A DNA stretch of 64,000 bases, taken from Candidatus Freyarchaeum deiterrae. Its GTDB lineage: Archaea; Asgardarchaeota; Jordiarchaeia; Jordiarchaeales; Jordiarchaeaceae. The first letter of the stretch is position 1. Each line of letters starts with the position of its first letter. Both the position numbers and the translations under genes were made by a program. Positions 1 to 64,000 of this stretch are shown one piece after another. Under the pieces are notes generated by a model, which worked only from the letters and a program-made list of their open reading frames with translations, was not told where the DNA came from and made no database searches. Where the stretch lies: positions 3,136,001 through 3,200,000 of the forward strand of contig CP147778.1 of the NCBI GenBank assembly GCA_037305845.1. Direction: 5' to 3'.

Positions 1-1
1 T

Positions 2-619
2 GGCGTAATACTAATTTGGTTCGGTCCTAACCTAGAAATAGCAGCAGCGAAGCCAGCGAAACCAGTAAAGAGAGAAGTAGCAGCGAAAAAAGTAAAGCCG
101 GCGAAGAAAAAGGTAGCAGCAAAACCAGTAAAGCCAGTAAGGAAGAAAGTAGCAGCGAAACCCGCCAAGGAAGAAGAGGAAGAGAAAGAAGAAGTTGACT
201 TGTCTTTAGTGGAAAAATTGCCAGTTATAAAAATAGAGGGAATCGGCCCGATATACTCTGAGAAACTTAATACAGCAGGAATTAAAACAATGCGAGAATT
301 AATGAAAGCTGGACGAAAAGCCGGTGGAAGAGAAGAACTAGCCCAAAAAACAGGCATCTCCAAAAAACTCATCTTAGAATGGATTAGAGACGCAGACTTT
401 TCTAGAATAAAAGGGGTCTCTGTTGAATACTCTGACCTGCTCGATGAGGCGGATGTTAAAGATGTAGTGGATCTAGCGAAAAGAAACGCTTACACTCTAC
501 ACCCTATGTTACTGGAGACAGCTAAGAGAAAGAGAATTGTACGAAGAATACCGGGCCTAAACGAAGTATCCAAATGGATTGATCAAGCTAAGCAATTACC
601 AAAATTAATAGAATACTAA
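2..619 (+). CDS. DUF4332-family (HhH-like) protein with Lys/Ala/Pro-rich linker; 5'-truncated by the window edge
   Basis: The frame is open from base 2 (GVILIWFGPNLEIAAAKPAKPVKREVAAKKVKPAKKK...EEEEEKEEVD) into the track ORF 200..619, which has IEGIGPIYSEKL..AGI and DFSRIKGVSVEYSDLL motifs typical of DUF4332. Confidence 0.8.
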   Translation, partial: GVILIWFGPNLEIAAAKPAKPVKREVAAKKVKPAKKKVAAKPVKPVRKKVAAKPAKEEEEEKEEVDLSLVEKLPVIKIEGIGPIYSEKLNTAGIKTMRELMKAGRKAGGREELAQKTGISKKLILEWIRDADFSRIKGVSVEYSDLLDEADVKDVVDLAKRNAYTLHPMLLETAKRKRIVRRIPGLNEVSKWIDQAKQLPKLIEY

Positions 620-823
620 ACCGATTCGTCTTTGTTTAAGTTTTTAAAACACTTCAAAAAATTAAATTCCTTTCTTTTTTTGTATAACCAAGTTTCTAGT
701 TCTGGTTTAAATATTGAAGGAAGTGTGATTCTGTAGCCCCTTCAATAGTCTGTCACCTGATAGATTCAAAGTACAGGGATAATTCGTTTTTCTTTTTTAA
801 AGGATGCCTCAGAGACATTATTT

Positions 824-1255
824 TTAGCCGCAGGCTCCTATGTCTTTCATGGAATAGAGATCGGTTGCCAGTTGGTCCAAATCTAGGGGTGTTGCGTTGT
901 ATTCCTTAAACATGTTGTAAATATCCCATTTGTTATTTTCATAGACTCTAGGGTAGAACCAGTATACTCCATAAGCCGAAAGTATGAAATTTGTGATTTC
1001 GTTTAAGGCTTCCAACAAATTCATCTTACATTCGATGTTGGGGCCATTTTTCTCCAAAATATTGTTAATCTGAGCATAAATGGGATCCGTCTTACTCTCG
1101 CTCTGCACGTAGTCGTAGTAGTAGCATCTCCTAGAGCAATAAATGTTGGAGTTATCCCTACACAAAATATAATTTTCATTTGGATCAATATATTTTCCGC
1201 ACAGATGGCAGGAAAAAACATTCGGCATATCCTCTGCTTTTCTCATTTTTATCAA
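824..1255 (-). CDS. Hypothetical protein with N-terminal TRASH/MYM-like Cys finger
   Basis: CHLCG...YCSRRC (CxxC...CxxxC) pattern. Confidence 0.55.
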   Translation of the reverse strand: MIKMRKAEDMPNVFSCHLCGKYIDPNENYILCRDNSNIYCSRRCYYYDYVQSESKTDPIYAQINNILEKNGPNIECKMNLLEALNEITNFILSAYGVYWFYPRVYENNKWDIYNMFKEYNATPLDLDQLATDLYSMKDIGACG

Positions 1256-1528
1256 CCTCTGCTCACTTGCTCAAATATTGTTGGTTAAGTAAAAATAAGG
1301 TAAAAATAATTTTTAAATATATTCAAAAATCGATTTCTCTTCCAAAAAAAGGCGCCTAAAAAGCAATAGATAGTTTTCCTTCGGTCTCTCCTTTTCTTCT
1401 TGAATTATTTGTGATTTCTGATTTTTTTGGTATAGAAAAATATATCTCTAAAATAGAGAAATATATCTTATATAGCTTCTTTATTAAAGCTTTTTCGCTG
1501 ATTTTTGATATCTTTGGGTGGTAAAATT

Positions 1529-3106
1529 ATGGAAAACTTGAGAATCACTAATACTGGCATTCCCTTCTTGGATTCACTTATGGGTGGTGGATTCCTATCA
1601 AATTCATCGATTGTATTTTCGCTGCAGTCAGGTGTTAAATTTTGGGAGTTTGTCCATAGAATAGCACATAAAAATTATGAAGAAAAATCTCACCTAATCG
1701 TAGTTCTCTATCACCTTTCTCAGCCGCAAGTCTTAGACCAGCTAAAATTTTCCCCGCAATCCGCCGAACATTACAAAGAAGCTATAAGGCGGCTTTCAAC
1801 TGAAATGGTCAGCACTATCGACTGTTTCAGCATACATGAAGGAGAAAAAAGGGATTCACAAAAGGGCAATGCCTACTACGTCTCTAATCCTTTTAACACA
1901 GATAGTCTTCTATCAGCGATGTCAAACGCAAGAAACAGTATACCCAAAGATAAATCTGTTTTCTGGATATTCTCCACCCTAACGGATATGAGTATAGGCC
2001 TCCCTGAGGACGAAGTATTAAAATTTTGCAGAAGAGTGTTTCGCTACCAAAAACAGAATGGAGACCTAGCAATCTACCTCTTGAACGAGTACGCTCATTC
2101 GGACAAATTTTTTGCCAAGATTTACCAGTTATCTGATGTTTTCATCAAGCTCATCGCCGAAGAAACCCCGTGGGGACTTGAGAACGGTATTCAGGTTATA
2201 AAGGGAGTTTTTCCCTTCCAATCAAAAAGGTTCTTTTATGACGTAAATGAAAAAGGAGAGATAATATTCAGAACCAGTAAAATGGATACTAAACCAGAGA
2301 TGCCCCCCATAACTTTTTCTACTACCAAGAATCTTGAAGGAGAGAGCTACAGCGGGGGGGAACATTCAAACCTTATAAGAACCGGAATACCAAAGTTGGA
2401 TTCGTTGTTAGGAGGCGGAATGTTAACGAATTCATTGGTCATTTTTTCCCATCAGTACGGTATCCGAATTATTGAACCCCTACATCACATTTTCCAAAAC
2501 GCTATTCGTGGAAAAACCCATGTAATTCAAATTTCTTATAATTTCTTACTTGAGGAATATTTAAGCCGTTTCAAACTATCGGAGCGACAAAATGAGCCCA
2601 TAAAAGAAGCCCTTGAAACCCTTTCACAGGGTAACGTAAGCTTTATTGACTGTCTCAACGTGCAGAAGGATGAAACCAACACTCAGGGACATAATGTTTA
2701 TCATCTCTCTAATCCCTTTGACGTGGATAAAATTTTATCATTAATGACAAAGGTTAGAGATAGTATTCCATCCGACAAGTCAGTTTTGTGGGTATTCTCC
2801 AGCTTAACGGACATGAGCATCGGTATTCCTGAAGATGAACTGTTAAAATTCTGCAGAAGAGCCTTCCGATACCATAAAAAGTGCGGAGACATCGCGATAT
2901 ACCTAATGGTCGAACAAGCTCACTCCGAAATATTTCATGCCAAGCTCTACATTCTTTCGGATGTTTTCATCAAATTTATCGTGGAAGATGTGCTTGAAGG
3001 AAAAAATACGCGTATTCAAATATTAAAGTCATCATTTAATTATGATTCCAAAAAGACAAAATACATACTGGATGAGAAAGGCAGAATCCAATTCTTGGAA
3101 GATTAA
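1529..3106 (+). CDS. Tandem-domain KaiC/RAD55-like RecA-fold protein, Walker motifs degenerate (paralogue 1)
   Basis: Two repeats starting TGIPxLDSLxGGG; Walker A positions read SLQSGVKF and SHQYGIRI; ATG at 1529 follows GGTGG and aligns with the paralogue starts. Confidence 0.8.
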   Translation: MENLRITNTGIPFLDSLMGGGFLSNSSIVFSLQSGVKFWEFVHRIAHKNYEEKSHLIVVLYHLSQPQVLDQLKFSPQSAEHYKEAIRRLSTEMVSTIDCFSIHEGEKRDSQKGNAYYVSNPFNTDSLLSAMSNARNSIPKDKSVFWIFSTLTDMSIGLPEDEVLKFCRRVFRYQKQNGDLAIYLLNEYAHSDKFFAKIYQLSDVFIKLIAEETPWGLENGIQVIKGVFPFQSKRFFYDVNEKGEIIFRTSKMDTKPEMPPITFSTTKNLEGESYSGGEHSNLIRTGIPKLDSLLGGGMLTNSLVIFSHQYGIRIIEPLHHIFQNAIRGKTHVIQISYNFLLEEYLSRFKLSERQNEPIKEALETLSQGNVSFIDCLNVQKDETNTQGHNVYHLSNPFDVDKILSLMTKVRDSIPSDKSVLWVFSSLTDMSIGIPEDELLKFCRRAFRYHKKCGDIAIYLMVEQAHSEIFHAKLYILSDVFIKFIVEDVLEGKNTRIQILKSSFNYDSKKTKYILDEKGRIQFLED

Positions 3107-3417
3107 CATAAAATAAGCAAAAAATCCAGCCTTTAGGTAAAGAATATATCCTAAAGAAGGTAAATTATCTATTAAGTAAATAATTCATAATGATGCAATA
3201 GTAACTGAAAACAGGATTAGAAATTGAACAAAAATCCAAAAATGTAAAAAAACCAACCCCTACAAGTCGAGGGATTAAATCATCACGATTCATATGAATA
3301 ACAGTTTCATAATATTCACTCGGCTTAGCACGCCGTGCTGTGCTGTTTACATCAATTTGCATTTTGAAAGTGTTCAAATAACCAAAAAGGATTTGAGGCA
3401 AAAATTAGTCAAGTGAG

Positions 3418-3807
3418 GTGAAAAAATTGAGAATGATTGTAGTATTTGACAATGAGAGAGTGAGGAATGCAATCACCTCAACTGTGATATTGGAAAAGAA
3501 GGTAGCCTTAAACATAATAACCGCGAATATCGATGAAAAAGGCGGCGAAATGCTGATAGAGGCACCTGATGATAAAGCATCCGAGCTAGCTGAGGCATTT
3601 AAAGAAAAAGGAGCTAAAGTCGAAACAAGAAAGTTCGTAGCACTCACACACAAATGTATGTTCTGCGGGGATTGCCTTCTCGTTTGCCCTGTGGACGCAA
3701 TAGTATTCGACGATGAACACAGGATAGCTATAAATCAAGATGAGTGTATCGGCTGCCTTCGATGCGTTGACAAGTGTCCATCTGGAGCCATCATCAAAAT
3801 AGGTTAA
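3418..3807 (+). CDS. NIL-domain plus 2x[4Fe-4S] ferredoxin protein
   Basis: NIITANI motif; CMFCGDCLLVCP and CIGCLRCVDKCP. Confidence 0.85.
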   Translation: MKKLRMIVVFDNERVRNAITSTVILEKKVALNIITANIDEKGGEMLIEAPDDKASELAEAFKEKGAKVETRKFVALTHKCMFCGDCLLVCPVDAIVFDDEHRIAINQDECIGCLRCVDKCPSGAIIKIG

Positions 3808-3975
3808 AAAGAATATTTTTTTAATTTCCTCCTCTAATTTTTCTATTTTTGTAAAATTATTTATGAATCTTAGTGGTTTTTGGGCTTAGATAAGAAAGAT
3901 ATGTTTATTACTCTACTTTTTTTATGATAAATTGAGCGTTTAAAATTATTTGATTATGATGTAAGGGCGTCAAAC

Positions 3976-4458
3976 ATGTCAGCGAAATCTATTGATGAGA
4001 TAATGATTGAATTGAAAAAGCAGTATGATAGAAGCAAGCACAAAGAGTTGTGGAGGGTCTTAACCGGCAGAAATCCCAAGGACAATTATGATACGTTTAT
4101 CACCACGGACAAAGACGTGTGGCAGATAAAATCCGAGTTTGTCGGTTCCGGTCAGGCGGTGGGCGTAGGCTCCAATGTTCGGAGAATCGACGATGAGATA
4201 AGAAGGGTAGTGAATCAGGGAACACCAGTACCATTTGGAATGCTGATCCCCCAAAACAGAGACCTAGCCATCATACTTGCGGGAATCCAGAATTACTCTT
4301 CGGAATCTGTGGACAAATTGGCAAGGCATCATGTTTCAGACAAGCAGCCAGAATTGGAAGAAAAGCTGGACGAAGAACTGGAAAAACTTTTGCAGAATCC
4401 GGATTTCAAAAAAGAGTACGAGAGACACAAAGACCGCTCGCAAAGACTTTACGGTTAA
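3976..4458 (+). CDS. Hypothetical protein
   Basis: 160-aa ATG ORF with coding-like composition; no motif assigned. Confidence 0.7.
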   Translation: MSAKSIDEIMIELKKQYDRSKHKELWRVLTGRNPKDNYDTFITTDKDVWQIKSEFVGSGQAVGVGSNVRRIDDEIRRVVNQGTPVPFGMLIPQNRDLAIILAGIQNYSSESVDKLARHHVSDKQPELEEKLDEELEKLLQNPDFKKEYERHKDRSQRLYG

Positions 4459-4548
4459 GTAAAGAGAAGATAAAAAAATTACTTAAGAGGGGGAAATTAA
4501 CAACTTCTAATTGGCAAAGTAATACAATCAAAACTCGGAGTTCTGCGT

Positions 4549-5079
4549 ATGAGAACATTGGATGAAATTGACAAAGAGGAAATAAAAGATTATCTAGGGA
4601 AGGGCTGGCTAACTCATGACGGAATGTGGTTTTATAGTGTTTACAAGGAATTTGGAATATATGTTGCAAATAGGTTAAATAAAGAGGCAATAAAATCAAA
4701 TTCATACTTTGAAGTCGAAAGAGCCAAAAGAGTATTCGGTATTGAAGACAAAAATATCGATTCATTTGAAGAATTGACAGAATTTCTACAAAAAATATTA
4801 GAATTGATAGTACCTCATTCAATTTTTAGTAAAATTCACATGAGCATACCTTCAAAAAATATTGTTCATTGGGAATGGGAAAATAAAGAATGCTTCGCGT
4901 TTAAAGGCATGGAAAGGTTGGGAATAGTAGACCAATACAAATGTGGGGTAATTTACAGAATTGAATGCTGGTTTAACGTTCTAGGAATAAAATATACCTC
5001 AAATCCAAAAATTGATAATTGTTTAATGGCTGAAAATGGGACGTGTTCTGGAGATTTCACTTTTTATTTCAATGTTTAA
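4549..5079 (+). CDS. DUF6125-family protein (V4R/H-NOX-like fold, Cys-containing C-terminus)
   Basis: WLTHDGMWF motif; Cys in ECFAF, YKCG, NCL, TCSG. Confidence 0.7.
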   Translation: MRTLDEIDKEEIKDYLGKGWLTHDGMWFYSVYKEFGIYVANRLNKEAIKSNSYFEVERAKRVFGIEDKNIDSFEELTEFLQKILELIVPHSIFSKIHMSIPSKNIVHWEWENKECFAFKGMERLGIVDQYKCGVIYRIECWFNVLGIKYTSNPKIDNCLMAENGTCSGDFTFYFNV

Positions 5080-5248
5080 AATGCTACGCTTATGATAGGT
5101 TACTTATATGAAATTCAGGTTCACTAACAAATCTAAAAGAAGTTTGGGTAATTTTTTACCAGTTCAAAAACACATTGAATCAGCAGATTGATTTTTAAAA
5201 GCTTGCCACAGGCAAATAAAATAAATAGAGAGAAAAATAGTTGAAAAT

Positions 5249-6841
5249 TTAGCCTTCAATTATTCTTCTCATTGCTTCTTTTTCAGTCTCTTCTATGAGT
5301 GGAATTCCTGTTATGTTTCTAGCTCGTTCCGTTAGTGAGGCTATGTCGTGTCTGTTTATCAGGTTCAGCTTCCATTTTCTCACACCAGCCATCAACTGTT
5401 TTAATCCTACCGCTATTTTGTCAGAGTAGAAGCTGTACAGCCCTATTGCACCTGGGGGTAATGTCTCATAGTCTTTACCGAATCTCTCGCGAAGCTCGGT
5501 GCTGCACACAAAGAACTTATTCGGCTCATCGCCATACTGGACTACAAAATCTGGCGGTAGTGAGTCTTCCTTGGCAAGTGTCGTGAAGTAGGAGGCTTTC
5601 ATAACTGCGGTGATGGGAGCTCTAGCCATAGCAATCGATTTCACGAAAGGTTGACTATCAAAATTACCAAGCGCAATGGATTTGAATATCTGAGTCTCAC
5701 TAGTGAAGCCGCCCGCCATAACAATATCCGGTATGTACATGTTACTCTCTTTCAACATATTAACGCATTCTAAAACCTGCGCTTCCAGGAAAACTGTCGG
5801 TGTGGCACACTCCATCATCATTGGAACGGGGCTCATGCCGGTTCCACCACCTGCACCATCAAAAGTGACCGCGTCAATCTTAGCCTCCGAAGCACATCTC
5901 AAAGTGAAAGCAACAACGGCTGGCTTATAAGCACCCGTTTTCAAAAATACATGTTTTGCGCCCTGCCCTCGTAGCTGGTCTATGTCCTCTAGAAAGTTTT
6001 TCTCCACAGGCATCCCTACTCTGCTGTGACGCTCAAAGGACTTGAAGGTCCCCTGCTTAAATGCCTCTATAACATTTGGATCCTCAGGATCTGGAATAAC
6101 TATGTAACCCCTGTCCTTAAGCATCTTGGCATGGTCAATATCAGTTATTCTGACCTCACCACCCAGAGCTTTTGCGCCCTGTCCCCACTTTCTTTCGATA
6201 ATGTTGACTTCCAGTTTTGATAGAGCGTATGTATCTACGCCTAATCTTTGATCCTCGACGTTGGTTTGTACAACGATGTCTCCATATTGTCCGTCCCAAA
6301 ACTCTCTGTAAGATTCAACCCTGTTGTTCATATCAGGAGAGTTTGTAACCATTCCACCGGTGAACTCTGCATCCATATCCATTCCACAAACATTTTCGCC
6401 TATTACCTGCATAGTTCCGGATATCGCCGCGCCTATGGCTAAGCCTTTCCAATTATACTTGGCTACGTAGGTTGAACCTAGTCCCGCTGTGAAGACTGGA
6501 ACTTTGAGTTTGACCCCACCGACGGAGGTTCCAATATCTACAGCAGGAAAGATTGCTTTATCGGAATCGGGCTCTATACCATGTGCTCCAATAACATCCA
6601 CCATTATTTGGTAGTCGGACCAATCGACCACGTAATACTTGTTGGATGCGGCAGTGCTCATTCCGTACTGTTCCGGGAGCGGATAGAGCGCTTCTCTTCC
6701 CCTAAAAGCAGCCTTTCCAACCTCACAGAGAGATCTACACTCATAGACACAAATGGGGCACATTCCACTAGTTGGGGATACATCCTTAACTCTGGTCTTG
6801 GCTCCAAGAATTGACTTTTCACTATGGCTTCCTTCTGGCAT
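5249..6841 (-). CDS. FMN-binding glutamate synthase family protein (archaeal type)
   Basis: SGMCPIC..C...CEVG, KWGQGAKALGGE, LKTGAY, DGAGGGTGMSP motifs. Confidence 0.9.
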   Translation of the reverse strand: MPEGSHSEKSILGAKTRVKDVSPTSGMCPICVYECRSLCEVGKAAFRGREALYPLPEQYGMSTAASNKYYVVDWSDYQIMVDVIGAHGIEPDSDKAIFPAVDIGTSVGGVKLKVPVFTAGLGSTYVAKYNWKGLAIGAAISGTMQVIGENVCGMDMDAEFTGGMVTNSPDMNNRVESYREFWDGQYGDIVVQTNVEDQRLGVDTYALSKLEVNIIERKWGQGAKALGGEVRITDIDHAKMLKDRGYIVIPDPEDPNVIEAFKQGTFKSFERHSRVGMPVEKNFLEDIDQLRGQGAKHVFLKTGAYKPAVVAFTLRCASEAKIDAVTFDGAGGGTGMSPVPMMMECATPTVFLEAQVLECVNMLKESNMYIPDIVMAGGFTSETQIFKSIALGNFDSQPFVKSIAMARAPITAVMKASYFTTLAKEDSLPPDFVVQYGDEPNKFFVCSTELRERFGKDYETLPPGAIGLYSFYSDKIAVGLKQLMAGVRKWKLNLINRHDIASLTERARNITGIPLIEETEKEAMRRIIEG

Positions 6842-7290
6842 TTTTGATACCTCTTTTTTAAATTTTTATTACCCGAACCCAAGATGTGGGAACTGGTTTC
6901 TAGATTCCTCCATTATTGCTTGAATATTACTCCAAGTAATAAATTGCTTTTTCTTTATTACAATTATTTCTTGTAAAGGAAAGAAATGAGAATTTAAATT
7001 TTTTGCAAAGTTTTTTATTACCTTTTGACAAGCTGGGATTTGTCAGTCGCGTTAATAAGGAATTGGTTGGTTTCCCCCAAGAAGCAGACTTCCCATATGA
7101 GCGCCTCACACAGTTTAAGCAGAGTAAGCAAGGAACTCCAAATTTTTTGAGGTTAAGAGCAAAATCAGCTAGTTCGCATCAATGTATCTATAGTGGGTAC
7201 TGTTATTTTCGTTTGCGAAAAAAGGCTTTAATGCCCAAAAAATAAATATTTCATATTTCATACGCTTCATATTTCTCTGGAGGTTTATGT

Positions 7291-8067
7291 TTGAAAACCT
7301 ATATTATTGCAGTGGGCGACGAGCTGTTAAACGGCAAAACCCTAGATTACAATAGCCACTGGATAGCAAAGAGGCTCACCGGCCTCGGATTTGAGGTCTC
7401 GGGCATAAGTGTGGTGCCCGACAGTTTAGAGGAGATAGGTGAGGTTGTTAAAAGGTATTTGGAGAAAGGTGCTGAGCTTATTGTTATTACTGGGGGTTTG
7501 GGTCCCACTCCCGGAGATATAACTTTAGAGGCGATCTCAAAGGCTCTCGGGAGAAGGATGAGTGTTGAGCCTAGAGCTCTGGAGATTGTTAGAGATAAAT
7601 ACAGTCAGTTCTTTGAAGTAGGGCATGTTTCTAGCCCTACTATAACGGAGGATAGGAAGAAGATGGCGGTTCTACCGGAGAATAGTATTCCTATTTTTAA
7701 TGTAGTGGGCGTAGCCCCAGGAGTCTTCTTAAAACAAGACTCGGCGAGTATTCTGGTTTTGCCAGGGGTTCCATCGGAGATGATGTATCTTCTCGAAATG
7801 GCGATTCCCTTCTTATCCGAGAAAACAACAGGAGTTTTTAGGACAGCGGAAATGGTAGTGGATGTTGGTGATGAATCTACACTCGCCCCACTTCTCAGAA
7901 AAGTTATGGAAAAGTTTCCAACAGTTTCAATAAAGTCATATCCTTCGGGTTTTGGGGACCGAGTTAGAATGAGGATTATCGCCTCCACAAAAGCCGACGA
8001 TGCTAAGGAAGGAGATAAAATTCTGAGCAAAGCCCTAGAGCTAATGAAAAATCTCATTAAAAAATAG
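7291..8067 (+). CDS. CinA-like protein (molybdopterin-binding N-domain plus KH-like domain)
   Basis: VGDELLNG..LDYNS, ITGGLGPT..DIT, LPGVPSEM motifs. Confidence 0.88.
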   Translation: MKTYIIAVGDELLNGKTLDYNSHWIAKRLTGLGFEVSGISVVPDSLEEIGEVVKRYLEKGAELIVITGGLGPTPGDITLEAISKALGRRMSVEPRALEIVRDKYSQFFEVGHVSSPTITEDRKKMAVLPENSIPIFNVVGVAPGVFLKQDSASILVLPGVPSEMMYLLEMAIPFLSEKTTGVFRTAEMVVDVGDESTLAPLLRKVMEKFPTVSIKSYPSGFGDRVRMRIIASTKADDAKEGDKILSKALELMKNLIKK

Positions 8068-8487
8068 GATTGCTCAAACAAAAAGTTGGGTAAAATAACC
8101 TCCCAATTTTTTCCAACATTCAAGCTTTACAATACATTCCAAACAGTTATGCATCACAGTCTTTGTGAAATAGGGCATGTAACTGTTGAAGGAAAAAGTG
8201 TATAAACATATATTTTCCTGTAATGCAAAGTTCTCGACGCAAGTAGAAGCAGCAAAAGAGCAAGAGGGAGAAGAAACCCCCTACATACATATGTACCTTT
8301 AAACGACTATTTTTTCCAGATTAAACTTAAATTTCGTACTACGACTTTTTAAAATAAAACCCTCTCAAGAAGAACTTGCGAAGGAAACTGTTTCCATCCA
8401 TCGTAGCAAGCTTACCCCCCCTCTCAGCAGGCTCTACGACACACATATACACCCCAAACAAGACCAAAAAGTGGTGGAAAAAAGGAA

Positions 8488-8577
8488 ATGAACAGTAACC
8501 ATAAATGGGGCTCCAGCGGCGAGAAACGCACCATCACCTGGGAGTATGAACCATCGCCAGAACTCCTGCAGTACCTA
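8488..8577 (+). pseudogene. Probable detached 5' end of the tnpB gene found at 18811-19995
   Basis: Reads MNSNHKWGSSGEKRTITWEYEPSPELLQYL, which joins in frame to KDMQEALRYAL on the minus strand from 19995 and resembles the strand-Pro-helix N-terminus of TnpB; locally GC-richer than the flank. Confidence 0.65.
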
Positions 8578-8667
8578 ATACAAAAAAGTCTTTCCAATTA
8601 ATTTATTAATGACAATAACCAACTTATAGAAAAGTATTGAAAAAATACTTTTTTGGAGGGTTTTTCC

Positions 8668-9840
8668 TTGTTAGGCGATTTGAATATTGATAGAGTTAAT
8701 CAGCTAATAAGTAAAGTTAGTGATGTTTCAACCAGACTTCTTTCTGAAAGAGCAATTGTGGAATCAAAGCTGTTCAACGTGACTGCTTACAATGGTTTAG
8801 CTTGTTTCCAGCTTTACAACGGATACCAGTACAAGATAATGAAAGAACTAGCCAAGCACATCGACCCAGCCGAAATAGGGAGAAAATGCAAAACACTGGC
8901 AATGATACCAAACGCTCTGGGCATGTGGGCTTTTATAGGGCTGTACATGCTAGGGAGAATGCAAACACTCCACGATCTGGGAGGCCCTCAAAATGAACCA
9001 GAGGAGAGGAGAGAAGAGGGAAAATTCATACTCGATTTTTGGCAGAGAATGGCTAGCGCATACTATGACGGATTCCTATTCGCTGATGATAACGGTTTCA
9101 GGATCCCAGTATTGCCGGGTTCCATACTGAACATGGTTAAGGAAAATCTCGTGGAGCTAGATAAAGATAAGATTCCCAAATTGAAGAGAACCATGGCTCA
9201 GGTGCAATTGACGGAGTTCCTATACTACTGTGAGTGTAGGGCTTCCATACACGAGATGGGGCCTTACAAGATAAGTGATGACGAGATACTTCTGTTCAGA
9301 GAGTTCTCACCCCTATGGGATGGAACCAATCTTAAATTTGAATGGGGCAACTTGGAAGCAAAGTCTCCGCTACCGAATATCTCCATAGCTTTAACTCTCA
9401 AGGGAATAGACTCAGTTGATTTCACAGACTATGGAACGATGTTCGTCAAACCCGAAGATTACACCAACAACATCCGAAAAGTTGCAATGTTCACCCGAAG
9501 AGGCGACAAGATAGAACCCGTGGGATTGGATATACTTGAACCCTTAAACCAGTTTGCAACGGATGCCCAAACGGAGCTCTACCTCAAATTCGCGGAGTGG
9601 CCCGAGGACATGAAGGTTCTCTCGGGAGCAGAGGTTTTCGCGAAATACCTTTTCACTTTCACAGACATCGCAGGCATAACAAACAAATTCAAACTAGGCA
9701 TAAATGATGAAACCAAGAAAAAATGGTTCCCAAAAATAATGACTGAGTGGAAAATAATGCATCCTTCCTGGGCACGAATCTTCAGACCCAAAGAAGAATG
9801 GAAAGTAGATCCAACATTCTACTGGATGGTAGAGAAATGA
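8668..9840 (+). CDS. Uncharacterised ~390-aa protein, paralogue A of 12320..13477
   Basis: Shares ESKLFxVTAY, FILDFWxR, CExRA and GPYKIS motifs with the 12320 ORF; TTG at 8668 follows GGAGG (track start 8653). Confidence 0.85.
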   Translation: MLGDLNIDRVNQLISKVSDVSTRLLSERAIVESKLFNVTAYNGLACFQLYNGYQYKIMKELAKHIDPAEIGRKCKTLAMIPNALGMWAFIGLYMLGRMQTLHDLGGPQNEPEERREEGKFILDFWQRMASAYYDGFLFADDNGFRIPVLPGSILNMVKENLVELDKDKIPKLKRTMAQVQLTEFLYYCECRASIHEMGPYKISDDEILLFREFSPLWDGTNLKFEWGNLEAKSPLPNISIALTLKGIDSVDFTDYGTMFVKPEDYTNNIRKVAMFTRRGDKIEPVGLDILEPLNQFATDAQTELYLKFAEWPEDMKVLSGAEVFAKYLFTFTDIAGITNKFKLGINDETKKKWFPKIMTEWKIMHPSWARIFRPKEEWKVDPTFYWMVEK

Positions 9841-10739
9841 ACGCGGAGAGAACGGTAAAAGACTCAGAGGAGCACCCACACGACTACCCCTCAAGATTGG
9901 ACTGGAAGGAATCATGGTACTTTACCTACATGGATCCGAGAAGCAAGATCTGTGGAATATTCTACATATCCACGTACCCAAATAACGGAAGGACAGATTA
10001 CCTCACGACCTATCTGATAGACGGAAAAGTTGACGGATACATGAACACTACCGGAGTGAGCGGGAAACTGAGTGATATAACTGACGGAAAATTAAAATTT
10101 GAATTAGTGAAGCCCAATAAGAAATGGAATGTTTTCTTGGAAACCGAGAAGTTCAATATGGACTTCAAATTCAATGGAAGGTTTCCTCCATTTCGCTTTG
10201 ACCCCAATAAAGCCTACGTCAAGGATGTTCTTGAACAGGAGCATTACGAGCAGAGTTGCAAGGTTAATGGAACAATAAGATTCTCCGATGGAACCTCTCT
10301 TGAGGTTGATTGCTATGGTCACCGGGACCACTCTTGGGGCTTAAGAGACTACTCCAAAATAACAAAATGGGACTGGATGCAAGCCCAATTCGACGACTAC
10401 GCTATGAACATAATACGATTAACGATAGGCAAGAAAACCGAAATCAGCGGCTTCGTCTCAAACAAGAAAGGAAACATCGAAATAGTAGACACGAAAATCG
10501 AAACCCAGTACATGGAAGACCAGAAAACACCTCGGACGTCAACATACCTAGCGATAGATGAGAATGGGCGGTCGAAAACAATTCAATCCAAGAAGATTTA
10601 TGGGATAGTTTATCCGCCATGTCAGTCTAAGGAAGGAATCCGCACAGACATTTACGAAAACTTTTCCGAGTTTGCAGTCAAAGGAGAAAAAGGGAAGGGT
10701 TACGGGATTTCAGAATATCTGTTAACGGTAAAAGTCTAA
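9837..10739 (+). CDS. CrtC/AttH/tocopherol-cyclase-like double beta-barrel protein
   Basis: WKESWYF, HYEQ and GHRDHSWG.R....WDW motifs; ATGA overlap with the upstream stop supports a start at 9837 (track start 9747). Confidence 0.7.
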   Translation: MNAERTVKDSEEHPHDYPSRLDWKESWYFTYMDPRSKICGIFYISTYPNNGRTDYLTTYLIDGKVDGYMNTTGVSGKLSDITDGKLKFELVKPNKKWNVFLETEKFNMDFKFNGRFPPFRFDPNKAYVKDVLEQEHYEQSCKVNGTIRFSDGTSLEVDCYGHRDHSWGLRDYSKITKWDWMQAQFDDYAMNIIRLTIGKKTEISGFVSNKKGNIEIVDTKIETQYMEDQKTPRTSTYLAIDENGRSKTIQSKKIYGIVYPPCQSKEGIRTDIYENFSEFAVKGEKGKGYGISEYLLTVKV

Positions 10740-10993
10740 ACTGAAGCGGATAAGGCTAAGCAGACAGCTTAAGGCCTCCACGAGTGGGAGCTACTACAAC
10801 TTGGACTTTGTTACCCGAAACGCCTAGAGGAAAAAATCGTAGTGTAGATAGGGATGTAAATTTTGTCAATCCCGAAAGGCACAATTCAATAAATCTGCTA
10901 TTGCAAGGATTAAGATAAATAATTTTTTAAACAAAATAGACATAAGCTTTAAATATAAGAAGCTCTCTATAAAATAGATAATAATCTCCCTTT

Positions 10994-11620
10994 GTGGAGG
11001 AAATGGAGGGAGAATCTCTGAAATCTTCTACTATTCTTATATTGGTCGGGTGGATTCTCGTAATAATCAGTCTCATTATTGTTTACATTAACTGGATGGG
11101 ACTACCAGCGGCAAATACTAATGTTACTATAGGAGGATACGGTTTTTGGATGACTACTTCTTTTGATTGGGTACCCTTTCTTATCATAGGTCTTGGTCCA
11201 CTTTCTTCTGCTAGCACAATGATATTGATATCTGTAATTATCTTAGTTGTTGCACTAATAATGCAATTAGTCGGCGTAATATGGGCTAGGCGAGAGGGAA
11301 CTGGAACTTCAGTCGCTCTTGTTTTGGTCGGCTGGTTTGTCGTTTTACTCAGTTTCATTTTGCTTCTCATTGGCTGGATAGAACTATTCATGGCGGTTAA
11401 TAATTTAAATCAGTTTTTTGTCTATAACACCACTGGTTGGATCTTGGCGGTCTTAGGTAATTTATCTGGTTTAGGCCTAGTGTTTACGGCTTTGATGGAC
11501 TTTTTCGCGGGTATTGGTGCAATTTCCACCGTTAGCACAATGATAATGATATCGACTATTATCTTAGTTGTTGCAGCAGTAATAGAATTAGCCGGCGTAA
11601 TATTGGCATTGCGAAAGTAA
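10994..11620 (+). CDS. Polytopic membrane protein made of two internal repeats
   Basis: Highly hydrophobic; LVGW... and STMIxISxIILVVA..I..LxGVI each occur twice, and the repeat is visible at DNA level. Confidence 0.8.
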   Translation: MEEMEGESLKSSTILILVGWILVIISLIIVYINWMGLPAANTNVTIGGYGFWMTTSFDWVPFLIIGLGPLSSASTMILISVIILVVALIMQLVGVIWARREGTGTSVALVLVGWFVVLLSFILLLIGWIELFMAVNNLNQFFVYNTTGWILAVLGNLSGLGLVFTALMDFFAGIGAISTVSTMIMISTIILVVAAVIELAGVILALRK

Positions 11621-11826
11621 ATCAAAGGGCGGATTAATAGTAATTTGGAGCCCTAGTAAACCATCCAAAAATTTCCCCTCTTTTTTATTTTTAAACACTC
11701 TAGTTTTATTTTTAGGGTTAGTTATTTATTTTAAAAGTTCAGGAATTCTGGCATCTTGGCAAGTTTCAGTGTTCCAATTAATTTATAAGCAAATTATATA
11801 ATTTAAGTAAATAACATCAACGAGGA

Positions 11827-12192
11827 ATGAATATGTCGTATCGGAAAGTTGCTGACGGGCTCATAAGTTGTGAAAAAAATGTAGAGGGAGTACTCCGAGT
11901 AATAAATAGTGTTCAAGATGTAATAGCTCTTCTTAAATCGGGAGCGGAAGGGAAAATACCTATAGTACAGGACGCGGGAACCACAACCCTTGCGCCGGTG
12001 CTTTCACGTGTCCGCGGGGTTGTTTGCTTATCGGGTGGCGTGGGTTCCCATTTGGCGATAGTTACAAGAGAGTTCGGCATACCCGGGTTGATGGGTACAG
12101 TAATCCAGTACGACGGAGATCTGAACGGGAAAAAAGGGAAAATTGTAGCGTGCGGAGACGCTAAAGGTGAGCTGCACATTCTAGAAGATTAG
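11827..12192 (+). CDS. Stand-alone PEP-utilising enzyme mobile (phospho-His swivel) domain
   Basis: GGVGSHLAIVTREFGIP signature. Confidence 0.9.
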   Translation: MNMSYRKVADGLISCEKNVEGVLRVINSVQDVIALLKSGAEGKIPIVQDAGTTTLAPVLSRVRGVVCLSGGVGSHLAIVTREFGIPGLMGTVIQYDGDLNGKKGKIVACGDAKGELHILED

Positions 12193-12319
12193 CATTAAAA
12201 AGGGGAAATGCCCCTAACTGATTTTTTTAATTTATCCTTTTTTTAAGTAAAGACCAAACTTTTATATAACATATTTATGCACCGTTCTAATAATTTTAAT
12301 GAAATTCTAGGGGTGTCTA

Positions 12320-13477
12320 TTGATGAATATTAAAGAAGCTAATGAGCTTATTCCCCACCTTTCCGAGGTTATTGATTACCAGGTCACCCATAGGGGGCTT
12401 TTGGAATCGAAGCTATTCCCCGTCACCGCGTATATCTGTGTATCTTTTTATAACAGCTACGACATGCTATACGACGTATTGAAAATGGTATCAGAGAAGA
12501 CTACACCCGAAAAAATGGGTGAGGAAAGCAGAAAGATACTCTCGGAACTGCATGCGATGACGCTTTTTTACATACCATTGTATTATATGGTAGGCAGAAT
12601 GGGAGAGATTTTTGCCAACAAGGGAGACCCGAAAAGCGAGCTCAAAAAAAAGAGAAGGCAGACCGTGTTTATCCTCGACTTTTGGAAGAGGCTAGCATCC
12701 TCTTACTTCCCTGGCGGCAGGTTGACAGTGTATGACTCCAACGGAGAGAACCTAGCTCTAAATCAACCTGATGTAGATTGGGTTAAGGAACAAATCGTAG
12801 ACGTGACCCCGGAGGAAGCGACTAAAATCAAAAGGGTGGCGGCTAATTTGGACTTGTTTTCATTTCTCGATGAGTGCGAAGCCAGAGCAAAGCTCGGAGA
12901 ACACGGACCCTACAAAATAAGCAAAAACGAAACACTGATTTTCAGGGAAATATTGCACCTCTACGATGGTAGAAAACCGCACTTCCCCTGGTCGGCGACA
13001 GAAGCCAAAGCACCATACACGAACATCGCCTTCGCCTACAGGTTAAAAAATGTGGAAGCAAAATTCGACGACTTCTCAACCATGACCACAACGCCGGGCG
13101 ACTTCACAGAAAAAATAACCGGAATCGCCCTACTAAGAAGAGACCGAAAAAAAATAAAACCAGTAGACATGGACGAGTTGGAAGCATTCAACGACTACGC
13201 CGTGAAAGCCCAAGAAGAATTGTATTTGAGGTTCTCTGAATGGGATAAAAGGCAACGCCTAATCGCTGGAGCATTCGCATACTGCTACGGTTACGCCCGA
13301 TACACAAATTTTGTAGGAATCACGGATCAAATAAACTGGGATCTCACGGAAAGAACAATGAAAAAATACGTACCCTTCTTTACGGAGAACGATTTAGACC
13401 CCGGAATCCCCAGACTATTTAGAACCGAGGAAGAGAGAAAGAAAGACCCCTCGCTTTATCTAATATCCGAAGACTGA
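12320..13477 (+). CDS. Uncharacterised ~385-aa protein, paralogue B of 8668..9840
   Basis: Same conserved blocks as the 8668 ORF; lies directly after the swivel-domain gene. Confidence 0.85.
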   Translation: MMNIKEANELIPHLSEVIDYQVTHRGLLESKLFPVTAYICVSFYNSYDMLYDVLKMVSEKTTPEKMGEESRKILSELHAMTLFYIPLYYMVGRMGEIFANKGDPKSELKKKRRQTVFILDFWKRLASSYFPGGRLTVYDSNGENLALNQPDVDWVKEQIVDVTPEEATKIKRVAANLDLFSFLDECEARAKLGEHGPYKISKNETLIFREILHLYDGRKPHFPWSATEAKAPYTNIAFAYRLKNVEAKFDDFSTMTTTPGDFTEKITGIALLRRDRKKIKPVDMDELEAFNDYAVKAQEELYLRFSEWDKRQRLIAGAFAYCYGYARYTNFVGITDQINWDLTERTMKKYVPFFTENDLDPGIPRLFRTEEERKKDPSLYLISED

Positions 13478-13574
13478 ACAAAACCAAGCCAAACAAGTAA
13501 CAATAATAAAAACAGATTAAAAGAATAGAATCAACTAGCAAGAATATTTTTGGTAGGGGCTGCTTTCTACTCTT

Positions 13575-15188
13575 TTATTTTCTTTGTTCAATTTTTGATT
13601 CGACTTTTTTAGCTTTTACTTTTCCTTTTCCTATGTCTGCCCATTTCCACGTTATTGTGTGGTCATCCTTAGTGCATTCCAGTAGTCCCTCGTTAATAAG
13701 TTGGGTTAAGCCCCATTCCACCCACTCTCTTGAGAGGGCATCCGATACTGCCTTAATGGAATATATTTCGTCCGCGAGGAGTTTCTTTGGATCTTCTCCG
13801 TTGTTTTCAAGTTTCCCATGTCTCTCAATGCGGTCGTTTTTCAGGAGTCTCCAAGCTAGGGTGCGTCTTTTCCTGAGGAGGTAATCTTCCTTCGCCTCCG
13901 GTGTGTTCAGTGTTCCTTCCTCAACCTCTTTTTGTTGGTCTCTTATGAGTCCTTCTAGGTTGTAGTTGAAATCATTTACCGTCTTGTTCAGAAGTTCTTT
14001 GGGAACCTCATCGCTTTCTGTCACAGCTTGGTTTGCGTCGTATCTGAGCCAATTGCTGTGAAGTATTCTTAATCCGAACTCTTTGGCTCTCTCCCTCACT
14101 TCTGTTCCTGGGAATGGTGAAAGAATGTGGAAGCCGTGGGCGGTGTCCAACTCATTGCCGAATTCCATTGATTCCTTCATGGTTTGGGGTGTTTCGCCAG
14201 GCAGTCCCATTATAAATGAGGCGAGAACCTTTACTCCTGAATCTTTCGCTATCTTAACTCCTTTCCTCAACTTTTCCCTAGTTTGCCTCTTCCTCGCTAG
14301 CTCGAGTATTCTATCATCCCCGCTCTCCGCGCCGTAGCAGAAATAGTAGCACCCAGCCTCACTCATTCTTTTCACGAGATCCGGGGTAACGGTATCGCAT
14401 CTAGAGAATGCACACCATTTAATCTTTAACCCTCTATTCAGTATCTCATCACAAATCGCGTAGACGTGTTTGTGATTCATAGTTAACTGGTCATCTTCTA
14501 CACATATGTCATCGAATCCCTGACCCATAATTACTTCCATCTCATCAACAACGAGTTTCGGGTCTCGGTAACGGGCTTTTGCGCCAACCATTTTGTGCCC
14601 AACGCAGAATATACAGTGGTAAGGGCATCCACGAGCGGTAATCATGCTGGCTCCCACCTTGTAGGCGTGATATTTCGCCAGCGGTAAAAGGTGACGCGCC
14701 GGAAATGGAAGTTCGTCTAAATTCTGTATAAGCGGCCTATCCGGATTAACAACTATTTTCCCATCTTCCCTGTAGGTAATCCCCAGAATATCTTTAAGGT
14801 CTTTACCCTCAACCAAGTCTAACAAAGTGTATTCTCCTTCCCTCCTTACGATAACGTCAATGTAAGGGGCCTCGTTCAAACACTCCTCATCCCAAAAAGT
14901 GACGTGGCACCCGCCCATAACGGTCATGGCACCCATTTCGTTGCAGACCTTCAACGCCCGCAATGCGGTGGGATAATTCATGGTTACGGGTCCAGCTCCA
15001 CAGACGTCTGGTTTAAATTCCTGAATCTTCTCCTTAATCCTTTGCGGGGAAAATTTTGAAACAACCATATCCAAAATTTCAACTTCGTGACCCTTCTCTT
15101 CAAGAACAGCAGCAAGATAACATAATCCAAGGGGTAGGGTTGGGCATTCCGCGAAAGGATAGGGCGCATTTATCAACAGAGTTCTCAT
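13575..15188 (-). CDS. B12-binding radical SAM enzyme (paralogue 1)
   Basis: N-terminal PLGLCYLAA...GGCHVT cobalamin-binding domain; RGCPYHCIFC. Confidence 0.92.
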   Translation of the reverse strand: MRTLLINAPYPFAECPTLPLGLCYLAAVLEEKGHEVEILDMVVSKFSPQRIKEKIQEFKPDVCGAGPVTMNYPTALRALKVCNEMGAMTVMGGCHVTFWDEECLNEAPYIDVIVRREGEYTLLDLVEGKDLKDILGITYREDGKIVVNPDRPLIQNLDELPFPARHLLPLAKYHAYKVGASMITARGCPYHCIFCVGHKMVGAKARYRDPKLVVDEMEVIMGQGFDDICVEDDQLTMNHKHVYAICDEILNRGLKIKWCAFSRCDTVTPDLVKRMSEAGCYYFCYGAESGDDRILELARKRQTREKLRKGVKIAKDSGVKVLASFIMGLPGETPQTMKESMEFGNELDTAHGFHILSPFPGTEVRERAKEFGLRILHSNWLRYDANQAVTESDEVPKELLNKTVNDFNYNLEGLIRDQQKEVEEGTLNTPEAKEDYLLRKRRTLAWRLLKNDRIERHGKLENNGEDPKKLLADEIYSIKAVSDALSREWVEWGLTQLINEGLLECTKDDHTITWKWADIGKGKVKAKKVESKIEQRK

Positions 15189-15330
15189 TAACGATTTACC
15201 TCGTTCTTTTTGTGATTCAAATTGTTTATCGCAAACACATAGTTAAATATACTTAAAGTTTACGTTTTTATAAAATTTAGCTCGCAAAAGGTTAGACTCG
15301 TGGAGCAAAGAGTGAAATAGTTGTTAGCTA

Positions 15331-16929
15331 CTACGCGTTTCGTAAGATTTCTGCTTGGCGATTTTTTCTGCTTGCATTGTTCCAGAACCATGTTATCGAG
15401 CTGTCATCTTTAGTGTAATTGAAAATGCCTTCTTCGAGCATTTTCCTTAATTCTTCAGCAATTCGATCTTTTGTCATGAAGGTTGAAATAGGTTTAAGTT
15501 TGTGTATCTCTTCTGCGAGAAGTTCAACAGGATCCCCATTTTCTGTAAACTTGCCGTGCCTCTCTATGTAATCTCTCTTCAAAAGATGCCAGGTGAATAC
15601 TCTTCTCTCCCTGAGCTCTATTAAGTCTCTATCTTCTTTGCTGAGTTTTCCCTGCTTTTTTCGTTCTTCTTCACTTTTCGTTATTGTTTCTATTAATGTG
15701 CCATAAAACTCCTTGGCGACCTTGTTTATGTACTCGGCGCTTGCGCCCTCTGTTTCCGTAATGGCTTGATTGGCATCATACCGATACCAGTCGCTGTGAA
15801 GAATCTTTATCCCAAGCTCCTCCGCTTTCTCCCTGATCTCTGTGCCGGGGTAGGGGGTAAGTATGTGGAAACCGTACCAATTTCCCAGGGACTTTCCAAA
15901 CTCAAGAGACTCCTTAACCGTTTCTTCTGTCTCTCCTGGAAGTCCTAGTATCATTGAGGAGAGTGTTGTTAGTCCCACCTCGTTTGAGAGAGTTATACCC
16001 TTCCTTATTTTCTCAATCGTTAGTCTCTTCTTTGCCAAGTCCAGTATACCCTGGTTTCCGCTCTCAACGCCGTATAGAATGAATATGCAGCCGGCTTCTT
16101 TCATTTTGCTCAAAAGTTCCTTTGTAACAGTGTCTACTCTTGCAAAAGCTGTCCACTGAACCTTAATTCCTCTATTGATTATCTCGTCGCAGAATTCGAA
16201 AATCCTCTTGATTTTAAATGTGAGAAGATCATCCACAACGTTAACTAGGTCGAAGCCGTAATCGAAGACTATTTCTTCAAGCTCGTCAACACACAGTTTT
16301 ATGTCTCTGAACCTCGGCTTCCTGCCAACCATTCTGCCTCCGACACAAAAGGTGCAGTTGTAGGGGCATCCTCGCCCGGTCATCATGGCACAGCCAGTTT
16401 TGTAGGCTCTGTACTTGGACAGGGGGAGTAGGTGCTTCGCTGGGAAGGGAAGTTCGTCCAAGTTCTCTATAAACGCTCTAGGAGGGTTCTTTACGATTTG
16501 TCCGTCTTCCCTGTAAGTTATACCGTCGACATCTTTTAGGTCTCTACCTTTAACAATATCCAGTAAAGTGTATTCGCCTTCCCCTCGGGCTACGATATCC
16601 AGATAGGGTGCTTCCTGCAGAGCTTCCTTATCGTAGAAGCTGACGTGGCATCCTCCCATAATTGTGGTGGCTCCGAACTTCTTGCAGACTTCCATGGCAC
16701 GAAGGGCGGTCGGATAATTTATGGTAATGGGGCCTGTGCCAGCGATATCGGGTTTAAACTCTTTCATCTTATCCGCAATTTTTTTAATAGAAAATCTTGA
16801 AACCAGAAGGTCGAGAATCTGAACTTCAAAGCCCTCTCTCTCAAGTACACCTGCTATGTAACAGAGCCCTAGGGGAGGTGTAGGTCCCTCATTGAAGGGG
16901 TATGGAACATTTACAAAGAGTACTTTCAT
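15331..16929 (-). CDS. B12-binding radical SAM enzyme (paralogue 2)
   Basis: PPLGLCYIA; RGCPYNCTFC; ATG at 16929 aligns with the paralogue starts (track start 16989). Confidence 0.92.
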   Translation of the reverse strand: MKVLFVNVPYPFNEGPTPPLGLCYIAGVLEREGFEVQILDLLVSRFSIKKIADKMKEFKPDIAGTGPITINYPTALRAMEVCKKFGATTIMGGCHVSFYDKEALQEAPYLDIVARGEGEYTLLDIVKGRDLKDVDGITYREDGQIVKNPPRAFIENLDELPFPAKHLLPLSKYRAYKTGCAMMTGRGCPYNCTFCVGGRMVGRKPRFRDIKLCVDELEEIVFDYGFDLVNVVDDLLTFKIKRIFEFCDEIINRGIKVQWTAFARVDTVTKELLSKMKEAGCIFILYGVESGNQGILDLAKKRLTIEKIRKGITLSNEVGLTTLSSMILGLPGETEETVKESLEFGKSLGNWYGFHILTPYPGTEIREKAEELGIKILHSDWYRYDANQAITETEGASAEYINKVAKEFYGTLIETITKSEEERKKQGKLSKEDRDLIELRERRVFTWHLLKRDYIERHGKFTENGDPVELLAEEIHKLKPISTFMTKDRIAEELRKMLEEGIFNYTKDDSSITWFWNNASRKNRQAEILRNA

Positions 16930-17062
16930 GCACACACTCACCAGATGCCTTGGGAACAATACATAGGAACTCAAGTTGCTTAATAGCATATTACGGCGCT
17001 TTTTAGAAATAAAATGCTTTTCCTATTTAAGCATTATTCTAATTTTATTTTATAGAGGTTAG

Positions 17063-18682
17063 CTATTGTGGGTTTCGTAGGGTTTCCATTTGATTCTTCT
17101 CTCGCTTACCTATGTCAGTCCAGAACCAAATCACCGAGTTCTCATCCCGGGTGTAGCTGAGAAAACCTTCCTCAACCATTTTCTTTATTTCCTCAGCGAC
17201 CCGATCCTTCTTTACAATGGATGAAATAGCCTTGAGGGTGTAAAGCTTTTCTGCGAGAAGCTCTTCTGGGTTCCCTTTTTCTGTGAATCTGCCATATCTT
17301 TCTATGTAATCGTGTTTCAGTATCTGCCAGACGAACCTTCTCGTTCTTTTAAGTTTTATTTCCTCGAAGTCCTTCTTTGTAAACACATCCTCTTTGAGTT
17401 CTTCTCCTCTGTCCATAGCTGCTTCTATCTTGTCCGTAGCATCTTCAAGTGATTTATAAAATGCCTTTGACGCCTCGCTTATGTACCTGGCGCTCGCTCC
17501 CTCCGTTTCTGAAACAGCATGGTTCGCATCGTACTTTAGCCAGTCGTTGTCGAGAATTTTTAACCCGAGCTCCTCCGCTCTTTCCCTGACCTCGGTACCC
17601 GGGTAAGGCGAAAGGATGTGGAAGCCGTACATGTTTCCAAGAGACTTTCCAAGCTCAAAAGACTCCCTAATCGTTTCCTCCGTCTCTCCTGGAAGGCCTA
17701 GTATAAATGATGAGACGGTTGGTATTCCCACCTCATTTGAGAGGGCTACGCCTTTCCTTATTTTGTCCAAGTTTGTTCTTTTTCTTGCCAATTCTAGTAT
17801 TTTTTGGTTTGCGCTTTCAACACCATATAAAATGAAAAAGCATCCAGTTTCTTTCATTCTGGTTAAAAGTTCCTTTGTCGTGGTGTCTACTCTGGAGAAG
17901 GCACTCCACTCGATGTGAAGCCCTCTGTTATCAAGTTCGTCGCAGAACTCGAAAACTCTTTTGTGATTAATTGTTAAAAGGTCGTCCACAATGTTGACTC
18001 TGTGGAAGCCGTATCTGTAAACTATTTCTTCAATCTCGTCAACACATCGTTTTATGTCCCTGAACCTGGGCTTTTTGCCAACCATTTTGCCTCCGACACA
18101 AAAGGTGCAGTTGAAGGGGCATCCTCGTCCAGTCATCATGTCACAGCCGGATTTGAAGGCTTGGTACTTCGACAGGGGGATAAGATGCCAAGCGGGCCAG
18201 GGAATTTCATCCAGATTCTCGATGAGTTTTCTTGGAGGATTCTTTATGATTTCCCCATTCTCCCTGTAGGTTATACCTTCAACATCTTTCAGGTCTCTGC
18301 CTCTTAAAATGTCTGAGAAAGTGTTTTCGCCTTCACCTCGGACCACGATATCCAAGTAGGGTGCTTCCAGCAAGGCTTCCCTGTCGGCAAAGGTGACATG
18401 GGGGCCTCCCATAACCGTGGTAGCCCCGAATTTTTTGCAAACTTCAATACAACGGAGGGCTGTGGGGTAACTTATGGTAACGGGACCTGCGCCTACGATG
18501 TCTGGTTTGAATTCTTTCATCTTGTCAGAAACCTTCTTGAGGGAAAATCTTGAAATGAGAAGGTCGAGAATCTGAACTTCAGCTCCTTCCTTTTCAGCTA
18601 CAGCTGCAATGTAGCAGATTCCTAATGGAACAGTGGGACACTCGGTATACGGGTAAGGAACATTCAGTAGGAGTACTTTCAC
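17063..18682 (-). CDS. B12-binding radical SAM enzyme (paralogue 3)
   Basis: VPLGICYIA; RGCPFNCTFC; GTG at 18682 follows GGTGA (track start 18706). Confidence 0.92.
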   Translation of the reverse strand: MKVLLLNVPYPYTECPTVPLGICYIAAVAEKEGAEVQILDLLISRFSLKKVSDKMKEFKPDIVGAGPVTISYPTALRCIEVCKKFGATTVMGGPHVTFADREALLEAPYLDIVVRGEGENTFSDILRGRDLKDVEGITYRENGEIIKNPPRKLIENLDEIPWPAWHLIPLSKYQAFKSGCDMMTGRGCPFNCTFCVGGKMVGKKPRFRDIKRCVDEIEEIVYRYGFHRVNIVDDLLTINHKRVFEFCDELDNRGLHIEWSAFSRVDTTTKELLTRMKETGCFFILYGVESANQKILELARKRTNLDKIRKGVALSNEVGIPTVSSFILGLPGETEETIRESFELGKSLGNMYGFHILSPYPGTEVRERAEELGLKILDNDWLKYDANHAVSETEGASARYISEASKAFYKSLEDATDKIEAAMDRGEELKEDVFTKKDFEEIKLKRTRRFVWQILKHDYIERYGRFTEKGNPEELLAEKLYTLKAISSIVKKDRVAEEIKKMVEEGFLSYTRDENSVIWFWTDIGKREKNQMETLRNPQ

Positions 18683-18779
18683 ACAATCACCATCAAAACA
18701 GTTCAAACAAGACTGAGATAAGAAACAGCTCCACGCTAATATAACTATAACGTGTAATCTGAAGAAAGATAAACTTTCC

Positions 18780-19995
18780 TATCGAACCGTTTCTAGAAAT
18801 GTGTATATTTTTATACAGCGTTTCCATTCGGAGCGTTGGCCGGCTCAGTCCAACCCGCTCTGGCGACATCAGGCTTGTCACCAGCGTACAGGTATTCCTT
18901 CTTCAGCGTCGGCCAAGAGGCGTCCGCACTCACGGTAAACGGGAAGCCGCACAGACGCAGACCCCCACGGAGAATCGCCAGACTGGCGAGCCTGTCCCGG
19001 TGGTAGTCCACGCCACAGGTTTCGCATCTGCTTATCCCCCACGCTGGGTGCTCAAGGTTTCCACCGCAGACGGGACATCGGGAGGAAGTCCCCCGTGGGT
19101 TCACGTAAAGAGTCCGGTGAGAAGACTTGTAATCCACCAGCCGCTGATACAAGCGGTAGGGCCAGCGATTAAGCTGGGTTCGAAACTTCTTGCTCTTGTT
19201 AGCCTCTCTTCGCCCGTTGTTCCTGATGCCTGTGAGGTTTTCGAAAATGAAGATGGTGTCCTGGTTTTCGCGCACTGTTTTTGTGGTCAGCTTGTGAAGC
19301 GCGTCTACCACGCGGTGTCGCTGCCGATTTCTGGTTTCCTTGAGTTTTCGCGCTCGTTTCTGGGGATTCGGGATGTGGCTTTGCAGTCGGCGTCTTCTCC
19401 GCGAAAAATCGTTTTGGATCCGGGTGATTCTGCGCAGCGGCTCTGTGGATGCTGCTTCAAGATGAACGGTGCCTTGGGAGTCTTTTACGGCAGCTGTGGA
19501 GTCTATGGTGGAGAAGTTGAGGTCGGAAGCCGCAAACCGGGTGCTGAGGGGCTTGTTTCCGGAGCCGATTATAAAGGTGAGGCAGACTTTCCGCTCGGTG
19601 AGCAGTACCTCGGAGACTCGTCCGTGATCATAGTCTTTGTATTTTTTGTGGTTGGTGTTTATGGGTATCCAGACGTAGCTGAAGGGCTGCAGGGTGATGC
19701 GGAGCTGACCTTCGACCAGTTTGAAGAGTTCCGCGTCGATGCGTGCGGCTAACTTTTTCACTGCGGGGATGCGGAGCTGTCCTTCGTGGTGGTTTTTGCG
19801 GTACGATTTGAGCAGAGCTACCGCCGATTTGCAGACCGGGTTTATGTGGTGGCGGGCGTACGGGTAACGTGAATAGAACCAGTCTTTGATCATGCGCCGC
19901 AGTTCTATGGGGTGGGGTATTTTGTGTTGTTTGTTTCGGGTTGCTATTAGGTATGCGGCCTGTAACGCGTAGCGCAACGCTTCCTGCATATCCTT
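18780..19995 (-). mobile_element. IS605/IS1341-like element fragment (tnpB plus right-end region); no tnpA seen
   Basis: Visibly GC-richer than the host DNA; abrupt boundary at ~19995; the right end position is approximate. Confidence 0.7.
18811..19989 (-). CDS. tnpB: IS200/IS605-family RNA-guided nuclease TnpB, N-terminally truncated
   Basis: RuvC-I ASDLN, RuvC-II IFENL, YVNPRGTSSRCPVCG..CETCG zinc ribbon, RuvC-III HRDRLAS. Confidence 0.9.
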   Translation of the reverse strand: MQEALRYALQAAYLIATRNKQHKIPHPIELRRMIKDWFYSRYPYARHHINPVCKSAVALLKSYRKNHHEGQLRIPAVKKLAARIDAELFKLVEGQLRITLQPFSYVWIPINTNHKKYKDYDHGRVSEVLLTERKVCLTFIIGSGNKPLSTRFAASDLNFSTIDSTAAVKDSQGTVHLEAASTEPLRRITRIQNDFSRRRRRLQSHIPNPQKRARKLKETRNRQRHRVVDALHKLTTKTVRENQDTIFIFENLTGIRNNGRREANKSKKFRTQLNRWPYRLYQRLVDYKSSHRTLYVNPRGTSSRCPVCGGNLEHPAWGISRCETCGVDYHRDRLASLAILRGGLRLCGFPFTVSADASWPTLKKEYLYAGDKPDVARAGWTEPANAPNGNAV

Positions 19996-20086
19996 TTACC
20001 TTTCAAGTCAATGAATGGTTTTATTATAGAATTGACTCGAATAATCTGGATAAGACTTAAGTACTGCGTTTAAAGGTTGTAGAAAT

Positions 20087-30543: not shown

Positions 30544-31347
30544 ATGAATGAAAGGCTATACTTCCAATCAAATGATATTTACATATTTAACGATGACTTT
30601 TTGACCTCAAAGTGCGTTGAGGAGAACTCAATAGACTTGATTGTTACATCGCCTCCCTATAATGTGGATATCCGGTATAATTCTTACGATGATAGAATTC
30701 CACATGATATCTATCTTGAGTTTACTCAAAAGTGGCTTGAGAAAGCATATAACCTTTTAAAGAATGATGGACGCTTCTGCTTAAATATTCCCCTAGATAA
30801 GAACAAGGGAGGACAGCAAAGCGTTTATGCCGATATTGTTACAATTGCGAAGAAAATCGGCTTTAAATATCATTCCACAATTATATGGAATGAACAAAAC
30901 ATTTCAAGACGAACTGCATGGGGTTCTTGGCTTTCTGCTTCCGCCCCATATGTAATAGCACCTGTAGAAATGATTGTAATTTTATACAAAAAGGAGTGGA
31001 AAAAAATCAGTGGAAGCGGAAAATCAGATATAACTAAAGAAGAGTTTATAGAATGGACAAACGGTGTCTGGACATTCATGGGCGAAAGCAAAAAAAGAGT
31101 TGGACACCCTGCTCCCTTTCCCTTAGAACTCCCAAGAAGATGTATTAAACTTTTTACTTTTGTAGGTGATACAGTTCTTGACCCCTTCCTTGGTAGCGGT
31201 AGCACCCTGATAGTATGTGTTTTGACGGAAAGAAAAGGCATAGGCATTGAGATTGATAGAAACTACTGCGAAATCGCTAAACAGAGATTAATAAATGAAG
31301 CAAAAATAAATCAGCTCAAACTTGACACGGTTCAAAAAGAGATGTGA
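30544..31347 (+). CDS. Beta-class amino (N4-C/N6-A) DNA methyltransferase
   Basis: TSPPY precedes HPAPFP and DPFLGSGST; SPPY favours m4C; track start 30523. Confidence 0.92.
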   Translation: MNERLYFQSNDIYIFNDDFLTSKCVEENSIDLIVTSPPYNVDIRYNSYDDRIPHDIYLEFTQKWLEKAYNLLKNDGRFCLNIPLDKNKGGQQSVYADIVTIAKKIGFKYHSTIIWNEQNISRRTAWGSWLSASAPYVIAPVEMIVILYKKEWKKISGSGKSDITKEEFIEWTNGVWTFMGESKKRVGHPAPFPLELPRRCIKLFTFVGDTVLDPFLGSGSTLIVCVLTERKGIGIEIDRNYCEIAKQRLINEAKINQLKLDTVQKEM

Positions 31348-31943
31348 CTATGGGCGAAAGAAGAAAGACAATTGCAGACTTAATCTTGGAATATTTTCGC
31401 GAGCACCCCAAAGAGGATCTGGAACATGGTCCAGTCGTAGATTACGTAGAAGAACAATATCTCAAGCTATATGGAAAGAAACCAAGAGATCCATGGAGAC
31501 AAATACGCAAATTTTATCAAGAAGGTATTTTGATACAAGTCAGAAAAGGAGTTTATAGGTACGACCCTAATCATGTTCAGCACAGAGAGCTGTACGAATT
31601 TCCAAAAGAAGTTAAGGAAGAAATTTTCAAAAGAGATGGTTATAGGTGTGTAGTTTGCGGTAGAGGAAAAGAGGATAGTGTAGAGATAGATGCCGATCAT
31701 AAAATACCACTTGATAAAGGTGGTATGAATACCGTGGAAAATGGGCAGACTCTTTGTTCAGAGCATAACCTTCTTAAAAAGAGTTATTCGCAAACAGAAT
31801 TCGGCAAGAGATTTTTGATAAGGCTTTATGAGGACGCTGTAAAAAAAGGCGACGAAAGAATGATAAATTTTTGCAAGGAAATTTTCGATGTTTATAACAA
31901 ATACAAAGTCAATAGCCACATAAAGAGACCTAATAAAGAATAA
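31344..31943 (+). CDS. HNH endonuclease, probable restriction enzyme
   Basis: CVVCG...DHKIP..KGG.NT.ENGQTLC..HN; abuts the MTase stop. Confidence 0.85.
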   Translation: MTMGERRKTIADLILEYFREHPKEDLEHGPVVDYVEEQYLKLYGKKPRDPWRQIRKFYQEGILIQVRKGVYRYDPNHVQHRELYEFPKEVKEEIFKRDGYRCVVCGRGKEDSVEIDADHKIPLDKGGMNTVENGQTLCSEHNLLKKSYSQTEFGKRFLIRLYEDAVKKGDERMINFCKEIFDVYNKYKVNSHIKRPNKE

Positions 31944-31955
31944 AAACAAAATTAA
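31881..31955 (+). repeat. ~75-bp direct repeat, copy 1 (3' end of the HNH gene)
   Basis: ATTTTCGATGTTTAYAACAAATACAAAGTCAATAGCCACATAAA... recurs at 32955. Confidence 0.9.
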
Positions 31956-32143
31956 AAATGTAGAAATAAAAAAACGCCGAATTCTTTGCAAAAATGTTTA
32001 GCGTAAAGGGATACAATAAAGAAAAGGTGAGAAAGCAGCAAATCCCAAATAAAACCTTTCATCAATAAAAAACCCAAAAACCGAAAAATTCGAAGCCTAT
32101 CCCACGAATAAGTGCTAATCTTGGAAATAGGAGTTAAATCAAT

Positions 32144-32881
32144 ATGAGCAACCCAAAGAAATCAATTGAGATGATAATCGAAAAAATGAAAAGAAGTGAA
32201 ATACATCCAGAAAACGCTTGGCAGGAAATCGGAAGCGTCAAGAATGATTATCTAAAATATGTTAGAGCACATCATCCACAAATAAGGAATCTAGAGCAAT
32301 CTTGGCACAGCTATATCGGTAAAAGGTTTAAGAATTTGATCTATGAAATAGCCAAGAGCTACATTGAAGATATCAAGAAAAAGAATGAACACTTTCAAAA
32401 ATTAGAAATACTAAAAGAAAAAAAACTAAAAAAGAATGACATACTTCTTAGAAAAATAGCCGTAAGGTATGGTGAATATTTAATTGTGCCAGATACTGAT
32501 ATGGCGATAGTGGAATACGATGTAAACGATCCTTGGCATTCCGAAGTCCTAGCTACGATTTCCTGTAAAACAAGCCAAAGAGAGAAGATGGTACAAGCTT
32601 GGTATTGGAAACTGAAATTTCTTTCATCTGATGTTACAAAAAACATTAAAGTTTACCTAGTAACAACAGACTATTACGGAGATTTTGAACCCAAACGAGA
32701 TGAAAAATTCTACAGTAAAAAAATCCGTAACAGAATAATAGCGGAGTACGAACTAGACGGAGTCTACATTTTCAGGGAAGAGCTCACTTGGGAAAGCCAT
32801 AAAATAAAACGTTACGAAAAATTTTTCGAAGATTTGACAAACCTTTTAACAAGATTAGAAGAATCTGATGGAAACGCATAG
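32144..32881 (+). CDS. BsaWI-like PD-(D/E)XK Type II restriction endonuclease
   Basis: PDTD...ISCKTSQREKMVQAWYWKL resembles the KTSLRER..Q..YWK motif of the BsaWI/Ecl18kI family, with deviations. Confidence 0.75.
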   Translation: MSNPKKSIEMIIEKMKRSEIHPENAWQEIGSVKNDYLKYVRAHHPQIRNLEQSWHSYIGKRFKNLIYEIAKSYIEDIKKKNEHFQKLEILKEKKLKKNDILLRKIAVRYGEYLIVPDTDMAIVEYDVNDPWHSEVLATISCKTSQREKMVQAWYWKLKFLSSDVTKNIKVYLVTTDYYGDFEPKRDEKFYSKKIRNRIIAEYELDGVYIFREELTWESHKIKRYEKFFEDLTNLLTRLEESDGNA

Positions 32882-32954
32882 AAAATTTCAAACTATTCTT
32901 TTCATACCTCGCCCATTCGATTTTTCTAACATACATCTATGGTTATACCGCTGC

Positions 32955-33030
32955 ATTTTCGATGTTTACAACAAATACAAAGTCAATAGCCACATAAATA
33001 GACCTGATAAAGAATAGGAACAAAATTAGA
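32955..33030 (+). repeat. ~75-bp direct repeat, copy 2 (orphan HNH 3' end)
   Basis: Near-identical to 31881-31955, with a few substitutions. Confidence 0.9.
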
Positions 33031-33532
33031 AAAGTCTCACTTTTTAAGCCTAATTGGGATAAAATCTTCTTTTAAACCCACAGGGCGTATTTGTCTTTTT
33101 ATTAGGGTTGCTTCTTCCTTTAAGCATGGGTTGCTTGTTCCCTGTTGAAGTTTGTGGGTGTGTTCATAGTGGCATCAGGAAACACAAAAATTGGGGTGGA
33201 ATTTTAGGGGGAGCGCCAAGACTCGCGTTAAGAGCATCGTTCAAACCCTGGCGATAAACAAGTCCTTAAGGAAAAAGAGTTATTAATTCTGTCCCAAAGC
33301 TATATATATATCATATTAATAGGTAAACAGTAATTATAACAATCTTATAGCTTAGCTTTATACCGATTAATGCCTTAAGAATTGTTACCACAGCTATAAT
33401 AGTTCTCTAATGTAACTCAGCCTTCCAAAAAAAAGGTTTCAAAATGGAAAGCGATCGTCACTGGAAATTTACCGGTTTGCCATCTCACTGTAACCTTAGT
33501 GTATAAGAATATAAATCGGAGTTGTTGTAATA

Positions 33533-33970
33533 ATGGAAGATATTTGCCTCAGTAGTTTGAGGAAGCTTCTGAACGAAATAGAAAGCGGGAAACTAATAGA
33601 CGTAAACGGACGCCTCGGTGAATGCTGGGAGGAGTTGTCTCTGAGAGAAAAGGATCCCTCCATTCCCCCCGAAATTATTACCAGGAGCAAAGAAATTCTA
33701 GAGAAGCTGACGGAGATGCTCCGCGAATATAAAGAGAGACCTATTAACGAAGAGAACTTACACGAGATAAGGTCAAAAATATTCGAAGAGCAACCCAAAC
33801 AGGGACGTATCCATGCAGAATTTTCGCACACTAATGAGGAAGACATCTTAGACATGATTTCATTTCTGGAAAAAATTGAACTAAAAATGAAAAAAGGGGA
33901 TTTCACGCCGGAGGAGACGAAGTCGAAAAAAGTTAAAGACTCTAAGAAGCCGTCCTGGTGGTCACCCTAA
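33533..33970 (+). CDS. Hypothetical helical protein
   Basis: 145-aa ATG ORF followed by a T-run. Confidence 0.7.
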   Translation: MEDICLSSLRKLLNEIESGKLIDVNGRLGECWEELSLREKDPSIPPEIITRSKEILEKLTEMLREYKERPINEENLHEIRSKIFEEQPKQGRIHAEFSHTNEEDILDMISFLEKIELKMKKGDFTPEETKSKKVKDSKKPSWWSP

Positions 33971-34162
33971 TTTTTTTATGCCGCCCCCTTTTTGAGGGAA
34001 GTGATTCTTCATCAACTAATCAACAGTCGAGAGATTTATCCCGAGCCTTATTGGTGAGATGAAAAAGTCTTTTCCAACACTCGTAATTTTACTTTTTGAT
34101 AGTAAGAGCTTGTTTATGGTTGATATATAAAGGGAGATATGTCCTAATAAGTTATTTTTGAC

Positions 34163-34285
34163 GTGTTCAGTAAAAGAGCTGATATCGATTTTGCGATTAG
34201 GGGAAGCCTGTTCAGAAATCATACTTCCCTTTTCTGTTAAACTGCCCTCGTAGAACCCGAGGCGGGCAGAGGTGAAAACCCTCTC
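34163..34285 (+). repeat. Repeated hairpin-rich non-coding element, copy 1 (candidate structured RNA)
   Basis: GGGAAG/CTTCCC, CTGCCC/GGGCAG and GGT-GAAA-ACC stems; recurs at 35391, 36635 and 38898. Confidence 0.75.
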
Positions 34286-34355
34286 AAAATGAAAATAAAT
34301 AATTATGTAGCATAGAAACATACTTAAGCTTAGAGTAATATAATATTGTTATAAT

Positions 34356-34370
34356 TATAACTGTGTTATA
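34356..34370. promoter_or_regulatory. Palindromic operator-like site TATAAC-N3-GTTATA upstream of the array genes
   Basis: Perfect here and at 39106-39120; one mismatch at 35588-35602 and 36845-36859; degenerate at 37791-37811. Confidence 0.6.
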
Positions 34371-34394
34371 GCTATAATTATAGCAAGTGAGGTA

Positions 34395-35105
34395 TTGAAA
34401 GTGTCCGAATTAAAAGTGTCTGATTTTAAAATGCTTGAGAAGCCTCCATATAAACTACCCGATCCCAGAACTGAAATAGAGCTAGTTTTGATGAAAAGCC
34501 TAAAAGACGAAGAAAAAATGTATGGTCCCGTATTCACCACCAAACTCATAAACTACACCCTGCAGTACGTTGCTCAAAAATATGGAGAAAAGCCCAAAGA
34601 AGCCATTAAAACCCTGGACCAGCTGGGAGCGTATCTAGTCTCAATATCCAATAAATACCCCAAAGCTTTTACTGCAGCCATTTATGCCCATTTAAAGGTT
34701 GAAAAAGAGTTACAGGGCAGCGCTGGAGCAGGAACTCGGGTTGGAATGATGGCTTTTTCTAGAAATTTAATGAAAAAACCAAGCGCTAAAGAGAGAAATG
34801 TGGACATAGACAATCTTCTAACAACTTTTCAGCAGACTCTTATTCCGTCAAGACTTGCCATGGAAGTGGGATATAAGAAAAATGAAGATGAAAGTGTTAA
34901 CGTAATTTATCCCGACTGCCCAATCAAGGATGCATGCCAAATGGCTTCCCATGAGGACGCGTTAAAACGGGTAATCGGCGGGTTGCAATGTGTTTCCTGT
35001 TCAGGTGTGTGCCAGATTTTAAAACTACTTTCGAGCTATGATTGGGATTACGAACTCTTAGAATTTAACAAACCCCACTGTATAGCGAGGATCTTCATGG
35101 TTTAA
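34395..35105 (+). CDS. Cys-rich V4R/MetOD1-like protein, array copy 1
   Basis: CPIKDAC...QC...VC...HC pattern in a C-terminal alpha/beta domain; five paralogues in tandem. Confidence 0.75.
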   Translation: MKVSELKVSDFKMLEKPPYKLPDPRTEIELVLMKSLKDEEKMYGPVFTTKLINYTLQYVAQKYGEKPKEAIKTLDQLGAYLVSISNKYPKAFTAAIYAHLKVEKELQGSAGAGTRVGMMAFSRNLMKKPSAKERNVDIDNLLTTFQQTLIPSRLAMEVGYKKNEDESVNVIYPDCPIKDACQMASHEDALKRVIGGLQCVSCSGVCQILKLLSSYDWDYELLEFNKPHCIARIFMV

Positions 35106-35390
35106 TCATTGATTCGAGAGGTAGGCTTTCCGAGAAATTTCCACACGAAGACCAAAAACGATATTTTACTATAAATTTCTCTTTCTTCTCATTAACCTCT
35201 GTTTTTGTTAAAAAATCTGAGCAGAGTATAAGGAATTAACTCAATAGTTTTTGTGTTGGGGGAGATTATCCACAATATTCTTATTTGTATGATAAAAAGT
35301 CTTTTTTAAAGCTCGTGCCTTTTTACCGCTGGGAGGTTTTTCTTATGGTTGATATGTCGAGGGAGAGGAATTAATAAGTTAATTTTTGAC

Positions 35391-35506
35391 GGGATCAACA
35401 AGAGCTGTTGTCGGTTTTCGCAATTTGAGGAAAGGCCTGTTTTTGTGACTTTACTTCTCCATTTTAAACTTGCTGGGAAAGCAGAAGTAGGGCAGAGGTA
35501 TAAACC
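35391..35506 (+). repeat. Repeated non-coding element, copy 2 (most diverged)
   Basis: AAGAGCTG...GCCTGTT...TTAAACT...GGGCAGAGG blocks are conserved. Confidence 0.65.
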
Positions 35507-35618
35507 ACGCAGAAGTAAATAATTATGTATCATAGAAACATAATAAGAAAAATTTTAAAGCTGAGGACTATATAATATTATTATGACTATAACGCATTTA
35601 TAATTAGAATAATAGCGA

Positions 35619-36338
35619 GTGAGGTGCAGGAAAATGTCAGACTTAAAAATTACGGATTTTAAAATGCTTGAGAAGCCTCCATATAAACTACCTGAACCCA
35701 GAAGCATGATAGAGTTAGTTATGACGAAAGGGGTAAAAGAAGAAGAAAAAATGTATGGTCCAGTATTCACCACTAAATTCGTAAACTTCACCCTGCAGTA
35801 CGTTGCTCAAAAATATGGAGAAAAGCCCAAAGAAGCCATTAAAACCCTGGACCAGCTGGGAGCGTATCTAGTTTCAATATCCGATAAACACCCCAAAGCC
35901 TTTACTGCAGCCATGTATGCCCATTTCAAGGTTGAAAATGATTTACAGGGCAGCGCTGGAGCAGCAACCCGAGTTACGAGCAGAGGGATTTCTAAAAATT
36001 TCACGGAAGGCACAAGCATTAAAGAGAGAAATATTGACGTAGACCAACTTCTAAAAACTTTTCAGCAGACAATTATTCCGGCAAGAGTTGGCTGCGAAAT
36101 GGGATATAAGAAAAATGAAGAGGGAAGCGTAGACCTAATTTGGCCCGACTGTTATTTTAAGGATGCATGCCAAACGGCTTCCGGTGAGGACGCGTTAAAA
36201 CGGGTAATCGGCGGCGTGCAATGTGAGATCAGTTCAGGTATATGCCAGTTTTTAAAACTACTTTCGAGCTATGATTGGGATTACCAACTCCTAGAATTTG
36301 ACAAACCCCACTGTATATCGAGGCTTTTCATAATCTAA
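35619..36338 (+). CDS. Cys-rich V4R/MetOD1-like protein, array copy 2
   Basis: Paralogue of copy 1; likely start is the ATG at 35634. Confidence 0.75.
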   Translation: MRCRKMSDLKITDFKMLEKPPYKLPEPRSMIELVMTKGVKEEEKMYGPVFTTKFVNFTLQYVAQKYGEKPKEAIKTLDQLGAYLVSISDKHPKAFTAAMYAHFKVENDLQGSAGAATRVTSRGISKNFTEGTSIKERNIDVDQLLKTFQQTIIPARVGCEMGYKKNEEGSVDLIWPDCYFKDACQTASGEDALKRVIGGVQCEISSGICQFLKLLSSYDWDYQLLEFDKPHCISRLFII

Positions 36339-36634
36339 TCATTGATTCGAGAGAGAGGCTTTCAGAGAAAGTTACACACGAAGACCAAAAACGATATTTC
36401 ACTCTAAATTTCTCTTTCTTTTCTTTTTTTAACCTCTGTTTTTGTTAAGAAATATCTGAGCAGAGTATAAGGAATTAACTCAATAGTTTTTGTGTTGGGA
36501 GGGGATTATCCACAATATTCTTATTCGTATGATAAAAAGTCTTTTTAAAAGCTCATAACTTTTTTACCGCTAGGAGATTGTGCTTATGGTTGACATATAA
36601 AGGGAGATAGATGTCCTAATAAGTTATTTTTGGC

Positions 36635-36756
36635 GTGTTCAGTAAAAGAGCTGGTTTCGATTTTGCGATTAGGGGAAGCCTGTTCAGAAACCATAGTTCC
36701 CTTTTCTGTTAAACTGTCCTCTTAGAACCCAGGCGGGCGGAGGTGAAAATCCTCTC
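36635..36756 (+). repeat. Repeated non-coding element, copy 3
   Basis: Close to copy 1; stem reads CTGTCC/GGGCGG, which is G-U compatible on the + strand. Confidence 0.75.
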
Positions 36757-36880
36757 AAAATGAAAAGAAATAATTATGTAGCATAGAAACATAATAAAAA
36801 ACATTTTTATGCTTAGAATCATATAATATTATTATAATTATAATTATAATTACGTTATAGCTAGAAAAATAGCAAGCGAG

Positions 36881-37594
36881 GTGTGGAAAGTGTCCGAATT
36901 GAAAATTTCTGATTTTAAAATGCTTGAAAAAGCTCCATATACAAAGCCCCTTCCGAAAAACAGCATAGAGCTAATAATAAAAGGGTCAATCGAACAAGAA
37001 AAAACGTATGGTCCCATATTCAGTGACCTATACATAAAGCATGCCTTGCGGTTTGCTGCTAAAAAATATGGAGAAACGCCCAAAGAAGCCATTAAAACCC
37101 TAGACCAGCTGATAGAGTATCTAGTCTCAGTATCCGATAAACACCCCGATGCCGCAAACGCAGCCGTATATGCTGGTTTAAAGGCTGAAAGCGATATACA
37201 GGGCAAATCTGGAGCAGGAATTCGGGTTGGACTGATAGGTTTTTTTAGAAGTTTAGGGAAAAAGCCAAGCGCTAAAGAGAGAAATGTGGACATAGACCAG
37301 CTTCTAGCAACTTTTCAGAAGACTCTTATCCAGTTAGGATTAGCTCACTACGAAGTGGGATATAATAAAAATGAAGATGGAAGTGTTAACGTAATTTGGC
37401 CCAACTGTTACATTAAGGATGGGTGCCGATTGGCCAGTGATGAGGGCGCGACAAAACGAATAATCGGCGGGCTGCAATGTGTTTCCTGTTCAGGTATGTG
37501 CCAGATTTTAAAACTACTTTCGAGCTATGATTGGGATTACGAACTCTTAGAATTTGACAAACCCCATTGTATAGCGAGGAGCTTCATGATCTAA
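36881..37594 (+). CDS. Cys-rich V4R/MetOD1-like protein, array copy 3
   Basis: Paralogue; closest to copy 4. Confidence 0.75.
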   Translation: MWKVSELKISDFKMLEKAPYTKPLPKNSIELIIKGSIEQEKTYGPIFSDLYIKHALRFAAKKYGETPKEAIKTLDQLIEYLVSVSDKHPDAANAAVYAGLKAESDIQGKSGAGIRVGLIGFFRSLGKKPSAKERNVDIDQLLATFQKTLIQLGLAHYEVGYNKNEDGSVNVIWPNCYIKDGCRLASDEGATKRIIGGLQCVSCSGMCQILKLLSSYDWDYELLEFDKPHCIARSFMI

Positions 37595-37824
37595 TCATAA
37601 ATTTGAGAGAGAGGCTTTCAGAGAAAGTTCCACATGGAGACCAAAAACGATATTTTACTCTAAATTTCACTCTTTCTTTTCTTTTTTTAACCTCTGTTTA
37701 TGTTAAGAAATATCTACTGCAGCATTCTTATGACCCTGTAGAACTGTAAACAATAATATTTTTATTTTGGATTATATATTATTATTACAGGACTAAAAGT
37801 GTGTTGTAGTCAGAGTAATAGCAA

Positions 37825-38544
37825 GTGAGGTGTTGGAGAATGTCAGAAGTTAAAATTTCTGATTTTAAAATGCTTGAGAAACCACCATATAAACAGCCCC
37901 CTGCAAAAAACACCATAGAGCTAACGATAAAAGGGGCAATCGAAGAAGAAAAAATGTATGGTCCCGTACTCAGTGACAAATACATAAAGCATGCCTTGCG
38001 GTATGCTGCTCAAAAATATGGAGAAACGCCCAAAGAAGCCATTAAAACCCTGGACCAGCTGAGAGAGTATCTAATCTCAATATCCGATAAACACCCCGAC
38101 GCCATTAACGCAGCCGTATATGCTGGTTTAAAGGCTGAAAGCGATATACAGGGAAAATCTGGAGCAGGAATTCGGGTTGGACTGATAGGTTTTTCTAGAA
38201 GTTTAGGGAAAAAGCCAAGCGCTAAAGAGAGAAATGTGGACATAGACCAGCTTCTAACAACTTATCAGCAGACTCTTATTCAGTTAGGAGCAGCTCACTA
38301 CGAAGAGGGATACAGGAAAAATGAAGATGAAAGTGTTGACGTAATTGATCCCAACTGTTACATTAAGGATGGATGCCGATTAGCCCATGACGAAGGCGCG
38401 TTAGGACGGATAACAGGCGGGTTGCAATGTGTTTCCAGTTTCGGCATGTGCCAGATTTTAAAACTACTTTCAAGCTATGAGTGGGATTACGAACTCTTAG
38501 AATTTAACAAACCCCACTGTTTAGCGAGGATTTACATGCTCTAA
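37825..38544 (+). CDS. Cys-rich V4R/MetOD1-like protein, array copy 4
   Basis: Paralogue; likely start is the ATG at 37840. Confidence 0.75.
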   Translation: MRCWRMSEVKISDFKMLEKPPYKQPPAKNTIELTIKGAIEEEKMYGPVLSDKYIKHALRYAAQKYGETPKEAIKTLDQLREYLISISDKHPDAINAAVYAGLKAESDIQGKSGAGIRVGLIGFSRSLGKKPSAKERNVDIDQLLTTYQQTLIQLGAAHYEEGYRKNEDESVDVIDPNCYIKDGCRLAHDEGALGRITGGLQCVSSFGMCQILKLLSSYEWDYELLEFNKPHCLARIYML

Positions 38545-38897
38545 TAATTCGTTAGGGCTAACTTTCAGAGAAATTTCCAAATAAAGACCCAAAACGATCA
38601 TTCACTCTAAATTTCTCTTTCTTTTCATTAACCTCTGTTTTTGTTAAAATGTTAGACATAAGAAACAACGATGGTTACTAACTCAGATAGTTGAGCCTTT
38701 TCTATAACTTCTTAATAAACTCCATTTGTTAGCAGGTTCCTTTATCTTTGGGAGCACACTTAAGGTTGTGCGCCCACTTGAAGGGATGCATTACTGAGGG
38801 TGGATTCCCACCGATTCCTTTCTTGGAAGTTGACATGATTTATTGCAGGGTTTTTCCCGGGACCTCTTCAGGTGGGGAGAGTGGACTCTTTTTTTCG

Positions 38898-39020
38898 GGG
38901 ATCAGTGAAAGAGCTGTTGTCGGTTTTCGCGATTCGGGAAAGCCTGTTTCGGAACTAATTCTCCATTTCGGTTAAACTGCCCCTCTGAGAACCCGAGGCG
39001 GGCAGAGGCGAAAAGTCTCC
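38898..39020 (+). repeat. Repeated non-coding element, copy upstream of gene 5
   Basis: CTGCCC/GGGCAG and GAGGC/GTCTC stems. Confidence 0.75.
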
Positions 39021-39144
39021 CAAAAAAATGAAAAGAAATAATTATGTATCATAGAAACATAATGAGAAACTTTTTAAATCTGGGACTACATAATATTATT
39101 ATGACTATAACGCAGTTATAACCAGAATAATAGCAAGTGAGGTA

Positions 39145-39855
39145 TTGAAAGTGTCCGAATTAAAAGTGTCTGATTTTAAAATGCTTGAGAAGCCTCCGTT
39201 TGAACTACCCGATCCCAGAACTGAAATAGAGCTAGGTTTGATAAAAAGCCTAAAAGACCAAGAAAAAATGTATGGCCCCGTATTCACCACCAAACTCATA
39301 AACTACACCCTGCAGTACGTTGCTCAAAAATATGGAGAAACGCCCAAAGAAGCCATTAAAACCCTGGACCAGCTGGGAGCGTATCTAATCTCAATATCCG
39401 ATAAATACCCCAAAGCCTTTAATGCAGCCGTATATGGCCAATTCAAGGTTGAAAAAGAGTTACAGGGCAGCGCTGGAGCAGCAACCCGGGTTGGAACGAT
39501 GGGGTTTTCTAGAAATTTAGTGGAAAGCCCAAATGTTAAAGAGAGAAATGTGGACATAGACAATCTTCTAACAACTTTTCAACAGACTCTTATTCAGTTA
39601 AAACTCGCCATGGAAGTGGGATATAAGAAAAATGAAGATGGAAGCGTTAACGTAATTTATCCCGACTGTCCCATCAAGGATGCATGCCTAAAGGCTTACG
39701 ATGAGGACGCGTTAAAACGGGTAATCGGCGGGTCTCAATGTGTTTCCAGTTCAGGTGTGTGCCAGTTTTTAAAACTACTTTCGAGCTATGATTGGGATTA
39801 CAACCTCTTAGAATTTGACAAACCCTACTGTATATCGAGGCTTTTCATGATCTAA
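39145..39855 (+). CDS. Cys-rich V4R/MetOD1-like protein, array copy 5
   Basis: Paralogue; closest to copy 1, with patches resembling copies 3/4. Confidence 0.75.
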   Translation: MKVSELKVSDFKMLEKPPFELPDPRTEIELGLIKSLKDQEKMYGPVFTTKLINYTLQYVAQKYGETPKEAIKTLDQLGAYLISISDKYPKAFNAAVYGQFKVEKELQGSAGAATRVGTMGFSRNLVESPNVKERNVDIDNLLTTFQQTLIQLKLAMEVGYKKNEDGSVNVIYPDCPIKDACLKAYDEDALKRVIGGSQCVSSSGVCQFLKLLSSYDWDYNLLEFDKPYCISRLFMI

Positions 39856-40102
39856 TCATTGATCCGCGAGAGAGGCTTTCCGAGAAATTTCCACAGGAAG
39901 ACCAAAAACGATATTTTACTCTAAATTTTTTTCTTTCTTTTCTTTTTTTAACCTCTGTTTTTGTTAAAAAATATTTAAGCAGAGTATAAGGAATTAACTC
40001 AATAGTTTTTGTGTGGAGAGGATCATCCACAATATTCTTATTCGTATGATAAAAAGTCTTTTTTAAAGCTAATAACTTTTTTACCGCTAGGAGATTGTGC
40101 TT

Positions 40103-42211
40103 ATGGTTGATAAGTTAAGGGAGAGGCGTCCTAACAAGTTGATTTTTGAAAAAAGTCCATATCTACTGCAACATGCCTATAACCCCGTCGACTGGAACCC
40201 TTGGGGTGAAGAGGCTTTTGAGAGGGCGAAGAAGGAAGACAAACCGATTTTTCTTTCTATTGGTTACTCCACCTGCCACTGGTGTCATGTGATGGAGAGA
40301 GAATCTTTTGAGGACACTGAGGTGGCAGAATTAATGAATGAGGTCTTTGTATGCATAAAGGTTGATAGAGAGGAGAGACCGGACATAGACGATGCTTATA
40401 TGGCGGTAGGCCAGGCGATGACTGGCGCTGGCGGATGGCCCCTAACCATTATCATGACACCGGACAAAATGCCATTCTTCGCAGGTACCTATATTCCAAA
40501 AGAGAGCAGGTTTGGACTAACCGGGATGAAGGAGCTAATACCACGCATTAAGAAACTCTGGGAACAGCGTAGGAGTGAAGTGGAGAATTCCGCTGAGCAT
40601 ATAATCTCGTCCATTAAGGAAACTCAAGAAACTCCCGGACAAGAACTGGGTGAAGAGACCCTCCATAAGTGTTATGATAATCTTTTCGAAATTTTCGATG
40701 AGCAGAACGGAGGCTTCGGACACGGACGCAAGTTTCCAGCACCCCACAATCTATCCTTTCTGCTCCGCTACTGGAGGCGCACTGGCGACGAATGGGCTTT
40801 AAGGATAGTGGAAAAAACTCTGGAAAAAATGCAGCAGGGCGGTATTTACGACCATATAGGCTTGGGCTTCCACCGCTACTCCACAGACACCAAATGGTTA
40901 GTCCCACACTTCGAAAAAATGCTTTACGATCAGGCAATGCTGGTAACAGCTTACACGGAGGCTTATCAAGCTACGGGAAAAGAGGAGTATGCCCAAACAG
41001 CCAAAGAGATAATCACCTATGTTCTACGCGATATGACTGCCCCCGAGGGAGGATTCTATTCCGCCGAGGACGCCGACAGTGAGGGTGAGGAAGGAAAATT
41101 TTACCTCTGGACAGAACAGGAGATAAAACAAATACTTAGCGCAGAGGAAGCGGAAACCATAATAAAAGTTTACAACCTTCAAAAGGAAGGCAATTTCGAG
41201 GAAGAGGCAACAAGAGAAAAGACAAGGAAAAACATAATGTACCTGAAAAAGTCTCTCCCTGAAATAGCCTACGACCTCAAAACCCCGTTAGGAGAGCTTA
41301 AAGAACTCCTGGAAAAGGCAAGAGGGAAACTATTCGTTGCCAGAGAGAAACGTGTGCATCCTAGTAAAGATGATAAAATTTTAGCCGACTGGAACGGACT
41401 TATGATTGCTGCGCTGGCTAAGGCAGCTCAAGCCTTTGATGAACCAAAGTACATGGATGCTGCTGAAAAGGCGGCTAATTTTATACTAAAAAAGATGAAA
41501 GATTCTGAGGGGTGGCTTTATCATCGTTATCGAGAGGGTGAGACCGCGATATTCGGCTTCTTGGACGATTACGCCCTCTTCACCTATGGTCTCATAGAGC
41601 TTTATGAAGCGAGCTTCGAAACAAAATATTTGCAGGATGCTATCGCCCTAACGGAGTACTTGTTGGAACACTTCTGGGATAAGGAGAGTGGAGGCTTTTA
41701 TTTCACCTCGGATGAAGCTGAAAATGTCCTCGTCAGAAGGAAGGATATATACGATGCTGCTTATCCCTCAGGTAACTCTATAGCGGTGTTGAACCTGCTT
41801 CGCCTAGGCCGTATGACCGCCAAACCCGAATACGAAGAAAAGGCCCAACAAATCATCCACACATTTTCCCAAGCTGTTTCAAGAACACCGATGGGATACG
41901 CCCAGCTGATGGTCGCACTGGATTTCGCACTAGGACCCTCCTTCGAGGTGGTTATCACCGGCAACACTCTGGCAGACGACACAAAAACCATGTTGAAAGT
42001 CCTCAGAGAGAAATTCATACCAAATAAGGTAGTACTATTTCTCCCGAGTGAGGTGGAGTCACCGGAGATCACCCGTCTCGCCGAGTTTACCGAACATCAG
42101 AAGAGTATCGACGGAAAAGCCACAGCCTACGTATGCCAGAATTACAGCTGCAAATTTCCCACAACAGATATAGAAAAAATGCTAGAATTTCTAGCGGGGA
42201 AAAAGGACTAA
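40103..42211 (+). CDS. YyaL/SSP411 (DUF255) thioredoxin-domain protein
   Basis: [47 protein letters not shown] motifs; track start 40097. Confidence 0.93.
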
Positions 42212-42268
42212 AAATTATGAGGAGAAAGAACTACAATAAAAGATACTCAACAGATTATCGAATAAGAG

Positions 42269-43078
42269 GTGCAGGACGTGAAAGTTGATCTATCCGGCGT
42301 TCCAGAGACTTTATTAATGGCTCTCTGGGGCCGTGCGAAAGTCAGCAAGGAGGATAACCCAGTCCTAAAGGACTCAAAGGCGATTGAAATTGTTGAAAAC
42401 CTCATCGAATACGACTTTGCAAAATTAGACAAACATCTCCAGAAATACACTAATTTCGTTTGGCTGGTAAGAGCGAGAATGTTTGATGATACTGTCAGAA
42501 GATTCACGGCTGAACACCCAGAGGCGACAATAGTGAATCTCGGTGCTGGTCTTGATACCACTTTTTTCAGAGTGGACAACGGCTCCATAAAGTGGTATGA
42601 CCTAGACCTCCATGATGTAATTGAAATAAGGAAGAAAATCATGCCCGAAACTGACCGTATGAAATGCATGGCCAAGTCTCTAATGGATACCCGTTGGATG
42701 AAAGACATCAAGGACATTAAAGATGGGATTCTTTTCTTCTCGGGAGGAGTCTTAGTTTACTTCGAGGAAACAGAAATAAAGAAATTGCTATCAAAATTAG
42801 CTGATAGGTTCCCTGGAGGAGAAATCGTTTTTGATACAATGTCGCCGTTCATGGTGTCTCAGGGCAACAAGCTAATAAAGGATTCCGGGATAGAAAATGC
42901 GTTCATCAAATGGGGGATTGATGATACTAAAGCCATTTCCAAATGGGATCCACGAATAACCGTTTTGGAAGACTATACTTTGTATTCACGGATAGAAAAT
43001 AAGAACTATTGGGGTCAAGATGTGGTGATGACCATGGATTACATCGATAAAACTAGGGGGCGTGTATTGTTCACCTGA
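42269..43078 (+). CDS. Class I SAM-dependent methyltransferase (TcmP/leucine carboxyl methyltransferase-like)
   Basis: VPETLL..LWGRA and VNLGAGLDT motifs; possible frameshift in the last codons. Confidence 0.88.
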   Translation: MQDVKVDLSGVPETLLMALWGRAKVSKEDNPVLKDSKAIEIVENLIEYDFAKLDKHLQKYTNFVWLVRARMFDDTVRRFTAEHPEATIVNLGAGLDTTFFRVDNGSIKWYDLDLHDVIEIRKKIMPETDRMKCMAKSLMDTRWMKDIKDIKDGILFFSGGVLVYFEETEIKKLLSKLADRFPGGEIVFDTMSPFMVSQGNKLIKDSGIENAFIKWGIDDTKAISKWDPRITVLEDYTLYSRIENKNYWGQDVVMTMDYIDKTRGRVLFT

Positions 43079-43170
43079 AATTTCGTTAATGGTGAATGGC
43101 AATTTCCACCATTAAAAAAGATTCTTTATATTCTTAGACTTTAACGTGTGGGTGGGGCGAAGTTTGATTT

Positions 43171-43422
43171 TTATTTGTAAATGTTTCTTCTATGCCCGAC
43201 TCTTAAAATCACTATGTTTTCACCATCTATATCAAATATTACTCTGTAATCTCCTATTCTGAATCTGTATGTTCCTATCTTCGGGTTCACTAATTTATTA
43301 GCGTATCTCAGAGGTTCTTTAGAGCATTCTTTGAGTTTTGCAGCAATTCTATTCTGCATTTCTTTGTCAATACTTTCCAAATCTTTCAATGCTCTCCGAG
43401 TAAAAACTATTCTATACATCAA
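43171..43422 (-). CDS. RelE/ParE-family toxin
   Basis: YRIVFT..A.KDL, YRFRIGDYRVIF, VGHRRNIY. Confidence 0.9.
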   Translation of the reverse strand: MMYRIVFTRRALKDLESIDKEMQNRIAAKLKECSKEPLRYANKLVNPKIGTYRFRIGDYRVIFDIDGENIVILRVGHRRNIYK

Positions 43423-43609
43423 AGATATCCTCTAGGCGCTTTATTTTGCCTTCTTTATAATCCGTTCTTGCTTCTTCAATTGAGCGTAGATACTCTTCAC
43501 TTGAAAGCGCAGACAAGTCTTCAATAAACTCTTCCAAGGTGTCCTTAATAGTAGCTGATATCAGGGTCCGCAATTCTTCAACCGTTAAGTCCTTTACCTT
43601 CGTCACCAT
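43412..43609 (-). CDS. Putative cognate antitoxin
   Basis: Small acidic ORF overlapping the toxin start; SIEEAR.DY.EG motif. Confidence 0.8.
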   Translation of the reverse strand: MVTKVKDLTVEELRTLISATIKDTLEEFIEDLSALSSEEYLRSIEEARTDYKEGKIKRLEDIFDV

Positions 43610-44026
43610 AAAATAAGCACCTACTTATAGAACCTAAAAGCGAGTATTTAAGATTTCATCTAATGTTTTACTCTCTCTTATACTCATCTTAACCCTTATA
43701 TTATTGTTACTGTACACTGCAAAGAACTCGCATCTTCATATACTGAAAAACAAATCATTTTGGTCATAATTCACATTAAGGCTTAGCCAAACCTCCAGTT
43801 TGTGGGACAAATTAAAATAGGAATCCACCTTCTTAGAGATTAGATGCTAGGCAATGAACTACAGAGAGTTCCGATATCAAAGTCAAAAGTGACGAAAAGG
43901 CATTAGGGTGAGCCTGGCATCGCTTCTATCACCACTACTAACCGTTCGGGCTCTTCAAGCATTCAGAGATATCTCTGAACAGTTTCTTCATTTCCTTCAA
44001 ATTCTACTTTAAAAAAGAAGAATTTT

Positions 44027-45427
44027 TTATTGTGGCTTTTTGGAAACCCCGAGAAGGTCTGAGATTCTGTGAATTTCTATCAGGTTGCTTTCATGCGTCT
44101 GCCCTGTTCTAATTCCGGCCGTGAATAGAACAAAATCTTTTTCTTCGATGTACTCTTTTTGCTTAAGAATTTCTGCTGCGTTCCGGATTATGTCGCCAGC
44201 CTCACGGTACCTTATATACACGGGTTTGACTCCGTAGACCAGTTCCAATTGTCTCTTGACCATTTCGTTGTCCGTTACTGCGATGATTGGTTGTTTGAGC
44301 CTAAACCTAGAAATCATCCTCGCAGTGTATCCGGACCTAGTTAATGTTACAATTTTGTCTAAGGGCATTGAACTCGATATTAGATTTATGGACTTGCTCA
44401 CAGTTTGTGATACATTGACAAAGCCGTCCATAGTTATTTTTCCAGTCAGCATACGTTCAGCTTCTTTCGCGATTTTGCTCATCATTTCCACACACTCTAC
44501 TGGATACTTTCCAATAGACGTTTCTTCCGAAAGCATAACAGCGTCGCTTCCATCCAGTATCGCGTTAGCCACATCGCTCGCTTCGGCTCTGGTGGGAATG
44601 GGACTGTTCACCATGGACTCCAGCATCTGAGTAGCAGTAATCACAATTTTTCCCTGCTGGTTGCATTTTCGAATTATTTCTTTCTGGATAAGCGGAACCT
44701 TTTCGTACTCTATCTCCACACCCATATCCCCCCTAGCCACCATTATAGAATCCGACTCATCAAGAATCGCGTCGATATCTTTTACCCCTTCATGATTTTC
44801 AATTTTGGCTATAATCGCTTGACTGCCAGAACCGATTTTGCTCCTAAGATTCTTAACATCATTGACATCTCTTGTGAATGAGAGAGCTATGAACTCGACG
44901 TCGTTCTCCTTGGAAAACTCTATTGCCTCTAAATCCTTCTCCGATAATTGTGGAATGTTAACGAGCCTCTTGTTGGGAAGATTGACCCCCTTATTAATTT
45001 GAATAACTCCTTCATCCTCAACCAGTAAATACAACTTACTATTCTCTTTCTTCTTAACTTTGGTGATTACCTCACCGTTATCAATCAGAACTTTGTCCCC
45101 TGGATTCATTTCGTCATAAAAATTGTATGAGAAGGTAAGATCCTCATTAGCAAATCCCGCAACTATCACATCGCCAATTTTCGCAGTAATAGGTGCCTTG
45201 TTCGTCGTTCTAATGTTGGGACCCTTAATATCCATAATAATAGGTATCTCTCCAACATCTCTCGTTAGTCTAATTATCTCCTTATACTGTTCAAAATCTC
45301 CATGAGCAATATTTATTCGAACCGCATCCATTCCCGCATCATACAATTTCTTTAGGATTTTCAAATTCATAGTGGCAGGACCAATGGTGCAGATTATCTT
45401 GGTTTTCTTCTCCCGTCTCCTAACCAT
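44027..45427 (-). CDS. pyk: Pyruvate kinase
   Basis: TKIICTIGPA, IAKIE, MVARGDMG, ATQMLESM, PTRAE motifs. Confidence 0.97.
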   Translation of the reverse strand: MVRRREKKTKIICTIGPATMNLKILKKLYDAGMDAVRINIAHGDFEQYKEIIRLTRDVGEIPIIMDIKGPNIRTTNKAPITAKIGDVIVAGFANEDLTFSYNFYDEMNPGDKVLIDNGEVITKVKKKENSKLYLLVEDEGVIQINKGVNLPNKRLVNIPQLSEKDLEAIEFSKENDVEFIALSFTRDVNDVKNLRSKIGSGSQAIIAKIENHEGVKDIDAILDESDSIMVARGDMGVEIEYEKVPLIQKEIIRKCNQQGKIVITATQMLESMVNSPIPTRAEASDVANAILDGSDAVMLSEETSIGKYPVECVEMMSKIAKEAERMLTGKITMDGFVNVSQTVSKSINLISSSMPLDKIVTLTRSGYTARMISRFRLKQPIIAVTDNEMVKRQLELVYGVKPVYIRYREAGDIIRNAAEILKQKEYIEEKDFVLFTAGIRTGQTHESNLIEIHRISDLLGVSKKPQ

Positions 45428-45644
45428 ATTCTATCCCTCCTGAATGATTTATTCTCCAAAATAACTTAATCTTAACATGAATCTAAACATTGATTGCCTA
45501 TATTCTTTTTATAAAATTCATTTAAAGTTTTCCAGTTCAAAAAAAGTAATAACTATTGCTTATCTTATCAAAGGCAGCATCTTGAGGAGAATTGAAAATC
45601 CAAAGCAGATACATTCTGTTATTAAAGGCAGTTCGCTTCGTTTC

Positions 45645-46100
45645 CTATTTGTCCCAGATATAATGTTTGCCTCTTTTATCCGTCCAGTTCTCAACGCCGT
45701 ATTTTTTTATTAGCCGAAGATTACGCTTTGGTGTATCCCCATGATAAATTGATAAGGGCTCTAAGAGTTCACAATCCTCAAAGTCAGGGCATTCCCAACA
45801 ACCTTCTATTCCTTTTTCATTAACGCATTCACGAATCCGACAGTTAGGATTACCGCCGTTATTAATACAGGTCTTATGGCACCTCAATTGGATAATTGCA
45901 GTTAATACTTTCCTAAAAATTTGGTAATCATTGAAAACCTCGTCCTTTTTACCCTTTAGTTCTGCATACTTTTCAAACCGGCTTTCATCTAATTGTTCTC
46001 TTAGCTTTTCGGCAAGACTAAATAATTGTTGATTGGAAGGAATACAATCTCTACAGTAAAGACCACAGTAAGCGGTAAATTCTTTGTCTTTTTTCATCAT
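45645..46100 (-). CDS. DUF3795-family Cys-rich protein
   Basis: AYCGLYCRDC...CRIREC...GCWEC.DF..C. Confidence 0.85.
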   Translation of the reverse strand: MMKKDKEFTAYCGLYCRDCIPSNQQLFSLAEKLREQLDESRFEKYAELKGKKDEVFNDYQIFRKVLTAIIQLRCHKTCINNGGNPNCRIRECVNEKGIEGCWECPDFEDCELLEPLSIYHGDTPKRNLRLIKKYGVENWTDKRGKHYIWDK

Positions 46101-46142
46101 CTGACCACTATTTTATTATTCTTGTTTTTTTGAGCAATTATG

Positions 46143-46943
46143 TTACGTTGCTATTGCCCTGTTCTCCGCCTCAACTTCTAACCTCATCATTGGAACATGA
46201 ACATAACCATCTTTGTCTAAGGGATGTTTTTCAATGTATTTATCAGTCAACTCCCCAATAAATTCTTCACGCAGTTCTTCAGGCACCCTCTGGGTATAAG
46301 GAAGCCAAGTTGTACGAATCCATGCCGATAGTCCTTCTTTTCCTTTTTGAATCATATCCTTCGGGATTAACTCGACACGTTTAGCTTTGAGACCCGCCTG
46401 TTCCAACCAGTCTTTGTACTCTTCAGGCCCATGGAAGCCGTATGGAAAAGTGAAATTTGTAAAGTATCCACTCCATTTCTTACTTTTCATCATTGTTTCC
46501 ATAACTTCCAGGATTTTAGCAGCGTTGCCTTTTCCTCCCATTTGGAGTAAAACTTTTCCTGATGGTTTTAGGCTCTTTTTGATTCCTCTAAGAACGGGTA
46601 GATGATCAATAATCCAGTGCAGAGTGGCGTTTGAGAAAATAACGTCAAATTCAGAGTTGAAACTCAAATTCCTTGCATCCATCTTCTTGAAAGCAATATT
46701 TGGAAATTTTTTCGAAGGGAAATTCTTGCGAGCGAAACTGACCTGTTCTTCGGAATTATCGATGCCCAGAACCGAACCGCTTGATAATCGTTTAGCGAGT
46801 TCAGCAGTGACTTTCCCGTCACCGCACCCTATATCCAAAACTCTTTCACTTCCTTTAAGTCCGAGTTTTAGTATGAGTTCTTGCGCCCATTTCTGCTGCT
46901 CGGATGAGCTTTTGTGGTAATCCTCTGCATTCCATTTGTACAT
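46143..46943 (-). CDS. Class I SAM methyltransferase (trans-aconitate methyltransferase-like)
   Basis: WNAEDY, VLDIGCGDG, FSNATLHW; start at MYKW (track start 46997). Confidence 0.88.
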   Translation of the reverse strand: MYKWNAEDYHKSSSEQQKWAQELILKLGLKGSERVLDIGCGDGKVTAELAKRLSSGSVLGIDNSEEQVSFARKNFPSKKFPNIAFKKMDARNLSFNSEFDVIFSNATLHWIIDHLPVLRGIKKSLKPSGKVLLQMGGKGNAAKILEVMETMMKSKKWSGYFTNFTFPYGFHGPEEYKDWLEQAGLKAKRVELIPKDMIQKGKEGLSAWIRTTWLPYTQRVPEELREEFIGELTDKYIEKHPLDKDGYVHVPMMRLEVEAENRAIAT

Positions 46944-47384
46944 GCTTCTTGCCTCAACTATCATTTTTCTAACAATCAATATTCTCAGATGCGGCATAAT
47001 TTATAATATTTTTTAAAGATTTGGTGTAGTGATAGTTTAGCTTGGTGCGAGGTAAGAGCTGAACTAGAAAAGCTGAAATTAGGGGTGAAATTAACGACTT
47101 TCCTAAAACTGCCGAAGCTAAAGCAGAAACCCAACTTTCTTAGGGACGATTAACTCAGCCTAACCGCATTATAAATATTATCCACTATCAGTAATTGCCG
47201 ATACGAAAAAGATGCTCAGGATTTACAAGGTTTTTTCAAAAAAAAAATCGAAATTAGAGGGGAAGCGGGAGATTAGTGAAGGTTCAAGGAAGAGAAATAA
47301 TGCATGCATTGTACTAGGAAATGTTTTTTATATGCAAGTAACTTGTGTGAATATATGATTAGGTAAAAGACGAGCGATGAGTTT

Positions 47385-49646
47385 ATGGTGGGTTTGAAGA
47401 AGTCGGAAGTGATGAAGAAACTCTTGTCCGAAGCCGAAGTACTCGACCAGTTAGGAGATGCAATAATAGCTGTTGACAACGATGACATAATAGTTTATCT
47501 GAATAAAGCAGCTGCACAGCTATACAATGTCGCCCGAGACGAAGCTATTGGGTTGAAGCTAACGGATCTTTACGAGGATTTATGGCTAACGCCTAAAGAT
47601 AAGCAGGCAGCACACGCTTCACTGGAGGAGAAAGATTACTGGGACGCCAGAAACATTCACATCAAAAAGAACGGCAAAAGAATGCCCGCTAGATCAATGG
47701 TTAGCATTATCAGAGACGCGTCCGGCAAAAAGATCGGAAAGATACTCATCCCGAGAGATACTACCGAATGGAGACGAATAGAAGATGCGCTGCGGCAAAG
47801 CGAGAAACAGTTCAGGACACTTGCCGAGAACTCCCCACTGACTATTACTCGTTGGGACAGGGACCTCCGGTATGTCTACATCACCCCAGCGGTTAAAAAT
47901 TTAACCGGATTACCTCCCGAGTTCTTCATAGGTAAAAACATAGAAGAAATAGGCGTTGCCCCTAAAGATATCATTAAGATTAACGCAAAAATCCTTAATG
48001 AGGTCTTCGCCACAGGACAGCCTCAAACTCGCGAATTTAGTTTCCCATCTCCTACAGGAACGAAACTCTTACATTGGCATATCGTTCCAGAATTTGCTGA
48101 TGACGGCACAGTGGAAACTGCACTGAGCTTTACTACCGACATCACCAGCCGAAAGCAAATGGAAGAAAAATTAGCTAAAGAAAGAAACATGCTCAGGGGC
48201 ATCATGGAGAATACGCAAGTCATGCTGGCTTACTTAGATACCAACTTCAACTTTGTGGCTGTCAACTCTGCCTATGCAAAAGGCTCAGGGCATTCAGTCG
48301 AAGAACTCATCGGAAAGAACCATTTCTCACTTTTTCCGAACGAGGAGAATCAAGCCATATTCGAGCTGGTAAACGTTTCGGGAGAAGCTGTAGAATATCA
48401 TGATAAACCCTTCGAGTTTGCAGATCAGCCGGAAAGGGGAATAACCTACTGGGACTGGAAGCTTGCTCCAGTGAAAGACGATGAAGGCCGTGTACTAGGG
48501 TTAGTCCTCTCTCTTACGGAGACAACCCAACGAAAGAAAGCAGAAGACGCTTTGAAGGAGTCGGAAGAACGGAACCGCATTATTCTGGAAAGCATAACTG
48601 ATGGTTTCGTCGCCTTTGACCGTGAATGGCGATATACCTACGTCAATGTAACCGCTGAAAAGATGCTTCATAAAACAAAAAAGGAATTGCTTGGACAAGA
48701 GGTTTGGGAAATGTTCCCAGATGCCGTAAAGCGGAAGTTCTGGTTAGAATTCAACCGGGCTGTCAGAGAGCTTATTCCCGTCCACTTTGAAGAATTCTAC
48801 CCGGAACCCCTCAACGCTTGGTATGAGTGCCATTGTTACCCTACACCCGATGGTTTAACTGTCATCTTCACCGACATAACCAAACGCAAGCAGATGGAGG
48901 AGAATCTCAAGGAGTACACCCTGCACTTGGAGGAACTGGTCAAGGAACGAACCGCGAAGCTGCAGGAATCAGAACGGCTAGCTGCTATTGGCGAAACAGC
49001 GGGTATGGTTGGACACGACATCCGCAACCCGTTACAAACCATAATCGGAGAAGTCTACCTGGCTGGGAATGAATTGGACTCTATGCCTGAGGGCGAAGCA
49101 AAGAAGATTTTGAAAGAAAACTTGGAAGCAATCGAGGGGCAGGTAACTTATATAAACAAGATTGTTTCAGACCTTCAGGATTTTGGTAGACCGCTAAAGC
49201 CCTCAACCGAAGAGATAGATTCTCAACAATTAATTCAGAATTCACTGTCGATAGTAGCTGTTCCAGAGAACATCCAAGTTTCCAAACTAATTGAAAAGGA
49301 TTCCCCAAAACTGACAGCTGACCCCTCCTACATGAAACGTGTGCTCACAAACATGATTACTAATGCTATTCAAGCCATGCCTAAAGGTGGAAAATTAACC
49401 ATAAAAGTGTTCCACAAAGACAAATCTGCATTTATAACTATAGAAGATACGGGTGAAGGCATACCTGAAGAGATTAAGCCGAATATGTTCAAGCCTTTGT
49501 TTACCACCAAAGCGAAAGGACAAGGGTTCGGCTTGGCTGTTTGCAAACGATTAGTAGAAGCGCAAAACGGCGCGATAACCTTCGAAAGTCAAATCGGGAA
49601 AGGTACCAGCTTCACCATAGAACTCCCATTGCAAACTAAAAAATAA
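47385..49646 (+). CDS. Soluble multi-PAS sensor histidine kinase
   Basis: Four PAS/PAC repeats; H-box GHDIRNPL; NAIQA, DTGEGI, FTTK..GQGFGL; no response regulator in the window. Confidence 0.93.
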   Translation: MVGLKKSEVMKKLLSEAEVLDQLGDAIIAVDNDDIIVYLNKAAAQLYNVARDEAIGLKLTDLYEDLWLTPKDKQAAHASLEEKDYWDARNIHIKKNGKRMPARSMVSIIRDASGKKIGKILIPRDTTEWRRIEDALRQSEKQFRTLAENSPLTITRWDRDLRYVYITPAVKNLTGLPPEFFIGKNIEEIGVAPKDIIKINAKILNEVFATGQPQTREFSFPSPTGTKLLHWHIVPEFADDGTVETALSFTTDITSRKQMEEKLAKERNMLRGIMENTQVMLAYLDTNFNFVAVNSAYAKGSGHSVEELIGKNHFSLFPNEENQAIFELVNVSGEAVEYHDKPFEFADQPERGITYWDWKLAPVKDDEGRVLGLVLSLTETTQRKKAEDALKESEERNRIILESITDGFVAFDREWRYTYVNVTAEKMLHKTKKELLGQEVWEMFPDAVKRKFWLEFNRAVRELIPVHFEEFYPEPLNAWYECHCYPTPDGLTVIFTDITKRKQMEENLKEYTLHLEELVKERTAKLQESERLAAIGETAGMVGHDIRNPLQTIIGEVYLAGNELDSMPEGEAKKILKENLEAIEGQVTYINKIVSDLQDFGRPLKPSTEEIDSQQLIQNSLSIVAVPENIQVSKLIEKDSPKLTADPSYMKRVLTNMITNAIQAMPKGGKLTIKVFHKDKSAFITIEDTGEGIPEEIKPNMFKPLFTTKAKGQGFGLAVCKRLVEAQNGAITFESQIGKGTSFTIELPLQTKK

Positions 49647-49777
49647 AGAGTATCGGGTTTGAATATCACAGCTTTTTCGTTTAATCTCGAAACTGTACAT
49701 ATTTGGCTGTTGTGATCTAAAAAAGGGTAATAGGACTTAACTTGGAGAGAAGGAAATACTCTTTCATTCCTTTAAGC

Positions 49778-50398
49778 TTAAGTTTTGATAAAAGCTCCAT
49801 CCTTATTATCCCTTTCACGAATTTGCTCCAAATTCTCAAGCCATTTCTTACACCATTGGATACTAGACCGTTCCTGGCTGAGTCCATAATCTATAACCAT
49901 TAGCCAGTATAATTTGTGCTCGTCCAAGGAATATTGATTGTTTATGACTTCCTCTTCTCTCTCTAATCTTTGAATATGCTCTTCGCTTCTTTTCATTTCA
50001 GTCTTTATCTTTTCTATTGATTCCTCTATTGGAACTAAAGCTCCAAAAAAAAGTTTAAAGAGAAATTCACTCCTCAAAATGAGCTCCATAGCCGGTTTCA
50101 TGAGCCAATTGATAAATTCTTCCCTGCCTTTATCTGTAATGTAATAAACATGTTTATCAGGTTTTTTCTCACTCTCTACGGTCTTTTTTTCAACCAGATT
50201 TAACTTTTGGAGTTTCTGTAAGGAGGAATAAATTTGTTTAAATTCTTCATTCCAAAAACTTGAGAGCGATAAATCAAAAAATTTTTTCATGTCATACCCG
50301 GACATGGGAGAATAACTAAGAAGAGCCAAAACGGCGTATTTTGATCTATCTACTTTAGGCATTTTTATCTCCATCACTTTATAAATTTTAAAAGACAT
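49778..50398 (-). CDS. PadR-family transcriptional regulator with C-terminal helical domain
   Basis: SGYDMKK.F......FW...QIY..L; KHVYYITDKG. Confidence 0.9.
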   Translation of the reverse strand: MSFKIYKVMEIKMPKVDRSKYAVLALLSYSPMSGYDMKKFFDLSLSSFWNEEFKQIYSSLQKLQKLNLVEKKTVESEKKPDKHVYYITDKGREEFINWLMKPAMELILRSEFLFKLFFGALVPIEESIEKIKTEMKRSEEHIQRLEREEEVINNQYSLDEHKLYWLMVIDYGLSQERSSIQWCKKWLENLEQIRERDNKDGAFIKT

Positions 50399-50513
50399 TA
50401 TCCGCAGTCAGCTTGTATTTTTAGCGGCTTAGCCTAGTGGTCATCTTATTGACTTTTTTGATGCTTGTTTGCACTTATTGGCATTTGAGAAATAGGGTGT
50501 ATTACCTCATCTA

Positions 50514-51281
50514 TTATTCTGATGACACCCCTGATCCTGTTTTATCTACTGCCTCAAGTGTCTGCTTGAAATTCTGATTTGCTATTTGTAAGAACATCTC
50601 TAATGGTATAAGTTCTCGGCTGATGATGCTCAGCGTTTTCTCGGACATTTTACCATCCCTCACTAGCTGGCGTCCGGCTTCTTCTGCCGCTTCCAGAACA
50701 TCCTTCACCGGTGCCCCCATATTCAGCATCGGCCTCAAAGCGGGACCATGGGGCCGAAGCAGCGCGCCGGCAAATTCACGGTTCATGTTCTTGCATATTG
50801 CCTTCATATGCACAATCAGTGGCTCGAAATTATCCAACTCCCAGAAGCCGCAATTGGATACCAGCACCACCTTGCCTTCCTTCACGACTTCACCCTCACG
50901 CCCAAGATGGCGACAATGACCATCACGCAACTCAATGAATGGATAAGCAAGGGGTATCGTTCTGTCAATCAGGTTCTTCATTGATCCGTTCATCCCATCC
51001 ACGTATAGAGGGCAGGCAAATACAATCACGTCCGCACCAATTAATTTGGGATATAGTCTTTGCATGTCATCCTTCTGATAACACTGAGCGGAGGTCTTCA
51101 GCCAGCAATTGAACTCGCCCTGACATGGATTGATTTTCAGCTTTTTAGTATAGAATAGCTCAACATCCGCTCCAGCCTCTCTCATCCCCTTAAGGAAGGG
51201 ATCAAGTATAAGAGCAGTATTGCCTTTATCCATATTTGGACTGCTATTGAATGCTAGTACTTTCATTTCTGATACCCTCAT
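50514..51281 (-). CDS. Flavodoxin-like / iron-sulfur flavoprotein family protein
   Basis: FNSSP...GNT, PCQGEFNCW..C.QKDDM, MKNLIDR. Confidence 0.88.
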   Translation of the reverse strand: MRVSEMKVLAFNSSPNMDKGNTALILDPFLKGMREAGADVELFYTKKLKINPCQGEFNCWLKTSAQCYQKDDMQRLYPKLIGADVIVFACPLYVDGMNGSMKNLIDRTIPLAYPFIELRDGHCRHLGREGEVVKEGKVVLVSNCGFWELDNFEPLIVHMKAICKNMNREFAGALLRPHGPALRPMLNMGAPVKDVLEAAEEAGRQLVRDGKMSEKTLSIISRELIPLEMFLQIANQNFKQTLEAVDKTGSGVSSE

Positions 51282-51332
51282 CTTTCAATATACGCATAAA
51301 TATATTTGTAAAAAATTTCTCTATTCAAGAGA

Positions 51333-51385
51333 TTATATAGGTAAGACCTATATAAGTATATAACTATATGAGTAACACTTATATA
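51333..51385. promoter_or_regulatory. Two tandem palindromic operator-like sites, probably bound by the PadR protein
   Basis: TTATATAGGT-AAG-ACCTATATAA (perfect) and TATATGAGT-AAC-ACTTATATA (one mismatch) upstream of the flavoprotein-padR pair. Confidence 0.7.
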
Positions 51386-51471
51386 TGAGGTTTTCGGAAT
51401 GAAAGTTCTCGTAATAATAAGCAGCCATCAGAAAAAGGTTAGCTCAATAATTTCGATTATCTTACTATATT

Positions 51472-51954
51472 TTAGTCTCGTTTTTTCGTTGGCGAGAATT
51501 TGACCATAAGTAACTGTTGAACATCGTTAATGTCTTGCTCTGATTCTATTTTTACGAATACCCAACGACCCTCAGTATACTGGTGCGCATCTTCGAGAAT
51601 CTTTTTCACTTTATTGCTAAGATTCAAACTAGAAACTTTCTCAGTTTCGGTTTGGCCCAGAATAATTTGTGCAGTGAAACTCCCCTTTCCAGGATATAAA
51701 GATAGGAGAGCCTTGCCTCCTTTGCGGAATCTCTTTGCCCATCCATAGTTTTTTCCATAGAAGGCGAAGTCTTCTCGAGTTCGGTAGTTGTTGGTGATGA
51801 ATTGAGTTAGTTTCTCCCAAAGTGCTCGTTTGGAGCCGAGTGCGGTAAGTATTTCTTCCATTGTGGGTTGTTGTTCTTTGGTAAGGAAAAAACCAATAGT
51901 CATACCCATACCATATCTCCTTATTTTTGTATAAAAAATAGGGTTTACATGCAT
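51472..51954 (-). CDS. DUF3788-family protein
   Basis: GKNYGW..RFRK.GKAL.SLYP and EGRW motifs; true start probably ~51909. Confidence 0.8.
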   Translation of the reverse strand: MHVNPIFYTKIRRYGMGMTIGFFLTKEQQPTMEEILTALGSKRALWEKLTQFITNNYRTREDFAFYGKNYGWAKRFRKGGKALLSLYPGKGSFTAQIILGQTETEKVSSLNLSNKVKKILEDAHQYTEGRWVFVKIESEQDINDVQQLLMVKFSPTKKRD

Positions 51955-52032
51955 GAATCGAAATTCGAATGTTTCATGCGTTATCAGAATATAAAAAGAG
52001 TATATATAAAAAGTTTAAGGAACGTGGAAAAA

Positions 52033-52491
52033 ATGAGGAGAAAAAATCAGGAAATTACCGATAAAAAAGTCATAGAATCTGTGATTAAAAAAGCGGAAAT
52101 TTGTAGAATTGCCTTTTCTGAAAATGATACTCCGTACATTGTTCCAGTTGTTTTTGGTTATAAGGAAAATTGCCTTTATGTTCATTCTGCTCGTGAAGGT
52201 AAAAAGATAGATATAATCCGAAAAAATAATAAAGTCTGCTTTGAATTCGAAGTTGATGTTGAATTAGTTAAATCAGAAAATGTCTGTAAATGGGGGGTTA
52301 AATATTATAGCGTAATCGGTTTTGGCAAAGCTTCGTTGGTGGACGGTGTTAAGGAAAAGAAAAGAGCCTTGGACATTATTATGGAACATTATTCAGATGA
52401 TTCTTATGAGTATTCTGAAGAATTTGTGAATAAATTAATAATAATTAAAATTCTTATTGAGAGTTTGACTGGGAAAAAGTCAAGATATTGA
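52033..52491 (+). CDS. Pyridoxamine 5'-phosphate oxidase / NimA-like flavin-binding protein
   Basis: MRRKNQEI, PYIVP, HSAREGKK, SVIGFG; track start 51868 is over-extended. Confidence 0.88.
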   Translation: MRRKNQEITDKKVIESVIKKAEICRIAFSENDTPYIVPVVFGYKENCLYVHSAREGKKIDIIRKNNKVCFEFEVDVELVKSENVCKWGVKYYSVIGFGKASLVDGVKEKKRALDIIMEHYSDDSYEYSEEFVNKLIIIKILIESLTGKKSRY

Positions 52492-52592
52492 TGCATTTTA
52501 GTCTGGTGATTCTTAAGAAAATATTTATAGCAATCTTTATTTTTATCTAATAGTAAAAAATATTATTCGAATTTATTTTTTGATTCGTTTTT

Positions 52593-53489
52593 GTGGATTT
52601 GTCGTGGGGTGATTTTGTGGAGAGGAAGGTAAGTTTTTACTCTGCTGGGCTTAGGTTGGCAGGAATTGTTCGTGTACCGGTAGATTATAAGAAGGGTGAA
52701 AAAAGGGCTGCTATTGTCCTGTGTCATGGTTTCACTGGAATAAAGGAATGGCTGATTCCACCCTATGCAGAAGCATTTACCAGAGCAGGATATGTTACCC
52801 TCACATTCGACTATCGGGGTTTCGGAGAGAGTGAAGGAATCAGGGGGCGTCTTATTCCCATGGAACAGTCAGAGGACATTCGGAACGCTATTACTTTTAT
52901 TGAAACCTTGGATGAGGTGGATGAGAACCGCATTGGATTGTGGGGAACTAGCTTCGGCGGAGCGAACGCCGTCTACACTGCGGGTATTGATCCGAGGCCT
53001 AAGTGCGTGGTTAGCCAGGTTGGTTTCGGTGACGGTGAGCGTACGGCTAAAGCTTATTACTCAGACTTTGTAAACGTTCTCACGGATTCTATTGAGCAGG
53101 ATCGTCGTAGGCGTGTGTTAACCGGTGAAAATTTTTATATCAAGCAGACCGACGTTTTGTCAGACCCAGAATCTGTGGCTGCAATTACTAGGTATATTAA
53201 AGAGTTGCCAAGGTTTGAAACCGCACTTCCCTTGGAGTTTGCTGAGAACCAGATGATATACAAACCTGAAAACGTTGTGCATTTAATATCTCCAAGAGCT
53301 CTACTATTGATTCAGGCTGAAAAGGATCCCATTATCCCCTTGGGCGAGGCGAGAAGCCTGTACGAGAAGGCGGGTGAACCCAAAAAATTAGTGACTCTTG
53401 AGGGAGTCACCCATTTCCAAATCTATGAGGGTAAAGGTTTTGAGAAATCAAGCCGATTGGCTCTCGATTGGTACAAGATTTACTTGTAG
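52593..53489 (+). CDS. Alpha/beta hydrolase
   Basis: HGF, FDYRGFGESEG, nucleophile GTSFGG, Asp in EKD and His in VTH; likely start is the GTG at 52617. Confidence 0.9.
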   Translation: MDLSWGDFVERKVSFYSAGLRLAGIVRVPVDYKKGEKRAAIVLCHGFTGIKEWLIPPYAEAFTRAGYVTLTFDYRGFGESEGIRGRLIPMEQSEDIRNAITFIETLDEVDENRIGLWGTSFGGANAVYTAGIDPRPKCVVSQVGFGDGERTAKAYYSDFVNVLTDSIEQDRRRRVLTGENFYIKQTDVLSDPESVAAITRYIKELPRFETALPLEFAENQMIYKPENVVHLISPRALLLIQAEKDPIIPLGEARSLYEKAGEPKKLVTLEGVTHFQIYEGKGFEKSSRLALDWYKIYL

Positions 53490-53666
53490 CTAGTTAAATT
53501 TTATTTTTTTTAGTACGATGGAAGGAAGGATCGTTTGCTTTGCTGCCAAGTCAAGAAAAGAACTCTAAAAATTTATGTTGATTGAAGTTCAAAGAAAGAA
53601 TTATAACTTTGTTATGAGTAATATCCTTGAACGTTTTTTCGGATTTTAGATTCGGAAGGATAAGTT

Positions 53667-55232
53667 ATGGATAGGTTGGAAACTACTAATACGGGAATAC
53701 CTTTTTTGGATTCTTTATTGGGTGGTGGATTCCTATCTAATTCAATCATAGTTATTTCCCATCAACCGGGGGCTAAAATGCGGCGGCTTGGTTTTCGGTT
53801 GATATTAAACAGATTTAATGAAAAAGTTCACTTGATTAATGTTACCTTTCACTATTCCTTACAAGAAGTGACAGACTGGGTTAAAGCTTCTATGACTAAG
53901 CCCGAATTACATAGGAAAGTTTCGGAAATCGGTTCTGCTGTCAACATGAGTGTTATCGATTGTTTCAATATTTCTGATTCTGAACAAGCTCAGAAAAAGA
54001 GTAATGTTTGTTATGTTTCTAATCCTTTCAATGTAGATGAACTTCTATCAGAGATGGCGCAAGTTAGGGAGAGTGTTCCAGAAGACAAAAGGGTGTACTG
54101 GTATTTTCACAATCTAACGAATATGAGTATAGGCGTCCAAGAGGAGGAGCTGGTGAAGTTCTGCAGGAGAGCTTTCCGATATCATAAGCAGAGTGGAGAT
54201 CTAGCAGTCTATACTCTTAATGAGAAGGCTCATTCGGACACTTTTTTTGCTAAGGTTTACCAGTTATCGGATGTTTTCATCAAGCTTTTTGTTGAAGAAA
54301 ACGAGTGGGGGCTTAAGAACGGTATTCAGGTTATTAAGGGAGTTTTTCCCTTCCAATCAAAGAAGGTCTTTTATGATATAGATGAAAATGGAGAGATTCA
54401 AGCCCTAGACAATAAGATTGATAGCAAACCGCCAATACAAGCTAATATTCTCAATACCATTAATAATTTTGAGAGCGAAAAGATTGAGAAAGAATCTATT
54501 ATTAGAACAGCAATTCCCAGATTGGATTATTTGCTTGGTGGCGGGCTTTTGTCAAATTCAATAATGGTTGCTTCTTGCCAGTACGGCGTCAGAATTCTAG
54601 AACCCCTGACTCACATTTTCCAAAACCAGTTTGGGGAAAAAACACAGATGATTATGATTAACTATCATTTCTCACCGTACGAGATTGAACCCCGCTTAAA
54701 AATATTGGAGCCGACATCGGATACCCACAAAGGGCCGGCGAAAAGCCTTTCATATGGCAACGTTAGTTTCATCGACTGTTTTAACATGCTCGAAAGCGAA
54801 ACAGATGCTCAAAAAGGTAATATTTATTCTCTCTCTAACCCCTTTGACACGGATAAGCTTTTATCAGTAATGACAAAGGTTAGAAGCAATATTCCAGAGA
54901 ATAAGTCGGTTTTCTGGATATTCACTAGCCTCACCGACATGAGCGTTGGTGTCCCTGAAGCCGAACTAGTGAAATTCTGTAGAAGAGCCTTCCGCTACCA
55001 CAAACGGCTCGGAGACCTAGCACTCTACCTACTAGTTGAGCAAGCTCACTCCGAAGTATTCCTTGCAAAACTCTACCAGTTGTCGGATGTTTTCATCAAA
55101 TTCATTGGGGAAAATAAGCCTGAAGGAATAGATAACAGTCTTCTGGTTTTGAAGGGAATATTTAACATTAGTTCAAAAAAGAGCAGATATCAACTGGATG
55201 ATCAAAACCGGATCCAATTCATTGAAGACTAA
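53667..55232 (+). CDS. Tandem-domain KaiC/RAD55-like protein, Walker motifs degenerate (paralogue 2)
   Basis: TGIPFLDSLLGGG; SHQPGAKM and SCQYGVRI at the Walker A positions. Confidence 0.8.
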   Translation: MDRLETTNTGIPFLDSLLGGGFLSNSIIVISHQPGAKMRRLGFRLILNRFNEKVHLINVTFHYSLQEVTDWVKASMTKPELHRKVSEIGSAVNMSVIDCFNISDSEQAQKKSNVCYVSNPFNVDELLSEMAQVRESVPEDKRVYWYFHNLTNMSIGVQEEELVKFCRRAFRYHKQSGDLAVYTLNEKAHSDTFFAKVYQLSDVFIKLFVEENEWGLKNGIQVIKGVFPFQSKKVFYDIDENGEIQALDNKIDSKPPIQANILNTINNFESEKIEKESIIRTAIPRLDYLLGGGLLSNSIMVASCQYGVRILEPLTHIFQNQFGEKTQMIMINYHFSPYEIEPRLKILEPTSDTHKGPAKSLSYGNVSFIDCFNMLESETDAQKGNIYSLSNPFDTDKLLSVMTKVRSNIPENKSVFWIFTSLTDMSVGVPEAELVKFCRRAFRYHKRLGDLALYLLVEQAHSEVFLAKLYQLSDVFIKFIGENKPEGIDNSLLVLKGIFNISSKKSRYQLDDQNRIQFIED

Positions 55233-55590
55233 CGCATATAATTTAACTTTCTAAACCCATTTGGTCTTCCTCAAGTTTTACACTCAAAGTAACAGTCTCA
55301 ATTTCTGAACTTATTTAAAACCTAGCGTATTATTAGAATCTTCTTAGATATTACAAAAATGACCATTATTGGAAAATTGAATTTTCATCATTATTTTAAT
55401 AAACTGAAAAAGTTTTCCAGCACCGTTACCTTTTACAATATATTTATTTTTTGCTAGTCCTGCGATTGACTAAGCCTAGGAAAGGCCCAGAATAATCTGG
55501 AGAACGAGTTTAAGAAAAAAATATAATTTTGCTATACATTATATTTTTATATAGATTCTATTTCTAAATTTTGGATTCGGTGGATGGGTT

Positions 55591-57156
55591 ATGAATAATT
55601 TGGAAATTACCAGTACTGGGATTTCTGTCTTAGACTCATTGTTGGGTGGTGGATTCCTATCAAACTCAATTATAGTTCTCTCTCATCAACCAGGCTCTAA
55701 AATCCGGGCATTGGGTCTCCAGTTTGTATTAAACAAGTTTGATGAGAAATCTCACCTAATTGATGTTACCTTTAATTTACCCTTGCAAGAAACCTTGGAA
55801 TGGGTAAAAATTCCTATGGAGGCATCCAAAAGTTTAGAAAAAACTATGGATGTTCTTACAGCTGACCGCATAAGTACTATTGACTGTTTCAATATACCTA
55901 AGGAAGAGAATTCGCTAAAAGGTAAAATCCATTATGTTTCTAACCCTTTCAATGTGGAAAATCTTCTATCGGTGATGGCTCAGGTCAGAGAAAGCCTTCC
56001 CAGCGACAAGAAAGTTTACTGGTATTTTAGGGACCTAACAAGCATGAGTATTGGCGTACCCGAAGATGAACTATTAAGGTTCTGCCGTAGAGCCTTTCGA
56101 TACCACAAGCAGAAGGGAGATTTAGCAGGTTATGCAATAAATGAAAAGGGTCATACAGACAGATTTTTTGCCAAGGTTTACCAGCTATCTGATGTTTTCA
56201 TCAAGCTTATAGCTGAGGAAGTCTCGGAAGGACTTGATAGGAGTGTTCAAGTTATAAAGAGTGTATTCCCTTTCCAATCGAAGAAGACTTTTTATGATAT
56301 AGAACAAAGTGGGCGCATTCAATTTATAACCGATAAAATTGAAGGTAGACCAATAACTCCAGTTAGTTGTCTCTCCGCAGTTAATTATTTTGAAGACAAA
56401 ATAAGCAAGGACGACTTCGAATTTTTTACAACAGGGATTCCTAAGTTGAATTTTTTGCTGGGAGGCGGGATGCCGTTCAATTCAATCATCGTTCTTTCCC
56501 AAGGGTACGGAATAAGAATCGTTGAGCCTCTGGCTAACATTTTCCGAAAAGCTGCCAGTGAAAAAATCTGTAAAATCCACATTAATTTTCACTACTCACC
56601 GATGGAGTATGTAACATTCGCAAAAAGATACGAGCAGAAATCAGGTACTCAGACAGAAACATCCAAAAGTTTTGCTGAAGGCACCATGAGGTTTATTGAT
56701 TGTTTCGACAGTCCTAGTAGCGAAGAAGACCTACAGGAAGGAAATATTTATTTCGTCTCCAACCCCTTCGACGCAAATAAACTCTTATCGGTAATGGCGA
56801 AAGTTAGAGAAGAAATTCCGGAAGATAAATTAGTTTTCTGGATACTAGACGACCTAACAGAAATGAGTATCGGCCTGCCCGAGGATGAACTGTTAATGTT
56901 CTGCCGGAGAGCCTTTCGCTACCATAAATCAAAGGGAGACCTAGCACTCTACCTGATGAATGAACAAGCCCATACGGGAATATTTCGGGCAAAACTCTAC
57001 CAACTATCCGATGTTTATATCAGGCTCCTAGGAGGGAACACACCTGAGGGATTAGAGACCAGCATTCAAGTGATGAAAGGCGTCTTCAACGTTAACTCAA
57101 AAAAGGCTAAATACGTAATAGACGAAAAGAGCCAGATGCAATTGGCGGAAGATTAA
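55591..57156 (+). CDS. Tandem-domain KaiC/RAD55-like protein, Walker motifs degenerate (paralogue 3)
   Basis: TGISVLDSLLGGG; SHQPGSKI and SQGYGIRI at the Walker A positions. Confidence 0.8.
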   Translation: MNNLEITSTGISVLDSLLGGGFLSNSIIVLSHQPGSKIRALGLQFVLNKFDEKSHLIDVTFNLPLQETLEWVKIPMEASKSLEKTMDVLTADRISTIDCFNIPKEENSLKGKIHYVSNPFNVENLLSVMAQVRESLPSDKKVYWYFRDLTSMSIGVPEDELLRFCRRAFRYHKQKGDLAGYAINEKGHTDRFFAKVYQLSDVFIKLIAEEVSEGLDRSVQVIKSVFPFQSKKTFYDIEQSGRIQFITDKIEGRPITPVSCLSAVNYFEDKISKDDFEFFTTGIPKLNFLLGGGMPFNSIIVLSQGYGIRIVEPLANIFRKAASEKICKIHINFHYSPMEYVTFAKRYEQKSGTQTETSKSFAEGTMRFIDCFDSPSSEEDLQEGNIYFVSNPFDANKLLSVMAKVREEIPEDKLVFWILDDLTEMSIGLPEDELLMFCRRAFRYHKSKGDLALYLMNEQAHTGIFRAKLYQLSDVYIRLLGGNTPEGLETSIQVMKGVFNVNSKKAKYVIDEKSQMQLAED

Positions 57157-57347
57157 CTAAAATAGTCTAAGAACCTTGGAGCCTTTTAAAAAATTCTTTA
57201 AGGCACCACATAATTCTGCGATTCCCCCACAAAGGAAATCTTTAGATGTTAATAGCCAACCAGATTAATTGGTCAAGCAGTGAATGGTACACTTGAATAT
57301 CAAGGAACCGAATATTTTAACGACCTCTAAGTTGTCTCCTAAAAACA

Positions 57348-58748
57348 TTACCGCTGGGACTCTTTTTCTGTTCCTAGTAAGTTTTCAGCTTGGAAGATTT
57401 CATCTATCTTTTTTTTGTCTAATAACCCTTTTTCCAAAACTAGTTTTTTCACAGACTTTTTACTCTCGAGAGCTTCTTTCGCTATTTCCGATGCCTTAAG
57501 ATAGCCGATGTGTGGTGAGAGCAGAGTGACTAGCGAAGGATTCTTTTCAAGATAGTTCTCACATCTTTCGCGATTCGCTGTTATACCCTCAACACATTTG
57601 GTGATGAAAACTGGAAGGAAGTTCACTAAAAGGTTTATCGATTGGGTGACATTGTATATTATTACGGGCATCATCACGTTTAGTTCCAGTTGTCCTGCCT
57701 GCACGGCCAGGGATACAGTGAGGTCATTTCCCACGATTTGGAATCCAATCATATTCAAACATTCGCACATTACCGGATTTACTTTGCCGGGCATTATCGA
57801 TGAACCGGGTTGAACCGCAGGCAGTAGAATCTCTCCAAGACCCGCAGTGGGCCCAGAAGCGAGTAGCCTGAGGTCGTTTGCGATCCGGATTAGTTCAAGT
57901 GCCAGTTCTTTCAGTCCACTTGATACCGCTGCTATTTTTTGTTGGCTCTGCTGTGCTTCAAAGTGATCGGTTGCAGATTTGAGGTTTAGAAAACTTATCT
58001 CCGAGAGTTTCTTCACTACTTGTTCTCTGAATTTTGGATGAGTATTGACCCCGGTTCCTGTAGCTGTGCCTCCTAAAGCTACCTCTTCCAGTCCCTCCTT
58101 TCTTATTCTTAACTGTTTGAGTGCTCTATCTATCGCAGATGCATAGGCTCCAAATTCCTGCCCTAAAGTAACGGGCAGTGCATCGTTGAGATGTGTTCTT
58201 CCAGATTTAACCACATCAGAGAATTCTTCACCCTTATTCTGGAAAGCGTCTCTTAAATTTTCCAAAAGCTTGAACAATTTCTCAAGACCGAATAATGTGG
58301 AAACATGCATAGCCGTGGGGAAGGTGTCATTCGTCGACTGAGCCATATTTACATGGTCGTTCGGTCCTATTACTTTATAGTCTCCTTTAGGCCTACCCAA
58401 AATTTCCAGAGCGCGATTAGCTAAAACTTCATTCACATTCATGTTGAAAGAGGTGCCCGCTCCCGCTTGGAAAACATCCACCACAAACTGATCCGCCAAA
58501 TTACCTTCCAGAACCTCATCGCAAGCCTGCACTATGGGCTTCCCTACCTTGGAATCTAAAAAACCGGCTTCCATGTTAATTAGTGCCGCAGCCTTTTTTA
58601 TCAGCACATATGCTTTGATGAAGTCAGGGTGTTCCTTCAATCCAGTAACTGGAAAGTTTTCCAAGGCTCTTTGAGTCTGAATTCCATAATAGGCTTCTGC
58701 GGGTACTTCTTTTTCTCCCAGGAAATCCAACTCTCTCCGTGTTTTCAT
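57348..58748 (-). CDS. Aspartate ammonia-lyase / class II fumarase family
   Basis: GSSIMPGKVNP, QSTND.FPT and GRTH motifs; aspA versus fumC not resolved. Confidence 0.93.
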   Translation of the reverse strand: MKTRRELDFLGEKEVPAEAYYGIQTQRALENFPVTGLKEHPDFIKAYVLIKKAAALINMEAGFLDSKVGKPIVQACDEVLEGNLADQFVVDVFQAGAGTSFNMNVNEVLANRALEILGRPKGDYKVIGPNDHVNMAQSTNDTFPTAMHVSTLFGLEKLFKLLENLRDAFQNKGEEFSDVVKSGRTHLNDALPVTLGQEFGAYASAIDRALKQLRIRKEGLEEVALGGTATGTGVNTHPKFREQVVKKLSEISFLNLKSATDHFEAQQSQQKIAAVSSGLKELALELIRIANDLRLLASGPTAGLGEILLPAVQPGSSIMPGKVNPVMCECLNMIGFQIVGNDLTVSLAVQAGQLELNVMMPVIIYNVTQSINLLVNFLPVFITKCVEGITANRERCENYLEKNPSLVTLLSPHIGYLKASEIAKEALESKKSVKKLVLEKGLLDKKKIDEIFQAENLLGTEKESQR

Positions 58749-59083
58749 AATTATCCAACCCGAATCAGCTATAAGTCTTCGAATACAAAACTTTTTCCCA
58801 ACATTTTAAAATTTAATTCCAAAGAATTTAAGCAAACGCAATTAATACTAGCCACTTCACCCTACTTTATTTTTTTTCTTGAAAAAAAACAGGTTACTAA
58901 GAATTTTAAAACGTAAAAGCTATCAAAACTTTCCCACAGATTCAACTCAAAAAGAGGCGAAATGATTCTAACGAATTTTTAAGTAGATTTTATCTAAGAA
59001 ACGCAATTCATTTTGTTAGCAGAGCATGACATGAATTATGATAATAAAAAGTAATCCCCTTTCCCCAAGACTAAAGAGTGCTT

Positions 59084-59635
59084 TTAAAAGAATTCTACTT
59101 CCTTTAAACGGAAGTGCATGACAAATTGGCAGACTGGGTCTCCTCGAGCCCGGCAGAGAGTCTCGTCGACGGTGACTGATTCCGCATTCCAATCCTCTTT
59201 CCTCTGCTCCTCTATCCATTCGGTGACACCCGCATTTGTGTTGCACATGAAAATTTGTGGTGATGGAGATACCAAGTCTTTGCAGATTGGACAATCCGCT
59301 ATTGAGTAAGTTATGTAGACATCTCTCCCATCTCTCCTGAACTCTGTTTTATCATAGGTTACTCCGAAGAAGAATTTGAAACCCAGATTGTAGGCTGACT
59401 TAGTGTTGGCTAACTCTTCCAATTTTTTTGCGGGTTGCTGTGTCGCAGCCAAATATCGTGTGAATATGAATTCTCCCATACTCTTTCCTATTTTTTTCCA
59501 TTCCTGATTAACTCTGGCTGGATCTTTGTATTGCTGCATTAAATAGCTGACCACAGAGTGCGTTTCAGATCTTGCAATGAATGAGTTCATTTTTTCGGCT
59601 TTAATTCTCCATGCTAATGTACCTTTTACACCCAA
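59084..59635 (-). CDS. V4R-domain protein (copy 2)
   Basis: DCPIC...MC...ETLCRARGDPVCQF. Confidence 0.88.
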   Translation of the reverse strand: MGVKGTLAWRIKAEKMNSFIARSETHSVVSYLMQQYKDPARVNQEWKKIGKSMGEFIFTRYLAATQQPAKKLEELANTKSAYNLGFKFFFGVTYDKTEFRRDGRDVYITYSIADCPICKDLVSPSPQIFMCNTNAGVTEWIEEQRKEDWNAESVTVDETLCRARGDPVCQFVMHFRLKEVEFF

Positions 59636-59779
59636 AACTATTTCACCTCATCATTTTTTTAAATAACGAATTTTTGAGTAGATTTTCGCGAAAACATTGT
59701 TCATTTTGTTCGTGTAGTATAATCTGAATTATGATAATAAAAAAATATTCCCTCCCCTCCCAAAGTTTGAAGACTATTT

Positions 59780-60334
59780 TTAAAGGAACTCTACTTCCTT
59801 TAATTTGAAGTGGAAGGTAAACTGGCAGACTGGATCTCCTCGAGCCCGGCAGAGAGTCTCATCCATTGTGACCGATTCCGCATTCCAATCCGCTAACCTA
59901 TGCTCCTCTATCCATTCATTGATGCCCGCATTTGTTTGGCACATGAAAATTGCTGGTGATGGAGATACCAAGTCTTTGCAGAGTGGACAATCAGCTACTT
60001 GGTAATTTATGTAAACATCTCTCCCATCTCTCTTGAATTCTGTTTTATCATATGTTACACCGGTAAAGATTTTGAAACCGAGATTGTAGGCTGACTTAGG
60101 GTCGGCTAACTCCTCTAGGCTTTTTGCGGGTTTTTTGGAAGTAGCCAAGTAATGCACGTAGATGAATTCTCCCATACCTTTTCCTATTTTTTTAAGTTCC
60201 GCATTAACTTTGACTGGGTCGTTGGGGTATAGCTTCATTAAATAGGAAACGAATGAGTGTACTAGAGCTATTGAAATACCCGCGTTCAATTTTTCAACTT
60301 TCATTCTCCAAGCTAATGAACCTTTTACTCCCAT
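59780..60334 (-). CDS. V4R-domain protein (copy 1)
   Basis: DCPLC...MC...ETLCRARGDPVCQF; tandem paralogue of 59084..59635. Confidence 0.88.
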   Translation of the reverse strand: MGVKGSLAWRMKVEKLNAGISIALVHSFVSYLMKLYPNDPVKVNAELKKIGKGMGEFIYVHYLATSKKPAKSLEELADPKSAYNLGFKIFTGVTYDKTEFKRDGRDVYINYQVADCPLCKDLVSPSPAIFMCQTNAGINEWIEEHRLADWNAESVTMDETLCRARGDPVCQFTFHFKLKEVEFL

Positions 60335-60341
60335 AACTATT

Positions 60342-61100
60342 TCACCTCTTCATTTTTTTAAATCCCGAGATGTACCTTATTACACCCTTTGCGCTGTAAT
60401 CACCGGTCGTTATCATAACCCGGACTTTGGGCAAATGAAGCTCCTCAGCAATGTCATCAATGGTATGACCGCCGTCGCAAAGCTCAAGAACTTTTACTTC
60501 ATCTGGATCTTTTACCTTCTTTAGAGATTTTTTATCAACTATGATGGGAAAACTCACCGTTACAGTGTCTCCTGTATTTCCCACAGACGGTGTTCCCATG
60601 GGTGGTTCCTGTATCCCCTCTTCTATTTTCTCTGATGTGATACCCGTTGGAATTGATTCATACGTTTTCTCAGTTACTCTAGCGGAGGAACTTTCTTGTA
60701 CCAGCTCGAGACTTGATTTTTTCGAGGCTACCTCGATTAGTCCCTTTGCCTCGGGGGCGGGAAGCTCGACATCTAAGTCTTTGAACAAGTTAGCAAAATT
60801 TTCCTCTAGACGTTTACCGACAACTATTAGGACTCCTTCTTTTTCGTAGCTTTCTAGAGCTAGGACAATATGGGGTGAAACTTTGTAAACTATTATATTG
60901 CTTTTCGGTAGTTTTTTGAGTTGATAATCTCCTATGTTCCAGACAGGGAAAACACTACTTAGTTTTTTAACTGCCTGCTCTGATTCGCCCGTTAGGGAGG
61001 AGTAGAGAAGATTACCATTGTTGTCTAGGAAGGCTACGTAGCCTTTCTTAGTCATAAACTTTGTAATCTTATCAGCGATTTCTCCAAATCTCTTCTGCAT
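60342..61100 (-). CDS. Roadblock/profilin-like N-domain, linker and C-terminal wHTH protein
   Basis: VAFLDNNGNLLYSS alpha/beta start; VLELCDGGHTIDDIAEEL winged helix; 7 bp upstream of the V4R gene. Confidence 0.6.
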   Translation of the reverse strand: MQKRFGEIADKITKFMTKKGYVAFLDNNGNLLYSSLTGESEQAVKKLSSVFPVWNIGDYQLKKLPKSNIIVYKVSPHIVLALESYEKEGVLIVVGKRLEENFANLFKDLDVELPAPEAKGLIEVASKKSSLELVQESSSARVTEKTYESIPTGITSEKIEEGIQEPPMGTPSVGNTGDTVTVSFPIIVDKKSLKKVKDPDEVKVLELCDGGHTIDDIAEELHLPKVRVMITTGDYSAKGVIRYISGFKKMKR

Positions 61101-61238
61101 AATTCCCGCCTTTTTTACACACTGATTACCAAGTTATATATGAAAAATCTTACATAATAAATCTTTTTAAAAATGGATGGTGCAAAAAACCTTTGAAAAT
61201 ACATTTTTTCGAGTTTCTTCAACACTTTTATCACCTTT

Positions 61239-62015
61239 TCAGCTGAATCCATCTAATAAAGCCTTCACATTTTTTCCTAGGTCCGGATGATAGTATCCAC
61301 CTTCCAGAATGGCGAAACGTCTTCCTGCACAAGTTTCATCAGAAAACTCTTTGACCATGGACGCTATGGTTTCGTAATCCTCGGTTTTTAGTCTACGTCC
61401 CCAATCCAGAATGTATTCATCAAAACCAGCAGAAACCGCAACTATGTCGCAGCCTTTGGTAGCCTCAAGCTTAAGTTGCTCTGAGACCTCCGCCAAGTAT
61501 TCCTTTCTTCCGCCGTGATTCGGATTGAGGATAGATATTCCAGGTAAACCACCCAAAATATTCACTGTTCCATCTCCGAAGTGTAAATCAATATCAAGAA
61601 TAAAAACTTTTTCAGCCTTACCCTCACTTCTCAGTTTCAAAATAGCAACAGCCATGTTACTAAAGAAACAAAAACCCCAATTGGAATCACTAGAAGCATG
61701 ATGTCCCGGTGGACGAATCAAACCGAAAGCAGGCTCCCCACTATAACCAAGTTCTGCAGCGGTAATAGCCCCCCCAGCGGCAAGAGCGGCTACCTTATAC
61801 AACTGTTTATCCGATTTAATTGAATCAATATGTCTCTGAGTGTGAGCCCTCCTTAAATCCACCTCACTGGCTGGCTTAGGCTCGACAAACTCGAAATACG
61901 GAGCAATCACATCATAAATACTTTCTATACGCCCAGCCTCCGCAGCAGGATCGGAAGAATAAACTGTCTTGTACAATTCACTATAAACTATCTTCAAAAC
62001 CGATCCAACCTCCAA
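61239..62015 (-). CDS. Histone deacetylase family protein
   Basis: RPPGHHA, GFCFF, DIDLHFGDGT, SAGFD, LEGGY. Confidence 0.93.
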   Translation of the reverse strand: MEVGSVLKIVYSELYKTVYSSDPAAEAGRIESIYDVIAPYFEFVEPKPASEVDLRRAHTQRHIDSIKSDKQLYKVAALAAGGAITAAELGYSGEPAFGLIRPPGHHASSDSNWGFCFFSNMAVAILKLRSEGKAEKVFILDIDLHFGDGTVNILGGLPGISILNPNHGGRKEYLAEVSEQLKLEATKGCDIVAVSAGFDEYILDWGRRLKTEDYETIASMVKEFSDETCAGRRFAILEGGYYHPDLGKNVKALLDGFS

Positions 62016-62309
62016 AAACTATCTAACAAACATCTCTTCCCTTGATATAAAAGGTAACATCTAAATATTAAATTTTTACCCTTTAGTAAATTTTTTTAAA
62101 AATAGAAAAAAAGAAATTAAAATTCACTAAAAATTTTTAATCATAAACTGATACTACTTATTGGGTTCCCTTTTGTAGAAAATTTATGAAATTCAAAAAC
62201 CTACTACCCTCTCAGGATAGAATTACAGGGTATCAGCTTGACAGCTATTATCCGTATCTTGAATTTTAAATGTAGAACTTGAAGGAAAAAGGTTTGGGAT
62301 TTTGTTTGT

Positions 62310-62459
62310 CTAATTATTCTTCTCTTTTTTCTTCTCTTCTCTGAAGAATTCGGTGCCTTCCCTATAATCGATGTATCCTTCAGAAACTATTCTATTTCTA
62401 AACTTCTCTCTTCGCCGCTTTTCTATATTACTAAACTCTTTATTCTCCTTTTTACTCAA
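62310..62459 (-). CDS. Putative 49-aa charged microprotein
   Basis: MSKKENKEFSNIEKRRREKFRNRIVSEGYIDYREGTEFFREEKKKEKNN; TTG follows GGTGAG; below the ORF-track cut-off. Confidence 0.5.
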   Translation of the reverse strand: MSKKENKEFSNIEKRRREKFRNRIVSEGYIDYREGTEFFREEKKKEKNN

Positions 62460-62740
62460 TTTACTCACCCTAATACAAATATTCAATTCAAGATAATGTT
62501 CTACTCAGGTACTTGTTCCCTTCACACGCTGGGTATATTGCCCAATAATATATGATCAAAATATAGATATTAAATTTTTGCTGGAAAATCTTTACAAGAT
62601 TTGCTATTAAAAATGAATAGAAGAGCTCACTACTTAAGCCCAATAATACTTCACTCGATAATATCTCCGGTCACTCAAGAATCATATAACGATTTAGGAA
62701 CTATGAATATAAACTTGAATTTTGGACCGGCTACCTTGGA

Positions 62741-62902
62741 CTAGGTTTTCTTCTTAGACCGTTCTAGAGCTAATCTCCATTCTTCCTCATCACTTTTTTC
62801 CGTATCCTCTTGAGATAATTTTTTCAATTCTTCAATGTCATAATTTATTTTCTCCCCTTTTTTATTAACTTTCGGAGCACACTTATCACAATCTTTGGAC
62901 AA
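62741..62902 (-). CDS. Putative 53-aa microprotein with CxxC and a UIM-like C-terminal helix
   Basis: MSKDCDKCAPKVNKKGEKINYDIEELKKLSQEDTEKSDEEEWRLALERSKKKT; TTG preceded by GGAGG. Confidence 0.6.
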   Translation of the reverse strand: MSKDCDKCAPKVNKKGEKINYDIEELKKLSQEDTEKSDEEEWRLALERSKKKT

Positions 62903-63212
62903 ATTTCTTTCCTCCACATATCTTCATTCCTATTCTTTTTAAAAAAAGTTGAAGTTTATAAACCTTTTTAAATATGCTTAAAATTTTTAAGCTAAACAAA
63001 TTGTCGGCACCTTTCTTGAAGGGTTTGGACACGTAATTTAAAGAGATTTTAGTATCGAAAAGGATGCTTCTTTTATAATTAAAAACTGTTTTTACTTTAT
63101 TCAAAAAGATACTTGAAACGAAGAGCTTTACTCGCTTCAAGTTTTTGATTCAAAAAAAAGAATATTTAAAAAATAGTATGTAGCTAAAATATTAGTTACG
63201 CAAAGAGATCAT

Positions 63213-63416
63213 TTATTTCTTCTTTGGCTTTGATGGCTTTGCAGGTGCTCCTGCTGGCTTTGGTGGCATTGCTGCCGGTTTTGGTGGCATTGCTGCCGGT
63301 TTGGCAGGACCCATTGCACCGGGTTTGGCACCCATTTTGTGATCCATTCCTTGGTGCTTCTTTAACTCGTCTGGAGTCTTGAACATTTTACCACATTGTG
63401 GACATTTTATGGACAT
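63213..63416 (-). CDS. Small C2H2 zinc-finger protein with Pro/Ala/Lys tail
   Basis: CPQCGKMFKTPDELKKHQGMDH; ATG at 63416 follows GGAGGAG; 21-bp tandem repeat encoding PAAMPPK twice. Confidence 0.8.
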   Translation of the reverse strand: MSIKCPQCGKMFKTPDELKKHQGMDHKMGAKPGAMGPAKPAAMPPKPAAMPPKPAGAPAKPSKPKKK

Positions 63417-63645
63417 TTGTTCTCCTCCAATTATATATTTTAGATTCATTAATTCCTTTATTGCTTATAAATATTTTTATATAAACAATATTATTAAAAT
63501 AATAAAAAAAAGATATAAAGAGAACATTGTTACAAAACAAGCCAAATGCAAAACGGAAACCCCCCCAAACTTTAGGAAAAGCTTTAGATTAAATTTCAAG
63601 AACATATTTATAGTAATAATTTTTCACCGTTGAGGTTTGATTATT

Positions 63646-64000
63646 TTGAGACTTCAGTTCCTTGGCGCTACAAGAACAGTAACCGGTTCGCTTCACCTTT
63701 TGGAAACCGATGGTAAAAAAATACTCCTAGATTGCGGACTTTTTCAAGGAAATAAGGAGCTTTGGGAAAGAAACAATTTGTTCAACTTTAACCCAAAAGA
63801 TATAGACTATGTACTTATCTCCCACGGCCACATAGACCACTGCGGAAGACTCCCACTCCTAGTTAACAGAGGCTTTAACGGGAAAATATACGCCACACAC
63901 GCAACAGCCGACCTCTGCTCAATCCTCCTAAAAGACGCTGCAAAAATTGAGGAACTTGACACCGAAAGGGAAAATGCTTACAGAATCAGTAAAGGTTTGT
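63646..64000 (+). CDS. Metallo-beta-lactamase / beta-CASP ribonuclease, 3'-truncated by the window edge
   Basis: LQFLGATRTVTGS, LLDCGLFQG, ISHGHIDHCGRLP motifs; not in the ORF track. Confidence 0.92.
   Translation, partial: MRLQFLGATRTVTGSLHLLETDGKKILLDCGLFQGNKELWERNNLFNFNPKDIDYVLISHGHIDHCGRLPLLVNRGFNGKIYATHATADLCSILLKDAAKIEELDTERENAYRISKGL

Follow-up and report, generated by a model that had tools for sequence, protein, structure and literature searches.

A tnpB gene apparently divided by an 11.4-kb inversion in the genome of Candidatus Freyarchaeum deiterrae

Inversions by homologous recombination between inverted copies of an insertion sequence (IS) are common in bacteria and archaea, for example in Sulfolobus and in the haloarchaea. 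The IS200/IS605 elements transpose by single-stranded cut-and-paste, and this transposition is not known to produce inversions. Here we describe a tnpB gene that lies in two oppositely directed pieces at the two sides of a gene cluster. It was found in a stretch of 64,000 nucleotides from the genome of Candidatus Freyarchaeum deiterrae; this stretch is called the window below. The first-pass annotation had read the two pieces as the mark of an inversion of about 11.4 kb, which passed through an IS element and flipped a cluster of swivel-domain and radical-SAM genes. An intact copy of the element, a deleted copy, the synteny of relatives and the length of a spacer all agree with this reading. 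The features are as follows (positions in the window, strand, description).

7291..8067, plus: MoCF_biosynth gene (molybdopterin-binding/CinA-like; Pfam PF00994, E 1.8e-33), left collinear flank
8166..8487, plus: IS left end (LE), non-coding; homologous to the intact copy L047 from 8166 on and to the deleted copy L004 from 8165 on
8488..8577, plus: tnpB codons 1-30 (start codon, first beta strand and first two turns of helix 1); 28 of 30 residues equal residues 1-30 of the homologue P0003
8577..8578 (genome 3,144,577/3,144,578), no strand: inversion joint J1; the match to the intact IS ends and that to the congener spacer begins within 15 bp
8578..8652, plus: 75-bp half of the ancestral divergent spacer, which stayed with the gene at 8653; aligns with five congener spacers
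8653..13477, plus: inverted cargo part 1, five genes (Pfam; strand and order of orthologues in congeners)
8653-9840, plus: unknown protein, cargo part 1
9747-10739, plus: DUF7065/DUF7064 protein (Pfam), cargo part 1
10994-11620, plus: ORF specific to the present genome (G000), cargo part 1
11827-12192, plus: PEP-utiliser swivel domain protein (Pfam), cargo part 1
12320-13477, plus: paralogue of the 8653-9840 protein, cargo part 1
13575-15188, 15331-16989 and 17063-18706, minus: inverted cargo part 2, three B12-binding radical SAM genes (Pfam PF02310 and PF04055)
18707..18786, minus: flank of the IS right end, 5' of a radical SAM gene, where a TnpB guide would be read; three IS copies diverge right after ...AGAAACGG
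18787..19995, minus: tnpB codons 31-424 with stop (18811-19995) and the 24-bp right end (18787-18810); 90.7% identity over 1209 bp to L047:10091-11296
19995..19996 (genome 3,155,995/3,155,996), no strand: inversion joint J2; IS homology stops at 19995, and homology to the congener region of the gene at 20087 sets in at 20039-20052
19996..20086, plus: 91-bp half of the ancestral spacer, which stayed with the gene at 20087; aligns with five congeners
20087..21685, plus: fourth B12-binding radical SAM gene, right collinear flank; congener orthologues with 85-87% aa identity

Translation of the window bears out both frames as they had been described. On the plus strand the ATG at 8488 opens the frame MNSNHKWGSSGEKRTITWEYEPSPELLQYL, whose final codon is CTA (8575-8577). 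Past 8577 this frame runs on through seven unrelated codons of AT-rich DNA up to the TAA at 8599-8601. On the minus strand the frame from 19995 reads KDMQEALRYAL... for 394 open codons to the stop at 18813-18811, with an in-frame TAA at 19998-19996 directly ahead of it; the annotatable ORF of this piece starts from the ATG at 19989 and has 392 aa. Codons 1-30 of tnpB are found at 8488-8577 on the plus strand and codons 31-424 at 19995-18811 on the minus strand. GC content is 0.52-0.65 at 18800-19999 and 0.47 at 8400-8599, against 0.30-0.40 in the neighbouring spacers. The three RuvC acidic residues, which had been said to be intact, are present as the D of SDLN, the E of FENL and the D of HRDR, together with a CxxC...CxxC motif. 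In Pfam, the truncated TnpB scored 35.5 bits for PF07282 (cut-off 26.3) and 25.9 bits, below the cut-off of 30.5, for PF01385.

The search for other IS copies that had been proposed along with this reading gave one deleted copy in the genome and an intact copy in a JGI metagenome contig. The intact copy (L047:9687-11296) is 1610 bp long and is collinear with window 8166-8577 and then with 19995 to 18787, with zero bases lost or gained at the joint. Its TnpB (P0003, 423 aa) is the closest full-length homologue and is 88.7% identical to the 424-aa protein obtained by fusing the two window pieces. The sole gap in this alignment (376/424 identities) is in column 100, far from the joint, across which P0003 reads ...PELLQYLKDMQEALRYAL... 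Six TnpB copies in the Atabeyarchaeia genome G021, with 57-62% identity, are also gapless across the joint (GEKRTIxxxYxPSxxxLxYL(K/E)DMxxAL). Because these homologues align through it, the fused reading cannot be put down to chance, and the pieces do join in frame into a normal TnpB N-terminus as the first-pass annotation had claimed. TnpB homologues carry PF27234 and PF07282, some of them also PF01385 (Pfam), and relatives annotated as IS200/IS605 TnpB occur in Nitrososphaerota, Njordarchaeia and Atabeyarchaeia. An exact scan for the ancestral tnpB joint, allowing either A or C at its variable position, in public metagenome contigs (a collection that may omit records near this genome) returned only the L047 contig, which is the positive control. 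A DNA search of 40 relatives with the left end and the tnpB head gave no match outside the present genome.

The deleted copy (L004, G000:151710-152229) has lost most of tnpB; what is left is about 185 bp from the left end and about 340 bp from the right, window 8165-8349 being fused to 19127 to 18787 in normal relative orientation. It is located within an enoyl-CoA hydratase-like (crotonase-like) gene, and its excision in silico with TGAA kept restores an open crotonase frame, an event with a one-in-three chance. The left boundary of all three copies is marked by TGAA and the right one by ...AGAAACGG, and the flanks of the copies are unrelated and unduplicated (n=3). The TGAA at 8166-8169 may be a target/TAM motif instead of IS DNA; besides it, no conserved TAM motif is seen upstream of the three copies. 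The 322-bp left end has no ORF of at least 60 aa.

Judged by its sequence, the element can be assigned to the IS200/IS605 family as a tnpB-only member of the IS1341-group type. Like these elements it has the RuvC D-E-D triad, the CxxC..CxxC zinc finger and a match to the Cas12f1-like TNB domain. Neither terminal inverted repeats nor a target duplication accompany its asymmetric ends; every copy adjoins TGAA at the left, and a 3' end with predicted structure leads up to a sharp right boundary. It differs in the lack of tnpA and in the long left end (322 bp), with the omega-RNA and TAM being putative. The RNA-guided nuclease ISDra2 TnpB (PDB 8EXA/8H1J) is only distant kin, with E 1.7e-4 over the C-terminal half. 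The Y1 transposase domain PF01797 was not found in six frames of the whole genome, with controls positive in 6 of 14 genomes. Members of the tnpB-only subgroup are expected to lack TnpA, so its absence still permits family membership. The presumed omega-RNA region (3' 254 nt) folds with z = -2.05, and a terminal hairpin is predicted just ahead of the boundary. No Rfam family was found above threshold; a hit to the C/D-box sR32, antisense to tnpB, reached 23.8 bits against a 40-bit cut-off and was taken as chance. Subterminal DNA hairpins at both IS ends were indistinguishable from shuffles.

If the block between the two tnpB pieces has been turned round, then we can ask: What was the order of genes before? 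The synteny comparison suggested by the first-pass annotation answers that relatives have it the other way round between collinear flanks, for the right joint in five of five congeners and for both flanks in G002:C389, the only congener contig that spans the two. In all five congeners, which have about 77-82% nucleotide identity, the genes at 8653 and 20087 have orthologues that are divergent neighbours. G002:C389 has the order MoCF (plus; positions 51-824, same orientation, 80% aa identity), radical SAM genes (plus), four genes (minus) and radical SAM (plus), which is the window order with block 8592-19995 flipped and the flanks collinear. Here the orthologues of cargo part 2 have the orientation of the MoCF gene, and those of cargo part 1 are encoded on the strand opposite to that of the flanking genes, their order being the same in G001 and G003-G005. 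DNA at 18707-18786 aligns in part with the DNA preceding the radical SAM orthologue of G002. The left flank of G002 differs in having an additional ilvD-like gene and one more radical SAM gene, the fourth, indicating that additional rearrangements occurred at this locus.

After re-inversion the two spacer halves (75 and 91 bp) give 166 bp; three congeners have spacers of 160, 166 and 171 bp, with which the rebuilt spacer can be aligned. The event was thus reciprocal, being base-exact at the IS joint against the intact copy and returning the spacer to a length within the 160-171 bp of congeners. Two opposed IS copies, each truncated independently at the sides of the cluster, could be imagined without any inversion, since the element family was mobile in the lineage and its second, deleted copy sits in another gene. 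However, the two truncation points would need to match to the base, and both the inversion of the block against five congeners with collinear flanks and the restored normal spacer length would be left unexplained. Base-exact complementarity together with outgroup synteny effectively refutes this possibility, to which we give next to no probability. The comparisons support one reciprocal inversion in which 11,418 bp (8578-19995) would have been flipped and tnpB cut between codons 30 and 31.

The published Freyarchaeia genome (3,576,204 bp) was brought to closure by curating Illumina assemblies by hand, and independent assemblies from Nanopore and PacBio data validated its overall topology, though not this locus specifically (PMC11291895). 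Even read coverage across the genome has been reported (PMC11529989). Manual curation of short-read scaffolds might have mis-oriented the 11.4-kb block, and our exact scan of public metagenome contigs, a collection that may omit records near this genome, gave no independent contig with joint J1. Such errors, however, arise where inverted repeats bound a block, and none were found here, the joints being unique sequence with 2 nt in common; the long-read topology and the even coverage also speak against an assembly artefact, which we regard as highly improbable. The inversion is very probably a real, though ordinary, rearrangement.

The comparisons place the insertion of the IS before the inversion and fix both breaks. 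A tnpB-only IS200/IS605-type element of about 1.62 kb would have inserted, in an ancestor, between the MoCF gene and the row of B12-radical-SAM genes. One reciprocal inversion of 11,418 bp (window 8578-19995) would have followed later, with one break between tnpB codons 30 and 31 and the other in the approximately 166-bp spacer of the divergent genes at 8653 and 20087. Eight cargo genes and 94% of tnpB would have been turned round, with the left end and the first 30 codons staying put. An IS insertion, then a single inversion and a dead tnpB, is very probably the history of the locus. Within this explanation we somewhat favour an illegitimate event, neither homologous, site-specific nor transposase-driven, because the joints have just 2 nt in common; the argument is one from lack of homology. 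It might have been two breaks mis-rejoined or a template switch in replication. The A-run microhomology claimed for the joint needs correction: in register it is just 2 nt (AA); a 3-nt TAA match is out of register. No inverted repeats were found at the breakpoints 8577/8578 and 19995/19996, and a homology-driven inversion was rejected.

One break lies within the IS, which might suggest an activity of the element or a site-specific one, possibly reversible: cleavage by TnpB with its omega-RNA, the action of a Y1 transposase at pseudo-ends, or an invertase. The ancestral tnpB around this break can form a small hairpin (-9.2 kcal/mol) with the break in its loop, and G003 and G005 have mobile-element insertions in the same divergent spacer. 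The hairpin is marginal, as 5-7% of shuffles fold equally well, and the spacer break has no structure, so that a hairpin-triggered break was rejected. Self-targeting by TnpB was also rejected: the 16-nt guide-equivalent flanks past the right ends of both copies match at chance level, and nowhere near either break. A Y1 transposase is undetected in the genome, the joints have no inverted repeats, and no recombinase domain was found by Pfam among the ten ORFs scanned, nor is there a recombinase gene in the block. We consider such an activity very unlikely and retain the illegitimate inversion.

Very unlikely, too, is an IS-linked inversion with consequences, whether by a hairpin- or RNA-guided-nuclease-triggered break or with both orientations coexisting among the soil population. 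As assembled, the operon of five genes that starts at 8653 lies directly downstream of the IS left end and co-oriented with it. If the IS-linked reading were true, any tnpB promoter in the left end could drive this operon; none was identified there.

The loss of the TnpB N-terminus, attributed to the inversion from the start, is seen in codons 1-30 remaining at 8488-8577, apart from the catalytic part. In the structure model of P0003, a strand is predicted at residues 13-19 and a helix at 24-50, which the break would cross. The break in this first helix severs the part with the RuvC D/E/D and zinc finger from the start codon, the first strand and the upstream LE DNA. With these and part of helix 1 lost, we conclude that the tnpB remnant is dead, and the inversion would have disabled the sole full-length copy of the IS in the genome. 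The 75-bp spacer half has a conserved AT-rich box (CCAATTAATTTAT) at 8597-8609 and GGAGGG ahead of the TTG start, and the 91-bp half has a conserved CTTAAGTA box 24-31 nt ahead of the ATG; both boxes are read as putative promoters. Each break is upstream of them, so both cargo promoters probably survived the inversion intact.

The locus gives a base-exact, outgroup-polarised inversion, probably illegitimate, in a complete Asgard archaeal genome; it has no bearing on open questions of TnpB or Asgard biology. A published mobile-element survey reported no discernible integrated elements in the Freyarchaeia genome (PMC11529989). This genome does hold TnpB IS remains, namely a full-length copy broken by inversion and a deleted derivative in a crotonase-like gene. 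In annotation, the 392-aa 'transposase' ORF at 18811-19989 becomes a 5'-truncated pseudogene and 8488-8577 its missing head. Where the radical-SAM / phospho-histidine cluster is interpreted as an operon, it matters that its gene order and strand are derived in this genome and that the original layout is seen in the congeners.

Among known systems, the deleted copy resembles the MITE-like/PATE derivatives of IS200/IS605 in keeping both ends without most of tnpB, but it is a single copy in the genome and not an amplified family. With invertible switches (Hin/Gin, FimB/E, shufflons) the locus shares a block reversed against the ancestral order and genes moved relative to upstream sequence. Unlike them it has no inverted-repeat sites, no recombinase gene and no sign of two orientations, and one joint destroys a gene. 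As in IS-mediated inversions, a multi-gene block is inverted with IS sequence at both borders. Here, however, there is one IS copy, broken inside, and its partner was unrelated spacer DNA with 2 nt of homology, which indicates that the IS was the victim of the inversion and not its substrate.

The first-pass annotation reported tnpB pieces lying in opposite orientations at 8488-8577 and from 19995, and reading both frames bears this out. On the plus strand, the ATG at 8488 starts a 30-codon frame ending in PELLQYL (CTA at 8575-8577); after 8577 come seven unrelated codons in AT-rich DNA and then TAA at 8599-8601. On the minus strand, the frame entered at 19995 (KDMQEALRYAL...) has TAA at 19998-19996 directly upstream and remains open over 394 codons and stops at 18813-18811; the ORF finder returned here only the 392-aa ATG ORF at 18811-19989. 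Both pieces have higher GC than the surrounding DNA. The long piece is a TnpB, with Pfam PF07282 above cut-off, PF01385 scoring just under it, and the structures of ISDra2 TnpB, Cas-phi, and Cas12f as distant matches. It carries a CxxC..CxxC zinc finger, and the three RuvC acidic residues said to be intact are present (D in SDLN, E in FENL, D in HRDR).

A single gene, divided with base precision, accounts for both pieces. An Atabeyarchaeia genome has seven TnpB copies 57-62% identical to that of the window, and six of these, when translated, read GEKRTIxxxYxPSxxxLxYL(K/E)DMxxAL without gap or overlap at the proposed joint. In a large protein search, a far closer full-length homologue emerged: P0003 (423 aa, 88% identical). 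Its N-terminus matches the short piece at 28 of 30 residues and then reads ...LQYLKDMQEALRYAL, exactly the fused sequence forecast from the window. The fused 424-aa reading shares 376 identities with P0003, and the only gap, a single residue at column 100, lies far from the joint. P0003 is encoded on JGI metagenome contig Ga0315314_1000054 in an intact 1610-bp element at 9687-11296, which matches window 8166-8576 at 84% and then, from the next base but one, 19995 down to 18787 at 90.7%.

Intact copies elsewhere had been proposed as a check; the JGI copy is intact but belongs to another genome, and the second copy in the Freyarchaeum genome is internally deleted. This derivative (G000:151710-152229; L004:1501-2019) is MITE-like, about 520 bp long, and has the left end (window 8165-8349, 89%) joined directly to the final 340 bp (window 19127 to 18787, 94%), the relative orientation of the two parts being normal. 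It interrupts an enoyl-CoA hydratase/crotonase-like gene; when the copy is taken out and TGAA (L004:2020-2023) is kept, the frame is open again: ...IEVGLLFTGMTIMPRILG.... All three copies start with TGAA-A..GGGCATGTAACTGTTGAAGG and finish with ...CACATTTCYAGAAACGG. Because this comparison gives sharp ends, the element can be delimited from sequence: it consists of window 8166-8577 joined to 18787-19995 in reverse complement, and is about 1.62 kb long. Across the three copies there is no duplication or terminal inverted repeat, and the flanks are unrelated. The left end (322 bp) is non-coding and tnpA is absent from the element; a six-frame search detected no Y1 transposase (PF01797) anywhere in the genome, though TnpB-type genes are present. 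The other TnpB matches in this genome (2252337-2253236 and 2501329-2502228) are only 24-26% identical, so the window copy is the sole full-length one found there. The element matches the tnpB-only branch of the IS200/IS605 family in its protein, its ends, and the way it inserts, and its omega-RNA is putative. Relatives annotated as TnpB or transposase occur in Nitrososphaerota, Njordarchaeia, and Atabeyarchaeia. In one congener, a remnant at G002:C59:2873-3019 is 82% identical to the last 49 TnpB residues and contains an internal TAG, so vestiges of the family persist in at least one congener.

Features bearing on the comparison with five congeners (G001-G005) are as follows.
G002:C389, gene order: MoCF (+), ilvD-like (+), four radical SAM (+), orthologues of 12320, 11827, 9747, and 8653 (-), orthologue of 20087 (+)
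L040:1116-2759 (G002:C389): ilvD-like gene; compare window 8068-8165 and 18707-18786
L042:3340-3860 (G003:C91): spacer insert of two MITE-like repeats, one of ~190 bp nested in one of ~320 bp
Window, before gene 8653: AT-rich box, 8653 half of the spacer, CCAATTAATTTAT
Window, 24-31 nt before the ATG at 20087: AT-rich box, 20087 half of the spacer, CTTAAGTA

Orthologues of gene 8653 (81-85% aa identity) and of the B12-binding radical SAM gene 20087 (85-87%) are adjacent and divergent in all five congeners. The spacer between them is 160 bp in G001, 166 bp in G004, and 171 bp in G002; insertions have lengthened it in G005 and G003. When window 8578-19995 is re-inverted, the spacer becomes 75 + 91 = 166 bp and can be aligned through the joint with those of the congeners. 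Both flanks are present on contig G002:C389, which has the window order with 8592-19995 flipped between collinear flanks (7268-8083 and 20042-22464). Homologues that read through the joint, the deleted copy with its two ends joined, congener synteny, and the restored spacer all uphold the proposed inversion of 8578-19995 through the IS. The congener order places the inverted state as derived in G000, and the broken IS requires the same independently.

The cluster differs among congeners in other ways. An ilvD-like dehydratase gene lies between MoCF and the first radical SAM gene in G002 and, by spacing, in G005; G000 has the IS at this place, and its sole ilvD-like homologue (56% identical) is at G000:3289177-3290775. 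Either G000 has lost this gene or the others have gained it. The radical SAM row has four genes in G002 and three in G000; the third G002 gene (L040:6431-7975) has no close window orthologue (at most 68% aa identity). A 208-aa ORF at 10994-11620 (+), within about 1.1 kb of GC-poor DNA (10740-11826; GC ~0.30-0.40), has no Pfam match and no orthologue detected between the 9747 and 11827 orthologues in the five congeners, where G002 has a gap of ~140 bp; the stretch looks like a G000-specific insertion. Elsewhere, the archaeal 16S rRNA gene (G000:C1:1804896-1806517; L046:1501-3122) is 1622 bp against a 1478-position model and therefore holds ~140 extra bases, as an insertion or intron.

A block mis-oriented during assembly would give the same order. 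When public metagenome contigs were scanned for exact matches, the 8577/8578 joint turned up in no independent contig. However, both joints are unique sequence with 2 nt in common, and the block is not bordered by inverted repeats, which are what usually leads to such an error. Illumina data were the basis for curating this complete wetland-soil Freyarchaeia genome, and its overall topology was validated by independent Nanopore and PacBio assemblies (PMC11291895). In the companion paper on mobile elements, coverage is reported as even and Freyarchaeia as having no discernible integrated elements; neither TnpB nor an inversion is mentioned there (PMC11529989). We consider an artefact very improbable.

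As judged from sequence, a single reciprocal inversion of 11,418 bp has clearly occurred, with one break in tnpB and the other in the spacer. The joining was probably illegitimate. The ancestral break sites, set in register, have only AA in common; the inverted block contains no recombinase gene, and for neither IS copy does the guide-equivalent flank match anything near a break. Transposition of the IS200/IS605 family works on single strands and is not known to cause inversions. Folding allowed a small hairpin at the ancestral tnpB site with the break in its loop, a marginal structure equalled by 5-7% of shuffles, and gave none at the spacer site. The nested MITEs in G003 (matched 71 times in G003, 27 in G004, 14 in G005, and once, weakly, in G000) and a separate, smaller insert of ~150 bp at the same place in G005 are only suggestive, and the spacer may be break-prone.

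How did the inversion affect the genes? In the P0003 structure model, built on 32 homologues and of moderate quality (mean pLDDT 67; 70-94 over residues 12-100), a strand spans 13-19 and a long helix 24-50, so the break after residue 30 would strip TnpB of two turns of helix 1 as well as its first strand. The remaining tnpB is also parted from its start codon and the upstream left-end DNA. The window tnpB is presumably dead despite its intact catalytic residues. Since 394 codons are still open, the inversion does not seem ancient. As compared with congeners, the conserved AT-rich boxes stay beside their own genes in both spacer halves, so both predicted cargo promoters were probably spared, judging from archaeal promoter geometry. 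The operon from 8653 now points the same way as the IS left end, an arrangement that could allow read-through into it.

Observation and interpretation in the first-pass annotation were both right. The rearrangement is clean, well supported, and ordinary: the kind is already known, and the instance is new. Its general interest is low, though it helps annotation and the interpretation of the adjacent gene cluster. The block is not an invertible switch. In contrast to the classic IS-mediated inversion, here there is one IS copy and no homology, and the IS is therefore the victim of the inversion rather than its agent.
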